Below, piece by piece: positions 1-64,000 of a stretch of DNA of 64,000 nucleotides (position 1 is the first letter of the stretch; every line of letters starts with the position of its first letter). Source of the DNA: an uncultured Verrucomicrobiae bacterium (lineage in GTDB: Bacteria > Verrucomicrobiota > Verrucomicrobiia > Chthoniobacterales > UBA10450); assembly GCA_963735805.1 (NCBI GenBank), contig CAVTMK010000001.1:224001-288000 (forward strand), written 5' to 3'. Under the pieces are notes generated by a model. That model searched no databases and was not told where the DNA came from. It worked only from the letters and a program-made list of their open reading frames with translations. Both the position numbers and the translations under genes were made by a program.

Positions 1-279
1 AGGGCAGGCTTCGCCCTTAAAATCATCGATCTTAAGTTCTTTCGCGCGCTCGAGAACTTTCGGATTATTTCCGCCAGGCTGACTCAACCCCGCGAGGTCA
101 CCTTTCACGTCAGCCATGAAGACGGGTACACCCCGAGCACTGAAATTTTCCGCGAGCGTCTGGAGGGTGACCGTTTTGCCTGTGCCGGTGGCTCCGGCTA
201 TCAATCCGTGCCGGTTCGCCATTTTCGGCAGCAGGAAGATTTTTTCCTTCGATTCAGCGACGAGGATAGGTTCGGCCAT
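1..279 (-). CDS. DUF853/HerA-like ATPase (YjgR family), 5' part; runs off window start
   Basis: Manual minus-strand translation from ATG at 279: [62 protein letters not shown]. Contains the Walker A motif and the DVKGDL motif of the family. Not in the ORF track because it is truncated. Confidence 0.9.
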
Positions 280-352
280 CGTTCAATATAATTCTGACTA
301 ACAGCGCGGCGATTGTCCAGGATTGGTCGCACGCTTCGGACAATGTCCGAGG

Positions 353-775
353 CTACAACTCGCGCTTGCGCCAGGCACCGAGAACAAGGCCACTTATCGC
401 GAAAGCCACGAATGGGCGGCCCATGTCAATAAAAACCAACGGCCACTGGTTGGTTTCAAACGCCGCGAATGCCGAGATTGCAGAGTACTGAACAAACAGA
501 AAGCCAAAAAAACAGATTAGCGCAACCTTTAATCCAGCTACAGCAGTGGAAGCATGCAGTTTGTAGATAAGCCACGCCAACGCGTAGTTCGCGAAGATTG
601 CCGCAACGATCGCAATCAAATACGGCTCCACGCCAAACACGTTTTCGATATCTGTCATAGTGCGAGCGTGATAATTCAGCCAAGCCTCCCCAAACAAAGC
701 GTACCATCCGAGTCCGATAAAAAAATGGACAACGACAAGGATCCAAACCGCGAGATGATGAATCTTATATTTCAT
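353..775 (-). CDS. DUF1761-like membrane protein
   Basis: 140 aa, about 4 hydrophobic helices, IGLGWYALFGEAW motif. Confidence 0.7.
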   Translation of the reverse strand: MKYKIHHLAVWILVVVHFFIGLGWYALFGEAWLNYHARTMTDIENVFGVEPYLIAIVAAIFANYALAWLIYKLHASTAVAGLKVALICFFGFLFVQYSAISAFAAFETNQWPLVFIDMGRPFVAFAISGLVLGAWRKREL

Positions 776-866
776 CCGTTTTCTGATTATCGGGCGGTCG
801 GAATTTGGATTGCAAGCGGATTTACTCGTGAGTCGTTGCTGTCAGCGAATCGGCTGCTGAACAGCG

Positions 867-1331
867 TCAGTAAAGATACGGTTTGGAAAGTGGGAACGCG
901 TTCTTGATGAGTTCAAACCGCGGTTTCGCGTCATCTGCGATGACAACTTCAACAACATCAAACCGGAAAAGAATGTCGGGGTTATCCAGCATTCGCAGCC
1001 AGGCCAGGCCCCCACGAGAAATGCGTTTTCGTTTTTCGCGATCAATCGCTTCGATGGGCCGGCCGAAATCTTCGCGCCCGCGGGTTTTTACCTCGACAAA
1101 AACCAGCGTGTCATTATCGCGACACACGACGTCGATTTCACCGCCGGTGCGACCACGGAAGTTGCGGAAGAGGATTTTGTAACCGTTACGCTTCAGATAG
1201 CGGCACGCCAATTTCTCGCCTAACGCGCCTCGCCGGAGATGACCGGATTTGGGAGAGGTCCTCCAGCGCGAGAAGCGGTTGTGCCACCGGCTCGAAAGAT
1301 CGGCGATGGATTGGGCAAGGGCCGAATTCAT
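867..1331 (-). CDS. yraN: YraN family (UPF0102) endonuclease-fold protein
   Basis: GALGEKLACRYL, RNFR, GEIDVV, LVFVEVKTR and RFDVV motifs. Confidence 0.9.
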   Translation of the reverse strand: MNSALAQSIADLSSRWHNRFSRWRTSPKSGHLRRGALGEKLACRYLKRNGYKILFRNFRGRTGGEIDVVCRDNDTLVFVEVKTRGREDFGRPIEAIDREKRKRISRGGLAWLRMLDNPDILFRFDVVEVVIADDAKPRFELIKNAFPLSKPYLY

Positions 1332-1884
1332 GGAGTTTCAGCAAGTGCAGTTCGGTTCCGTAACCTTTATGCTGCTCAAAGCAATATTGCGGGAATTGCA
1401 GGCAGAAGTCACGCATCATCCGGTCGCGCGTTACCTTAGCGATCACGCTGGCGGCCGCGATGCTCAGACTAAGGCAGTCGCCGTCAACAACGGCTGTTTG
1501 TGGAAACGGAAAAGGAATGACTGGCAGTCCATCGATCAAGACGTGATCGGGCGGGTTCATCAGGGCGGTAATCGCAAGGCGCATCGCCTGCTGGCTTGCG
1601 CGCAGAATGTTGATGCGATCAATCTCAATGGAGTCCACAGCACCGATTGTCCATCGTACTTCTGGATTAGATACCAACTCCAGATAGATCTCATTGCGCA
1701 ATTCCGGCCCAAGTTGTTTGGAATCGTTCAGCCGGCGATGGCGAAATTTTTCAGGAAGAATTACGGCTGCGGCTACAACCGGACCTGCCAGGGCGCCCCG
1801 GCCGACTTCGTCAATCCCGGCAATCTGGGCGGCGCCGGTGGCGCGCAGTTTTTTTTCGTAACGAAATCCGCATCGCCGGTACAT
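1186..1884 (-). CDS. rnhB: Ribonuclease HII
   Basis: AGIDEVGRGALAGPVV, LNDSKQL, IAAASVIAKVTRD, HKGYGT and HRRSF motifs. Confidence 0.97.
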   Translation of the reverse strand: MYRRCGFRYEKKLRATGAAQIAGIDEVGRGALAGPVVAAAVILPEKFRHRRLNDSKQLGPELRNEIYLELVSNPEVRWTIGAVDSIEIDRINILRASQQAMRLAITALMNPPDHVLIDGLPVIPFPFPQTAVVDGDCLSLSIAAASVIAKVTRDRMMRDFCLQFPQYCFEQHKGYGTELHLLKLHEFGPCPIHRRSFEPVAQPLLALEDLSQIRSSPARRVRREIGVPLSEA

Positions 1885-1914
1885 CCGCGCAAATCATTGG
1901 CAAATTTACGCTAG

Positions 1915-2000
1915 TGACAAGTAACATGTGACGAGCGACGAGAAAAAGATGAGAGCTGCGAAGCGCGCCAGGTTTCGCTCGTCACTTATTACTCTCTCAC
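1915..2000. repeat. Inverted pair of degenerate heptamer tandem repeats
   Basis: Left arm GTGACAA GTAACAT GTGACGA GCGACGA; right arm TCGCTCGTCACTTATTACTC, which overlaps the rplS stop. Confidence 0.55.
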
Positions 2001-2330
2001 CGCTGTTGCTTCCTTGCCCTTACGGGTCCGAAGATAATTTAGCCTGGCGCGACGGGCGCGGCCTTTTTGCTCCACCTCTACTTTTGCGATGCGCGGCGAA
2101 TGCAAAGGAAACACACGTTCAACGCCTTCGCCGTAGGATATCCGGCGCACGGTGAAGGTTTCATTGAGCCCCCGGCCCTTGCGCCCAATAACGATGCCAG
2201 TAAATATCTGGACTCGTTCCTTGTCGCCTTCTACCACACGGGTATGAACGCGCACACTGTCCCCGACAGAAAACGGCGTCACATCGCTTTTATGCTGTTC
2301 TTTCTCAATGGCGTCGATCATCTGATTCAT
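1989..2330 (-). CDS. rplS: 50S ribosomal protein L19
   Basis: [42 protein letters not shown] and RARLNYLR motifs. Confidence 0.98.
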
Positions 2331-2507
2331 GGAAATTCCCCCTCCTGCCCGCTCGGGCGGGCAAACAGTTTCCAGCAGGATAGGTAAAATTGCAACCGCT
2401 CACCGGATCATTTAGCGATTTGACAAGTCGGAGATTTAGCGACCCGCCGACTGACAAAATCCTTGAATCGCTAACACAATAGATTGCGGTATGTTTGGGA
2501 TTCCATC

Positions 2508-2581
2508 GCGCCCGTAGTTCAACTGGATAGAACGACGGCCTCCGGAGCCGTAGGTTGCGCGTTCGAGCCGCGCCGGGCGCA
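2508..2581 (+). tRNA. tRNA-Arg (anticodon CCG); CCA not encoded
   Basis: Acceptor stem GCGCCCG/CGGGCGC, D-arm GTTC AACTGGATA GAAC, anticodon arm ACGGC CT-CCG-GA GCCGT, T-arm GCGCG TTCGAGC CGCGC. Confidence 0.95.
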
Positions 2582-2681
2582 GGGCCTCTGAAAACGCATC
2601 TTCATAGGTAAAATCGACTCATTTCGCAACCTAGGCCATATCAGGTGCGAATCGCCGAAGAAGACGCTCGAAAGCGCAGCT

Positions 2682-3894
2682 TTACTGATTGTTGTTGACC
2701 ACTTGCGGCGCAGATTTGCTCGCTTCGAGCTGTGCGCTCACTTTCTGGATTTGCGCTGCCTGCTCTTTCACTGTCGCGGTGAGAGCCTCCATTCCGGATT
2801 TTAGTTGTGCGATGGTCGCTTGCTGCTCCTCATTTTTGTGGTGCTCTTTGAGGAACTCGTTGAGCAACATCGCGTTCACGGCTTCGTAGCGCACCGTTTC
2901 GGGCTTCCCGTCGGCATCGCACGTCACCAGGTCGGCATTGACCTGGGCCACTTCCTCGGCGATCAGGCCAAAGCCGAGGCAGCGCATCGGATCAATCTCC
3001 TTCTTATAGCGGAAACTGACCGGTTTAAGCCAGAGGATTGCTTCGCTGGCTTTGTCCATCGGCTTGATTTGCTCTTTGTAGCGGCGAGAGGACGAAAGCG
3101 TCCCGATCTTGTCGTCTGAATTGACGTAAACAGCCCGGCCATTCGCCACAGAAGAGTAAATGTTGCGGATGCGGGTGGTGTTGCTCTCACCAGCAACGCC
3201 AGCGCTGCCGATGTCAATATTGTTACTTCCCGTGGTGAGATTTACACCGGCGAAAGCGCCCAACGCGATATTGCCGTTGCCGGTGCTGTTGTTAAAGAGC
3301 GCGTCAAAACCGGTAGCCGTGTTGTTTGAGCCGCTCACGTTCGAGAAAAGGGCATTAAGACCATCAGCGGTATTGTTGTCGCCGTTGTGATTGCTAAAGA
3401 GGGCTTGAAACCCGCTGGCCGTATTATACCTTGCGGTGCTGTTAAAATAGAGCGACAGCCCGCCGGTAGCCGTGTTGTAGTAGCCGGTTGTGTTGTAAAA
3501 GAGCGCTTGCATTCCGGTGGCTGTGTTGCCGTCGCCGGTGGTGTTGTGAAACATCGCGCTAGTTCCGGTGGCGGTGTTGTCCCATCCAGTGCTGCTAAAT
3601 CTGAGCGCGTCCCATCCGGTGGCCGTGTTGTAGAGGCCGGTGGTGTTGCTATTGAGCGCTTGCATTCCGGTGGCCGTGTTGGCGCTGCCGCTGGTGTCGC
3701 TATACAGCGCCTGATAGCCGATCGCCGTGTTGCCCCCGCCGCCCCCCCAGACTGAAGAGAGCATCAGTACCCTCAGCGGTGTTGTAGTTCTGATACCCTC
3801 CGTCCGGTGGTGGATCGACCGCTTGCGTGTTTTGGACGAGCGCAAAACAGACAAGTGCAAATGTGATTAGAACTGGTGGGATGTTTGGTTTCAT
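2682..3894 (-). CDS. Secreted repeat protein with C-terminal S74 intramolecular chaperone ('tail fibre domain') and coiled coil; split by a +1 frameshift in the G7 tract at 3742-3748
   Basis: The signal peptide MKPNIPPVLITFALVCFALVQNTQA-VDPPPDGGY (ATG 3894) is in one frame. The 17-aa NTAxGxxAL repeats, SSRRYKEQIKPM, LKPVSFRYK, GLIAEEVA and VRYEAVNAMLLNEFLKEH are in the next. Removing one G gives a full 17-aa first repeat. Confidence 0.85.
3208..3783 (-). repeat. About 11 coding tandem repeats of 51 bp / 17 aa (NTATGxxALxxNTTGxx)
   Basis: Consecutive units such as NTATGMQALNSNTTGLY, NTATGWDALRFSSTGWD and NTATGTSAMFHNTTGDG. Confidence 0.9.
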
Positions 3895-3988
3895 TATGAG
3901 GGAGTTTCGGAAAAATCTCGCCAGCTTGTCGAGGCAATTCCCAGCAAGCGCGATCACTTTAGCCATCTTCCCGACTTCTCCGCGCACA

Positions 3989-5755
3989 TCAGCCACTCAA
4001 CAACCGCCGCTCCGCTTTGTAAGGGAACACTTCTGGAATTTCACCAGCTCGGATTTGGCGCTGGACGGTCCGCCAAAAATCGGCCCTAAAAATCTCAGGG
4101 TGATGTTCGAGCAGCGCCGCCAGTGCCGGCTTTGGGAAAGCCAGAAATTGCAAAAATTCCTCGGGAAAAATGTCGTTCTCACGCACCGAGAACCACGGTT
4201 CGGCGGCAATCTCATCCTCCGGAGTCCGCGCTTCGGGGAGTTTGCGAAAATGGCAATCGGTAAGGAAACAAAGCTCATCGTAATCGTAAAAGACGACGCG
4301 ACCGTGTCGGGTCACGCCAAAGTTCTTCGTGAGCAAATCTCCCGGGAAAATGTTGGAGGCAGCAAGGTCTTTGATCGATTGCCCGTATTCGCGTCCGGCA
4401 GCGGCGATCGCCTCCGGCTCCTTTTCCCGAAAAAACACGTTCAGCGGGCGAAGCCGACGCTCCACATAGGCGTGCGCGATGATGACGTCGCCGCTTTCAG
4501 TCTTCACAATCGAAGCGGCATCGCGCAAAAGTTCAGCGAGCAGCTCGGAGTCGAACCGGTCCGCGGGGATGCGCAAATGTTCGAACTCATGCGCTTCGAC
4601 CAATCGTCCGGCGCGGTCATGTTCAAACACTAACCGGTAACGCCGCCGCACATCCTCACGGGTACTATCTTTCGGCAAATCAAATTGATCTTTGATCAGT
4701 TTAAAAACGACGTCGTAGCTCGGGAGCGTGAAAACGCTCATTACCATTCCCCGAGCTCCCTCGGCTACGACGAAACAATCGTTAGACCTGCGCAGATGGG
4801 CTATGAAATCGCGGTAAAATTCCGTTTTACCGTGGCGATGAAAACCAATGGCGTTATAGAGATCAATCAAACGTTTGCGCGGCATCAATTGCTGAAGATA
4901 ACGCACAAGCCGATACGGACATTCAACCGTGACCCGGAAATAAGAACGTGTAAACGAAAACAAAAGTGCAAGGTCGACATCTCCATGCAGCAGTGCATCG
5001 AGGATGATACCGCGCTCATTTTCGTGACGAAGGCAGAGCGCGATCGGTAAGGGCTGCTCTCCTTTGCGCAGGACGCGTCCCACCAAATACGCGCCGCGTC
5101 CACGGTAAAAAACGTTCGGGAGAATCTCCAATTCGGGCTGCGAGTTTTTCGCCGGTCGATCAGCTTCAAGACGCGCCGCGGCTAGTTTAGCTGTTACCCG
5201 CACGTCGTCCCAGCTTTCGTCAAAAGCATCCATCAACGCCGAACACAGCAGTTCGGGGAGCCCCTGGTCACGATAAGTTCTAGCGATGGTAACCGGGGCG
5301 CCAGGCGGCGGAGCGTCGAAATCGGTATCGACAAATTCGATTGCCTGGTCCACGCCGGCGGTGTCAAAAACGCGACGCGTTAACGAATTGAAAAAGGTTT
5401 CGGCGATTTCCCACGCCGGCAAGCGCGCGATAAGCGATGAGTAAACAGCTTTGATTCCTCTCCAGATACTGTGTTCCGGTAAACGCACCCCCATCAATTC
5501 ACGAATGCGACTGGTCAGATCGTCGAGAACGTCGTTGTAAAAATGCAGGCGCTCGGCCGCGTCATCAAAACTGCCGGCCCAATCGCGTTCCACAAAACGT
5601 TCACGCGCGCGCCGCGTGATCGCGTCGAAGCGTGTTTGGTAGTCAAAAAAGGATTCGAGCGCGGTTTCGGCGCAACGCGCAGCAAGACGACTGTCTGTCA
5701 GCGCCGAAAATTCCTGCGCAACGTTTTCGCTGGCGATCGTCGATCTTGCATTCAA
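3989..5755 (-). CDS. aceK: Isocitrate dehydrogenase kinase/phosphatase
   Basis: [74 protein letters not shown]. The TTG start at 5755 overlaps the aceA stop (TTGA). Confidence 0.95.
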
Positions 5756-7002
5756 CAGAACTGTTCCGCTTCCGTCGAGCCGCACAACGCCGTGGTCGAG
5801 CTTTTGCCGTCGGCGATAATTTGAGAGACGAGATCGAAGTAACCGGTACCAACCTCGCGTTGATGTTTCGTTGCCGAGTAACCGTCGCGTTCGGCCGCGA
5901 ATTCCGCCTCCTGCAATACCGCATACGCGGCCATGCCATGGTCGCGATAATCGCGCGCCAAGTTAAACATGCTGGCGTTCAGCGCGTGAAACCCAGCGAG
6001 CGTGACGAACTGAAATTTGTAACCCATCGCGCCGAGCTCGCGCTGAAATTTTGCGATGCTGGCGCTGTCGAGTTTCTTTTTCCAGTTAAACGACGGCGAA
6101 CAATTGTAAGCTAGTAACTTGTTAGGAAATCTTGCGTGCACGTTCTCGGCGAATCGCTTTGCTTCCGCCAGGCTCGGTTCGCTTGTTTCGCACCAGATCA
6201 GATCGGCAAACGGCGCGTAACTTTGCCCGCGCGCGATCGCCTGATCGAGTCCGGCGCGCACGCGAAAGAAGCCTTCCGGAGTTCGTTCGCCGGTAAGAAA
6301 TTCGTGATCGCGCTCATCCACGTCGTTCGTTAGAAGGGCGGCGCCGTTCGCGTCCGTGCGCGCGATCAGGACCAATGGCACGTCGCAAACATCGGCCGCC
6401 AGGCGCGCGGCGATAAGATGCTTGATGGCAGTGCCCGTCGGCACTAACACCTTGCCGCCCATATGGCCGCATTTTTTCTCGCTGGCGAGTTGATCTTCGA
6501 AATGCACGCCAGCTGCGCCGGCTTCGATCATTGCCTTGGTTAATTCGAACACGTTGAGCGGTCCACCAAACCCGGCCTCGCCGTCGGCTATGATGGGCGC
6601 AAACCAGTCGATGTCCGCCTCCCCTTCGGCGTGGTAAATTTGATCGGCACGCTGAAAGACTTGATTGATTCGCCTAACGAGAGCCGGCACGCTGTTCGCC
6701 GGATACAAACTTTGATCGGGATACATTTGCCCGGCCAGGTTTGCGTCCGCGGCCACCTGCCAGCCACTGACGTAGATTGCCTTCAACCCTGCTTTGACCT
6801 GCTGCATCGCTTGATTGCCGGTCAGGGCACCGAGGGCAGCTACGTAATCTTCGTTGTGCAACAGTTGCCAAAGTTTTTCCGCGCCGCGTCGCGCCAGCGT
6901 ATGTTCGATGCGCACACTACCGCGCACCCGCTCCACGTCTGCCGACGAATACGGTCTTGTTATGCCGCGCCAGCGCGCGTCGATCTCAGTTGAGTTTCTC
7001 AT
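5752..7002 (-). CDS. aceA: Isocitrate lyase
   Basis: KKCGHMGGK active-site motif; [21 protein letters not shown]. Confidence 0.98.
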
Positions 7003-8593
7003 AACCTGGTAACGTTAGAAATTCCGCGAACTCATCGTCGGTGGTCATCTTGTCGAACAAGTCGCGCGCGATTTCGAATTTTCCTTTGGCGAAGCGATCG
7101 GGACCGATTGCTTGCTCAATTTTCTCCAGTTCTTCCGCCAACACTTCGCGAAATAGTTTCTTCGTCACTTTGCGGCCGTCGCTCAGTTTTCCGTCGGGAT
7201 GTCGAATCCATTGCCAGATTTGCGCGCGAGAGATTTCCGCGGTGGCGGCGTCTTCCATCAAATTGAAAATCGGGACCGCGCCATTACCGCGCAGCCAGGC
7301 CTCAAGATACTGCACGCCCACGCTGACGTTCGTGCGCAATCCTTGTTCGGTGATTGGGCCGCGCGGCCCGAAATCGAGCAGGTCTTTTGCACGAGGATCG
7401 ATATCGTCGCGTTGGCGCGCGATTTGGTTAGGCTGCGGCATCAGGCGATCGAACGCCTCAGTCGCCAGCTGAACCATCCCTGGATGCGCCACCCACGTTC
7501 CATCGTGACCATCGCCAGCTTCGCGTTCCTTGTCCGCGCGCACTTTGGCGAACGCTTCTTCGTTTGCGCTCGGATTGTTCTTCACTGGAATTTGCGCCGC
7601 CATTCCGCCCATCGCGAAAGTTTTCCGGCGATGACAAGTCTTGATGCAGAGCAACGAATACGAATGCATGAAATGCGTCGCCATTGTAATGACCGCGCGA
7701 TCGGCCAGCAGGAAATCCAGTTTGCTTCGAAATTTTTTGATACAGGAAAAAATGTAGTCCCAGCGACCGCAGTTGAGCCCGGCAGAATGCTCGCGCAGCT
7801 CGTAAAGAATCTCGTCCATCTCGAACGCGGCCGGAATCGTCTCGATAAGAACCGTCGCACGGATTGTGCCTTGTTGAATGCAAAGCTCGTCCTGAGCCAG
7901 TTTAAAAGCGTCGTTCCAAATGCGCGCTTCCAGATGGCTCTCCATTTTTGGCAGATAAAAATACGGGCCACTCCCGCGCGCGATCAGTTCTCTGGCGTTG
8001 TGAAAAAAATATAGACCGAAATCGAAAAGTGCTCCGGCGACCGGCTCGCCATCTACGAACATATGTTTCTCGACCAGATGCCAGCCACGCGGTCTGACGA
8101 ATAGCACCGCAGTGCGTTGATTCAGCCGATATTCTCTCCCCTGCGGGTTCGTGAACGTGATCGTCCGCCGGATGGCGTCGCGCAAATTGATCTGGCCTTC
8201 CACCATGTTGGCCCAAGTCGGCGCGTTCGCGTCTTCGAAATCGGCCATAAAAACTTTCGCCCCAGAATTGAGCGCGTTGATCACCATTTTGCGATCGGTT
8301 GGCCCCGTGATTTCGACTCGACGATCCTGCAAATCGCGCGGAACTGGCGCGCAAATCCAATCACCGTCGCGAATGTGTTTGGTTTCAGTGAGGAAATCCA
8401 GCGACTCGCCACGGTCAAATGCCTGTTGTCGGTCTTGTCTATTTTGGAGACACCCGCGGCGTCGCGATTCAAACGCGCGATGCAATTTCGCGACAAACGA
8501 CAGCGCTTCCGGCGTGAGGATTCCGTCGTAACCGCTTGCGATCGCGCCGGTGATTTTCACTCCGTCAGAAATATCGCGGACTGATTGGACCAT
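6986..8593 (-). CDS. aceB: Malate synthase A
   Basis: [41 protein letters not shown] and [12 protein letters not shown] motifs. Confidence 0.97.
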
Positions 8594-8758
8594 AATCAAA
8601 GGCTGGAATTTTTAGGGGGCATCTAATCGAGCCGTTTGGCGCAGTTGGTAAGGTGCAGTGCCTGCTCGGACTGCACGCTGCGAGGCGGGTGTCCGCACCA
8701 ATTTTCAAAACACAAAATTTTCTATTGCGAGTCGATTCGGTTCGACTAGCAGCCTGCC

Positions 8759-9016
8759 CTAAGCCGTTGCAAGGCCCGCGCGGATCACAGCTGATATCAG
8801 GATTGAAGCAAGCGCACCCTCATCGCGACGATTTTTGAGTTGCTTTCGCGTATTCGTGAATGCGTCATGTGTTAGCACGACTGCTTGCCTGGGATCATCG
8901 GTCAATCGAGAAGCAAAGCTGTAAACAGCAGGATAGTAACGAGCGACCAAACTATCAAAACGTGAAGTTTTCGCTTTAATTGGTGACTTGCTTTTTTTGA
9001 TCAGCGGCAATCTCAT
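8759..9016 (-). CDS. Small protein resembling sigma-70 ECF region 2 only
   Basis: FDSLVARYYPAVYSFASRLTDDPRQAVVLTHDAF resembles ECF region 2 (AEDLxQExF-like). 85 aa, no region 4. Confidence 0.55.
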   Translation of the reverse strand: MRLPLIKKSKSPIKAKTSRFDSLVARYYPAVYSFASRLTDDPRQAVVLTHDAFTNTRKQLKNRRDEGALASILISAVIRAGLATA

Positions 9017-9175
9017 ATGGGGGATTTCTCCAGTTCACCTCATTCTACGGGAATGACGGACCGAAGTTCTCACAATATCAGTTACCTCGGCGCAAAGTGC
9101 TGCCGAGTAGCGAGTTTGACCCTAATCGCAACGCGCTTATGCTGGGTGACAAGAGCTTCTTTTGGAGGAATCACC

Positions 9176-10267
9176 ATGTTGAAACAATCGTTCGTTACCC
9201 TTGTTATCTCGGCCTTTGCAGGCGGAATCCTGAGCGCGCAGGAACTCTCGCCAACGCGTCTTCATCAACCGACGCTGACTCCTCAGAATAGCGGCACTAT
9301 TAATGGCCTGATCGCGGTGTGGCCAGTTAATCCGCAGGTAGTCTGGGCATCTGGTCGCGCCGGCACGTTCACCGTTACCACTGACGGCGGACAGACGTGG
9401 AGAGCCGGCGTAGTCCCGGGCGCAGAAGCACTACAATTTCGCGATGTGCAGGCCTTCAGCGCTAGCGTTGCCTACCTGATGTCCATAGGAACATCCGGTG
9501 ATCCAACAGATTTTCGCATCTATAAGACAGAGGACGGCGGCGCGACCTGGACGATTCAGTTCGAGAATCAGAACCCGAACGCCTTTTACGACGGCTTCGC
9601 GTTCTGGACGCCGCACCGAGGCATTGCTCACAGTGACTCGGTGAATGGAGTATTTCCGGATCTACGCACTACCGACGGGACAACGTGGCAGGATATCAGT
9701 AACAATATGCCGCCGGCGCTGCCGGGCGAAGCCTCCTTTGCATCAAGTGGTACTTGCGTCACCACACAAGGCGGGCGCAACGCATGGATTTGTACTGGTG
9801 GATCGGATATTGCCAGGGTTTTAGCTACCAGAGACGGAGGCGACACTTGGAATGCGTACGACACTCCGTTGGTAAGCTCGCCCAGCGCAGGCGCCTTCAC
9901 GATCGATTTTCGTGATCCACACCACGGTATCGTCGGCGGCGGTGATTTGGATCCAAACGATCCCAACAACGCGCGGACAGCAACTTCAAGCGATGGCGGT
10001 CAAACCTGGACTCTTACCAACCCTCCGCCCGTGACGGGAGCTATTTTCGGATTGAGCTACGTGGGGCAGACCGGTGGCGGTGTGGGAGACAACGGTCGCG
10101 CAGTGGTAATCACGGCCAACGATGGAGGCGCAGCGTGGACGCCCGATGAAGGAAACACATGGTTCACGCTGCCTGGCGTGAGCGGCTTCTGGGCCGTAGC
10201 TTTTGCAAGTCCGAAGGCCGGATGGCTTGTGGGCACGGACGGTCAAATTTTTAAGATCAGCTTCTAA
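9176..10267 (+). CDS. Secreted BNR/Asp-box repeat beta-propeller protein (YCF48/sialidase-like)
   Basis: GGAGG SD before ATG 9176; signal peptide; repeated TxDGGxTW Asp-boxes. Confidence 0.85.
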   Translation: MLKQSFVTLVISAFAGGILSAQELSPTRLHQPTLTPQNSGTINGLIAVWPVNPQVVWASGRAGTFTVTTDGGQTWRAGVVPGAEALQFRDVQAFSASVAYLMSIGTSGDPTDFRIYKTEDGGATWTIQFENQNPNAFYDGFAFWTPHRGIAHSDSVNGVFPDLRTTDGTTWQDISNNMPPALPGEASFASSGTCVTTQGGRNAWICTGGSDIARVLATRDGGDTWNAYDTPLVSSPSAGAFTIDFRDPHHGIVGGGDLDPNDPNNARTATSSDGGQTWTLTNPPPVTGAIFGLSYVGQTGGGVGDNGRAVVITANDGGAAWTPDEGNTWFTLPGVSGFWAVAFASPKAGWLVGTDGQIFKISF

Positions 10268-10366
10268 CGGCCTAGGTTTCGGGTGCGACGCTCGCCAGCT
10301 AATGGCCAAAGGTCGCGACGACTCGCAGCACTTTCGCTATTTGCTTGAAATTCTTGAAAAATTTCT

Positions 10367-10696
10367 TCAGGCCAATGCGTCGATTCGAGTCAATAGATCT
10401 TTCTTACTTGTGACCCCGGTGATTTGATCTCGCAGCTGGCCGCTCTTGAAAAACAGCAAAGCCGGAATGGCTCGAATATTATACTTGAGCGAAAGGCTCT
10501 GGTTCTCATCTACGTTAACTTTCGCGACTTTCACTGAACCTGCTTTTTCTCTCGCAATTTCATCCAGCAACGGTGCGATCATCTTACAGGGACCACACCA
10601 TTCTGCCCAAAAATCGACGATTACAGGCTTGTCGTCCTGCGATACTTCATGGTCAAAATTCGACTCATCCAGTTTAATAACAGCTGAATTATCCAT
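10367..10696 (-). CDS. trxA: Thioredoxin
   Basis: DFWAEWCGPCKMIAP motif. Confidence 0.97.
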   Translation of the reverse strand: MDNSAVIKLDESNFDHEVSQDDKPVIVDFWAEWCGPCKMIAPLLDEIAREKAGSVKVAKVNVDENQSLSLKYNIRAIPALLFFKSGQLRDQITGVTSKKDLLTRIDALA

Positions 10697-10700
10697 AGCT

Positions 10701-11165
10701 TTAAGAAAGATAAGTCCAAATCTGAATAATCAAAATCATGGCGGAAACACCAAGCAACAGCCACAGCAGCGGCATTGAGTTTTTCTCGAGCGGCGCCACC
10801 ACGATTGAAGGGTTCTGCGGCACGTTCTCCGGGATGGCGATAAGGGGCTGAGTCTTTTTCATCTGAACCGCTCGAAGAGGAATGCGCACTGTCTCCTTTA
10901 TTGGTCCCGACGGCGGCAGATCAGGTGCGGGCATCACCGAGGCGTTCAAGGGTACCGGTGGAGGTTGCGGTCGCTGGAAGAATTGCGGAGAAACCACTTC
11001 CTGAACGGAAGGCGTCGAGACGGGTCGAGGTTCAACTAAAATGCGAACCGGCGACTCAGGGATCGGCAACCGGACGGTGTCGCGCGATTTCGTATTCGTG
11101 TCTGCGGCTTCAGGGGCCACTGAAATGCGAGTCGTTTCTTTCTTTGGTTCGTTTGGCTCCGCCAT
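10701..11165 (-). CDS. Proline-rich, probably disordered protein with C-terminal membrane anchor
   Basis: 154 aa; Pro-rich; terminal hydrophobic helix LLWLLLGVSAMILIIQIWTYLS. Confidence 0.7.
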   Translation of the reverse strand: MAEPNEPKKETTRISVAPEAADTNTKSRDTVRLPIPESPVRILVEPRPVSTPSVQEVVSPQFFQRPQPPPVPLNASVMPAPDLPPSGPIKETVRIPLRAVQMKKTQPLIAIPENVPQNPSIVVAPLEKNSMPLLWLLLGVSAMILIIQIWTYLS

Positions 11166-11258
11166 TTATCAAAATGATTACCAAGAAGTTTGCTCAGGAA
11201 AAAGACAACTGTCACGCGTTAAGTACACAGCGAGAATCCTTCTTGTAAGAAACTCGGC

Positions 11259-12728
11259 TCAGGCCAATAGATCGTATCCGCGGCTTCCTGCGATTGTGCG
11301 CTGAACGAACTCGCCTACGGGGGCCTCTTTCGATAAGATGACTCGGGCGTCAACATCCGGAGCATCGGCTTCGCTCCGCGCGACATGTGGCTGATCCACG
11401 AGTAATTTCAAGTCCGTTCCGGTTTTTTCGCGCGCAATTTCATGCGCAATCTCCCGCTGAATCGACATCGCGATGCGGTAGCGCGCATTCCTGATTTTCG
11501 CGGGAATCTGGCCTGGCATTTTCGCGGCGCGCGAGCCTTCTTCCTGCGAATATTTGAACACCCCGAGGCGCTCGAATCGAGTGTGTCGAATGAAATTAAG
11601 AAGGCCAGCGAATTCATCGTCGGTCTCTCCGGGGAAACCGACGATGAAAGTGGTACGCAACGTCAAACCCGGAATTCCGGCGCGCAGCCTTTGAATTAAA
11701 TTTTCGATATGCTGACGGGAAGTTTCCCGTTGCATACGTGCCAACATCGAGTCCTCGATATGCTGCAACGGAATATCGATGTAACGAGCGACCTTACTGC
11801 ACTGAGCGATGGTCTCGATGAGCTCATCACTCCAGTGCGCCGGGTGCGTGTAAAGCAGGCGCACCCAGAAATCGCCATCGATCTCCTGAATTTCGCGAAG
11901 CAGAGCAGCCAATGTTGGGCCGCGTGCCGAGTCAACTGGTTGCCGGGGACCGGCCTTCTCCGACCAGAGATCCATTCCGTAATAGGTCGTGTCCTGACTG
12001 ATCAAATTGAACTCACGGACGCCTTCGCTCACGAGGCCGCGAATTTCCGCCAGCACCGACTGTGGCGCGCGGCTGCGGTGTTTCCCACGCATTTGCGGAA
12101 TCACGCAAAAACTGCACGGATGATTGCAACCTTCGGCGATCTTTACGTAGGCGGAATGCGACGGCGTAAGCCTGAAGCGTGGTGTGTCGTAATTGGGAAT
12201 GTAAGTGGGCCGCGTTTCTGCGAACGCAACATCCAGACCATTATTCGTCGCATCGGATTGATGTGACCCATCTGACTGACGCGTCACTATTTTCTCCACG
12301 ATTTCACCAAGCTGCGCTACCTGGTCCAATCCGATGAACGCGTCGACTTCGGGCATTTCCTCCCGCAGTTCGCGTGCGAAACGTTGCGACATACAACCGC
12401 TCACAATGAGTTTTTGATTGGATCGCTTGCTTAAGCCACGCTGCTGATGCGCCTCTAAAATTGCTTCGATAGACTCCTCCTTGGCTGAATCAATGAAGGC
12501 ACAAGTGTTGATCACCAGCACGTCGGCCTCCTCGGCACGTGCGGTGATTTCCATGCCACGCTGCAACACGCTGCCCAGCATGATTTCCGCATCGACGAGG
12601 TTCTTCGCGCAGCCGAGACTGATCATGCCAACCCTGATGGGTGACATTGGTACATCTGTCGCCTGCTTTTGGTGCTGCGCATGGTTGTCTGCAGCCGGCA
12701 CAGCTGCCACTACGGGTGGCGAATTCAT
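11259..12728 (-). CDS. rimO: Ribosomal protein S12 methylthiotransferase
   Basis: SLGCAKNLVDAE, NTCAFIDSAKEES, radical SAM CNHPCSFC, APDVD. Confidence 0.95.
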   Translation of the reverse strand: MNSPPVVAAVPAADNHAQHQKQATDVPMSPIRVGMISLGCAKNLVDAEIMLGSVLQRGMEITARAEEADVLVINTCAFIDSAKEESIEAILEAHQQRGLSKRSNQKLIVSGCMSQRFARELREEMPEVDAFIGLDQVAQLGEIVEKIVTRQSDGSHQSDATNNGLDVAFAETRPTYIPNYDTPRFRLTPSHSAYVKIAEGCNHPCSFCVIPQMRGKHRSRAPQSVLAEIRGLVSEGVREFNLISQDTTYYGMDLWSEKAGPRQPVDSARGPTLAALLREIQEIDGDFWVRLLYTHPAHWSDELIETIAQCSKVARYIDIPLQHIEDSMLARMQRETSRQHIENLIQRLRAGIPGLTLRTTFIVGFPGETDDEFAGLLNFIRHTRFERLGVFKYSQEEGSRAAKMPGQIPAKIRNARYRIAMSIQREIAHEIAREKTGTDLKLLVDQPHVARSEADAPDVDARVILSKEAPVGEFVQRTIAGSRGYDLLA

Positions 12729-12736
12729 TACCGGCG

Positions 12737-13705
12737 CTAGTTAACCGTCACGTCTTCGTCACCTTCTTCCAATGCTTTTCCATTCTTGGTGATCTGGACA
12801 GCATCAGGATCGAGAACGCGAATCGAGACATGTTTGCCGTGAAATTCCACCGTTCCATCTGCCGGAGAAACCCAGCGTTCGAAGGCAGGACTTCCGGTTT
12901 TGTCGCCCACGGTGACTCTTACATAAGTTCTTTTTAGCGGCCGAATCGCGACGCGATTTTGGTCGCCTGATTCCACGGAAGACGGATTCGCGGTCTCTTG
13001 TGCCTTCCCCACATCTTCGCGAGTCACCGGCTTCGCCCGACGCACCTCCGGTTCACTTGGCGCCGCCGAAACAGGCAAAGCCTTCCGAGTTTCTGGTGGC
13101 CCGACTGTCGCAATAGGTGAAGTAGCCGCTTCGGACGGCGCTGGCGGCACGGCGGTGGGAGCGGATGCAACTGTACTTGGCGACGCTTCGGTCTTGCCAG
13201 GCTGGCTGGCCTTGGGGCTTGGGACCGCTGAGGCGCTTGGTGATACCTGCGCCGTAGACTGCGCTTTTCCAGGCGCGAGCCGCTGCACATTGAGAATCAA
13301 CTTCATTACGCCAAACCCGATCACTAACACAAGCACCCCGAAGATCAGCGGCATTGGCGAGATGCGTTCTTGGTTGGTTGTGGCGGGACGACGACGTCGA
13401 ATAACCGGTGCGCTAACCGGCTTCTCAGGGCGATTTTCCTGGAGATACGAGTAGCCATCGACGGTCACGCGTTCGGAATCTTCAAACGCGTCCAGATATG
13501 GCGCGACGTCGACATCTAAAAATTTGCCGTAAATGAGAAGAAAACCTTTTGCGTATGCAAGACTGGGGAATTGCGAAAAATCATCTGCCTCAATCTCCGC
13601 AAGCCGGGCGGGACGAATCTTTGTCATTCGGGCTGCTTCGTCGAGCGTAAGGTTTCTCGCGAGCCTCGCCTCCTGAAATTTTTTTCCAAGCCCTTCTATC
13701 GTCAT
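12737..13705 (-). CDS. rodZ: RodZ-like HTH protein with TM helix and C-terminal DUF4115-like domain
   Basis: LGKKFQEARLARNLTLDEAARMTKI...YAKGFLLIYGKFL followed by a TM helix; lies in the conserved ftsK-rodZ-rimO context. Confidence 0.8.
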   Translation of the reverse strand: MTIEGLGKKFQEARLARNLTLDEAARMTKIRPARLAEIEADDFSQFPSLAYAKGFLLIYGKFLDVDVAPYLDAFEDSERVTVDGYSYLQENRPEKPVSAPVIRRRRPATTNQERISPMPLIFGVLVLVIGFGVMKLILNVQRLAPGKAQSTAQVSPSASAVPSPKASQPGKTEASPSTVASAPTAVPPAPSEAATSPIATVGPPETRKALPVSAAPSEPEVRRAKPVTREDVGKAQETANPSSVESGDQNRVAIRPLKRTYVRVTVGDKTGSPAFERWVSPADGTVEFHGKHVSIRVLDPDAVQITKNGKALEEGDEDVTVN

Positions 13706-13721
13706 TGCGCAGAAACAGCGG

Positions 13722-16196
13722 CTAAACGGCAGCATCGAGATCGACCAGAATCTCGCGTGGTTTGGCGCCTTCGCCGGGACCTAAAATACCGCGCTGCTCC
13801 AGAATATCAACGATTCGTGCGGCGCGCGTGTAGCCGAGTCGCAGGCGGCGCTGAAGCAGTGAGGTCGAGGCACGTTTTTCCTGTCGAATGATCTCCAGAC
13901 ATTTTTCGACCAACTCTTCGTCTTCGTCTGTCACATCTTCTTCTGGGGCGGCGGTAGATTGAAGCTTCTCGTGCATGGCCGTATCGAAAGCAGGCGGGCT
14001 TTGCGCGGAAACAAATTCGACTACTCGATGAATCTCATCATCCGTGACAAGAACGCCCTGTGCGCGAATGAGGCGCGACGCGCTGGGTGGGAGATAAAGC
14101 ATGTCGCCTTGCCCGAGCAATCGATCGGCACCGTTTTCATCAAGAATTACGCGACTGTCGATCTTGGAAGCAACCTGAAACGCGATCCGGCTCGGAATAT
14201 TCGCCTTGATCACGCCGGTGATGACGTCCGCGCGGGGAGTTTGCGTCGCGACAATAATGTGAATACCGGCCGCACGAGCCATTTGTGTGATGCGTGCAAT
14301 GGCACTTTCAACGTCCGCAGGCGCGGTTTGCATCAAATCCGCCAACTCATCGATGATGACGACCACGTACGGCATCTTGTCAGGAATTTGCGGCTCATCC
14401 TTTGTAGTTGAGTGCGCGGAGCCCGGACCTTCCGAAGCTTCCTGTTCGTCGCCACGCTCAGCACCCGGGGCGACAGACTTCTTTGGTCGTGCGTTGAAAC
14501 CGACGATATTGCGCACGCCAACGCGTGCAAAGATTCTGTAACGACGCTCCATCTCATCGATCAGCCAGCGCAAGGCGAGCATCACTTTTTTTGGATCGAC
14601 AACTATCGGGAACGCGAGATGCGGCAGTGAGCTATACGATTGAAGTTCCACCATCTTCGGGTCGACGATCACAAGACGGAGCTCTTCGGGCGTGAAACGA
14701 AAAAGCATGCTGGCGATCAATGCATTGATACAAACACTCTTTCCGCTGCCAGTGGTACCAGCAACCAGTAGATGCGGCATTTGCGCAAGGTCGGCAATGA
14801 TCGTTTTGCCGTAAACGTCTTTCCCAAGCGCGAGCGGAATTTTCGCGTGTCCCTTCGCCTCTTCCCAGTCGGATGACTGCAACAGTTCACGCAGTTTGAC
14901 TGTCACCTTTCGGCTGTTCGCCAGTTCGATGCCCACCGTGTCTTTTCCGGGAATCGGCGCGAGGATATTGATTCGTTCGGCGCGCGTGGCTCGAGCGAGG
15001 TCCCGCTCGAGGCTTACAATCTTGTCCACACGAACGCCTTTGGCCGGATAGACTTCGTAACGGGTAATCGTCGGCCCTTTTGTGATATCGCCCGGTGCCA
15101 CGGCAATTCCGAATTGCCCCAAAGTCTCAATCAAAACTCGTTGAACGTCCTCCAGCTCCGAAGGATCAGACGTGCCGCGCCCCTCCATACTATGCTCGTC
15201 CAGCAGATCCATCCCGGGCAAGGCATAATTTTCCGATGTCCAAGTTGGAGTCATTACACTCGGCGCCGATCTTGCCTTCCGTTCGCCGGCACGCAATTCA
15301 GCGAGAGATGGTTTTCTGCGGGTCTCCTGCTCGCTCGGCAATGCGGTTGTATCGACGACCTTTGGTTTCGGCCGATTTGCCAGTTCCTCTGGCGAAATCA
15401 TCGACCCGCTCAACTCGCCCGTGGGCACACCTTTCTTTTTTAATTGTTTTTCCAGTAACCGCCGCTGCTTGGCGAGTTGCTGCTCACTGATTGCCAGTTT
15501 CCCCTTGAGATCCGATTTGCGCAGCCTCCAACGCAATCGCCATTCCTGCAGACTTACGCTCACGCGACGCATGAGCGCGACCGTCTCGCGAACAAGATGA
15601 ATGGGACGCAAACCGGTGACCAGAATCAGTGTGGTCACATAAATTCCGATCAAAAGGAGAAGGGTACCGAGTGGACCAACAGCGTTACGAAGCAAACCAC
15701 GGTGCTGATCGGCGAAAGCGTACCCGATCCAACCACCGGGTCCCTGGATGTTGAAGGCGGAGTGCCAGCCTTGCAAATGATACGGCTGCACATGGAGCAA
15801 ACAGGCACCTGATATGATAAACAGAGCGATCCAGGCTAACCGCGGCGTGATCCGCAAACCGGGATAAAACAGTTTTGCAGCGCCGAAACCCAGCAGGATT
15901 ACGGCCAAAAGGTATGACGCGGCTCCAATAAATTGATAGCAGATTCCTGCGATAACGGCGCCTACCGGCCCGATGAAGTTCTGCGCAGGATGATTCGCCG
16001 GCGAAATGTGACTGAACCAAATCCAGGAGGGAACATCCTTGGGCGTGTAGGAAATCAGCGCGAAAAACAAGAGGGTCCCCGCGAATAGTAAAACGAGAGC
16101 AAAGACTTCGTTCCAAGCGCTGTGTCTATCCGTGCGAGCCACCGCGTCTGATAGTAGTCCCGCAGCAGCGTCTTTCAATCTTTTGTAGAGGCGCAT
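13722..16196 (-). CDS. ftsK: DNA translocase FtsK
   Basis: N-terminal TM segments, PHLLVAGTTGSGKS, IIDELADLM, gamma domain LQRRLRLGYTRAARIVD. Confidence 0.97.
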   Translation of the reverse strand: MRLYKRLKDAAAGLLSDAVARTDRHSAWNEVFALVLLFAGTLLFFALISYTPKDVPSWIWFSHISPANHPAQNFIGPVGAVIAGICYQFIGAASYLLAVILLGFGAAKLFYPGLRITPRLAWIALFIISGACLLHVQPYHLQGWHSAFNIQGPGGWIGYAFADQHRGLLRNAVGPLGTLLLLIGIYVTTLILVTGLRPIHLVRETVALMRRVSVSLQEWRLRWRLRKSDLKGKLAISEQQLAKQRRLLEKQLKKKGVPTGELSGSMISPEELANRPKPKVVDTTALPSEQETRRKPSLAELRAGERKARSAPSVMTPTWTSENYALPGMDLLDEHSMEGRGTSDPSELEDVQRVLIETLGQFGIAVAPGDITKGPTITRYEVYPAKGVRVDKIVSLERDLARATRAERINILAPIPGKDTVGIELANSRKVTVKLRELLQSSDWEEAKGHAKIPLALGKDVYGKTIIADLAQMPHLLVAGTTGSGKSVCINALIASMLFRFTPEELRLVIVDPKMVELQSYSSLPHLAFPIVVDPKKVMLALRWLIDEMERRYRIFARVGVRNIVGFNARPKKSVAPGAERGDEQEASEGPGSAHSTTKDEPQIPDKMPYVVVIIDELADLMQTAPADVESAIARITQMARAAGIHIIVATQTPRADVITGVIKANIPSRIAFQVASKIDSRVILDENGADRLLGQGDMLYLPPSASRLIRAQGVLVTDDEIHRVVEFVSAQSPPAFDTAMHEKLQSTAAPEEDVTDEDEELVEKCLEIIRQEKRASTSLLQRRLRLGYTRAARIVDILEQRGILGPGEGAKPREILVDLDAAV

Positions 16197-16309
16197 GCTT
16201 CCTTGCTCGTGTTCGCACTATTGAACGCGGCGCCCCTGACGGTCGCGCCTTACCATCGCGGTTTAATCTTGCGCGCATTACCAGAGACTGATAACTGTGC
16301 CAGCGCATT

Positions 16310-16528
16310 ATGGTTCCTTTCGTCCGCTACGGCCTCAGTGCTGTGGCGCTCTGCACACTGCTGTTTTGCATATCGTGCGAAAAACATCCGCTCGGCCAAA
16401 TGCCGGAAGTTCAGCGGGAGCAGTCCGATCCAGCAACGAGAGTCTGGTCCGAAGCGGGCAAAATCGAGTCTGAAAAATCGGCCTCCTCGCCCGGGCCAGC
16501 GGAAGCTGTTCCGCACGAAGATCGTTAG
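16310..16528 (+). CDS. Small putative lipoprotein
   Basis: Hydrophobic N-terminus ending in LFCISC (lipobox-like); fills the gap before the POT transporter. Confidence 0.55.
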   Translation: MVPFVRYGLSAVALCTLLFCISCEKHPLGQMPEVQREQSDPATRVWSEAGKIESEKSASSPGPAEAVPHEDR

Positions 16529-16542
16529 GCAAAGGAGATCAT

Positions 16543-18021
16543 ATGGCCAAACACAGGTACGCAACCTCGCCTCCAAACTTAACGGGCATGCCGCCGGGCG
16601 TACCGTACATCATCGGCAACGAAGCTGCCGAGCGTTTCTCCTATTACGGGATGAAGTCGGTCCTGACCGTCTTCATGGCGCATTTTATTTTGAATCAATC
16701 TGGTGTGCTTGCGCCGATGAGTTCGAACGAGGCGTACATGTACACGCACTACTTCGTTTTCGGCGTTTACTTTCTCCCGATCCTCGGCGCCGTCATCGCG
16801 GATGGCTGGCTGGGCAAATATTGGACCATCCTCTCGCTCTCGATCGTCTACTGCCTGGGCAATCTCACGCTGGCGTGCATGGCCACTTCCTGGGGGATTG
16901 CAATTGGCCAGCGAGCGATGCTGGCAATCGGACTGTTTCTGATTTGTCTGGGGGCAGGCGGCATTAAACCGTGCGTGTCGGCGAACGTTGGCGATCAGTT
17001 CGGCAAATCAAACCAGCATCTCCTATCAAAAATGTTTGGCTGGTTCTATTTCTCCATTAACGCCGGCTCTTTCATTTCTTCACTGCTTTGTCCCTGGTTA
17101 CTGGGGAATCCGAAGTACGGACCGGGATGGGCATTTGGAATTCCTGGAATCGCAATGTTGATCGCTACTTTGTTTTTCTGGGGCGGTCGCAAAAAAATGG
17201 TGCACGTGCCTCCGGCTGGATTGGGCTACCTGCGCGAAACCTTAAGCAAGGAAGGTCTCATCACGCTTGCGCGAATCGCAATGGTTTACGTTTTCATTTT
17301 GGTTTTTTGGGCCCTGTGGGGAATGAGCAACGGCGCCGAATGGACGTTGCAAGCAGAGAAAATGGATCTCCACGTGTCCTGGCTGCCGTGGGTCAACATT
17401 GGCTTTTCGCCATTTCACGTTTCAGCGGGGTGGGGTTTGGATTTGCTGGCCGCGCAGGTGCAAACCGCAAACCCTATTTTGATCCTGATTTTTATCCCAT
17501 TGGTAAATTATGTGATCTACCCGCTCATCAATGCAGTCTTCCCGCTCACTCCGCTGCGAAAAATCGGAATAGGGCTTTTCATCACTGCGCTCTCTTTCGT
17601 TGTAATTGTCATGATTCAAGGATGGATCGATGCAGGGTTAAAACCTCATATCAATTGGCAGTTTCTCGCCTACGTCGTGCTCACACTCGGCGAAGCGATG
17701 GTTTCAATCACCGGTCTAGAATTTTCCTATACGCAGGCGCCGAACACGATGAAGAGTTCCGTGATGGCGCTGTGGCTTCTCACTGTGGCCTCAGGTGAAC
17801 TCTTCGTGGGTCTGGTAAATAAATGGATCTTAAGCGCAGGCGGCGCGCATAAGCTCAGCGACTACCAGTACTTCACCTTCTTCACCTGGTTGATGTTTGG
17901 GGCCGCTGTCGTTTTCGTTGTCGTCGCCTGCTTCTATAAAGGCCGCACCTACCTGCAAACTCAGCTCACGCCGGACGAAATCGCCACCGAGCCGATTCTA
18001 CATGGCGGCACGCCAAGCTGA
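16543..18021 (+). CDS. POT/PTR family proton-dependent oligopeptide transporter
   Basis: EAAERFSYYGM (ExxERFxYY), GGIKPCVS and FYFSINAGS motifs; AGGAG SD. Confidence 0.95.
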   Translation: MAKHRYATSPPNLTGMPPGVPYIIGNEAAERFSYYGMKSVLTVFMAHFILNQSGVLAPMSSNEAYMYTHYFVFGVYFLPILGAVIADGWLGKYWTILSLSIVYCLGNLTLACMATSWGIAIGQRAMLAIGLFLICLGAGGIKPCVSANVGDQFGKSNQHLLSKMFGWFYFSINAGSFISSLLCPWLLGNPKYGPGWAFGIPGIAMLIATLFFWGGRKKMVHVPPAGLGYLRETLSKEGLITLARIAMVYVFILVFWALWGMSNGAEWTLQAEKMDLHVSWLPWVNIGFSPFHVSAGWGLDLLAAQVQTANPILILIFIPLVNYVIYPLINAVFPLTPLRKIGIGLFITALSFVVIVMIQGWIDAGLKPHINWQFLAYVVLTLGEAMVSITGLEFSYTQAPNTMKSSVMALWLLTVASGELFVGLVNKWILSAGGAHKLSDYQYFTFFTWLMFGAAVVFVVVACFYKGRTYLQTQLTPDEIATEPILHGGTPS

Positions 18022-18026
18022 ATCCG

Positions 18027-19754
18027 ATGAAAATCATCTTCGCAGCCGCGCTCGTATTGTCGTCTTCGAGCCTCAGCGCGTTCGGCACTCCGCAGGACGA
18101 CGCGTTTCAAAAAATCGCGCACGACTACATCGAACAGTATTTGCGGAGCAATCCTGAGGATGCGACGGAGCTCGGCGATCACCGGTTTGATGGTCAGCTC
18201 ACTGATTACTCATCCGAAGCACGGGCGAAAGAACTGGCCGCGCAAAAAGAGTTTCGCGAAAAACTGGCGTCCATCGATGGCTCGCAGCTTACCGGTGCGA
18301 ACAATGTCGATTTCCGCATTCTCAAAGAGAACATCGATTACCAAATTTTCCGGGCTGAAAAGCTAAAGGAGCCGCAATGGAATCCGCTCGTGTACATGCA
18401 AAGCCTGGCCAACAGCCTCTATTTGTTGGTCGCGCGCGATTTCGCACCGCCAGGACAGCGGATTCCAAATTTGCGACAGCGGATCGAAGCAATTCCTCGC
18501 GTGATCGCTCAGGCGAAAGCCAACTTGCAACATCCGCCGCGCGTTCACACGGAAACAGCGATTGAGCAAACACAAGGGGCGATCAACCTCGTGCAAGAAG
18601 GGCTCGCCCCGCTGCTGGATCGGGCGCCACAACTGAAAAAGGAACTCGCACCCGTACAGGAAAAAACTGCCGCTGCTCTGGAGGATTACAAGAAATGGCT
18701 TCAGGACAATCTGTTGCCGCGCTCCGACGGCAATTTCCGCCTTGGCGCGGAGAAGTACCGAAAGAAACTGCGTTTTGCGCTCGCCTCGGACTTATCGATG
18801 GAGGAAATCATGAAGCGTGCGCAAGCCGACCTGCGGCAAACTCAAACTGCGATCTATGAAACGGCGTTGCCCCTTTACAGAAAATATTTCCCGAACGCAG
18901 ACGCAGCAACGCTTTCAGACAAACATAAGGTCACAGCGGCAGTACTCGAAAAACTCGGTGAGCAACATCCCGACGACGCAACGGTTGTCGGTTACGCGAA
19001 AAAAGTTGTTACCGAAGCTACCGATTTCGTTAAAGCCCGCAATCTGGTCACTGTTCCGAACGCACCACTGGATGTGATCGCGATGCCCGAGTTCAAACGC
19101 GGTGTAGCCGTCGCATACTGTGAATCCCCTGGCCCGCTCGAGAAAACGGGCCAAACATTTTTTGCCGTCTCACCGACGCCAATAGACTGGTCAAAGGAGC
19201 GAAAGGAATCGTTCTTCCGCGAATATAACAATTATATGATTCGCGACCTGACCGTGCACGAGGCGATGCCGGGACATTACCTGCAATTGGCCCATGCGAA
19301 CCAGTTCCATGCGCCCACGCTGGTTCGTGCAATTTTCCAAAGTGGCCCGTTCATCGAAGGTTGGGCCGTTTACTGCGAGCAAATGATGGCAGAACAAGGC
19401 TACGGCGGGCCGGAAGTGAAGATGCAGCAGTTGAAAATGCGATTACGCGTAATCGCCAACGCCATCCTCGATCAAGGCATACACGCCGGCAACATGACGG
19501 AAAAAGAAGCGATGGATTTGATGATGAAAGAGACTTTCCAACAGGAAGGCGAGGCAGTGGCAAAGTGGAAACGCGCGCGCCTTACTTCCGCTCAGCTCTC
19601 CACATATTTCGTGGGCGTCACTGAGCATCTGGATCTGCGCGCGACGGAGGAGAAGAAACTAGGCAAAGATTTCGACCTTAAGAAATACAACGACCAGGTG
19701 ATCTCATACGGTAGCCCGCCGGTAAAATACGTTCGCGAGCTGATGGGTCTGTAA
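18027..19754 (+). CDS. DUF885 family secreted protein
   Basis: Signal peptide; HEAMPGHYLQ and EGWAVYCE motifs. Confidence 0.92.
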   Translation: MKIIFAAALVLSSSSLSAFGTPQDDAFQKIAHDYIEQYLRSNPEDATELGDHRFDGQLTDYSSEARAKELAAQKEFREKLASIDGSQLTGANNVDFRILKENIDYQIFRAEKLKEPQWNPLVYMQSLANSLYLLVARDFAPPGQRIPNLRQRIEAIPRVIAQAKANLQHPPRVHTETAIEQTQGAINLVQEGLAPLLDRAPQLKKELAPVQEKTAAALEDYKKWLQDNLLPRSDGNFRLGAEKYRKKLRFALASDLSMEEIMKRAQADLRQTQTAIYETALPLYRKYFPNADAATLSDKHKVTAAVLEKLGEQHPDDATVVGYAKKVVTEATDFVKARNLVTVPNAPLDVIAMPEFKRGVAVAYCESPGPLEKTGQTFFAVSPTPIDWSKERKESFFREYNNYMIRDLTVHEAMPGHYLQLAHANQFHAPTLVRAIFQSGPFIEGWAVYCEQMMAEQGYGGPEVKMQQLKMRLRVIANAILDQGIHAGNMTEKEAMDLMMKETFQQEGEAVAKWKRARLTSAQLSTYFVGVTEHLDLRATEEKKLGKDFDLKKYNDQVISYGSPPVKYVRELMGL

Positions 19755-19808
19755 GGCGTTTCTGTGAAACGCTGAATCAAAGTTGGCGTCTGACACAGAC
19801 GCCCTACA
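19750..19808. repeat. GTAG-type REP doublet
   Basis: TGTAAGGCGTTTCTGTGAAACGC...GGCGTCTGACACAGACGCCCTACA: two inverted palindromic units. Confidence 0.75.
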
Positions 19809-19834
19809 ATTAGGTTGAGATCGAAATCATATTT

Positions 19835-20473
19835 ATGCCAAGCCTCGCCACATGGATGCGACCGAAGGACGAACAATGGTTTCAACCATTTTTTGAGATG
19901 CACCCTGACATTCATGTTTGCGATGCGAGCAAAAGGGAGGTTTCGATGGACCAAATGGATGGGCTCCTGCTGACGGGCGGATCCGATATCACACCGGAGT
20001 TTCTGCGGCAGGAAAATGTCGATCCGACCTTGATCGACAAAGATGATCTTGATCCCAAACGGGACCGTTGGGAGTTCAAGGCGATTTCGAAGGCGCTCAC
20101 GCGCGGCCTTCCGATTCTCGCCATTTGCAGAGGTATTCAGGTGTTAAATGTCGCCATGGGCGGAACACTTAAGCTCGACATTCCGGGTCACAGGCTGCCG
20201 GAACAGAAAGAGCAGGACATTCAGCGGCTGCGTTATGATGGCAACGCGAAGCATCGATTCAAAAACGTCAACAGTTCGCATCATCAGGCAATCGATCGCG
20301 TCGCCGATGGTTTCGAAATCCAAGCATGGTGCACCGACGACGACATCATCGAGCAAGTGCGCCTGCAGAATTATCCCTTCGGGTTAGCAGTCCAATACCA
20401 TCCTGAGCGTGGAAAAATCTACGATGCGCTCTTTGAGGATTTCTTCGAACGAGTGAAATCGTTCAAGCGCTAA
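19835..20473 (+). CDS. Gamma-glutamyl-gamma-aminobutyrate hydrolase family (peptidase C26)
   Basis: DGLLLTGGSD, AICRGIQVLNV, VNSSHHQAI and VQYHPE motifs. Confidence 0.92.
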   Translation: MPSLATWMRPKDEQWFQPFFEMHPDIHVCDASKREVSMDQMDGLLLTGGSDITPEFLRQENVDPTLIDKDDLDPKRDRWEFKAISKALTRGLPILAICRGIQVLNVAMGGTLKLDIPGHRLPEQKEQDIQRLRYDGNAKHRFKNVNSSHHQAIDRVADGFEIQAWCTDDDIIEQVRLQNYPFGLAVQYHPERGKIYDALFEDFFERVKSFKR

Positions 20474-20477
20474 AAAT

Positions 20478-20840
20478 TTAGTTGCCGCGATAAACGCAGC
20501 GCGCCGTCGGTGTCTCGTGCACGACGATTTCGCAAAGCCCCGGACATTGCGATTCCAATTTTTTCCAGAACCATTCAGCCATTTTTTCAATCGTCGGATT
20601 CTCCAAGCCTTCGATATCGTTGAGATAAGCGTGATCTAACATTTTCAGAAGCGGCTTCATCGCATCGCTAATTTTCGCATGGTCATAAACCCATCCGGGT
20701 TTTGGATCGACATCACCTTCCGCTGATACTTCGACCTTAAAACTGTGGCCATGTACGCGACGGCATTTGTGGCCTTCTGGCGCGTTTGGCAAAGTCTGCG
20801 CCGCTTCAAAGGTGAAATCTTTTGTTAGGCGAGCTCTCAC
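20478..20840 (-). CDS. queD: 6-carboxytetrahydropterin synthase
   Basis: KCRRVHGHSF, LDHAYLNDIEGLENPT and ET motifs; adjacent to queE. Confidence 0.93.
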   Translation of the reverse strand: MRARLTKDFTFEAAQTLPNAPEGHKCRRVHGHSFKVEVSAEGDVDPKPGWVYDHAKISDAMKPLLKMLDHAYLNDIEGLENPTIEKMAEWFWKKLESQCPGLCEIVVHETPTARCVYRGN

Positions 20841-20870
20841 AGTCGGGAAAATACCATTGCCCCCGCTCCC

Positions 20871-20983
20871 TTGTCATCCCGAACGGAGTGAGGGACCTCG
20901 CACAAGGTCGTAAGATTACGCGCGCTACCTTGTGTAATCCAGCGCCCGCCTAAGATCGCCATTGTCTTCGCGACTCGGGACAA
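20871..20983. repeat. Degenerate intergenic palindromic element
   Basis: TTGTCATCCCGAACGGAGTGAGGGACCT...ACTCGGGACAA with inverted ends, between queE and queD. Confidence 0.55.
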
Positions 20984-21007
20984 CCAGGCCTGGCGGAGGC
21001 ACATCGA

Positions 21008-21667
21008 TCAAACTCCACGCTGGGTCGGGCTCCATATGAACTTGTGCATCTGAAGCTGAAAACGGACCTCGAGTTTATCGGCCAAGATCCACTCCACGAT
21101 CTCGCGTGGATCAATCCTCCCAAAAATCGGCGAAAATAGCACAGCGTGACAGCGAGCAGGAAGATCGTGTCGCGCCACTTTTTCGCGCGACCATTCGTAA
21201 TCTTCGCGCGATCCCATCACAAATTTCACCTCATCACGTGAAGTGAGATGGTCGATGTTCGACCAAAGATTCTTATCGACTTCGCCGCTTCCCGGCGTTT
21301 TCAAATCCATGATCCGATGGACACGGGGATCGACCTTCGAAACATCGTGTGCGCCCCCCGTCTCGATCAGGACCGAGTAGTCTGCATCACATAGCATCGA
21401 CATCAACGGCAGGACATTTTTCTGGAGCAACGGTTCACCTCCTGTGATCTCGACCAGAGGACAACGAAACGTGTGAACCGCATCCACGATCTCTTGCAGC
21501 GTTTGCTTTTTTCCCTCGTAAAACGCATACTCGGTATCGCAATAGCTGCAGCGCAAGTTACAGAAAGTCAGCCGCACAAAGACACACGGTCGTCCGACCC
21601 ACGTGCTTTCACCCTGGATCGAGTGATAGATTTCATTGATCGTCAGTGTCTTTTGGCGCTCGGCCAT
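21008..21667 (-). CDS. queE: 7-carboxy-7-deazaguanine synthase
   Basis: SIQGES, CNLRCSYCDT, ITGGEPLLQ and LQMHK motifs. Confidence 0.93.
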   Translation of the reverse strand: MAERQKTLTINEIYHSIQGESTWVGRPCVFVRLTFCNLRCSYCDTEYAFYEGKKQTLQEIVDAVHTFRCPLVEITGGEPLLQKNVLPLMSMLCDADYSVLIETGGAHDVSKVDPRVHRIMDLKTPGSGEVDKNLWSNIDHLTSRDEVKFVMGSREDYEWSREKVARHDLPARCHAVLFSPIFGRIDPREIVEWILADKLEVRFQLQMHKFIWSPTQRGV

Positions 21668-21882
21668 AGAGCCGGAAGGTCTTACGCGAAGGATTGCAAA
21701 GCAAGTGATCCTGAGGTGCGCGCTAGCGGGAGAAATCGCTATAGCTTGACGCTCTATCCGGCGTCCATAATCTGAAATTTGGCGACAAGCCGCATTTAAT
21801 GTGGCAACGCATTGACCAGCCTTCGCATCGCTTCGGCGTGTCGAGGGACAACGCGTTCGCCGGTCCGTAAGATGTTTGTAGC

Positions 21883-22578
21883 GTGAAGGTTTTAATACAT
21901 TTTTATCGTTCGTCGGTTGGCAGAAAAATAATCGTCGCGATCACCGGCATTATTCTGATCCTGTTCGTAATCGGCCATCTTCTCGGGAATTTGCAGATCT
22001 TCATCGGCCCAGATTGGATCAACGGTTATTCGGAGCATCTGCGTAATCTCGGGCCGATCCTCTGGTTGATCCGAATTTTTCTGCTGGCCACCGTCATTAT
22101 TCACATCTACGCAACCATCCAACTGGCGATTGAAAACAAGCGTGCCCGACCTGCGCCGTACGTGGACAAGCGGTACGTCAAAGCAACGTTCGCCTCTCGT
22201 CACATGGTGATGAGCGGATTGATCGTGCTGGCATTTATCATTTATCACCTCGCGCATTTCACCGTGCGCGTTACTGATCGCCGGTTTGGCCTACTCAAGG
22301 CTGATCCACTTGGCCACTACGACGTCTACTCCATGATGGTGTACGGGTTCCAAAATTATTATGTGTCTGGCTTTTACGTCCTCGGGCTGTTTTTGCTCGC
22401 ACTTCACTTAAGCCATGGAGCGTCCAGCTTTTTCCAATCTCTGGGGTTAAATGACAAAAAGGTGGCTCCCCGTCTTGCTCTGGCAGGTCGAATTTTCGCC
22501 TGGCTCATCTTTGCTGGGTATACGTCCATTCCAGTGGCCATCTTGCTCGGGTGGGTTAAACCGGCGCAACAGCTATGA
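21883..22578 (+). CDS. sdhC: Succinate dehydrogenase cytochrome b subunit
   Basis: [19 protein letters not shown], five TM helices with heme His residues. Confidence 0.92.
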
Positions 22579-24497
22579 TTGGAAGATTCGACGCCAAGGT
22601 TCCACCCGGACCGCTGGCCCAGAAATGGCGTAACCACCGCGACCATTCGCGGTTAGTTAGTCCGAACAATCGCCGAAAATTCGAGGTCATCGTTGTAGGA
22701 AGCGGTCTGGCTGGTGGATCAGCTGCAGCGACACTGGGCGAACTGGGTTATCGGGTGAAATGTTTTTGCTTTCAAGATTCGGCGCGCCGGGCGCATTCGA
22801 TTGCAGCGCAAGGCGGGATCAACGCGGCGAAAAATTACCAAAACGACGGCGACAGCGTTTACCGTCTCTTTTACGACACCATTAAGGGCGGTGATTTTCG
22901 TTCCCGCGAAGCGAACGTGTATCGGCTCGCTGAGATTGCCAACCACATTATCGACCAATGCGTCGCTCAGGGTGTACCCTTTGCGCGCGAATACAGCGGC
23001 TATCTTGCCAATCGTTCCTTCGGCGGCGCGCAGGTGTCGCGGACTTTTTATGCGCGTGGACAAACTGGTCAGCAGCTCTTGCTGGGATGTTATCAGGCGC
23101 TTTGTCGCCAAATCGCTATCGGCACAGTGCAAATGTTTCCGCAAACGGAGATGCTCGACCTCGTGATTGTCGAGGGACATGCCAAGGGAATCATCACTCG
23201 GGATTTGTGCTCCGGAAAAATCGAAAGGCACGCGGCGGATGCTGTCGTAATCGCCACTGGGGGATACGGAAACGTCTTTTATCTGTCTACCAACGCGCGA
23301 GGATGCAACGTCACGGCGACGTACCGTGCTTACAAAAGAGGCGCGCTGTTTGCAAATCCGTCCTTCACACAGATTCATCCGACGTGCATCCCGGTCAGCG
23401 GCGAGCACCAATCCAAGCTCACGCTCATGTCCGAGTCGCTACGAAACGATGGACGCGTCTGGGTTCCGAAACGCAAAGAAGATCGTGACAATGCGCCCGG
23501 TGAAATCTCTGAGACAGATCGCGATTATTATCTCGAGCGAAAATATCCGAGCTACGGCAATCTTTCGCCGCGTGATATTTCGTCTCGTGCGGCGAAGGAA
23601 GTTTGTGACGAAGGTCGCGGCGTGGGACCCGGCGGGCGCGGTGTCTACCTCGATTTTGCGGATGCGATTAAGCGTTTGGGAGAGCAGACGATTCGCGAAC
23701 GGTACGGGAATTTGTTTGAAGTTTACGAAAAGATCACCGGTGAAGATGCCTATAAAGTGCCGATGCGGATTTATCCCGCCGTCCATTACACAATGGGCGG
23801 CCTGTGGGTCGACTACGATCTAATGAGCAATGTGCCCGGGCTTTTTGTAATCGGTGAAGCAAATTTTTCTGATCACGGCGCCAACCGGCTTGGTGCCAGC
23901 GCTCTCATGCAAGGCCTGGCCGATGGTTATTTCGTTTTACCTAACACGCTGCCGAACTATCTCGCCGGACAGATGGGGAAGCGGCCTTCGCCAGATTGTC
24001 CGGCGTTTCGAGAAACGGAGGAAAGTGTTCACGGCAGGATCAGAAAACTTCTCAGTGTGAATGGCACTCGTCCGGTCGATTCATTCCATCGCGAGCTTGG
24101 TTTGCTTCTCTGGGACATGTGCGGAATGTCGCGTCATGAAAAGGGATTGCGGGAGGCGTTGAAGAAAATTCCCGAACTGCGAGAACAATTCTGGCATGAG
24201 GTGCGCGTCCCGGGGAATGGCGACGATTTCAATCAATCCCTGGAACGCGCCGGACGCGTTGCAGATTTCCTCGAGTTTGCCGAGCTGATGTGTTTGGACG
24301 CGCTTGAGCGTGACGAATCTTGCGGAGCCCATTTTCGCGAAGAGCATCAGACCGCCGATGGCGAAGCATTGCGCGACGACGAAAACCACACCGCGGTGTT
24401 TGCCTGGGAATTTCAAGGCGATGGACAATCTCCAAAGCTTCATCGTGAGGCGCTACATTTCGAAACGGTGCATCTGACACAAAGGAGTTATAAGTGA
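22575..24497 (+). CDS. sdhA: Succinate dehydrogenase/fumarate reductase flavoprotein
   Basis: [24 protein letters not shown] and [11 protein letters not shown] motifs. Confidence 0.97.
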
Positions 24498-24508
24498 GCA
24501 ATCCCTAT

Positions 24509-24572
24509 GGTAGGGCGCGACCGCCGGGCGCGACGACGAATTTGACGGACGGCTCGGCGATCCGTCCCTACC
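24509..24572. repeat. GTAG-type REP doublet
   Basis: GGTAGGGCGCGACCGCCGGGCGCG...GGACGGCTCGGCGATCCGTCCCTACC between sdhA and sdhB. Confidence 0.8.
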
Positions 24573-24582
24573 TCTCTCAACT

Positions 24583-25338
24583 ATGAATTTTCGGCTCAGA
24601 ATCTGGCGCCAAAAAGATCGACAAACGCCGGGTGAACTCGTCGATTACGAAGCGGCTGACATTTCGCCGAACACCTCGTTTCTCGAAATGCTCGACATTC
24701 TCAACGATACGTTGGTCAAGGGCGGAGCGGAACCAATCGCGTTTGACTCGGATTGCCGCGAAGGCATTTGCGGCACTTGCTCGCTGACGATTAACGGCGA
24801 ACCCCACGGACCCGATCATCCCGGCGCAGTCTGCGAGCTTTACATGAGAAAGTTTCGCGACGGCGCGACGATTACAATCGAGCCTTTTCGCGTCGGGTCC
24901 TTCCCACTGCTGAAAGACCTCGTAGTCGACCGCAGCGCGCTGGATCGCATTGTGCAGGCGGGCGGGTTCATTTCCGCGCGCACAGGGTCCGCTCCCGAGG
25001 CAAATTCGATGCTGGTTCCCAAGCACAACGCCGATCTGGCGATGGAAGCGGCAGCTTGCATCGGCTGTGGCGCGTGCGCAGCGGCTTGTCCAAATGGATC
25101 AGCCATGCTTTTCGCTGCTGCAAAGGTCTCACACCTATCGTTTGTACCGCAGGGGCATCCGGAACGAGATAGTCGGGTGCTGCGAATGGTTAGCGTCATG
25201 GATGCGGAAGGATTCGGCAATTGCACTAATACATATGAATGCGAAGCGGTTTGCCCAGCCGAAATCAGCGCCAGTTTCATTGCCAAGCTGAACCGGGAAT
25301 ACGCACGAGCGTCATTGCAGCGTAGCGCAGGCGAATAG
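24583..25338 (+). CDS. sdhB: Succinate dehydrogenase iron-sulfur subunit
   Basis: DCREGICGTC, CIGCGACAAACP and CTNTYECEAVCP motifs. Confidence 0.96.
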   Translation: MNFRLRIWRQKDRQTPGELVDYEAADISPNTSFLEMLDILNDTLVKGGAEPIAFDSDCREGICGTCSLTINGEPHGPDHPGAVCELYMRKFRDGATITIEPFRVGSFPLLKDLVVDRSALDRIVQAGGFISARTGSAPEANSMLVPKHNADLAMEAAACIGCGACAAACPNGSAMLFAAAKVSHLSFVPQGHPERDSRVLRMVSVMDAEGFGNCTNTYECEAVCPAEISASFIAKLNREYARASLQRSAGE

Positions 25339-25425
25339 GCTTAGGGCGCACGGGATCTGCGCCTAACTTTTTCCCAAACCGAAGGCCGTCTTGTAATGCC
25401 GTTATCTGCATGCGATGAAATCGCG

Positions 25426-26547
25426 ATGCCGAAAGCTAAAACCAAAGCGGCAAGCGCAAACAGTTACGCCGTACTCGGTTCCGACGAAGCAGAGGTCAAG
25501 CGCGTGGCCGCAGAGCTCGCGTCTAATCTGACCCCACCAGGCGCAGGCGATTTCGGATTGGAAGTCATTGATGGCACTGCCGATAACGCGGAGCAGGCAG
25601 AAGCGCGAGTAAGAGCGGCAATCGAGGCACTCCAAACACTGCCTTTTTTTGGCGACACAAAAGTGGTTTGGCTAAAGAATATTAATTTTCTCGGCGACGA
25701 TCAAAAGGCGCGTTCGGCGCCGGTGCAATCAGCTTTGGAGGAGTTGTCCGAGCTAATCGATGGCGGTCTCGGTCCCGGGATCACTCTGCTGATGAGCGCG
25801 ACTGAGGTGGATAAACGTCGCTCCTTTTATAAGACGCTGGTCAAACGCGCAGAAGTACAGATTTTCGACCGACTCGATTCCAGCCGAAGCGGATGGGAGG
25901 AAGAAGCGCTTGAGCTGGTTCAACAGCACGCAAAAAAAAGAAAACTCCAATTCGACGAAGACGCGCTCGATCTTTTTGTGTTGCTGAGTGGCGGCGATAC
26001 TCGACAGATCGATAACGAACTGGAAAAGATCGATACTTTTCTTGGAAAAGAGCGAGGCGTGAATGCCAAACTCGTCCGCGAGTTGGTGCCGCTTTCGCGC
26101 GCTGGTGTCATCTTCGAGCTGGGTAATGCGCTGGCGGCTCGCGACCTTCAATTATCACTGAAGCTGGTGCAACGCTTACTGGATCAAGGCGAAAGCGCCA
26201 TCGGAATCTTGCTGGTGGCGATCGTTCCCACGATCCGCAACTTGCTACTCGCGAAGGAGCTGATGGAACGATATCGCATGGCGCGACCGCACTCACCCTT
26301 TCAGTTCATCTCGGCAGTCAACCGGCTGCCGGCCGAGGCGACGGATCATTTGCCGCGCAGGAAGGATGGCTCGCTCAACGCTTACGCGCTCGGGATCGCC
26401 GCACAGCGGGCAGGTCGGTTTGAAACCGATCAATTAATTGGGGCCATGAGAGCGTGTCTCGCGGCAAATGTTCAATTGGTTACCACGCAGCTTGATCACG
26501 AACTGATCTTAACCGGGGTGGTCGTCAATCTGCTCGGAGACACCTGA
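25426..26547 (+). CDS. holA: DNA polymerase III delta subunit
   Basis: LQTLPFFGDTKVVWLK, DKRRSFYK, NELEKI and IFELGNAL motifs. Confidence 0.85.
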   Translation: MPKAKTKAASANSYAVLGSDEAEVKRVAAELASNLTPPGAGDFGLEVIDGTADNAEQAEARVRAAIEALQTLPFFGDTKVVWLKNINFLGDDQKARSAPVQSALEELSELIDGGLGPGITLLMSATEVDKRRSFYKTLVKRAEVQIFDRLDSSRSGWEEEALELVQQHAKKRKLQFDEDALDLFVLLSGGDTRQIDNELEKIDTFLGKERGVNAKLVRELVPLSRAGVIFELGNALAARDLQLSLKLVQRLLDQGESAIGILLVAIVPTIRNLLLAKELMERYRMARPHSPFQFISAVNRLPAEATDHLPRRKDGSLNAYALGIAAQRAGRFETDQLIGAMRACLAANVQLVTTQLDHELILTGVVVNLLGDT

Positions 26548-26623
26548 TTTTGCAGCCGACAACCTTCGCGAGGCACTGCTTAACGAGTTGGCGCTGCGCT
26601 TCGCACAGCGAAGCCTCCGCAGA

Positions 26624-27052
26624 TCAAGTGCTTTCCACCTGTCGCCGCGCAACCGGGCCGATGTAAGGAATGTCCCAGCGAACACCTGTAAAGGCCTTCA
26701 CGATGGTAATAATCATTATTACCAGAAACACGAGATGAACCAGCGCGGCGACGATTGCCCAGAAAAATACCAGGATGCCGCCAATACCGGGAATCGCCCC
26801 GAACACGGCATGCACGACAGCCGACACGATGTTAAAAAGAAACCACGCGCAACCAAAGATGATCGATTGCATCGCGTAAAAGCGCACGAAGGCATCTTGC
26901 TTTTCGAGGATATAAAAAATGATGCCGCCGATCAAGGGGATGCAGGCGATCGCTGCAGCTACATTTGAAGGTAAACCGGTCGATGTAGATTTTGCTGTCG
27001 CCCCAGGTTCGGGACCTGGCGGAGGAGGTTGAGTGGGCACTTCGTCTGGCAT
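26624..27052 (-). CDS. DUF4870-like membrane protein
   Basis: GLPSNVAAAIAC, FVRFYAMQSI and IPYIG motifs. Confidence 0.8.
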   Translation of the reverse strand: MPDEVPTQPPPPGPEPGATAKSTSTGLPSNVAAAIACIPLIGGIIFYILEKQDAFVRFYAMQSIIFGCAWFLFNIVSAVVHAVFGAIPGIGGILVFFWAIVAALVHLVFLVIMIITIVKAFTGVRWDIPYIGPVARRQVEST

Positions 27053-27167
27053 GATCTACATACACAAACTGGAAAGTGTATTGTCAAGCAACTTCCTTTT
27101 GCGGAGGTCTTTTTCGCTTTCGCTCCCCAGCCTGCCAAATATCATGGGTGCCGAAGCAAGCAGATCA

Positions 27168-27833
27168 ATGACCAAAAATTCCTATTTTGCGCGTGCTTTC
27201 ACGCTGCTCGAATTGCTCGTTATCATGGCGGTCATCGCAATTCTCATATCGATCGCTTATCCGGTATATACCGGCATTCTGGAGCGTGGAAAAGTAACGC
27301 AAGATATGAACAATCTTCACCAGATCGGTATCGCTATACAGACCTATCTTAACGACAACGATCAAATTCTTCCCGATAGTCCGACCTGGCCCGGCACGAC
27401 GATAACGCCAGTGCTTTACCCGAAATACATTGGAACTAGAAAGATTTTCCAGTCGCCCTTCGATAAACGATCCAGTTTGGAAACCGATCTGGCGCCGGTC
27501 AGCTACAGCATCAACCATAATATGTATGACCCCGCAGTGGGAATAAGTCGCAACTTGATAAAAGTTGTCTCACCGGCTTCAACGTTCTTGATGGCGCCGA
27601 CATACACCGGAAACCCGACAAACGCTTCGTCATGGGCAGGCACTACTACCAGCGCACCCGATTTGCCCGTGGGCGGTACGGGCGAAACAAAGGGAACTCA
27701 CTCTAACGGCACCCGGATCAATGCCTTATTTTGCGACTGGCACACAGAAAGTCTGACATTCGGCCCGGCAGCCACGGCTGGCACATTTCAGAATACAACG
27801 CTCGCTCCATTCCATTGGGATCCCAGGCAATAA
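27168..27833 (+). CDS. Prepilin-type N-terminal cleavage/methylation protein (PVC H-X9-DG-like family)
   Basis: AFTLLELLVIMAVIAILISIAYP, NNLHQIGIA, C-terminal H...NALFCDWH. Confidence 0.85.
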   Translation: MTKNSYFARAFTLLELLVIMAVIAILISIAYPVYTGILERGKVTQDMNNLHQIGIAIQTYLNDNDQILPDSPTWPGTTITPVLYPKYIGTRKIFQSPFDKRSSLETDLAPVSYSINHNMYDPAVGISRNLIKVVSPASTFLMAPTYTGNPTNASSWAGTTTSAPDLPVGGTGETKGTHSNGTRINALFCDWHTESLTFGPAATAGTFQNTTLAPFHWDPRQ

Positions 27834-28924
27834 AAAGACCGGTTTTCCAGATTGTCCTCCGTTTTGGTGGTTACGATTACCGTGCGCTGATCGGCGCGGA
27901 TTTACTCAAGCAACTGGGAGAGTATCTGGGTAAATACCTAACTGCAAAAACGTGTACTGTGGTTACCGACAACAATGTTGGACCGCTCTTCGCTAGACGA
28001 GTGGAACGAAGTCTTGCATCAGCTGGCTTTAAGCCAACGTTGATCACGATTCCAGCGGGCGAAAAATCGAAGACGCTGAAGCAAGCTGCCGCAATTTGCG
28101 ATGAGATGCTTGCTGCTGGATTGGATCGGCAATCGTTCGTTATCGGTCTCGGTGGCGGCGTGATCGGTGATATATCAGGATTTGTTGCGGCCATTTATCA
28201 GCGCGGCATTCCCCATGTTCAAATTCCAACGACGTTGCTTGCGATGGTGGACAGCTCAATCGGCGGAAAGACCGGGGTGAACACTACAAACGGCAAGAAT
28301 TTGCTCGGCGCCGTCCACCAGCCGTCACTGGTGATTGATGATGTGAATGTTTTGAAAACGTTGCCTCGCCGCGAGTTTAATCAGGGGTTCGCAGAGGTCA
28401 TCAAACACGCAATCGTCGCGGATGCAAAAATGATCGGCGTGCTTGAATCCTGGAAGGCAGGGTCGCCGGGGCGACCGCTGGCCCTGCTATCGCTGATTAA
28501 GCACAACATCAGGATTAAATCGAAAATCGTGGCGAAAGATGAGCGAGATCGCACCGGCGAACGAGCGCTCCTCAATTTCGGACACACCGTGGGTCACGCG
28601 ATTGAACGCGCGGGAAATTACCGGAAATTTCTTCACGGCGAAGCCCTCAGCTTGGGAATTGTCGCCGCGTGCGCGATCTCAATCAAAAGGGCTGGACTGA
28701 ACCCAAGGCAACGCGATGCGGTGATTGAGCTTCTGCAACGATTCGACTTGCCAACAAGATTGCCAAAAAATTTTCCACGCCAGAAGGTTTTTAACGCGCT
28801 GAAGTTTGATAAGAAATTTGAAGGCGGCAAAACCCGATTCGTCGTAACGCCGAGAATAGGCGCTGCCTATCTCACGAGCGACGTCACGCTCGACAATATC
28901 CGCGAGGCGGTAGATGAACTGTAG
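27815..28924 (+). CDS. aroB: 3-dehydroquinate synthase (start uncertain)
   Basis: GEKSK, GGGVIGDISGF, PTTLLAMVDSSIGGKTG, LNFGHTVGHAIE and HGEA motifs. Confidence 0.95.
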   Translation: MGSQAIKRPVFQIVLRFGGYDYRALIGADLLKQLGEYLGKYLTAKTCTVVTDNNVGPLFARRVERSLASAGFKPTLITIPAGEKSKTLKQAAAICDEMLAAGLDRQSFVIGLGGGVIGDISGFVAAIYQRGIPHVQIPTTLLAMVDSSIGGKTGVNTTNGKNLLGAVHQPSLVIDDVNVLKTLPRREFNQGFAEVIKHAIVADAKMIGVLESWKAGSPGRPLALLSLIKHNIRIKSKIVAKDERDRTGERALLNFGHTVGHAIERAGNYRKFLHGEALSLGIVAACAISIKRAGLNPRQRDAVIELLQRFDLPTRLPKNFPRQKVFNALKFDKKFEGGKTRFVVTPRIGAAYLTSDVTLDNIREAVDEL

Positions 28925-28970
28925 CCGCTGGCGTCGATCGCGACGGCCGGGGTCTCCGCCCCCGGCTACA
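28920..28970. repeat. GTAG-type REP element between convergent genes
   Basis: TGTAGCCGCTGGCGTCG...CCGGGGTCTCCGCCCCCGGCTACA; both TAG stop codons lie within the TGTAG ends. Confidence 0.75.
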
Positions 28971-30237
28971 GACCTCGTGTCTTCGAGTAATATTCGATTA
29001 ATCCATCGGTTACGCTGTCGGCGTATTCGCGGAAAATACTTTTACGTTCGGTTCCGTTGACGTTGCGGGTTCCTTTGTAATCGCCAGCCTGAATACGAGC
29101 GAAAGCGTCGTTACTATTCATCACATAGGGCTCACAATAAATCACCGGACAACGATAAAGGCGCGTAGCGAGCAAATTCCGCGCGTACACATAACCGGTG
29201 CCACCGACTTTGGTGGTGCTGTTCGTAGTAGGATATTCATAAGCTGGTAGATGAGTTTCACGCGCCATCGCGCTGGCAATGGTGTCCGCCATTGGTAATT
29301 CCTCGTCGTAAACGCGACTCAGAAGTCGCCGAATCATTTCGAAACGTTCGTCGTCGTATTCAAGCTCCTGCGGCAAATAGGAACCGTTCACAAGAAGATG
29401 AAAATGGTTGGCGTCCGTCAGTGTCGGATTATTCGGGTCGCCCCAGCCTTCGGCATTGAAATGCAGGCAAAGGACGAGGTCGGGATGCAGTTTAAAGTTT
29501 ACCAGCGCTGCTCGACGGCGAATCTCGCTGTAGCGGTAAAATAGGATTTCGCTCTGCCAGCGAATCGTGTGCTCTTTCTCCGGATCATTTGGATCAAGGA
29601 TGTCAGCGCGGGGCTGTGGCACACCGTTTTTGATCAGCACTTTCCTGGCGAGTTCCCGAAAATCATCAGGACGTTTTGCTGTGACCGGCTCATTGCTATT
29701 CCGAACAAACAAAACTTTCGCGCCCAGTTCGCGCAATCGTGAGGCGAGCAGCCGCGCAACTTTCAAAGTCAGATCACCTTCCTGAACTGGCTGGGTATTA
29801 CCGACTTGAAACCAGCGTTCTTCCATTTTTGACCATTGGCCGCCCAAATGACCCGGGTCGAGTGCAATCCGTAAGCCTGAAAGCGGCTTGTCCTCTTTCG
29901 CGGGCGGCAACGATTTAGCGGAATTCCAGAGATGCGGCACCAGCTTGCGCGAAGCATCATTCTTCGCGAACCGCAAAATGAAAAAATTCTGTGACTCGCG
30001 GTTAGTCACAATCCGCGCTGTATCGCTGTTTACTTGGATTAAATCCGGAGCGAATCCGTGCGTGCAGTAAACGTTGTAGACTAAATGCGCGAACTCATCG
30101 TGGGTGATTGTCTCCTGATAGTGTTCAAGAAGACTCCACTTTGGTTTGCTGCCGAGAACACTGACGCTTTCCCCCGCATGCAGCGTCAGCGGAAAAAATA
30201 ACAGGAGAAATGACAACTGACGAAGGACCAGAGACAT
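28966..30237 (-). CDS. N-acetylmuramoyl-L-alanine amidase-like secreted protein
   Basis: Signal peptide; IALDPGHLGG, EGDLTLKVA and LCLHFNA (Amidase_3 zinc motifs). Confidence 0.75.
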   Translation of the reverse strand: MSLVLRQLSFLLLFFPLTLHAGESVSVLGSKPKWSLLEHYQETITHDEFAHLVYNVYCTHGFAPDLIQVNSDTARIVTNRESQNFFILRFAKNDASRKLVPHLWNSAKSLPPAKEDKPLSGLRIALDPGHLGGQWSKMEERWFQVGNTQPVQEGDLTLKVARLLASRLRELGAKVLFVRNSNEPVTAKRPDDFRELARKVLIKNGVPQPRADILDPNDPEKEHTIRWQSEILFYRYSEIRRRAALVNFKLHPDLVLCLHFNAEGWGDPNNPTLTDANHFHLLVNGSYLPQELEYDDERFEMIRRLLSRVYDEELPMADTIASAMARETHLPAYEYPTTNSTTKVGGTGYVYARNLLATRLYRCPVIYCEPYVMNSNDAFARIQAGDYKGTRNVNGTERKSIFREYADSVTDGLIEYYSKTRGL

Positions 30238-30329
30238 GCGTGATTCGTAAATCGTTACACGGTCACATCGGATTGGCTATCCAACGATTCAACGTTGTAA
30301 CCTAGCAAAGCCAATACGATGATCGCAGA

Positions 30330-31184
30330 ATGCTAACGGTTCTCATCCTGGGCGATATCGTCGGTGAGTCGGGACGTACAGCCGTGATCGCCAGGCTGCC
30401 GGAACTAAAAGCGAAGTACGGCCTGGATTTCATCGTCGTTAACGGAGAGAACGCGGCTGGCGGTCGCGGTATCACGGGAAGGATCACAATCGATCTCTTG
30501 CGCGCCGGCGTCTCTGTCATTACCACCGGCGATCACGTGTGGGACCAGAAAGAAATTCTTGGGTTTATCGATACCGAGCCGCGTTTGTTGCGGCCCGTGA
30601 ATTATCCTGACGGGGCGCCGGGCAACGGATCGATCGTTCTGGAAACGGCCAAGGGAAAGATCGGTGTCATCAACGTACAAGCGCGCACATTTATGCAGCC
30701 GATTTTGGAAAACCCGTTTCACTCGGTCGAAGCAGCTGTGACGAAAATGCGCAGCGACACTGCGAACATTATCGTGGACGTACATGGTGAGACGACCAGT
30801 GAGAAAATTGCGCTGGGCCGGTTCCTTGACGGAAAGGTCTCTGCTGTGATTGGAACCCACACACACGTTCAGACCGCCGATGAGCAAATTTTTGAGGGTG
30901 GCACAGCTTTCCTGTGTGACGCAGGCATGTGCGGACCTGTGAAGTCGATCCTCGGACGCGCCATTGATCCAATTATGAACCGGTTCATCTCCAATCTGCC
31001 GGCGTCGTTTCCGGTGGCTAGCGGTGAGGTGCGCTTGCGTGGTGCACTAGTCGAAATTGACGAGAGCACTGGTCGCGCAGTGCAAATTACGCGCGTGGAT
31101 GAGCCTGGGCCCGGTGTAAATGCGTCATCGGAGCCCGAACGAAAGATCGATGTCGAGCAGGTGCCATCTCCAGAACAAACTTGA
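30330..31184 (+). CDS. YmdB/TIGR00282 metallophosphoesterase
   Basis: GDIVG, NGENAAGG, HGETTSEK and GTHTHVQTAD motifs. Confidence 0.93.
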   Translation: MLTVLILGDIVGESGRTAVIARLPELKAKYGLDFIVVNGENAAGGRGITGRITIDLLRAGVSVITTGDHVWDQKEILGFIDTEPRLLRPVNYPDGAPGNGSIVLETAKGKIGVINVQARTFMQPILENPFHSVEAAVTKMRSDTANIIVDVHGETTSEKIALGRFLDGKVSAVIGTHTHVQTADEQIFEGGTAFLCDAGMCGPVKSILGRAIDPIMNRFISNLPASFPVASGEVRLRGALVEIDESTGRAVQITRVDEPGPGVNASSEPERKIDVEQVPSPEQT

Positions 31185-31259
31185 ACAGTTGCGCTTGCGG
31201 CTAACGATTCGCGGGCTGAACTTCGAATGGTTCAAGAACATCAACGTCCAAAAGAAATT

Positions 31260-31907
31260 ATGAATAGAATCCATGTCTTAACGTTCATCGCGACCCTGGC
31301 GCTTTGTGCTCCGCAGTTGTCGCAGGCGGAAGCCGCTAAAGAAGCCAAAGAGGCAAACAAGCTCGCTCTCGAAGGGGCCGAGGCGTCCAAGAATCAAGAG
31401 TGGGACAAGGCCATTGAGCTGCTCCGCAAAGCCACCAACCTCGACCATAAATATGCGCCGAACCTCTCTGCCGTATATCAACAACGCGCATATGTTGAAG
31501 CGACTAACGAGCAGTTTCAGGATGCCCTTAATGATTATGGCGAAGCACTCAAAATCACTTCAGACGACCCGCGCATCTACGAACAACGGGCCGCGGTGGA
31601 GATGAAAGCAAATGATATGGATAAAGCACTGGCCGACTATTCCCAGGCGATCAAGCTTAAGCCGAATGAGACGCGGTATTACCTTTACCGCAGTTACATC
31701 TACGAAACGAAGGGCGACCTTAAGAGCTCCATGGGTGACACGGAGAAAGTGCTGCAACTCGATCCTAAAAACCAGGAAGCCGTCGCGCGAAAAACCCGGC
31801 TGGAAAAGATAACCGCCTTGAGAGCCCCATTTACACCGATCCCCGCACCCTCACCGCGTCCATCGCCAGCGGCCGCGCATACGCCGCATAAGCCGCATAA
31901 GCCGTAA
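31260..31907 (+). CDS. Secreted TPR repeat protein
   Basis: Signal peptide, four or more TPR units, Pro-rich tail. Confidence 0.85.
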   Translation: MNRIHVLTFIATLALCAPQLSQAEAAKEAKEANKLALEGAEASKNQEWDKAIELLRKATNLDHKYAPNLSAVYQQRAYVEATNEQFQDALNDYGEALKITSDDPRIYEQRAAVEMKANDMDKALADYSQAIKLKPNETRYYLYRSYIYETKGDLKSSMGDTEKVLQLDPKNQEAVARKTRLEKITALRAPFTPIPAPSPRPSPAAAHTPHKPHKP

Positions 31908-32036
31908 CCGTTGGTCAGGCGGCAACGAGGTCGCAGTTTTTCCGCTCTATTCCACGCGTCCGTTTACCAAGATAGATCGGCTTCTCGAAAGACAATCGTG
32001 AAGGGAGCGTCGAACGCGCCAGATGCCCTTCGACGT

Positions 32037-32681
32037 TTAAGCCTCCGTCGGTGAGGCAACCGGTTCCTGGTTTTCAGCCTCTTTTGTCGGCGCAGTAAAT
32101 CGCCTCTTCCGGCGGTTGGCGGGCAGAGGCGCCAGGGTCATTGTGATATTGCGGCCTGTGATTTTCGGGTCCATTTCCACCTGCGACATCCCGGAGAGAT
32201 CATCTCGAACTTTCTGCACGAGCTGCATGCCAAATTCCTGGTGCGCCATTTCCCGGCCTCGAAACTGCAGTTGCACCCGCACCTTATTTCCCCGGTCCAG
32301 GAACTCTTCGCCGTGCCTGATCTTCGTCAAATAATCGTGATCGTCGATATTTACGCGAAACTTGATCTCCTTCAGCTTTGCGCCGGCCGATCTTTTATCC
32401 TTGGTGTGCTTGGAAATATCGTACCGAAATTTTCCGAAATCGACGATCTTGCACACCGGTGGATTAGCCGTTGGGGCAATTTCCACGAGGTCAAGACCGA
32501 GACCTTGAGCCTTGCGCAAGGCGTCGGTTAATTTCAAGACGCCCAGCTGTTCACCGGTGGACCCCATTATGACTCGGACTTCCCGGGCTCGGATCCGACC
32601 GTTTACACGAATTTGTGGTTGCAGATTCTGACTAGCTCCTGGCCGACGAAGCGGGAGTGCGCCGCGTCGCCGTATTTCCAT
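32037..32681 (-). CDS. infC: Translation initiation factor IF-3 (start uncertain)
   Basis: IRVNGRIRAREVRVI, LDLVEIAP, PPVCKIVDFGKF and FRGRE motifs. Confidence 0.96.
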   Translation of the reverse strand: MEIRRRGALPLRRPGASQNLQPQIRVNGRIRAREVRVIMGSTGEQLGVLKLTDALRKAQGLGLDLVEIAPTANPPVCKIVDFGKFRYDISKHTKDKRSAGAKLKEIKFRVNIDDHDYLTKIRHGEEFLDRGNKVRVQLQFRGREMAHQEFGMQLVQKVRDDLSGMSQVEMDPKITGRNITMTLAPLPANRRKRRFTAPTKEAENQEPVASPTEA

Positions 32682-32860
32682 TTATCGCAATCCTCGGCGC
32701 CGCCTTTGGCGAACGCCCGAGCACCCTAATCTCGCCACGGCTGCGATCGACCGCGACGAAGAACTCGCATTCATAATCGCGAGTCGAAGGGAAGTTGTAG
32801 GCAACAATTTTGCGCTGGCAAGGCGAATCTCGTGACAATCACGTTTCGGTCTTCCAACGC

Positions 32861-33520
32861 TTATTTGGCCGGCGGGTCACCAAAATGCGCCTTGTGCGCT
32901 GCGTATGCTGTGGCGTCGTCGAGCATCGAATCGAGTGTGGCGGTCAAGGGTTCAAGTCTCACAACCCCGGAAAACACCGCGCGATCGCCAATTTCCGCGT
33001 CGATCACAAACGCGGGGCGTTGCGTGATCTGGAGTGCATGAAACTCTGCCGTCGATGCCCGAACGCGCTTCTCGATCTCAGGCGATTTGGCGCGCTCGAG
33101 CAGCTTTTTCCTGTCAAACTTGCCGGCCTCCGCTCCAATCTCGGCAGCGACGTCCCAATCGCTTACTTTCTTTCCTTCGCGAAGCGCGGAGTAAGACAGC
33201 GCGAGGCGAACGCGATCATCGACGAAACCAAAGTCCTTGGCGGCTTCGGCCATGCAGTTCGGGGCGAGCCACTCCGAGAGACTAGGATCGTACCAGTCGG
33301 TGTTGAGCATGAACGGGGAATGCATGATCATTCCGCTGCGCCGATAGAACCATTGCTCCTGCTCGCGCGAAGTCGGCAAACCACCTGGATCCATCAACGC
33401 GATCTTCCATACAAACTCGACGCGACCGTCGTAACGCCTCTTCAATTCCGCCCAGGTCGGCTCGGACCAGAAACACCAGGATGAAACAACGTCGAGATAA
33501 TTGGTTACAGTGATTCGCAT
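32861..33520 (-). CDS. DsbA/thioredoxin-fold family protein
   Basis: YLDVVSSWCFW (DxxxxWC) at the N-terminus; PAFVI cis-Pro loop. Confidence 0.75.
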   Translation of the reverse strand: MRITVTNYLDVVSSWCFWSEPTWAELKRRYDGRVEFVWKIALMDPGGLPTSREQEQWFYRRSGMIMHSPFMLNTDWYDPSLSEWLAPNCMAEAAKDFGFVDDRVRLALSYSALREGKKVSDWDVAAEIGAEAGKFDRKKLLERAKSPEIEKRVRASTAEFHALQITQRPAFVIDAEIGDRAVFSGVVRLEPLTATLDSMLDDATAYAAHKAHFGDPPAK

Positions 33521-33671
33521 GCTTGAATGTTAAAAACGCTTGAAAAGTTACAAGGTTGAAAAGTTTTGTCGCTGAACCGTTAACCCATTTAGGATGAAGC
33601 CTCTGATTCTTGTTGCCGCTTTCGCGCTTCACCGCTTTAACGAATAACCTGGGCTAGCTCCGACGTTATCT

Positions 33672-34691
33672 GTGAACCTGAATCATATATTTCTTTTTCT
33701 GGCAGTGATTTCACCGCTGATCGTGCTGACCAAAGCGTGGCGTCCCGGAGCGCCTAATCGTGGCTGGCGTATCTCTGCAATTGTGGTGCTTGGAATCACC
33801 GCTCTCGCGTGGATTCTTGCGGCCCGCGTGGCTGGTTACATTGGCGGTTTGGCCTGGGTCGTTCTGCTCTTCCTTCCTGCGATTGGATTGCGCAAAATGA
33901 CAGATCTCGCAACAAAAGGAGACTACCAATCGGCCGCAAAGCTCGGCGCGATTCTTCAACCCCTGCATCCGAGTGCGGCGTTGCGCGATCAGGTCCGCTT
34001 ATTTCGGCATTTGGAATCCCATCGAAACCCCAGAGTCGTAATCGGCGCTGTTCCAGCCGGCGGACGCACGCGACATAGTCAGTTGCGAAGCGCTCCTGCC
34101 GTTCTCGTGTTGATTCTGCTCAACTCGATCGCATTTCTCTACGAAATTTCCGTTGGCGATTTGAACGATCCAGAGGTGCTGCATCGAGTCGGCGCACTCG
34201 AGCCTTATGCTGTTGTAATCCAAGGAGAATATTGGCGGCTTTTTACTGCCTTGTTCTTACACGGAGGTTTCACCCATCTCCTTTTCAACCTTTTCGCGCT
34301 TTATATCCTTGGCCCTCCCCTTGAACGATCCATAGGCACAATTCGGTTCGTCGTGTGCTATCTGATTTCCGGGCTTGCTTCCAGTGCAGGTGTTGTGGCG
34401 TTGGCAGTAATCGGTTTCGTACAAGTCGGCCAGCTCGTTGGCGCGTCGGGATGTATCATGGGAATCGTCGGCGCGTGGGCCGGATTTTTAGTGCGACATC
34501 GTCATGTGCCACAGGCGAAACAGCGTCTGGGAAACATTGGGTTGATCGTCGTGATTCAAATCGCCTTCGATCTTTCTACTCCCCAGGTCAGCATGGCGGC
34601 GCATCTGTGCGGACTGATCGCCGGTTTTTTTTTGGGACTGATTCTTGCGCCACGAGCTGGAGCCGGGATCCGGGACTCTGACAGTCACTAA
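33672..34691 (+). CDS. Rhomboid intramembrane serine protease
   Basis: GEYWRLFTALFLH, HLLFN, VGASG and AHLCG motifs. Confidence 0.93.
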   Translation: MNLNHIFLFLAVISPLIVLTKAWRPGAPNRGWRISAIVVLGITALAWILAARVAGYIGGLAWVVLLFLPAIGLRKMTDLATKGDYQSAAKLGAILQPLHPSAALRDQVRLFRHLESHRNPRVVIGAVPAGGRTRHSQLRSAPAVLVLILLNSIAFLYEISVGDLNDPEVLHRVGALEPYAVVIQGEYWRLFTALFLHGGFTHLLFNLFALYILGPPLERSIGTIRFVVCYLISGLASSAGVVALAVIGFVQVGQLVGASGCIMGIVGAWAGFLVRHRHVPQAKQRLGNIGLIVVIQIAFDLSTPQVSMAAHLCGLIAGFFLGLILAPRAGAGIRDSDSH

Positions 34692-34879
34692 GATCCAAAG
34701 CATTCAACGGATTGTGAAACGAGCGAAGAATCCTAGCCGTCATGCAAACACAACAGAGCAACTGACAAGGCGCCATTTATGGCGGCAACGGCTTCGCAAT
34801 AGAATCTTCGTTTTTCTTGGCTACCTTCTGTGAAAATTTGTCAGTGACCGGGGCCACCGACTCCGGCAGAGGAACTCGA

Positions 34880-37435
34880 ATGCCGACTTTTCAAACGTAT
34901 AACGTCACTCCAATCCTGCCAGGGGCGCTTGAGCCGTTGCGCGAGATGAGTTTCAACTTGTGGTGGACTTGGGAACCGGCTGCGCGCCGGCTGTTTCGCC
35001 ATTTGGATCCCGAGCTTTGGAACCGGACCAATCACAATCCCGTCCGAATGCTTCAGCTTTCGCGGCAATCCAGACTGGAAGAACTTGCACAGGACAAAAC
35101 TTTCCTGCGCGAGCTGAAACAGGTCTTCGAGGAATTCGAAAAATATCTCGGACGCCACGACACTTATGGAAAGGCGGGAGCCGCCAGCGCGATCAAGAAT
35201 CCGATCGCTTATTTTTCGGCCGAATTTGGTTTTCACGAGTCGATCCCGAATTATTCCGGCGGTCTCGGGATACTCGCTGGCGATCATTGCAAGTCAGCGA
35301 GCGATCTGGATTTGAATTTTGTTGCGATTGGTCTGCTCTATCGACACGGCTATTTCCGGCAGCAAATAGATAAGGACGGCGTTCAGGCAGCGATCAATCT
35401 GAATCAAAATTTTTATCATCTGCCGATCCGAGAAGCCCTGCGTAGTAATGGAAAACCGCTTATTTCCGTACCCATTCTGGATCGCCAGGTTTTTGCCAGA
35501 CTTTGGGAATTACGTGTCGGAAGAGTGAGCCTCTATTTGCTCGACACTGATATTCCGGAAAACAGCGCAGAAGACCGATTGATCACTGCCGAGCTTTATG
35601 GCGGCGACCTCGAAATGCGGATGCGCCAGGAGATCATGCTCGGAATTGGCGGCGTCAAAGCGCTCGCTGCGCTCGGCATTCAGCCATCTGTGTTCCACAT
35701 GAACGAGGGTCACTCGGCGTTTCTGGCGCTCGAACGCATTCGTCTCAATGTCGCGGAGAAGAAGCTCGATTTTTATTCGGCACTTCAGCTAGTAGCGGCC
35801 GCCAATGTCTTCACCACGCACACTCCGGTTCCCGCCGGCAACGATTCGTTCCCGCGCGAGATGATGCGGAAATATTTCGGGAATTTTGCCAAGGAATTAA
35901 GCATTCCCTTCGATGAGTTGTTCTCGTTCGGTCAGACGCGCATCGATCCAAACGATCCTTTTAGCATGACCATCCTGGCGCTGCGTCTCAGCCGACAGGC
36001 AAATGGGGTAAGCAAATTGCACGGTGAGGTCACGCGGTCGCTTTGGAAAGATGTCTGGGCCGGCGTGCCGGTCCAAGAAGTGCCCATTACCAACATCACA
36101 AACGGTGTGCATACCAAGACCTGGATGGCGCCGGAGTTTGCCGCACTTTATCGCAAGCATCTGGGTGCATGGGAGGAACACCTGGCCGAGCCGGAGTTCT
36201 GGCGGGGCGTCATCGATATTCCCGACGCCCAACTTTGGGACACGCATCAAAAACTCAAGCTCCGCCTGATCGAATTTGTGCGCGACCGGGAACGACGGCG
36301 CCGCGAACGAATGGGGGAATCGCCCGAGTCCATTCGCAAGGTCAACCGCATTCTTGATCCCGAAATTTTGACAATCGGTTTTGCGCGCCGTTTCGCGACT
36401 TACAAGCGGGGCACGCTTCTATTTAGCGACAAGGAACGCTTGAAACGATTGCTGAACGACGCCACGCGGCCGGTGCAATTTATTTTTGCAGGCAAAGCGC
36501 ATCCACGTGATGAAGCTGGCAAGGCGTTGATCCAGGAAGTCTACAAACTTAGCCACGAAGCTGGCCTGGAAAATCGCATCGTCTTTCTGGAGGACTACGA
36601 TAGCTACATCGCACGGCGCCTGGTGCAGGGTGTCGATCTTTGGCTAAACCATCCCCTGCGCCCCCTGGAGGCGAGCGGAACCAGCGGGATGAAAGCTGCT
36701 CCCAACGGCGGAATCAATCTGAGCGTGCTCGATGGTTGGTGGCGGGAAGGTTACAACGGCAGTAACGGCTGGGCTATCGGCGCGGAAATCAATGATGGTA
36801 CCACGGAATTTCAAAATGAAGTAGACGCCAGCAGTCTTTACCAATTGTTGGAGAACCAAATTGTTCCGCTCTATTACGCAAAGCCGGATGGCAAACTTCC
36901 CCTGGCCTGGTTACAACTGATGCGTGAATCGATCCGCAGCGTCACGCCCGTCTTCAACACACAGCGGATGGTGAAGGAATACACCGAGCAACTTTATATC
37001 CCGGCTGCGAACTCGTATGAGAATTTTTCCTCCGACGGTTGCGGCGCCGCGACACACCTGAGCCGGTGGAAAACGCAAATGCGCAAGGATTGGCCAGCGG
37101 TAAAGATTTCGGACGTTCAGATCGGAAACAAAGATCGACAAAGCATTTTGGTCGGTGAATCGCTGCACGTCACAGCGCGAGTTCATCTCGGGACGGTCGA
37201 TCCACAGCATGTGCGAGTGGAAGCGTACCACGGCGAGGTGGACAATGGTGACATTCGCAATCCTTCGGCGACCGTTCTCAATCAGACCGGACGCGCAGAC
37301 GGAGACGGCAATTACGTCTACCAAGGAGCAGTTCCTGCGTCGGAAAGCGGTACCTACGGCTTTAGCGTGCGCGTCGTGCCAACGCATCCCTGTCTGATGC
37401 AGATGCACGAATTGCGCCTGATCACCTGGTCGTGA
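34880..37435 (+). CDS. glgP: Alpha-glucan phosphorylase
   Basis: YSGGLGILAGDH, HMNEGH, GFARRFATYKR and EASGTSGMK motifs. Confidence 0.97.
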   Translation: MPTFQTYNVTPILPGALEPLREMSFNLWWTWEPAARRLFRHLDPELWNRTNHNPVRMLQLSRQSRLEELAQDKTFLRELKQVFEEFEKYLGRHDTYGKAGAASAIKNPIAYFSAEFGFHESIPNYSGGLGILAGDHCKSASDLDLNFVAIGLLYRHGYFRQQIDKDGVQAAINLNQNFYHLPIREALRSNGKPLISVPILDRQVFARLWELRVGRVSLYLLDTDIPENSAEDRLITAELYGGDLEMRMRQEIMLGIGGVKALAALGIQPSVFHMNEGHSAFLALERIRLNVAEKKLDFYSALQLVAAANVFTTHTPVPAGNDSFPREMMRKYFGNFAKELSIPFDELFSFGQTRIDPNDPFSMTILALRLSRQANGVSKLHGEVTRSLWKDVWAGVPVQEVPITNITNGVHTKTWMAPEFAALYRKHLGAWEEHLAEPEFWRGVIDIPDAQLWDTHQKLKLRLIEFVRDRERRRRERMGESPESIRKVNRILDPEILTIGFARRFATYKRGTLLFSDKERLKRLLNDATRPVQFIFAGKAHPRDEAGKALIQEVYKLSHEAGLENRIVFLEDYDSYIARRLVQGVDLWLNHPLRPLEASGTSGMKAAPNGGINLSVLDGWWREGYNGSNGWAIGAEINDGTTEFQNEVDASSLYQLLENQIVPLYYAKPDGKLPLAWLQLMRESIRSVTPVFNTQRMVKEYTEQLYIPAANSYENFSSDGCGAATHLSRWKTQMRKDWPAVKISDVQIGNKDRQSILVGESLHVTARVHLGTVDPQHVRVEAYHGEVDNGDIRNPSATVLNQTGRADGDGNYVYQGAVPASESGTYGFSVRVVPTHPCLMQMHELRLITWS

Positions 37436-37534
37436 TCACGCTCAACGACTGCGGTCCAATTGGGACATCCAAGCAAAATTTTCAAACCGCCCAGGCAGAA
37501 GCAAAATCGCCTGCGTATTCTAACAGTTGTATAT

Positions 37535-38467
37535 TCATAGGCCTCGCGCCGGAGGCGTAACCCCTAGGCACGCAACGATCGTCACCACTGCCACGGCGAG
37601 GCAGGTCTCGCCGATCACATTGCGACGAAGCTGAGCCAGAAAATCCGCGGTTTCGGAAACTCTAGTCAACCTTGTTTTGATGACGAATCGATTCCGCGCG
37701 CCCAGGCAGACGAGAATGCCGAATGCCGTGAGCTTGGCAAGTAAGAGCCAGCCGTAACGTGTCGTGAGCAACGCGTGGATCGAACCGACCAACAACCAGG
37801 AGTTGGAAATACCGGTAGCAACAAGAACACCCACGCAAGTCACGCTGAGCGTGGAAAAACGCTGGAGTACGGGCAGAGTCTGTTCGCCTAACGACGACGA
37901 TGCGCGGGCGCGCGTCAGAAAAATGGCCAGTGGCAGAAGTCCGCCGATCCAGATACTCGCCGCACAAAGATGGAGCGCATCACCTAAAACACCGAGCGGT
38001 TGCACGCTGGCAGCTGCGGCATGGCTGACCCAGGCGAGCGAAATGAGTAAAAGAACGCTAATCAAAAACACAGCCATGTTCAGCGCGTGTCGTGCTCGAG
38101 CTCGTGCCAAGCCGAGCGCGATTAGTGCAAACGCCAAGGCGATCAATTCCAGGCGAAGCTGCCAGACGCGACCGAAGTTTGTTTCAAACAAAACCGTCTG
38201 CCACGCTGCGACAGAAAAGGCACGCATGAGCGGCAATCCGTTCATGTTCGCGACTTCCAGCCAAAACCAAAGCAGCGCGGACAAAAGAGCCGCGACGAGA
38301 CTCCATCGAAGTAGGCGGAGCAAACGCCCGTGGACCTCGCGAAAATCGTCCCCCCCGGCCCGCCCCGCCGGACCAAGCGTGATCACTTCGAACGTACACG
38401 TCCCAACCAGCAGCATCGACGCGCCAATGTGCACGGTGCGAGCGATAATGAGCAGCGTGATAAGCAT
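37535..38467 (-). CDS. copD: Copper resistance/uptake membrane protein CopD
   Basis: TNFGRVW, SHAAA, HLCAASIWIGGL and RFS motifs; adjacent to copC. Confidence 0.9.
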   Translation of the reverse strand: MLITLLIIARTVHIGASMLLVGTCTFEVITLGPAGRAGGDDFREVHGRLLRLLRWSLVAALLSALLWFWLEVANMNGLPLMRAFSVAAWQTVLFETNFGRVWQLRLELIALAFALIALGLARARARHALNMAVFLISVLLLISLAWVSHAAAASVQPLGVLGDALHLCAASIWIGGLLPLAIFLTRARASSSLGEQTLPVLQRFSTLSVTCVGVLVATGISNSWLLVGSIHALLTTRYGWLLLAKLTAFGILVCLGARNRFVIKTRLTRVSETADFLAQLRRNVIGETCLAVAVVTIVACLGVTPPARGL

Positions 38468-38491
38468 CGAGCGTCCTCTACGTAAGAATGC

Positions 38492-38851
38492 CTAACGAGT
38501 TACCCGGAATGTGAAACTTCCATTGGTCACGTGCGTATCGACAGAAACCACGCGCCAGGCGACTTTGTAGATTCCCGCTGGGAGCCGCGGCAGAGAAACG
38601 TGCAACAGCCCGTGATCGGAGCGATCCAAGTGTACATCGCGTTTATCCATTTCCTTTCCAGACGCGTCGAATACCTGGATGCTACTGAAGGCTGGCTCGA
38701 CGTTTTCCGTAAATCGGATTCGCACCTCACTGGGCGACGTTTGAACCGTGCTACCCGCACTCGGCTGTGCGTCCCTGAGAAAGGCATGCGCTTCAACTTG
38801 CGCCGTGGCTGCCAAAATGATCAGAGATAAACTGACAACCGTGCGCTTCAC
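38492..38851 (-). CDS. copC: Periplasmic copper-binding CopC
   Basis: Signal peptide then N-terminal HAFL; WRVVSVDTH motif. Confidence 0.95.
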   Translation of the reverse strand: MKRTVVSLSLIILAATAQVEAHAFLRDAQPSAGSTVQTSPSEVRIRFTENVEPAFSSIQVFDASGKEMDKRDVHLDRSDHGLLHVSLPRLPAGIYKVAWRVVSVDTHVTNGSFTFRVTR

Positions 38852-39810
38852 TTGGTTCCTCCAAACAGGGGACGACCAATGCTGTGTGGAAAAAGATCGT
38901 CCACAAAGAAATGTAGTTGTGCAATCACGCCGACGTTAGTTCCCGTCCGTTCGTTGATTGGAACAACCGCCTCCACACCAACCTGGAAATATTGGCCAGC
39001 CCAGATAACGCCGGGATTGATTGTTCCGGTGGTTTGGCCTCGCTCCCCTCGGTTGAGCGGAGTTTCCAGTGCGAATTCCACCAGCGGAATCAAGCGATTA
39101 ATCGGCGCCGGCAAGTGCAGGTCCTGCACTTGCGACTGAAGATAGATAACGCTGTACTCCAGAGCAAAGCCCCATTCTAAGACGTCGGGATTTCGATCGA
39201 TCTCGACCTCGCGTTCCCCCGTCTCGTCATTCACCGTGACGCTGCGCGTGCTCGCGCTCGTTGGAATCTCAATTCCGGCCAATCCGGTAATGGCGAACGG
39301 CTTGAGGAACCGCAATCTCTCGGGCAAATCGCCGAAGCCCTTACCGAAAAAAATTCCTGGCTCCCATGTAGTGAACGAGTCCGCGTCAACTGAGCTCGAT
39401 CCAGTGCCGCCAACTTCAACACCAAGCCCCAACGAGACGATCGCTTCATGCGCGTCATTCTTCAGGATCTGATATTTGCCACCCAATTCCAAGTTGCCGA
39501 AGCCATTTGTCGCGCGTTCTTCATGTGGATTCAGCGCCGTAAAAGTATCACCGACTTCGATCGCAAATTCTGGGGTGATTCGCTTGGAGATATCTATGGA
39601 GATATCCGTTTCGCGCGTTCCGCCGTCATCCAGCGTTCTAATGCTGCTTACGGTTGGAAGCGAAAGCTCATCGGAGACAAACGGATCATCGGTTGAAAGC
39701 GTCGCGGGGAAAAATCGCGCGCCGGCAAAGCCATGGCCATACGCCTGGCTCGTTGCGCCGAGCTCATATGCCGCACAGACGAGCCAAAAGATTAAAGATA
39801 AATGTTTCAT
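38848..39810 (-). CDS. Putative outer-membrane beta-barrel protein of the copC/copD cluster
   Basis: Signal peptide; mature N-terminus HGFAGARFFPATLSTDDP; amphipathic strands (GFGNLELGGKYQ); AAGGAGG SD. Confidence 0.7.
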   Translation of the reverse strand: MKHLSLIFWLVCAAYELGATSQAYGHGFAGARFFPATLSTDDPFVSDELSLPTVSSIRTLDDGGTRETDISIDISKRITPEFAIEVGDTFTALNPHEERATNGFGNLELGGKYQILKNDAHEAIVSLGLGVEVGGTGSSSVDADSFTTWEPGIFFGKGFGDLPERLRFLKPFAITGLAGIEIPTSASTRSVTVNDETGEREVEIDRNPDVLEWGFALEYSVIYLQSQVQDLHLPAPINRLIPLVEFALETPLNRGERGQTTGTINPGVIWAGQYFQVGVEAVVPINERTGTNVGVIAQLHFFVDDLFPHSIGRPLFGGTK

Positions 39811-39815
39811 GAATA

Positions 39816-39913
39816 TTCCTCCTTCGTGATGAGAAACGTCCGCGCCAAGGGCATGACGGTTCTCGAGTTGCGAAAGGAAAAACTGCCACTCCGTGCACTC
39901 GCACGGCGCAGTT
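39816..39913 (-). promoter_or_regulatory. Terminator-like hairpin plus anti-SD stem upstream of the OMP-copCD genes
   Basis: Minus strand: ACTGC-G-CCGTGC GAGT GCACGG-AGTG-GCAGT followed by TTTTCCTTT; the U/C tract is complementary to the AAGGAGGAA SD. Confidence 0.55.
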
Positions 39914-39927
39914 GACTCAAGCGCGAA

Positions 39928-40308
39928 CTAACTCAGGAGCGAGCGCGGCGGCGGAACCGGCGGAGAATGCTCGATTTCAGAAACGGAAAAATCGCGAAGG
40001 GTGTATTGGAACGGAGCGCTGGGCGATATCAGTTTGATCACGCGCGCGACGCAGATGATATCGATCTTTGGCACCGGGGATTGCATGTCGGACTTTTTTT
40101 CTGAGGCTTTTCCTTTGGCGACGATATGACAAAGCGAACATGGATGGGCTCCGTCAAACGTCTGAGCGATCGCCTGACATAGCGGCGCGCGCTTCGAATA
40201 CTCAATAAGCATGCTAGTCCAGGCGAACGACTGGAGTGCAACCCAATGCAACCCGATCGCGCAGCAAAGGGCAGCGATCGTAGCAATGCGGCCGGCCTGT
40301 CGAAGCAC
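39928..40308 (-). CDS. DUF2946-like CxxC/proline-tail upstream ORF
   Basis: Hydrophobic N-terminus, HPCSLCH, C-terminal HSPPVPPPR. GTG start at 40308 lies just after the promoter. Confidence 0.75.
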   Translation of the reverse strand: MLRQAGRIATIAALCCAIGLHWVALQSFAWTSMLIEYSKRAPLCQAIAQTFDGAHPCSLCHIVAKGKASEKKSDMQSPVPKIDIICVARVIKLISPSAPFQYTLRDFSVSEIEHSPPVPPPRSLLS

Positions 40309-40315
40309 AATTGCG

Positions 40316-40344
40316 AGGCTAGGTGTCGCAAATTTTGATGTCAA
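40316..40344 (-). promoter_or_regulatory. Sigma-70 promoter TTGACA-17-TAGCCT
   Basis: Minus strand reads TTGACA TCAAAATTTGCGACACC TAGCCT CGCAATT GTG. Confidence 0.7.
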
Positions 40345-41919
40345 TCACTCTTTCCTTTCATGGTTCGGAGCAAAGGCGCCGCTGCCTTCATCGAGATAAA
40401 TTGTCGAACCGACGCGTGAAATGCGAAGCGATTGTTGCCAGCTTCCTGTCGCGAAATCTTTCTTAGCGTCAATTGTCTTCGCTTCTTGTTTTCCTGCGAC
40501 TGGGACTTGATCGACACTAGTCATTGCTTCGGACAGGATTCTGCCGTCCATTTCTTTCGGCACTTTAGTTCCAAGAATGTGCAAAATCGTTGGCGCAAGG
40601 TCGACATTGCCCGTAGGCAAATCATCCGTTTGACCGGAATGAAAATCCGGGCCCGCGGCAACCAGAGTATTATGCATGTCGAATCGGCTCAGCGTAGCGT
40701 GAGTCCCCTCCCCGGCTTTGCGTTGCCAGTCGGCGTCGATCATTCCCGGGGTGCCGAACTGATTTTTCGAATCATTCCAGCGGAAAGCCATGACAACGTC
40801 GGGCGCCCTGGGGTTGTCGATTTTGGCCTCATTCAAATCGAAGGTTCCTGGCAAACCCTCTTTGGTGAAAATCACTCCCGCAAAATCCGATTGCTGCAAG
40901 AATTCGACAAGACGACGCGTCACCATCGTATCGTGTCCGACGACGTAAAAGAGAACACTGCCACCGTTCCCAGCCAGCATGATGTCTCCGGGTTTCGGCT
41001 GATCATCAAATTCCGTCTTCGCAACGAAGCCGGCATCGCTCAGAATTTTTCGTAAATCGATCGATCGCCTGATCGTCGAGAATCCATGATCGGAAACAAC
41101 AAAAACGTCCGTTGTTTCGCGCGCAGTTTTTCGATCCAACGCGGAAAGAACGACAGCGAGATTTTCATCGGACGATTTAATTGCAGCAAGCGCGGGCGGC
41201 GCACCGGGCGCAGTTTCGTGCTGCGTCAAATCCGGCTGGCCCAGCCAAATCACTGACAGAGCTGGCACTCCATCTCTCCAAAGGAAATCAGTGACTGCCT
41301 TGGTCGTCCATAGATCGTGTTGTGAGCGCTCAGATGGAAACGGCCCAATCGCGGTAACTATGGGACTAAGAACATCACGTGGAACCGCCTGACCAGCGAA
41401 GAGCGTGACACAGTTTTTTGCCGGTCCAACACCTGCATGTCGATCCAGCAAAAGACCAACAGTTTTAGCGCTCGCAATCGCCGTTCGTCCACCCCCACGC
41501 TGAACGAGCTCGGCGATGGTCGGAACGGAAATGTATTTGCCAGCGGAAAGTTCATCTCCTTTACTCACGGCCGATGAGCTCTCGACATTAATTGATCGCT
41601 TGCGGTCAACTTCCGGGCGGTACTCATAATTTGCGATCACGCCGCTCTTCCCTGGGTAAACACCGGTCATTAATGCTGTTCCGTTCACCATCGTTGCACT
41701 GAGATATACCGGATGGTGATTGCGAAAAGTGACTCCTTCCCTGGCAAGTCGCCAAAGTGTCGGAGTTGTTTTCTCGCTGACAAAGTCCGGGCGCATTCCA
41801 TCCCAGACCACCATCACTACATGCCGGTCGGGTTGTCGCGTATCCGCCGCAAAACCAATGGTCCTCAGAGAAAAAACCAGGGCGAGGATCGACATCGATG
41901 TGCAATATTTCTGAGACAT
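40345..41919 (-). CDS. Alkaline phosphatase / nucleotide pyrophosphatase family protein
   Basis: VVWDGMRPD, SATMVN nucleophile region, PDLTQH, SDHGF and THA motifs. Confidence 0.9.
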   Translation of the reverse strand: MSQKYCTSMSILALVFSLRTIGFAADTRQPDRHVVMVVWDGMRPDFVSEKTTPTLWRLAREGVTFRNHHPVYLSATMVNGTALMTGVYPGKSGVIANYEYRPEVDRKRSINVESSSAVSKGDELSAGKYISVPTIAELVQRGGGRTAIASAKTVGLLLDRHAGVGPAKNCVTLFAGQAVPRDVLSPIVTAIGPFPSERSQHDLWTTKAVTDFLWRDGVPALSVIWLGQPDLTQHETAPGAPPALAAIKSSDENLAVVLSALDRKTARETTDVFVVSDHGFSTIRRSIDLRKILSDAGFVAKTEFDDQPKPGDIMLAGNGGSVLFYVVGHDTMVTRRLVEFLQQSDFAGVIFTKEGLPGTFDLNEAKIDNPRAPDVVMAFRWNDSKNQFGTPGMIDADWQRKAGEGTHATLSRFDMHNTLVAAGPDFHSGQTDDLPTGNVDLAPTILHILGTKVPKEMDGRILSEAMTSVDQVPVAGKQEAKTIDAKKDFATGSWQQSLRISRVGSTIYLDEGSGAFAPNHERKE

Positions 41920-42991
41920 GGTCCTTCGCAGACTACACAGATTGTGTGAGATTGGTAGAACGCGACCATTGAGCGCGCTGCGATCGAGCGTGGTGCTTGC
42001 CCTGCTTTTTTTGCCTGCCTCGGCGCTGGCCGCTCCTCTGGTTCCTGTGAATCCCGGAACGACGTGGCGATACAGCATGACGGAGGAAGTTGGAAAAGGC
42101 CTGACTATTTCCAATTTGAAACCAGGCGCCGATGGGAAGGTTAGATTACCGGTGATCTATCGCCTTGATGGAATAGAGAACCTCGATGGGAGACAACTTC
42201 TCAAGTTCGAAATGCACCGAGCCGGTTCGATCACGAATACAGACCTTGTTACTGTCGACGAACACGGAATAACCTGTTGGGCGCGAATCAATCTGGACGG
42301 CGAGCTTATCAAGTTTAATCCGCCGCAGACAATGATTGCCGCACCGCTAAAGCAGGGCGCGAACTGGAATTTTGACGGTCAGGCCGGCGATTTAAAGGTG
42401 CATCAGCGGTACGACGTGAGTAATGAAGAAGATATTGAAGTTCCCGCCGGCGAATTTCATGCCTTTCATATTCGCGGGGAGCAAAGCTCACCCAGCCCGA
42501 TGACGATCGATCGCTGGTTCGTGCCCGGCACAGGAATTGTCAAAGATGTTACCACCATGCGCGCCGCGGACGGCGACTTGCTCGAGCGAATTTCCCTTGA
42601 ACTGACCGAGCGACCCAAAATCGAGAATAGGCCAGAGGTGAGGGCTGACACGGCGTCGAAAAGGGTGTCGGTGAGTTTCGCCGAAGATCAATTCGGGAAA
42701 GCAAGCTCAGTGTTTTCATCAGACACTCCCCAGATTTGCGTGCGATGGCAGGGACAGCGCCTGCGGAAGGGTGGAAAATTGAAGGCCGTCTGGGTGGCAG
42801 AGAACATCGGCGAAGATTTTCCGCCAGATTACAAGATCGATGAAGCTTCTGCGACCGTCGAAAGCCAAAATGCTCACGGAGTTTTCACACTGGCACGACC
42901 CGAAAATGGTTGGGCGGTCGGTGATTACCGCGTCGAATTTTACGTCGATGACGTTTTCGTAGACACGGCCAAGTTAAAGATCGTGCAGTAA
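41918..42991 (+). CDS. Secreted two-domain hypothetical protein (true start probably slightly downstream)
   Basis: Signal peptide; PGTTWRY...IEVPAGEF...WFVPGTGIVK domain and a C-terminal Ig-like GWAVGDYRVEFYVD. Confidence 0.7.
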   Translation: MVLRRLHRLCEIGRTRPLSALRSSVVLALLFLPASALAAPLVPVNPGTTWRYSMTEEVGKGLTISNLKPGADGKVRLPVIYRLDGIENLDGRQLLKFEMHRAGSITNTDLVTVDEHGITCWARINLDGELIKFNPPQTMIAAPLKQGANWNFDGQAGDLKVHQRYDVSNEEDIEVPAGEFHAFHIRGEQSSPSPMTIDRWFVPGTGIVKDVTTMRAADGDLLERISLELTERPKIENRPEVRADTASKRVSVSFAEDQFGKASSVFSSDTPQICVRWQGQRLRKGGKLKAVWVAENIGEDFPPDYKIDEASATVESQNAHGVFTLARPENGWAVGDYRVEFYVDDVFVDTAKLKIVQ

Positions 42992-43108
42992 AAGCGATGC
43001 GGACAACCTGTCTGCGATTGTGGTGTACTTTGATTGCCTGGCATCATAGGTTTTTCTTGAATCCAAAGTCACCGCTTGGTTCATCGTAACAATAGAAAGC
43101 ACATTTTC

Positions 43109-43753
43109 ATGAAGAAGATCACGATTGTATTTCTAACTGTTTGCGTCGCTTTGGCCTTCGGATGCCGATGGGTTGGAATTCGAGGCAATGGCCATCTCAA
43201 AACAGATGACCGAACCGTTGACGCCTTCACTGAGATAGACACGGGTGGAGCATTCGAAATCGAATGGCAAGGAGGATCCCCCGCCCTTCACATCACGACC
43301 GACGAAAATCTTCTTTCTTATGTCAAAAGTGATGTTTCGGGCGACACGCTTCGTTTGCGCACACACGAGCAAATTTGGCCAACACATGGAATCAAGGTCG
43401 TAATTTCCAGCCCAACAAGGGCAGGCGCCAGGATACGAGGCGCTGTCAAGCTCACTGCAAAACAGCTGACCGGACCCAGGTTTGCTCTCGAAGCCAGCGG
43501 TGCATCACGTGTTTCGCTTGATGGAAAAATCGACGAACTCCTTGCCGATATGACCGGCGCGAGCGACCTTGAGGCGGGCGGGCTTCAAACAAAAATCGCC
43601 GAAATCTCCACGACAGGCGCCGGGGACGCAGAAATCGCAGTCGCCGAAACGCTAAAAGTCTCCATTACCGGCGCGGGAAAAGTCAGCTATTCTGGTAATC
43701 CCACGATTGAAAAGCACATCACGGGCGCTGGCTCAGTCCGTCGCAAGGAATAA
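43109..43753 (+). CDS. Head GIN domain (DUF2807) lipoprotein
   Basis: LAFGC lipobox; IRGNG, repeated xGAG/S beta-roll, YSGNP. Confidence 0.85.
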   Translation: MKKITIVFLTVCVALAFGCRWVGIRGNGHLKTDDRTVDAFTEIDTGGAFEIEWQGGSPALHITTDENLLSYVKSDVSGDTLRLRTHEQIWPTHGIKVVISSPTRAGARIRGAVKLTAKQLTGPRFALEASGASRVSLDGKIDELLADMTGASDLEAGGLQTKIAEISTTGAGDAEIAVAETLKVSITGAGKVSYSGNPTIEKHITGAGSVRRKE

Positions 43754-43926
43754 GGCATTCAGTCCTTCTCGCGACGTGCCCCATTTTTGACGCAAGATCC
43801 TTGTTCATTTGTAGGAAGTCCCGTGTCGGCTGTTTTGTTGAAGAAACGCAGGCGGCAAACCTCTTACCATAGAGTGGGGAAACGGATAGTTTGCGACCGT
43901 TACATATCGCTACAAAATATTCCACG

Positions 43927-44733
43927 GTGGAAAACTTTATCTGCGTTCAATGCGGAACCCAGTTTGATGAAAGCGCACAGTCGCCAGCCTCCTGTCCCAT
44001 TTGCGAAGATGAACGGCAATTTGTGCGTCACGAAGGCCAGGCGTGGACGACGCTTAAACGCATGGCGGCTCGGTATCGGAACCGCTTGGAAGATGAGGCG
44101 CCGCACCTTGTAGGAATCGGGACCGAGCCGGAATTTGGCATTGGTCAGCGCGCTTTGCTTTTGCGATCACCAGACGGAAATCTGCTTTGGGATTGCGTCA
44201 CCTTCCTCGATGAAAAAACCATAGAAACAATCAAGGCGCGCGGCGGCATTCGCGCCATTGCAATTTCCCACCCCCATTATTATTCGGCGATGGTGGCATG
44301 GGCTGAGCACTTCGATGCGCAAATCTTCCTCCATGCCAAGGATCGCCAGTGGGTGATGCGTAAAAGTCCGCGTATTCAATTCTGGGAAGAAACGATGTTG
44401 CCACTTTGGGATGACCTGATGTTGATCAATTGCGGTGGACACTTCGAGGGCGGCACTGTCTTGCACTGGCCAGCAGGCGCAAATGGAAAAGGGGCGCTGC
44501 TGACTGGCGACATCATTCAAGTCGTGCAAGATCGCGGGTATGTGAGTTTCATGCGGAGTTATCCGAATCTGATTCCGCTAGGACCTCCTGCAATCCATGA
44601 AATCCTTGAAAGAATCGAAGGGTTCCCATTCGAACAAATTTACGGTGCATGGTGGGGGGCGAACGTGCTATCGGATGCGAAACGGGCTGTTGTGCGATCC
44701 GCGAAGCGTTACCTGCGCTGGATCGGTTCATAA
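43927..44733 (+). CDS. MBL-fold metallo-hydrolase
   Basis: ICVQCGTQ, CPICEDERQ, ISHPHYY, GGHFEG and SFMRSYPN motifs. Confidence 0.9.
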   Translation: MENFICVQCGTQFDESAQSPASCPICEDERQFVRHEGQAWTTLKRMAARYRNRLEDEAPHLVGIGTEPEFGIGQRALLLRSPDGNLLWDCVTFLDEKTIETIKARGGIRAIAISHPHYYSAMVAWAEHFDAQIFLHAKDRQWVMRKSPRIQFWEETMLPLWDDLMLINCGGHFEGGTVLHWPAGANGKGALLTGDIIQVVQDRGYVSFMRSYPNLIPLGPPAIHEILERIEGFPFEQIYGAWWGANVLSDAKRAVVRSAKRYLRWIGS

Positions 44734-44892
44734 AAGCGCAAGCGTACGGCCAGCATTCAAAAAGGCCACGAGCACACGCAACCACTCTTAAAGTTCGCCC
44801 TCGGACGGAACTAGTCCCATGGCGTCGCGAAACAAAATGGCGTCTAAATTGGACTTGGAGCTTCCCGGCATCGCTTTGAATTTCCAGATGTC

Positions 44893-45606
44893 CTAGGAAC
44901 GGGCGATTTGATCAACAATCCGCGGCAATGCTGCCGCCGCTGGCTCACGCACCAATTGTGTCGCAAATTGGGAGAGGGGTGTTTCCTCGGGATTTACCTC
45001 GATGAGCCTGCCACCGCGATGGCTAGCGCGCAGCGCCCAATCAATGATGTATCCGAACGTCGCCGTTGTTCCCGCCACAATCACAACGCCGCAGGAATCG
45101 CGCTGTAAATAGTTCTCAACGCGTTCCGTTTCCTGCAAAGGCAAAGGCTCGCCGAACCAAACCACTCCAGGCCGCATGAACGCGTCACATCGCGGACACC
45201 TTGGGAGTGTTCCGCCGTCGCGCTCGTGATCGTGATCGTGCTCCTGCTCGAAACTACACCGGGAACATCGCGTCTTGAAAATGTCTCCATGAATTTGCAC
45301 CATCTCGGCCCTGGTGACACCAGCGCGCTCGTGGAGATCGTCGACGTTCTGTGTGACGAGCAGAAATTCATCGGCACGTTGCGCCAGTTTCGCTATCGCT
45401 TCATGGGCTGGATTGGGTCGGGCGTTGCAAATACCCCGGCGCCGCTCGCGATACCATTGCCAAACCAGGTCCGGATCGCGGGCGAAAGCTTCCGGTGTCG
45501 CCAACTTTATCGGATCCAGATTGCGCCAGTAGCCATCTTTGCCGCGAAAGGTTGGAATTCCGCTTTCAGCCGAAACACCGGCACCTGTGACAACGAGAAC
45601 ACGCAT
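44893..45606 (-). CDS. cobB: NAD-dependent protein deacylase (sirtuin)
   Basis: TGAGVSAESGIPTFRG, TQNVDDLHERAG, HG and RPGVVWFGE motifs. Confidence 0.93.
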   Translation of the reverse strand: MRVLVVTGAGVSAESGIPTFRGKDGYWRNLDPIKLATPEAFARDPDLVWQWYRERRRGICNARPNPAHEAIAKLAQRADEFLLVTQNVDDLHERAGVTRAEMVQIHGDIFKTRCSRCSFEQEHDHDHERDGGTLPRCPRCDAFMRPGVVWFGEPLPLQETERVENYLQRDSCGVVIVAGTTATFGYIIDWALRASHRGGRLIEVNPEETPLSQFATQLVREPAAAALPRIVDQIARS

Positions 45607-45717
45607 GACCTAAGATCGATCAGCAGTCGCGAATTCCAAGTCAGCTGCCACGGAATATTCCCGTCGCTCGGACAGTTAATGTTGCCACCGCCGTGTCGGC
45701 TTTGCCAGACTCGCTCC

Positions 45718-46956
45718 ATGAATGACCATGAAATTGAATCTGGCGCTATCCGTGAAATTGAACCTGAAGTACGGACATTATTTACGAAGCTGGTCGAACG
45801 CGACCCGCGGGAGGCAGCCAAGATGCTCGAGCCATATCCGGACGAGTTTGTTGTCCAAATGCTGGAACTGCTAAATCCGGGATCGGCACTCAAGATACTC
45901 CAACGCTTCAATCCCTCACGACGCCAAACGATTTTGGCCACAGCCTCCCCCGAAACCAATAAGCAATGGATGCGGAATCAAACGTATCCCGAGCGGACGA
46001 TCGGACGATTAATGCAACCGCCATTGGCAGTTTTCCGTCCACAGACAACAATTGCCGAAGCGACCGAACAAATTCGGCGACTCGCCAGGAAAGCGATTAT
46101 TACCTACGGCTTTGTCACAGACGAACAGGAGAAACTCCTTGGAGTTGTCGTGATGCGAGACATGCTCCTGGCGCAAAGCAGTCAGCGCCTCGAGGAAATC
46201 ATGCTCACGAATCCGTTTTACCTCACGCCAGAGATGTCACTCCCCGACGCGATGAGAGCGGTACTTGTTCGACATTATCCCGTTTATCCAGTCTGCGAAA
46301 AAACGGGACGGCTCGTCGGCCTATTGCGTGGCCAGATGCTGTTTGAGGCTGAGGCAATTGAATTAAGCGCGCAACCGGGCGAAATGGTCGGCGTAGAAAG
46401 CGAAGAGCGTCTTACTACGCCATGGCTGCGCAGCCTGAAATTTCGACACCCCTGGCTTCAGGTAAATTTATTCTGCGGATTACTTGCTGCGGTTGTGGTG
46501 GGATGTTTTCAGGAAACGATCGACCGAATCATTGCGTTGGCAGTATTTCTACCGGTCCTCATCGGACAGGCAGCAAACACCGGAGTGCAGGCACTGGCAG
46601 TATGTTTGCGCGGGATGACCCTGGGCGATTTACGGTCGGGCAGACACCGGACGCTCCTGATCAAAGAGATGTTGCTAGGAACATTCAACGGAGCCCTGAC
46701 CGGTGTCACAGGCGGAGTCGCGATGTACATCTTCGCAACAATGGTGAAAAGCCACCTGGCACCGATGCTAAGTCTTGTCGTGTTCCTCGCTATTACCATC
46801 AGCTGCTGCTTTAGCGGGATCGCTGGCGCGATGGTGCCCTTGGCTCTTAAGAAATTTGGTGCTGATCCGGCAACGGCATCCAGCATTGTCGTCACCACTT
46901 TCACAGATGTTGGTTGTCTCCTCGTTTTTCTTGGACTAGCTGCCTTACTGATCTAA
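45718..46956 (+). CDS. mgtE: Magnesium transporter MgtE
   Basis: CBS pair, RHPWL, ANTGVQ and DPATASSIVVTTFTD motifs. Confidence 0.9.
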   Translation: MNDHEIESGAIREIEPEVRTLFTKLVERDPREAAKMLEPYPDEFVVQMLELLNPGSALKILQRFNPSRRQTILATASPETNKQWMRNQTYPERTIGRLMQPPLAVFRPQTTIAEATEQIRRLARKAIITYGFVTDEQEKLLGVVVMRDMLLAQSSQRLEEIMLTNPFYLTPEMSLPDAMRAVLVRHYPVYPVCEKTGRLVGLLRGQMLFEAEAIELSAQPGEMVGVESEERLTTPWLRSLKFRHPWLQVNLFCGLLAAVVVGCFQETIDRIIALAVFLPVLIGQAANTGVQALAVCLRGMTLGDLRSGRHRTLLIKEMLLGTFNGALTGVTGGVAMYIFATMVKSHLAPMLSLVVFLAITISCCFSGIAGAMVPLALKKFGADPATASSIVVTTFTDVGCLLVFLGLAALLI

Positions 46957-47021
46957 GCAGACACGATCGCTGCTCGAAAAAGATCGCCTTATTGCCAATG
47001 CAGGATTATCACTCGGTTTCC

Positions 47022-47465
47022 ATGCGAAAATATACCTTTAGCCTGACGATCCTAACTCTCATCATGTCGTGTGCGCTTGCGTTCAGTGCATCTGATACTC
47101 CAGAAACCCGACGTCGAGAAGCCGAGCGCTATCTACAAGCTACCCCACCCAAAGCGTTGTTCGAAGACATGGCCGACAAGATGGCTGCGAACCTTCCCTC
47201 TGACCAACGCGATCAATTCAAGAAATTAATGACTTCGCAGCTCGACATCGCCGCACTGACGAAAGCGATGATTGACGCCATGGTGAAACATTTCACCACT
47301 GAAGAATTGAAGGCATTGGCAGATTTTTATGGTTCTCCGGTTGGGAAATCCGCGATGCAAAAGTTCGGTGCTTATATGGCGGACATCATGCCGACGATGG
47401 AAGCCGAGATCATGAAAGCGCAGGCGAAGATGAATCAGTCGCTACCCAATTCATCACCGAAGTAG
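47022..47465 (+). CDS. DUF2059 domain protein
   Basis: Signal peptide; HFTTEELKALADFYGSPVGK. Confidence 0.85.
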   Translation: MRKYTFSLTILTLIMSCALAFSASDTPETRRREAERYLQATPPKALFEDMADKMAANLPSDQRDQFKKLMTSQLDIAALTKAMIDAMVKHFTTEELKALADFYGSPVGKSAMQKFGAYMADIMPTMEAEIMKAQAKMNQSLPNSSPK

Positions 47466-47612
47466 ATCAGACCATTTGAAGTAGGCCGCGTCGGCCATGG
47501 CGAACCCGTTGACTCGCCATTTCGCCGAGGGACGCGCCGTAAAGGATTTTGTGCAAGCTCACGGCGCGAACCCCGGCGCGTCCTGGATTTTCTTGATTGA
47601 TCTGTGCTCGCT

Positions 47613-49898
47613 CTAATGCCGACGTCGATAGTTAATCGACCAGTTTTGCTGCTGAACGTTCGGAACCGGCGTGCCGGTTGCTGCGTCGTAGATGGAACGC
47701 GAGAAGAAAATCACTTGGTTCCCAGTGTTGTCCGGATCAAAGAATGGATCGCCCGGAGGCACGGGGATATCGAATTCCTCATCGCCTGAAGTAGTCAGAT
47801 CGAGATCGTGATCAATGAATTGGCCCCAGCCGTAAGTCCAATCCGAAAGATTGCGTGCGTCGGGCAGGCTTTGGTCGCCTTGATCGACAACGCTGTTACT
47901 AATGAAACGCGCACTGGGACGGGTCGCGCCCGCCGGCGACGACAATGAATCGCCATAGGCGGCCGAGACGAACCGCATGAGGTCCGAGCCCGCTGCGCCC
48001 CAGAACCGATGCGAGTTATTGTTTCCTACCCCGTCGATTGGCGCCGGATTGAATTGGGTGACATGGGCGCCGATCAACGCCGGAGGAAGAAATCCCGGCC
48101 GTGGCTGCAATCCTTGCAGCGTTGTGTCATCAAAGAAGAAAACGTTGTCCTGAATCTTCGTGAGGACGGTGTTGCGCCGAATGATGTCGGAAAGCCGCGT
48201 TTGCTGGAGCGCCTGCAGTTGTGTGCCGAAAAAAACTCGCTGATACCAGAAGCGGTCTCCGTCACGAACACGCTCGAATTGGTTCGCGATAATTCTCCGG
48301 AAGGTAGGACCGACGCTGCCGCCGGGAACATGATCTTCGGCAAGGCCGCCGATCCAAAGATCGATCGAATCGACATTTCCATAAAGCTGGAACAACTTCG
48401 CCTGAAGATCGGGATCGCTCGTAATCTGACTGAAATTCGTGACGCGCGGCAGCCCAAATGCGGCGCGCGTGCTGTTATAGTCCGCAAGCCCATGGTCGCG
48501 GCCGCGCTGAATATTCAGGGAGGCTAGATCAAAACCACCCGCGCCAGGAGGCCCAAACAAGAAATTACGCAGGTCGCCAACTATTTTTGTATCAACCGCC
48601 TGGGCATTGTCGGTTGCGAGATATTTGAGGATCGGGTCCGGACCGGTTTCCTTCAGCGGATCAGGATTAAAGAACGCGTCATCCAGATCAAGCTCTTCGC
48701 GGATGGGATTGCCTTCGTTGTCTAGAAACTCGACATCGTCATTGACGAGCGTATGGCCAATACGATAAGCCGCAGTCGAGAACTCAGTCGCGATTCCGGA
48801 ATTCACGTTATCCTTATACCCAGAATATGCCCGCAAGGCGTTCGGTCCGAGCAGCGCCGGAAGAAACTCGCGATAAGTAATCACCTGCAGTTCGCCGGCG
48901 ACGATTCGTCGCGTCATTTGGAAAATCTTTTCGTCGTTTAACGAATGATTGGCCGCGGCGATAGCGGCGGCTATTTGATTGTGTTCCCGCACAAACAGCG
49001 CCTGAATGGCGGTCAGTTCGACATTCTCGTTCGACCGCACATCTCCGCACAAAAACAATTCGTTATCGGGAACTCGATGCGCGTCGTTTGCGTTTGGCAG
49101 GCCGTTAACGTTGAGCGGAGGCAGATTGCCAGTACTCGTTTTCAGAGCTCCGCCTTGAAACGTGCGCAGGGCAGCAGTACGTCCCGCGTCGGAACCATAA
49201 ACAACCGAACCATCAAGATACGCCGTAATCTGACTGACTTGTTGCCGTGGATTCGACTCACTCGCCCGCAATTGAAAGCTATTGGTTCCCTGGTGCAGGT
49301 TCACTGGGACACTAAAGTTTCCTGCCAAATCCAGCGGCACTGGCGAACCGTTTATCGAAAAGGAAATCATCCATGGCGCACAAATGTCGTCCGTAACCGT
49401 GCCCCGCAAAACAATGCTTTGCGAAGTGACCGTGCTTCCGTTCGGTGGGTTCAGATTGGCGAACTCACCCGAAGTATTCTCCGTATTCGGGCTCCGGATT
49501 TCTTGAACACTCGAATTGATTCTCGGCCCGGCTGCCTGCCCGTTGCGATTGCGAATTTGCCGCTCCGCCACCCAGCCATCCAAGCCATCGTCAAACCGGA
49601 CCTTCCACCACCAAACATCAGCAGAGCGCACGGGACCTTCTGTGATTGCGCCTTGAAGCCCGACCGGTTCAGTCGTGATGAACTGGCCGGCGAATGGCGG
49701 CGCTAAAAATATTGCGCTTTGACTAATTGTCCGCACTTGTTCGCCGATGTAAAACGGCGAGGCGGCGGCAGCACCCTGGCTTCGTCCGTTGATCCCGCAA
49801 CAGATCAGAACTAACAGCAGGGAGGCATACCAGTGCCTGAACCGAATGAACGTGATGTTTTCAAAGAACCAAATGAGGTTGAGAGTATTGGTTTTCAT
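47613..49898 (-). CDS. Secreted animal-type heme peroxidase (peroxidase-cyclooxygenase superfamily), circularly permuted, with SH3-like and Ig-like domains
   Basis: ITAYLDGSVVYGS, GDVRSNEN, FVREHN, AYRIGH, NIQRGRDHG, DLWIGGLAE and RDGDRFWY are present; IDGVGNN and WGQFIDHD occur at the C-terminus. Confidence 0.9.
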   Translation of the reverse strand: MKTNTLNLIWFFENITFIRFRHWYASLLLVLICCGINGRSQGAAAASPFYIGEQVRTISQSAIFLAPPFAGQFITTEPVGLQGAITEGPVRSADVWWWKVRFDDGLDGWVAERQIRNRNGQAAGPRINSSVQEIRSPNTENTSGEFANLNPPNGSTVTSQSIVLRGTVTDDICAPWMISFSINGSPVPLDLAGNFSVPVNLHQGTNSFQLRASESNPRQQVSQITAYLDGSVVYGSDAGRTAALRTFQGGALKTSTGNLPPLNVNGLPNANDAHRVPDNELFLCGDVRSNENVELTAIQALFVREHNQIAAAIAAANHSLNDEKIFQMTRRIVAGELQVITYREFLPALLGPNALRAYSGYKDNVNSGIATEFSTAAYRIGHTLVNDDVEFLDNEGNPIREELDLDDAFFNPDPLKETGPDPILKYLATDNAQAVDTKIVGDLRNFLFGPPGAGGFDLASLNIQRGRDHGLADYNSTRAAFGLPRVTNFSQITSDPDLQAKLFQLYGNVDSIDLWIGGLAEDHVPGGSVGPTFRRIIANQFERVRDGDRFWYQRVFFGTQLQALQQTRLSDIIRRNTVLTKIQDNVFFFDDTTLQGLQPRPGFLPPALIGAHVTQFNPAPIDGVGNNNSHRFWGAAGSDLMRFVSAAYGDSLSSPAGATRPSARFISNSVVDQGDQSLPDARNLSDWTYGWGQFIDHDLDLTTSGDEEFDIPVPPGDPFFDPDNTGNQVIFFSRSIYDAATGTPVPNVQQQNWSINYRRRH

Positions 49899-49944
49899 TA
49901 TTATCGCTACGTATCAGCCATCCCTGCGCGACCCAAAGAACTTT

Positions 49945-50096
49945 GGGATAAAGCCGTCGGATTTTGTGATGAAGCGGTTTATGGACGTTATCGAGGCATT
50001 CCGGCGACCGCGGATCTGATTTTTACGTCGCTGCGTTGATAGGACCTACACAGGTTCTTTCACCCACTTCGTCACGCTAACGAGCCGCTTCGTCAC
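49945..50096. promoter_or_regulatory. Two pairs of LytTR-type direct repeats
   Basis: CTTCGTCAC at 50067 and 50088 (+); CTTCATCAC (49974-49966) and CTTTATCCC (49953-49945) on (-). Each pair is 9 bp with a 12-bp spacer. Confidence 0.7.
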
Positions 50097-50193
50097 AACC
50101 TTATTGCGATTTCCCCTCTTGCAGTCCGCTATTTTCTCATAAGGTGGCGGGATTCGAGAACAACAGCCTCCGCAGATTTGTCTGATAAACCAA

Positions 50194-51288
50194 GTGATAA
50201 AATTCTTTCGACCCATTCGGCCCTTGGTTTGCGGCTGGTTTCTCTCTTTCGCCGGCTGGGGTTTGGTCGCGTTTGTTCTCGGAGTAAACTTTGTCGGCAG
50301 CACAGATATTCCATGGACTCGCGCGCTTCACGCGGCGATTCGCGATCAATTGCCATGGGCAGTGCTGACTCCGTTGATCTTCCGATTCGCCACGCGCCAC
50401 CTGATCGATCATGCGAACTGGAAAAGGAATCTAGTACTGCAATTGATGACCGGCATCGTGGTGATCTGGGGAATCCACCAATGGAAACTTCTCATCGACC
50501 CGAATGGACCAGGCCCACACCATCGGCGGCCCATCTCTGCAAGAGATTTCGGCGGATCCGCAGGTCCGCAATTGGCAGCGCCACCGCCAGCCTGGGATTT
50601 TTTCCACTTCGCGAGTGTCGAAATTCCAATTTACCTCATGATCATTAGCGCCGCCCACACCTTGCATTTTTATCGGCGCGCCGAAATGCGATCCGGCCAG
50701 CTCGCCCGCGCGCGATTACACGCGCTGCAAACGCAGATTCATCCGCATTTTCTTTTTAATACGTTAAACACCATCGCGGGACTCATTCACAAGGCTCCGG
50801 ACAAAGCCGAGGTCGTCGTGCAGATGCTTGGCGATTTATTGCACTTCCTGCTAAGGGCGAATCCCGAGTCGGAGGTTCCATTGGAACGGGAAATTGAGTT
50901 CGTCGAAAAATATCTCGCCATCATGCACGTCCGCTTTGATAATCGCGTCCGGTACGAGTTCCAGATCGCGCCCGAGACTCTGGCCGCATCCGTTCCTGCC
51001 TTGCTTCTCCAGCCGATTGTCGAGAACGCAATCAAGCACGGTCTCGAACCCAAGCCGCGGGGTGGCAAGATCACCATCCAAGCGCAGCGCGACATGAGTT
51101 TTCTTCACCTTCGAGTCTCGGACACCGGTGTGGGCATCCGCAATTTGGAGAACGTCGAAGAGGGCATCGGTCTGACCAGCACGCGCGCGCGATTGCAGGA
51201 ATTGTATGGCGATGCCGCTTCGCTGGAGATTTTCAGTGACGGCGGGACCACTGTGTTAATCGAGATTCCATTTCGCCTGACCGCATGA
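50194..51288 (+). CDS. LytS/YehU-type sensor histidine kinase
   Basis: N-terminal TMs; LQTQIHPHFLFNTLNTI, LLQPIVENAIKHG, DTGVG and GIGL motifs. Confidence 0.95.
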   Translation: MIKFFRPIRPLVCGWFLSFAGWGLVAFVLGVNFVGSTDIPWTRALHAAIRDQLPWAVLTPLIFRFATRHLIDHANWKRNLVLQLMTGIVVIWGIHQWKLLIDPNGPGPHHRRPISARDFGGSAGPQLAAPPPAWDFFHFASVEIPIYLMIISAAHTLHFYRRAEMRSGQLARARLHALQTQIHPHFLFNTLNTIAGLIHKAPDKAEVVVQMLGDLLHFLLRANPESEVPLEREIEFVEKYLAIMHVRFDNRVRYEFQIAPETLAASVPALLLQPIVENAIKHGLEPKPRGGKITIQAQRDMSFLHLRVSDTGVGIRNLENVEEGIGLTSTRARLQELYGDAASLEIFSDGGTTVLIEIPFRLTA

Positions 51289-51482
51289 GACTCGCCTCGC
51301 CTGCGAACGTTTTCAGAGGTCGAATTGAAAAAAGATTTCACGTGAACACTGTTGAAATCATTGTTCCGATACTTAAGGTTCGCTGATCGTCGATTGTCAG
51401 CATATGCTGACATGGGCGTCGTCGAGTCCCGGTCGGTGCGCCATATAGTCGTAAAATCAGTGCGGGCGAATAGGGAGGAACA

Positions 51483-52253
51483 ATGGCAACTCTGGAAAAT
51501 AGGACAAGCCTGGGAGAGCGACTGATCCAGCAGGCGCTGCGCGTCCTGATTGTCGATGACGAACGAATCGCGCGACAGCGCCTACGGTGGCTGCTGGAGA
51601 AAGAACAAAACGTTGAAGTCGCAGGCGAATGCAGCGACGGCGGGTCGGTCCTGAGCGCCGTGCAAGAACATCGGCCCGATCTCGTGCTGCTCGACATTAA
51701 GATGCCGGACATGAATGGCTTCGACGTCATTCATGCGCTCGAACCATGCGACCGACCAGCAATTGTCTTTGTCACTGCTTTCGACAAGCACGCCGTTCAC
51801 GCTTTTGAAACATGTGCGCTCGACTATCTGCTCAAGCCGGTCGCCGCCCCGCGCTTGGAAAAGACCCTTATGCGGGTCCGGGACTATTTGCGCTCAACCG
51901 GATCGACGCCGTCACCACTTACACTTAGCGCAAACCGTCGCTTCAGCGTTCGCTGTGGATACCGCACCACATTTATCACGCCTGAGCAGATCGACTGGAT
52001 CGAGGCCAGTGGCAATTACGCAATTCTTCACGTGAACGCGCAAAACCACTTGCTTCGCGAAACAATGGCCCGTCTCGAATCCCTGCTACCGTCCGGCGGC
52101 TTCATGCGCGTTAGCCGCTCCGCCATCGTCCGTCTCAGTCGCGTTAAAGAAATTCAAACTACGCCCACAGGCCATCACTTCGCCGTATTGCGTAGCGGCA
52201 TGCACGTGTGCGTGACCAAGAGCATTCGCGAAGTCGCCGCCCGCCTGCACTGA
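51483..52253 (+). CDS. LytTR-family response regulator
   Basis: Receiver (IVDDE, LDIKMP, FVTAF, DYLLKP) plus LytTR domain (IDWIEASGNY, FMRVSRSAIV). Confidence 0.95.
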   Translation: MATLENRTSLGERLIQQALRVLIVDDERIARQRLRWLLEKEQNVEVAGECSDGGSVLSAVQEHRPDLVLLDIKMPDMNGFDVIHALEPCDRPAIVFVTAFDKHAVHAFETCALDYLLKPVAAPRLEKTLMRVRDYLRSTGSTPSPLTLSANRRFSVRCGYRTTFITPEQIDWIEASGNYAILHVNAQNHLLRETMARLESLLPSGGFMRVSRSAIVRLSRVKEIQTTPTGHHFAVLRSGMHVCVTKSIREVAARLH

Positions 52254-52427
52254 CAATCTTGCTGCCGCGAACGCGACGGGCAAGAGCAAGACATGATCGT
52301 AAGGACGCAGACGAGTGCGTTGCGGTGCATCACGCGGACATTAAGCGAAGCAAACATCGCCGGCTAAGCGCTGGCCTGGCTGGCTACAGATGCTCTGCGC
52401 CATCCGTGCTTCGCATCCCGATCTACG

Positions 52428-52958
52428 TTAGCTGCGATTCAACGCCTTCGACTTTGGATGTTTATATGAAAGCCACAGAAACACGAATCCGACGACCGGA
52501 ATAAGAATATCGCTGGGAAGAACCAATCCGACGTTCCCTGGAGAAAAATTGTGTGCCGCGATCATCTGATAGATATGACCTCCAGCTGCGCCCAATGAGA
52601 AAGCAGCGGGCGGAATAAAGGCAGCTACTCGAAACGGCAAGCTTGCCTTGTACGCGAGGACTCCTGCTATGCCGACGCCGAGACTTGCAAATCCCACTTC
52701 AGCTTGAAATGGACTGTTTTCCCAGCCGATAAACTTTGCTGCCGTATCACCGAAGAAAACATGGAAAACGAAGTTGATCAGATTACTTATGCCTACGGGG
52801 AAAAGCATGTAGTAAGACAGGAGTGCTTCGGCAACGGTATTAATTTTCAGCGGCTTGGGTTTCCTTAGAAGCGATGTCCAGGCCGCAACCAACCCGATGA
52901 TAAGAAGGGTGAAGAAATAATTGCCGACTAGAAGAAACAAGAAGGAGTGCATTTTCAC
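52428..52958 (-). CDS. Conserved membrane protein (DUF6790-like)
   Basis: IGWENSPFQAEVGFASLG and GHIYQMI..HNFSPGN motifs. Confidence 0.7.
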   Translation of the reverse strand: MKMHSFLFLLVGNYFFTLLIIGLVAAWTSLLRKPKPLKINTVAEALLSYYMLFPVGISNLINFVFHVFFGDTAAKFIGWENSPFQAEVGFASLGVGIAGVLAYKASLPFRVAAFIPPAAFSLGAAGGHIYQMIAAHNFSPGNVGLVLPSDILIPVVGFVFLWLSYKHPKSKALNRS

Positions 52959-53102
52959 ACCATCCGTATCAGCTCAGCGTATTTGTCTTTGGACGCGTTT
53001 GTGAAGTGCATTCGTGATTCCGCTCGTGCCACCGCGTTTCCGTGATGTCTAACCATCAAAACCTGGCAGCAGTGCTCAGCGCTCGCACCGGTAATGAGAA
53101 GA

Positions 53103-54632
53103 TTATGACGGGTGAAATTCCTCGCCGCGTTCCAGCGCCAGTTCAGCTTTGAGATTCTCTGCGTCGCGACCAACGCTTGCAACAGCGGTGAGTTTCCCGC
53201 CGTCGCGGAAAATCACGGAGGCGTCTTTAGCTTTCAAATTGCCAGAGACGCTCACCTGATCGGCTCCGCTGCCATGGCCAACGTAATGAATGTGCAGATC
53301 AAAGTGATTGCTCCAGAAAAATGGCGGAACAACGAACGGCTCGCCTGCGCCGAGAATATTTCGCGCGGCGGTCTGCCCTTGCCGCTCTGCCACAACCCAA
53401 TGCTCGACTCGAATACGGCCCGCGCACGGATCGGGCCAGCGCGCAATATCACCCGCGGCAAAAATTCCCGACACGTTCGTTTCCAAAAATTCGTTGACTA
53501 ACAGGCCGTTGTCGGTCGCGATGCCTGCTTTTTCAGCAAGGGCTGTGTTCGGACGCACACCGATTCCTATGACCACCAGGTCACAATCTAAAACCGTTCC
53601 GTCATCGAGCCGCACGTTTCGATCTTGGATGGCTGCAGGTGTTCGCCCCAGATGAAATTTCACACCGTGCGCCTTGTGAGTTTCGTGTATCGCGTTGCCC
53701 AGTTCGGTTCCGAGAATCTTTTCTAGCGGCAGCGATCCCTTTCCGACCACTGCAACTTCCAGCTTGCGCTCGCGCAGCGATGCCGCCACTTCCAGACCGA
53801 TGAAACTCGAGCCGATCACGACCGCTCGCTTCGCGTGTTTCGCTTTCTCAATGATGCGTCGGCTGTCAGTGAGAGTCCGCAAATAACAAACGTGCGGAAG
53901 ATCGGTCCCGGGAATCGACAGCTGAACCGGCTCCGCGCCAGTGGCCAGCAGCAGCGCGTCATAACCTAACGCGCGGCCATCCGACAACATCACCTGCTTA
54001 GCCTTCGGGCTGATCGCGGTAACAGATGTGCTTGTCATAGTGTCAATCTTCCGTTCGTGATAAAAATCCGCAGAGCGCAACGGAATCCATTCTTCGGGTG
54101 CAGCCCCAGCAAGATAGTCTTTCGAAAGATTTGGCCTATCGTATGGCAAAAATTCATCCGCGCTGATCAACGTGACGACGCCGTCGTAACCTTCACGCCG
54201 CAGTGTTTCCGCCGCGGCATTGCCAGCTGCCCCTCCACCAATGATTACGACGCTTTCTGGGGATGACTTTGGCTTGCGCGCCGGTCTGCTGGTAACCTTT
54301 CCTGTGACAAAAAACTTATCACCGCGTCTGTCGATCCTGTAGCAAGCGACGTCAGTTAACGCCGGCGCAGCAATCGCTTCACCTGTGCGTAAATCGAAGC
54401 GCGCGTGGTGCCACGGACACCGCACGGTGCAATTCACCATTAAACCTTCTGCTAGCGGTCCACCGTAATGCGTGCATGTCGCGCCGATCGCGAAAAGCTG
54501 AGACCCTTCTTTTCCTACAAGAATTGCTTCGTTAAATGCGTGCCCCAAAAGCATTCCTCCATCAGGCACCTCGCTGAGATCGCAGCCTTTTTCGAAATTC
54601 GGGCCTTTCAGATCTCGCGGTGCCTCAGCCAT
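53103..54632 (-). CDS. Rieske [2Fe-2S]-FAD oxidoreductase fusion (AIF3-like)
   Basis: CTHYG/CPWHH Rieske motifs; GGGAAG, PYDRPNLSK, AAGD and RVEHW. Confidence 0.92.
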   Translation of the reverse strand: MAEAPRDLKGPNFEKGCDLSEVPDGGMLLGHAFNEAILVGKEGSQLFAIGATCTHYGGPLAEGLMVNCTVRCPWHHARFDLRTGEAIAAPALTDVACYRIDRRGDKFFVTGKVTSRPARKPKSSPESVVIIGGGAAGNAAAETLRREGYDGVVTLISADEFLPYDRPNLSKDYLAGAAPEEWIPLRSADFYHERKIDTMTSTSVTAISPKAKQVMLSDGRALGYDALLLATGAEPVQLSIPGTDLPHVCYLRTLTDSRRIIEKAKHAKRAVVIGSSFIGLEVAASLRERKLEVAVVGKGSLPLEKILGTELGNAIHETHKAHGVKFHLGRTPAAIQDRNVRLDDGTVLDCDLVVIGIGVRPNTALAEKAGIATDNGLLVNEFLETNVSGIFAAGDIARWPDPCAGRIRVEHWVVAERQGQTAARNILGAGEPFVVPPFFWSNHFDLHIHYVGHGSGADQVSVSGNLKAKDASVIFRDGGKLTAVASVGRDAENLKAELALERGEEFHPS

Positions 54633-54789
54633 AAGCTTCCTGCTTTAAATTAGAATCGGGCAGGCACAACGCAACGCGCGTTCAGATCTATTCATATTCG
54701 AAAACTACATCCGCACGAGGTTTGGCCTACGCGTGCTCGTCACGTTACCGACCAGAAGATTTTCCTGATAAGACTGGGTTGAGGACACG

Positions 54790-55641
54790 TTAGCGATTAT
54801 TGCTCGCCTCTAAAGATTGCGCCGACTCGCTTTTGCTTCCTGAAAGCAAATCGACACGAATGAGCGGATCATTCGGCAACAGAGTTGGGCCTTCCCAGCG
54901 AAGGAAGCCAGCAGGCGCAGGATTTGTCAGCCAAATTTTCGTATCGGGCACAGTGATAAACAATTTTGCGATCGCGGGAACTTCCGGATGAACAATGAAT
55001 CGATCACCTTTCAGCGAACGCCCGGACATTTTCAGTCGGTCAAGCCCACTGTACGATACTTTCACCGATACAATCTGGGGTTGGAGCGTTGGAAACGGCG
55101 AAAAACCAACTGCCTTCAGGTCAATTTGTTCGCCACGAAGGAGCCGCTTGCGCAGATTACTCAACGCGATCGTAAAACCGAACCTGGCAAACGTCCGCCC
55201 CGGGTCGATGTTGATCTTTTTGGATGCGTCCTTGTTGTCCTTGCGGATGTGCGCACTAGCAATTCCCGAGAGAAAATCCGCAGCGAATTCGCGTTGCGAC
55301 TTTCCATCTTTAAGTTCCTTCCAGGACCATTGTTCCTGAATCAGTTGCCGGTCTTGCCGAAAGCGCGCCTTTTCTTCACGCAACTCGCCGTCGGGGAACT
55401 TGTAGGTGATGACCACGTAAAGGTAATGATTTTCTACCCATTGCCTGAACTCTCCATCGGCAAGTTTCTTTCCGTTAATATCGCACAGTCCCGGATAACC
55501 ATGTGCGGCGCCCGCGGGCTCAGTTACTTCAAGTGCAAATATTGGTCCGGTGAAAAACCAGGCAGCAAGGATCGATAGGAGGCGCCTCCAATTTTTCTTC
55601 GCCCACATGTGTATCATGGGAACGCGAAGCAGGATAAACAC
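54790..55641 (-). CDS. Hypothetical secreted protein (start probably near MWAKK)
   Basis: Signal-like segment followed by a beta-rich domain; fills the gap between known genes. Confidence 0.65.
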   Translation of the reverse strand: MFILLRVPMIHMWAKKNWRRLLSILAAWFFTGPIFALEVTEPAGAAHGYPGLCDINGKKLADGEFRQWVENHYLYVVITYKFPDGELREEKARFRQDRQLIQEQWSWKELKDGKSQREFAADFLSGIASAHIRKDNKDASKKINIDPGRTFARFGFTIALSNLRKRLLRGEQIDLKAVGFSPFPTLQPQIVSVKVSYSGLDRLKMSGRSLKGDRFIVHPEVPAIAKLFITVPDTKIWLTNPAPAGFLRWEGPTLLPNDPLIRVDLLSGSKSESAQSLEASNNR

Positions 55642-55786
55642 GGTCGCCCCCGGTCGACGCGACTATTGTGAGATTTGGTAACATAAAAGTTACTTTTGCA
55701 CTTCCTCCGAGGTGAAATGCGCTTTGCCGCCGGGGCGTTGACACAAAGCAGTCGGCTGATCAACCTATTTGACCGATAATTATTGA

Positions 55787-55814
55787 TCGACATTAACCAG
55801 ATCGATCTTATACT
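55787..55814 (+). promoter_or_regulatory. Putative sigma-70 promoter TCGACA-16-TATACT for the trp leader
   Basis: The -10 TATACT ends 8 nt before the leader ATG. Confidence 0.5.
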
Positions 55815-55822
55815 TTTTGGTA

Positions 55823-55906
55823 ATGAGCGCTGGAACTCATTCTCCTACGCAGCCGGAAAATAGCGGGCTGCCCGTCTTTTTGTCAGCGCTCGTTTGGTGG
55901 CGATAG
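55823..55906 (+). CDS. trpL: Tryptophan operon leader peptide (27 aa, ...LVWWR)
   Basis: Manual translation MSAGTHSPTQPENSGLPVFLSALVWWR*; tandem TGG TGG codons directly upstream of the aroF-trp operon. Confidence 0.8.
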   Translation: MSAGTHSPTQPENSGLPVFLSALVWWR

Positions 55907-56008
55907 AAAGCGACCGTTTCTCAACGGGACGCTGAATTTCTCTCTTTCTCTCAAGCGAGAGATCTGGCGTTTGCACCAATGAAATAACCCAAACCTCTTT
56001 GTAAACCC

Positions 56009-57052
56009 ATGTTGATCGTAATGAAACCCAGCGCTTCTGCGCAGGACGTCGAAGCAATTGTAAACGTGATCCAGAAAATTGGGCTGCGGCCGCATCCGAT
56101 GCCCGGCGCGACGCGAACGGCCATTGGCATCACCGGTAACCAAGGTGCTATCGACGGCCGGCGTTTTGAAAACCTTCCGGGCGTCGCGGACGTCATCCGA
56201 GTCACCAAGCCGTACAAATTGATTACGCTTGATCTGCGTCCGGAAAAAACAGTCGTGCAAATTGGGGATGCCACCATCGGAGGCAGTGAGCTCGCGATCA
56301 TCGCAGGTCCGTGCGCGATCGAGAGCCGCGATCAGGCAGTCGCCGTAGCACAAGCAGTTCAGCGAAGCGGTGCACGCTTTTTTCGGGGCGGCATCTGGAA
56401 ACCCCGTACGTCCCCCTACGCATTTCAAGGTCTGGGCGAGAAAGGGTTGGAAATCATCACCGAGATCCGCAAGGCGTTTGGGCTAAAGATCGTTACCGAA
56501 GCGCTCGAAGAACCTCACATCGATCTAATCGAACAGTACGGCGACATGATTCAAATCGGCGCTCGTAACATGCAAAACTTTTCGCTCCTCAGGCGAGCTG
56601 GCCGATCGCGACTGCCGGTCCTGTTGAAGCGTGGGATGGCTGCCACTCTAGAAGAATGGTTGCTCGCGGCGGAATACATCATGGGAGAGGGCAATTACAA
56701 CGTAATCTTGTGCGAGCGCGGCGTTCGCACTTTCACTCAGCATACACGCAACACGCTGGATCTGGCTTCTGTGCCGGCGATCCGGCGGATTTCTCATTTG
56801 CCGATGATCGTGGATCCATCCCACGGCACTGGCACCGCGCACATGGTTACTCCCCTCGCCCGGGCTGGCGTCGCCGTGGGAGCCGATGGGCTCATGGTGG
56901 AGGTGCACGATCACCCGGAACTCGCCCTTTCCGACGGCGCGCAAGCGTTGACGCCATCAGAGTATGCGCAACTGGTCAGCGAGGTCCACGCGATACACGA
57001 GGTCACCGCTCCGATTGCAAACCAGAGTCGAATAGAAACGAAAGTCGCCTAA
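56009..57052 (+). CDS. aroF: DAHP synthase (class I-beta, N-terminal regulatory domain)
   Basis: [35 protein letters not shown] and DPSHG motifs. Confidence 0.95.
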
Positions 57053-57065
57053 CGAGTCAAAGCCG

Positions 57066-57641
57066 ATGCTCCTCTTGATCGATAACTACGATTCTTTCAC
57101 TTACAACCTTGTGCAGTACTTTGGTGAGCTCGGATGCGAGCTGGTTGTTAAGCGAAATGACGAAATCTCGCTTGATGAAATCGCTGCATTTGCGCCCGAG
57201 CAAATCTGCATCTCGCCGGGGCCTTGCACGCCGCGCGAAGCGGGAATCAGCAAAGACCTCGTCCTACGCTTTGGGACGAAGATTCCAATCCTCGGCGTTT
57301 GTCTTGGGCACCAGTGCATCGCCGAAGCGTATGGAGGAAAAATCGTGCGCGCTTCCAGGCTTGTACACGGCAAGTCATCCACGATAAGACACAACGGGAA
57401 CGGACTTTTTACCGATTTGCCAAGGCCGTTTGAAGCCGGTCGATACCACTCGCTGATCGTCGAGCGGAGTTCTCTCCCAGGGTGCCTTGAGATCATCGCG
57501 GAAAGCGAAGAGGGCGAGATCATGGCGTTGCATCATCGCGAGTTCCCCGTGCATGGGATGCAATTTCACCCGGAATCCGTTCTCACGCGCGATGGTAAAC
57601 AAATTCTCGCGCGCTTTCTATCGCATCCACGAAACCGATGA
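57066..57641 (+). CDS. trpG: Anthranilate synthase component II
   Basis: IDNYDSFTYNL, SPGP, GVCLGHQ and QFHPES motifs. Confidence 0.95.
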   Translation: MLLLIDNYDSFTYNLVQYFGELGCELVVKRNDEISLDEIAAFAPEQICISPGPCTPREAGISKDLVLRFGTKIPILGVCLGHQCIAEAYGGKIVRASRLVHGKSSTIRHNGNGLFTDLPRPFEAGRYHSLIVERSSLPGCLEIIAESEEGEIMALHHREFPVHGMQFHPESVLTRDGKQILARFLSHPRNR

Positions 57642-60213
57642 AAGCGCAGCTTACACCCACTGTGGAAGAGTTCTCCGAGATTGCGCGACGCGGCAACGTC
57701 GTCCCGATTTTCGCCGAGTTTATCGCGGACAACGAAACGCCCGTTTCGGCATTCAAGAAGTTGGACGCGTCTCGGACCGACTACAGTTTCCTCTTCGAAT
57801 CGACTGAGAAAAACGATGTGTCGGGACGCTTCTCCTTCGTCGGAATCAACCCGCGGATCGTGATGAAAAACTACGGGCGCGAGCTGCAAATCGTCGAGTT
57901 AGGAATCGAGCGACGGGTCGCAGCGACAGACAACCCGTTAGATCAGCTCCGGAGATTGATGGCGCGGTATCAGTTTGTCTCGCGTCCAGAACTGCCGCGA
58001 TTCAGCGGAGGCGCTGTCGGTTTTCTCGGCTACGAAGCAATTCACTTCTTCGAACCCAAAGTGCCAGTCGCTTCCCGGGACGAACTGCAATTACCAGAAG
58101 CCGTTTTCATCATTCCAAGCAATCTGCTCATCTTCGACCATCGGCTACGCACGTTGAAAATCGTTGCTAACGCGTTCCTTGAAGATGGCTCACCGGAAAA
58201 CGTCTACGCGCGAGCGGTTGATTCGATCGACGCTATCGCACGCACACTTACAAAATCGGTTGAACTTTCGATGCTTCCAACTGCCGACTTGGTCCCAGAG
58301 GCGGCTCACAGCAATATTCACCCGAACGAGTTCATCCATGCGGTGGAACGAGCCAAGGATTACATCCGCGCGGGTGATATCTTCCAGGTCGTGTTGTCGC
58401 AGCGATTCGAATCCGATTTCAGCGGTGATCCGCTCGATTTCTATCGATGCCTTCGTTTCGTCAATCCTTCGCCTTACATGTTTTGTCTTAAGTTCGGAAC
58501 GGATTTTGCGTTTGTTGGAAGTTCGCCGGAAATGCATGTCCGGCTAACCGGCGACGCGGTCGAGATTCGCCCGCTTGCTGGCACGCGCCCGCGTGGGGCT
58601 ACCTCCGCGCAGGACGAGGAGAATGCGGCCGACCTTCTCGCCGATCCCAAGGAACGCGCCGAGCACATCATGCTGGTCGATCTCGCGCGCAACGACATCG
58701 GTACGGGTCTCGGAGTTCGGCACGGTGCGCGTGACCGAATTGATGGGAATCGAGCGTTACAGCCACGTCATGCATATTGTTTCGAACGTCACTGGTCGCC
58801 TGCACAAGCGTTGCACTGGCTTCGAGCTGATCAAAGCGACGTTTCCAGCGGGCACCGTTTCCGGAGCGCCGAAAATTCGCGCCATGCAAATTATCAGCGA
58901 ACTGGAAAAGACCAGACGCGGCTGTTACGCGGGCGCGGTCGGCTACTTCGGATTCGATGGCAATGTTGATTCCTGCATCGGGTTGCGCTGCGCGGTTTTA
59001 AAAAATGGGAAGGCATATTTTCAAACCGGCGCGGGCATCGTCGCCGACTCAAATCCACATTCGGAATACGAGGAAACCGTTAATAAAGCGCGTGCGATGG
59101 CAAAAGCACTCTCAATGGTAAAACAGATCAGGCCACCGGCGACCGCACGCAATTGCAATGGGACTGGCATTGGCGATTTCGAACTGTGTGAAATAACGCA
59201 ACGCCTGATGCGGGGCGAAAATCTCAGCCATACTGAGGCCGGAAATTTTTTAGGGTGTCTGCTTAATCCCGTAGCTACCGATGCACAAATAGCGGCGGCA
59301 CTTACCAGTCTGACCAAAAAGGGAGAGACCTCCGACGAGCTCGCAGGCATTGCTGAAGCGATGCGGGATCGTGCATTGCCAGTGAGATCGCGTCACTCGC
59401 GTTTTATCGATACAGCCGGTACGGGATCAAGCGCTACAAAAACCTTTAATGTTTCAACAGCAGCAGCATTCGTGATTGCGGGTGCCGGCCTGCCTGTAGC
59501 GAAACACGGCTCTCGGGCTGCAACATCTCGTTGCGGCAGCGCCGACGTCCTTCAGGCGTTGGGCGTCAAGACAGACGCTTCACCGGCGACCGTAGAGCGC
59601 TGCCTTAACGAACACGAAATCTGTTTCATGTTTGCGCCGCTTTTTCACAGCGCTGCGGCCCGTGTTGCGCAGGTGCGGCGCGAGCTCGGAGTGCACACGG
59701 TATTCAACTTGCTCGGTCCCCTAACAAATCCCGCGCGGGCGCCGTTCCAGATCCTGGGCGTCTGGCAACGTTCATTACTTGAACGCGTCGCGTCAGCACT
59801 TGTTCGCCTCGGCGTTAGAAAAGCGTGGATTGTGCATGGCGCCGACGGACTGGATGAAATAACAATTGCGGACAAAACCCACGTCGCCGCCTGTTCGTTC
59901 ACAGGAGAAGTAGAAACGTTTACCGTCTCACCTGAAGACTTTGGCTTGGAACGTCAGGCCTTCGACGGATTTCGTGGAAAGGGCCCCGGAAGGAAACGCA
60001 GAACTGATCCGCGCAGTTTTGCAAGGCGTTAAGACCAGCGCTGTGACTGTAGCGCGCGATCTGGTCATCATTAATGCCGCTGCCGCGCTCCATCTCGCCG
60101 GCGTTGCCCGGGATCTCCATCATGCGGCTGACCTCGCTCGTGAAAGCATCGACAGCGGTCGAGCCGCGTCGAAACTGGATATGCTGATCCGGGAGACAAA
60201 TCGAAGTTCATGA
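57638..60213 (+). CDS. trpE: Anthranilate synthase component I fused to anthranilate phosphoribosyltransferase (TrpE-TrpD); +1 frameshifts near 58702 and 59985
   Basis: TrpE motifs (FLFES, GDIFQVVLSQ, NPSPYM, EHIMLVDLARND | YSHVMH, PAGTVSGAPK) run without a stop into TrpD (DTAGTG, FNVSTAA, KHGSR, FNLLGPLTNP, GLDE | INAAAAL). Confidence 0.85.
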
Positions 60214-61059
60214 TCGAAAACATTCTCTTCCAAATCCTCGATCGAAAACGAGAAGCAACAGCGCGGCTTCGAGCAGATCCTTCCTCACGAGATTTTCACG
60301 AACGCGCATTGGAAATTCGAAAGAACGCTAAACCGCATCGGTTTCGACGAACGCTGGAGTCGGATTCACCACGATTAAAGATCATCGCCGAGTTCAAACG
60401 CAGATCGCCGTCAGCTGGAATCATCCGAGACGATTTATCAGTCAGCGAGATTGCTCGCTGCTATAATCGCGGTGGCGCCTGTGCGATCTCGATTCTCACC
60501 GACGAACAATATTTTGGCGGTTCGATTGCCGACCTTTGCGCTGCGCGTTCCAGCACGAAGCTGCCTCTTTTGCGCAAGGATTTCATTATCGACCCAATTC
60601 AAATTTTCGAAGCTGCCATCGCGGGAGCCGACGCCGTGTTGTTGATTGTCGCCGCACTGGACGATACTTCGTTAAAACGGCTGCGCTCGCTCGCCGAAGA
60701 TGAATTCGGACTCGATGCGCTCGTCGAAGTGCATGGCTCCGGGGAATTGGAACGAGCGCTGAACGCGGGCGCGAAAATTATCGGAGTAAATAATCGCGAT
60801 CTTAGGCACCTTTCGCGTTTCGTTGAAAACAAGCGAGCGCTTGATCGCCAAAGCTTCACCTGACCGAATCCTAATCAGTGAAAGTGGACTGCAAAGTGCA
60901 GACTCGCTGGTTCACCTTCGTAAACTCGGATTTCGCGGTTTCCTCATTGGCGAAGCGTTGATGCGAGCGGTCAATCCCGAAACTGCTCTTCGCGATTTGG
61001 TTGCTGCTGCCGAAGGTCGGCAACCCACAGGAACTTCAATCGGAGTTTGCCAACCATGA
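60210..61059 (+). CDS. trpC: Indole-3-glycerol phosphate synthase; +1 frameshift near 60805
   Basis: IIAEFKRRSPSAG, LLRKDFI and GVNNRDL in one frame; ISESG and LIGEALMR in the next. Confidence 0.9.
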
Positions 61060-61691
61060 CTCCGGTGCAAATCAAGATCTGCGGGGTCACGAATTTGCAA
61101 GACGCTCAGGCGTGCGCACAACTGGGCGCCAACATGATTGGGTTCAACTTCTATCCGCAAAGTCCACGTTACATCGAACCAAAGATCGCCCGGCAAATAA
61201 TCGAAGCAGTACCGACTGAAGTTTGTGCGGTCGCAGTTTTCGTAGATGGCCGCGCCGAAAAGATTCGAAACATTGCCGATGCAGCCGGCGTTCGATGTCT
61301 GCAATTGCACGGGTTTGTGTCGCCCGATACAAGCAGCGAATTGGCGGGTGAATTTCGTGTGATCCGCGCGTTCTCAACGGATTGTCAGTTTCGACCCGAA
61401 GATGTCTCTTTCTTTGGCGAGTGCGACGTTCTGGTTGACGCGCATCATCCCAACCTCCATGGCGGAACTGGTCTGACATGTGATTGGCAAGCCGCACGAA
61501 CAGCCCGTTCCTTAGCGCGGTTTCTCATTCTTTCCGGAGGTTTAACCGAGCAAAACGTTGGTGAGGCCATCGCAACTGTTTCGCCGCACGCTGTTGATGT
61601 TTGCAGCGGGGTTGAGAGCGCACCCCGGGCAAAGGATCACCGCGCGCTTGAAAATTTTATCAGAGCCGTGCGAATGGCGGATTCCTGCTGA
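61056..61691 (+). CDS. trpF: Phosphoribosylanthranilate isomerase
   Basis: IKICGVT, SPRYI, QLHG, GGTG and VDVCSGVE motifs. Confidence 0.95.
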   Translation: MTPVQIKICGVTNLQDAQACAQLGANMIGFNFYPQSPRYIEPKIARQIIEAVPTEVCAVAVFVDGRAEKIRNIADAAGVRCLQLHGFVSPDTSSELAGEFRVIRAFSTDCQFRPEDVSFFGECDVLVDAHHPNLHGGTGLTCDWQAARTARSLARFLILSGGLTEQNVGEAIATVSPHAVDVCSGVESAPRAKDHRALENFIRAVRMADSC

Positions 61692-61709
61692 GCGCTTCCT
61701 TTCGTTCGA

Positions 61710-62930
61710 ATGAAACCACGGATTACAAAGAGCGAACCGGACGAGCACGGGCATTGGGGGAAGTTTGGTGGACGATATGTTCCGGAAACATTAGTGGCAC
61801 CACTCGATGAGTTGACGAACGAGTTCATGCTCGCGCGAGAGGATCCGAATTTCCGGGATGAATTTAACCGATTACTGCGAGATTACTGTGGCCGGCCGAC
61901 ACCGCTGTTTCATGCGCGACGACTGACAGCGCACGCCGGAGGTGCGCAAATCTATCTGAAGCGCGAGGACCTTTTGCACACAGGTGCGCATAAGATCAAC
62001 AACGCTGTAGGACAGGCATTGCTCGCGCGCCGAATGGGCAAAAAACGCATTATCGCTGAAACAGGTGCGGGACAGCACGGCGTGGCAACCGCAACGGTTT
62101 GCGCCTTGTTCGGATTGCGTTGCGTCATTTACATGGGTGCGCAAGACATGCAACGACAGGCGCTGAATGTTTTTCGAATGCGTTTGCTCGGTGCCGAAGT
62201 CGTCAGCGTAAACACCGGCACGCGTACGCTGAAGGACGCAATCAACGAAGCGCTGCGCGACTGGGTAACAAACGTGCATGATACTTATTATTTGTTAGGC
62301 AGTGCTCTGGGTCCGCATCCGTATCCATTCATGGTACGCGAATTTCAAAGCGTCATTGGGCGCGAGGCACGCGAACAGATTCTGTCTGCAACGGACAAAT
62401 TGCCTCGCGCTCTGATTGCATGCGTGGGTGGCGGTTCAAACGCAATCGGTTTGTTTTATACTTTTATTGCAGACCGCGAGGTCCGATTAATCGGCGTAGA
62501 AGCGGGAGGACGAGGAGATTCATTGGGTGAGCATGCTGCAAGGTTCCATTGCGGAGGGTTCAGTGGCGGCGGGCAGGTCGGCGTCCTGCAGGGCACGATG
62601 TCGTATGTACTTCAGGATGCGAACGGTCAGATTGCAACGACTCATTCGATCTCAGCCGGTCTCGATTATTCCGCGATTGGCCCTGAGCATGCATATCTCC
62701 ATGACTGCGGACGAGCCGAATACATATGGGCGAGCGACGCTCAAGCACTCGAAGGATTTCGACTTTGCGCCAGGCTGGAAGGAATCATTCCCGCGCTGGA
62801 GACGTCGCACGCCATTCTGCCTGCTATCAGTTTGGCGCGTGACTTGCCGCAAAACGACAGCATCATTGTTAACCTGTCCGGCCGGGGAGATAAGGATGTG
62901 CAGGTCGTTGCAGATCTGCCGTCGCAATGA
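61710..62930 (+). CDS. trpB: Tryptophan synthase beta chain
   Basis: [24 protein letters not shown] and NLSGRGDKD motifs. Confidence 0.98.
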
Positions 62931-63730
62931 GTCGGCTCGACGACACGTTCGTCCAGCTAAGGCGCTCTGGACGCGGCGGTCTAATCCCGTTCATCACCGC
63001 TGGCGACCCCGATCTCGAGACAACTGAGCTGTTGCTAATCGAACTCGCGAAAGCAGGAGCCGACATCATCGAGCTCGGCGTCCCTTTCAGCGATCCAGTT
63101 GCCGACGGTCAGGTAATTCAGCGAGCATCTGAGCGCGCACTGAAAAAGGGTGTAACGCTCTCCGACACGCTCCTGTGTGTTTCGCACGCAAAGAAGCGCG
63201 TCGACGTGCCAATTGTGCTCTTCAGTTATCTCAACCCTCTCTTGAAATTCGGCAAAGATCGCCTGGCAGACGAAGCCAACAAGGCCGGCGTGGACGCGGT
63301 GCTCGTCACCGATCTGGTCCCTGAAGAGGCTGGGCCCTGGGTGGCGGCCTTTCGTGACCGCGGGATGGACCTTGTCTTTCTCATCGCACCCACAACGTCG
63401 GACGAACGGTTAGCCCTCATCGCGCAGCAAGCCAGCGGGTTTATCTACGTTGTTTCGCGAACTGGTGTTACCGGGGAGCGAAATGAAATGCCGCGCGACG
63501 CCGAATCTCTTGTAAAACGTGTACGAGCAGTGAGTGATTTGCCGGTCGCAGTTGGGTTTGGCATCTCAACGGAGGAACAGGTTCGGCAGGTCTGGCACTT
63601 TGCAGACGCCGCCGTCATTGGAAGCGCCATTGTTCGCCAAATCGAGGAACTGGGTGGTAAGGCAGACATGGTTCTGCGCGTAGGTGAATTCGCCCGGTCG
63701 TTCCTCAAATCGAGACTTGTTGATCAATAG
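62927..63730 (+). CDS. trpA: Tryptophan synthase alpha chain
   Basis: [20 protein letters not shown] and VGFGIS motifs. Confidence 0.97.
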
Positions 63731-63896
63731 GCGATTGGTCGTGGAAATTGGCGGTACGCACCTCTCTCTGAATATCTGGCCAATTAGCCTGTCGAGATTC
63801 GTTCTTTAAAATCGACGTGCACGGGGAACCAAGTAAGAGGATTGCTCCGATTCACATGCAGAATTGGTGTCTTTATCCGCGATGGGTGATCGATCT

Positions 63897-64000
63897 ATGA
63901 AGTCGCAGCCGGGGCAGACCGAGGAACAGTTTCATATTTTGGTAGATAGCGTCGAAGAGTACGCCCTCTACATGCTCGATCTGACCGGGAACATAACGAC
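63897..64000 (+). CDS. PAS-domain signalling protein, 5' fragment
   Basis: MKSQPGQTEEQFHILVDSVEEYALYMLDLTGNIT matches a typical PAS S-box start. Confidence 0.7.
   Translation, partial: MKSQPGQTEEQFHILVDSVEEYALYMLDLTGNIT

Follow-up and report, generated by a model that had tools for sequence, protein, structure and literature searches.

A circularly permuted haem peroxidase carried in the hairpin of a predicted bacterial Ig-like domain

Introduction

To our knowledge, the fold of myeloperoxidase (MPO) and lactoperoxidase has been taken to come in a single chain order. An open reading frame (ORF) in the window, that is, the whole stretch of 64,000 nucleotides analysed here, raises the question of whether that order is fixed: unlike canonical peroxidase-cyclooxygenase superfamily proteins, it places the proximal-histidine block (C-block) before the distal-histidine block (N-block). 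An initial annotation, made from the letters alone, had interpreted the ORF as a circularly permuted peroxidase that may be grafted into a loop of an Ig-like domain. The present study makes it highly probable that the ORF encodes a real, conserved and probably active haem peroxidase of this superfamily, which is cut in the TGT-xxx-NPRQQ loop, is predicted to lie in the hairpin between strands F and G of a bacterial Ig domain, and would be exported, held at the wall by an SH3b-like module and able to oxidise iodide and thiocyanate.

A literature search on permutation and this superfamily, with most subscription journals and supplements outside its range, found no permuted member, and the string "permut" is absent from the accessible main text of PMC3396595, PMC4420034 and PMC11776367. 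No NCBIfam family matches the permuted protein, and the ESM Atlas holds one cluster of unnamed function containing 56 An_peroxidase proteins. The family described here comprises more than 100 sequence clusters in which the two histidines stand in reverse order and a 530-residue enzyme is carried in a predicted Ig hairpin. It indicates that the peroxidase fold can be opened and inserted in other proteins, its carriers being soil and freshwater bacteria, and it provides a case in nature for examining how large enzymes come to be inserted domains.

Results and Discussion

Two peroxidase blocks tile the canonical enzyme once, in reversed order

The ORF reads through its 761 codons in one frame without interruption, in a region of even GC content (Table 1). 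It is lactoperoxidase-like: its best match among solved structures is CyanoPOX, the bacterial lactoperoxidase of Cyanobacterium sp. TDX16 (8S6C, E 7e-163), to which phmmer aligns it in two stretches of reversed order: query residues 217-597 match residues 132-515 of 8S6C_A (E 7e-127), and query residues 620-743 match residues 5-129 (E 2e-35). Together the two blocks cover CyanoPOX once, leaving only residues 130-131 unmatched, and no block is duplicated; alignments to DdPoxA and MPO show the identical reversal. The Pfam profile An_peroxidase (PF03098; 507 bits against a cut-off of 25) likewise matches twice in reversed model order, with model positions 141-530 at residues 213-587 and positions 4-139 in the C-terminal piece. 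The proposed permutation within a single uninterrupted ORF is thus borne out by both comparisons, as is the proposed position of the cut: in the 8S6C alignment the chain breaks between TGT and NPRQQ, in a loop that most canonical relatives read as YDxxTGT-xxx-NPRQQ. The linker, estimated at first at about 30 residues, has 29 here and 29-35 across 117 permuted members. No second peroxidase copy was found by tblastn of the source genome (3.52 Mb, 94% complete).

Table 1. Features of the peroxidase ORF and of the neighbouring regulatory region (window positions)
Feature	Residues	Positions	Strand	Remarks
Whole ORF	761 aa	47613..49898	-	leader, SH3b-like, Ig(A-F), peroxidase C-block, linker, N-block, Ig(G)
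N-terminal leader	1-45	49764..49898	-	probable export signal
SH3b-like module	49-118	49545..49754	-	fold match of model to SH3b domains
Ig-like domain, strands A-F	145-214	49257..49466	-	Big_7 28.8 bits, Glucodextran_B, strands in model
Peroxidase C-block	216-590	48129..49253	-	normally residues ~132-515; CyanoPOX alignment
Linker	591-619	48042..48128	-	old C-terminus to old N-terminus
Peroxidase N-block	620-743	47670..48041	-	normally residues 5-129; alignment, Pfam, conservation
Ig strand G	747-757	47628..47660	-	predicted to close Ig sandwich; strand pLDDT ~93; Ig matches 145 to 757-761
LytTR-type direct repeat pair		49945..49973	-	21-bp period; faces peroxidase gene
Second LytTR-type repeat pair		50068..50096	+	21-bp period; faces kinase gene
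LytS/AlgZ-type histidine kinase		50194..51288	+	divergent; candidate regulator; PF06580 + HATPase_c
LytTR response regulator		51483..52253	+	candidate regulator; Response_reg + LytTR

Outside the peroxidase, the Pfam profile Big_7 matches the Ig strands above its threshold (cut-off 24.1). Counting against the proposed architecture, Pfam can alternatively align residues 216-225 with the last Ig strand. The SH3b-like module suggested at the outset is recovered in the model, where it matches the 5jqc autolysin and 4krt endolysin domains (VIA-align Z 8.6), while the SH3_3 profile scores below its cut-off (12.4 bits against 27, E 0.19); the module is missing from 26 of 109 Ig-bearing homologues. 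A signal peptide is plausible from the sequence: the leader is modelled as a helix at residues 9-33 with low pLDDT, and a hydrophobic N-terminal stretch is present in 93 of 103 members.

The reversed order is conserved among independent homologues

Among the 120 best homologues in a collection clustered at 90% identity, a list that gives no frequency because its ranking follows similarity to the permuted query, 113 have the permuted order (83 SH3-Ig-C-N, 26 Ig-C-N and 4 partial C-N), and the remaining 7 are tandem N-C-N-C proteins. In a search of further genomes, the best 80 of 503 GTDB loci comprise 51 of the permuted type and 29 canonical ones, the latter nearly all from Planctomycetota. The Ig-C-N arrangement is read in one frame at 42 of the permuted loci; 4 are cut by a contig end, 2 have broken frames and 3 lack the Ig insertion. 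Carriers are mostly Verrucomicrobiota, namely Ca. Udaeobacter (88-89% identity), Spartobacteria, Terrimicrobiaceae, Luteolibacter and Opitutaceae, with single carrier bins assigned to Patescibacteria, Omnitrophota, Planctomycetales and a deltaproteobacterial lineage. The gene is patchy: among the matches listed, 8 of 300 family genomes carry it (5 intact, 1 spread over two contigs, 2 frameshifted), as do 2 of the 400 near-complete genomes searched within the phylum. None of the conclusions depends on genomes marked as unpublished.

These homologues also dispose of the reading under which the ORF would be a misassembly or a one-off chimera. Apart from the odd block order itself nothing favours that reading, and the same order in 113 homologous clusters and 51 genome loci argues against it. 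In addition, contigs (not reads) of run X2, which perhaps derives from the source study, bridge the Ig/C-block junction (49024-49372) and, with 2 differences, the linker and tail junctions (47400-48920). Misassembly, which the initial annotation had named as one outcome that would overturn its reading, is therefore rejected, and we assign it practically no likelihood. In RNA runs, two identical 151-nt pieces in X18 and one upstream piece in X20 are too little to show transcription.

Catalytic residues are invariant on both sides of the permutation

Conservation was assessed on 110 Ig-bearing members out of 114 permuted sequences, the 4 partial ones being excluded, with residue roles transferred from CyanoPOX (PMC11776367, accessible portion) via the 8S6C alignment. 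The superfamily's distal signature GQxxDHD, described in the accessible portion of PMC4420034 as supplying the distal Gln, the ester-forming Asp, the distal His and a calcium-binding Asp, reads GQFIDHD at residues 692-698. The N-block thus carries distal Q693, D696 and H697 with the calcium ligand D698; the C-block carries the calcium ligands T225, Y227, D229 and S231, distal R288, E291, and proximal R379, H382, N462 and R465. Because D698 lies in one block and the other four ligands lie in the other, the distal calcium site spans both sides of the permutation. Q693, D696, H697, R288, E291, R379, H382, N462, R465, D229 and S231 are invariant in 110 of 110 members, in keeping with the claim that the catalytic motifs are intact; D698 is kept in 109 of 110, and positions 225 (T/S) and 227 (Y/F) vary conservatively. 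R288/E291, H382 and N462 correspond to CyanoPOX R199/E202, H294 and N376. The position following E291, which we take to be that of the sulfonium-forming Met of MPO, is Asn292 in 110 of 110 members and never Met.

Purifying selection acts on both peroxidase halves. In three pairwise comparisons with Ca. Udaeobacter orthologues, dN/dS was 0.03-0.07 for the N-block and 0.05-0.11 for the C-block, as against 0.08-0.22 for the linker, 0.09-0.12 for Ig strands A-F and 0.06-0.42 for the short tail. A surface-protein architecture and the frameshifted copies in some assemblies might be taken to indicate a catalytically dead domain that serves as a structural spacer or adhesin. Such a role is very improbable, given that all tested catalytic and haem-contact residues are invariant throughout the alignment and that purifying selection is strong.

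The C-terminal strand is predicted to complete the Ig-like domain

AlphaFold2 models were built on the 110-member alignment and compared with solved structures by sequential structural aligners. The best model has pLDDT 83 and pTM 0.85 (the other four of five, pLDDT 74-78), and its low-confidence parts in the N-block are residues 649-657 (pLDDT under 50) and 701-730 (about 65-74). The modelled C-block superposes on 8S6C with Z 32.1 and rmsd 1.8 over 377 residues, predicting a helical haem core, and is 55% identical to CyanoPOX over the structurally aligned block.

The model has strands at residues 204-214 and 747-757, on either side of the enzyme, and many Ig sandwiches align with it from about residue 145 to 757-761 (6tn6, Z 8.8; glucodextranase 1ulv, 76 residues aligned; 4kdw, 87 of 102). 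Because the Ig matches run over this span, the tail strand belongs to the Ig domain in the model; the Ig and SH3 Z-scores (7-9) are individually modest and lie in a range that the aligner rates as common. Hydrophobic residues alternate in the tail at positions 753, 755 and 757 (in 91, 109 and 106 of 109 homologues, respectively). Moreover, uninterrupted relatives of the host Ig (L049, L050 and L095) read GxN-F strand-D-xxGN-G strand, and the peroxidase stands exactly in place of their F-G turn. The predicted domain is a seven-stranded sandwich, strands A-F being assigned by Big_7 and strand G by the model. The C-terminal strand, which had been proposed earlier to be the last Ig strand displaced beyond the peroxidase, is thus modelled as completing the sandwich, which would place the enzyme within the F-G hairpin, and closure of the hairpin would set residue 743 beside 216, its neighbour in the native chain.

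The N-block would dock on the C-block with His697 over the haem. The light chains of MPO and eosinophil peroxidase (EPO) match residues 621-703, and since these enzymes hold the equivalent of that segment on a separate chain, an unbroken link between the His-bearing segment and the core is not required. In mature MPO and EPO, with their light and heavy chains, the distal-His segment is likewise not continuous with the rest, the proteolytic cut in MPO falling about 46 residues upstream of the cut in the ORF (residue 47 of the heavy chain corresponds to query 216).

We propose that the linker joins the old termini and lets the N-block fold back onto the C-block, so that His697, Gln693 and Asp696 would again face the haem, itself held by His382. 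The Ig hairpin (204-214 with 747-757) would keep the two new termini close to each other at the point where the native chain ran on. After export, the SH3b-like module may fix the protein to the cell envelope, with the Ig domain serving both as a stalk that raises the enzyme and as a clamp on the opened loop.

Iodide and thiocyanate are likely substrates

A secreted, wall-bound iodide/thiocyanate peroxidase is likely because of kinship with CyanoPOX, DdPoxA and RbMPO. CyanoPOX has the same distal, proximal, ester-forming and calcium-binding residues as the ORF and resembles it as an exported bacterial enzyme without disulfides, export of the ORF product being presumed; unlike the ORF product, it has the canonical order and a single domain with a PEP-CTERM tail, and lacks an Ig insertion and SH3b (PMC11776367, accessible portion). 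As far as the accessible parts of the sources go, iodide is the best substrate of CyanoPOX, which also oxidises ABTS, guaiacol and DMP (PMC11776367), DdPoxA oxidises iodide and thiocyanate (PMC5787809), and RbMPO kills E. coli (PMC10204396). The permuted enzyme would accordingly use H2O2 to oxidise iodide or thiocyanate, perhaps bromide, and phenolics, as in CyanoPOX.

A different role, as an active enzyme that works at the cell surface mainly by scavenging H2O2 or by one-electron oxidation of phenolics or Mn(II), would accord with the oxidation of ABTS, guaiacol and DMP by CyanoPOX, and with the catalase activity of RbMPO and the Mn(II) oxidation by MopA given in the accessible parts of their descriptions. 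Clustering of neighbouring genes at 51 loci, unannotated and mostly shadow ORFs, revealed no clear or recurring H2O2-producing partner oxidase, which also fits a scavenger. However, the distal Gln is invariant, as are the two ester-forming acids D696 and E291, and two ester bonds accompany bromide-capable enzymes (PMC5787809, accessible part); we therefore consider a scavenger or phenol/Mn(II) oxidase rather unlikely compared with a (pseudo)halide peroxidase.

Origin of the permuted, Ig-borne enzyme

In C-block trees the permuted proteins nest among canonical Planctomycetota peroxidases, and one cluster of relatives holds a dockerin-named member. The short planctomycete peroxidases and peroxidockerins (Family 6; RbMPO of Rhodopirellula baltica and LspPOX, these two lying outside the trees) have the YDxxTGT-xxx-NPRQQ loop in common with the ORF. 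Family 6 peroxidockerins combine the canonical order with a dockerin, whereas in the ORF the blocks are swapped, Ig and SH3b are added, and no Pfam dockerin match occurs at E up to 1. Descent from the canonical peroxidase that genomes of the same bacterial family commonly carry was rejected, its loop being different and a joint clade having an AU p of 0.0002. Within tandem proteins a C-linker-N unit is the classic intermediate of permutation by duplication and deletion. Such a unit, as in the ORF, lies inside the two-domain PepA of Pseudomonas putida (PMC3396595, accessible part) and the Bacteroidota N-C-N-C proteins with a T9SS tail, each domain of which is canonical, unlike the ORF. As parents, the Bacteroidota tandem enzymes are not sister to the permuted proteins in the best tree and are not rejected (AU p 0.09). 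A search of 401 genomes with the Ig query for a pre-insertion host returned 18 genomes with an Ig ahead of a peroxidase, the source genome included, and only two distant intact Igs as candidates for an uninterrupted host Ig gene.

Three loci share the cut without the Ig insertion. In L098 and L096, the latter frameshifted in the linker, a leader runs directly into the C-block, and in L095 an Ig that is complete, G strand included, precedes the permuted enzyme. On a tree of 59 selected rows these three group with the Ig-bearing L097 (97/92) in a 22-member clade (100/99), a grouping that suggests loss of the Ig in the free forms. The alternative, in which the free forms branch outside the Ig-bearing clade, is not rejected (AU p 0.39 on 27 rows), and the long-branch, divergent P0126 shifts position between trees.

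These loci bear on a second course of events, in which a free-standing permuted enzyme came first and was fused behind a complete Ig, whose last strand was then displaced by the enzyme's own tail, with no insertion at all. The free-standing L096 and L098, the complete Ig of L095 and the AU result just given would suit such a fusion, as would the start of the tail, (A/S)TP(N/T)VQQQ, which resembles the native loop STPNPRQQ. Against it, the three free forms nest next to L097 in the best tree, the family's Ig profile does not match the Ig of L095, and the tail shows the alternating pattern and YxP end typical of Ig G strands. Fusion followed by strand replacement is thus a possibility to be taken seriously, if not the probable course. 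The initial suggestion that the enzyme is grafted into an Ig loop therefore stands as a description of the present topology; as an account of the event, insertion and fusion with strand replacement are both compatible with the trees. The arrangement host(A-F)-C-linker-N-host(G) would be the product expected either of a single crossover that joins a gene circle to an Ig gene, or of duplication to a tandem pair and deletion. A suggestive four-residue echo is seen at the two junctions, STPN or TTPN in 55 of 110 members versus ATPN, STPN, PVPN and variants.

A second permuted family

Nine of 150 representatives from a profile search show another order, here called cp-B: the final ~40 N-block residues come first, followed by the C-block, a linker of ~25 residues and then DGxxNN to GQxxxHD. 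A follow-up yielded 38 proteins whose distal motif lies solely behind the C-block (34 script calls, less 2 tandem proteins, plus 6 with variant motifs) among the 120 proteins in the matches listed, and 5 further truncated proteins with the same upstream junction. Named carriers are Planctomycetota, including cultured Blastopirellula, and Cyanobacteria. The chain is cut after DHDLxLTP, approximately at the end of the MPO light chain and hence near the light/heavy site, unlike the cut in the ORF. The ester-forming Asp is frequently substituted in cp-B.

A model of one member, P0313 (pLDDT 76, pTM 0.61, from 25 sequences), aligns at residues 261-685 with 89-508 of 8S6C (Z 31.4) and at residues 218-842 with transthyretin-like domains (5aq0, Z 10.4, 76/82), so that the cp-B enzyme is predicted to be inserted in a transthyretin-like beta-sandwich; in P0269, P0317, P0321 and P0323 the sequences place it in what appears to be another loop of the same host. 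The cp-B proteins form a clade (99), and a single origin of both permuted families was rejected, as a joint clade has an AU p of 0.0036. The cp-B permutation is therefore independent, and permutation of this peroxidase arose at least twice.

The engineering of circularly permuted inserts such as cpGFP-type sensors exploits the fact that permutation brings both termini to one loop, which makes the domain pluggable in a host loop. Compared with these, the ORF is natural, the insert is a 530-residue haem enzyme and the host is an Ig hairpin. A tentative and, in our judgement, somewhat doubtful extension of our findings is that permutation repeatedly made this peroxidase a plug-in module, with at least two cuts, after each of which the enzyme entered a loop of a surface beta-sandwich (two loops in cp-B), as from gene circles popped out of tandem copies; the host hairpin would clamp the open loop and could gate haem loading or halogenation by folding, tension or ligand binding. 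If so, these proteins would be a natural counterpart of engineered permutation-insertion switches. The two tolerated cut sites now mapped may serve the engineering of insertable or switchable haloperoxidases.

A candidate regulator and operator in the divergent spacer

The LytS-type kinase and LytTR regulator genes lie divergently upstream of the peroxidase gene across a spacer of 295 bp, and the best NCBIfam match of the regulator is BtsR, below its cut-off. A scan for sigma-70 promoters and terminators gave nothing above chance. LytTR operators consist, according to the accessible part of PMC6193735, of two direct repeats of ~9 bp, spaced 12 bp from each other and lying upstream of the promoter, and the spacer repeats fit this layout, making them candidate operators by sequence. 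The pattern has 2 matches in the spacer versus none in 100 shuffles, and the two pairs are its only exact matches in the 3.5-Mb genome; an initial scan with the core GTGACGAAG missed most boxes. The LytS/LytTR pair may control the peroxidase gene. In soil bacteria resembling Ca. Udaeobacter, the ORF product is a candidate enzyme of surface defence or detoxification, with the pair as its candidate regulator and the repeats as its candidate operator.

The peroxidase-proximal pair is conserved in three orthologues. When two mismatches are allowed, this pair is present at 4 of the 46 permuted loci that have 500 bp of upstream sequence, as against none of 25 canonical loci and 1 of 46 controls placed within genes; because three of these four loci served to define the pattern, only L054 tests it independently. 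Those 4 loci are exactly the four with LytS and LytTR genes nearby, and the link of the repeats and the LytS-LytTR pair to the peroxidase is lineage-restricted.

Permuted and tandem relatives of the peroxidase

The same peroxidase has been circularly permuted a second time, independently. In the second family (the homologs P0199, P0233, P0234, P0242, P0252, P0266, P0269, P0290, P0302, and P0313, among others), the cut site lies approximately at the light/heavy site of myeloperoxidase, and the host is a transthyretin-like domain (CarboxypepD_reg) within surface and RHS proteins of planctomycetes and cyanobacteria, two different loops of which serve as insertion points. One RHS giant carrying this permutant, P0251, also has a C-terminal Pfam match that is ADP-ribosyltransferase-like (Scabin-like).

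The cut found in the window's enzyme also occurs in three free-standing peroxidases, each of which has a Q(F/L)xFE-like tail at its C-terminus. Among the Ig-inserted relatives, the L097 protein, from a Patescibacteria bin, bears a second SH3b-like module downstream of the tail strand, and the permuted P0125 extends ~130 residues beyond the Ig G strand, with DxDGDG motifs.

Eight homologs are tandem two-domain peroxidases (P0086, P0101, P0108, P0112, P0116, P0117, P0120, and P0124); seven carry a T9SS sorting tail, with inter-domain linkers of ~10 residues. A 1162-aa frame in the same-family genome G017 matches query 219-697 colinearly (39%) and may represent a further permuted or tandem form.

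Coordinates of the features discussed (L, GTDB peroxidase gene loci)
Feature	Position	Strand
Free-standing permuted peroxidase, window's cut	L095:379-2532
Free-standing permuted peroxidase, window's cut	L096:5707-7687
Free-standing permuted peroxidase, window's cut	L098:5809-7686
Ig-inserted form	L097:5815-8373
1162-aa frame	G017:C2:1881604-1883001
LytTR-type repeat pair	window 49945-49973	-
LytTR-type repeat pair	window 50068-50096	+
Anthranilate-synthase-component-I-like ORF	window 57638-58969	+

Gene neighborhood

Two LytTR-type repeat pairs lie between the window's peroxidase gene and the divergent LytS/LytTR pair. LytTR-like genes are also present near several canonical peroxidase genes (L102, L104, L120, L127, and L129), and the repeat pattern was not found upstream of those examined. 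Elsewhere in the window, the similarity of the anthranilate-synthase-component-I-like ORF, read by eye, seems to fade close to its end; this ORF may contain a frameshift.
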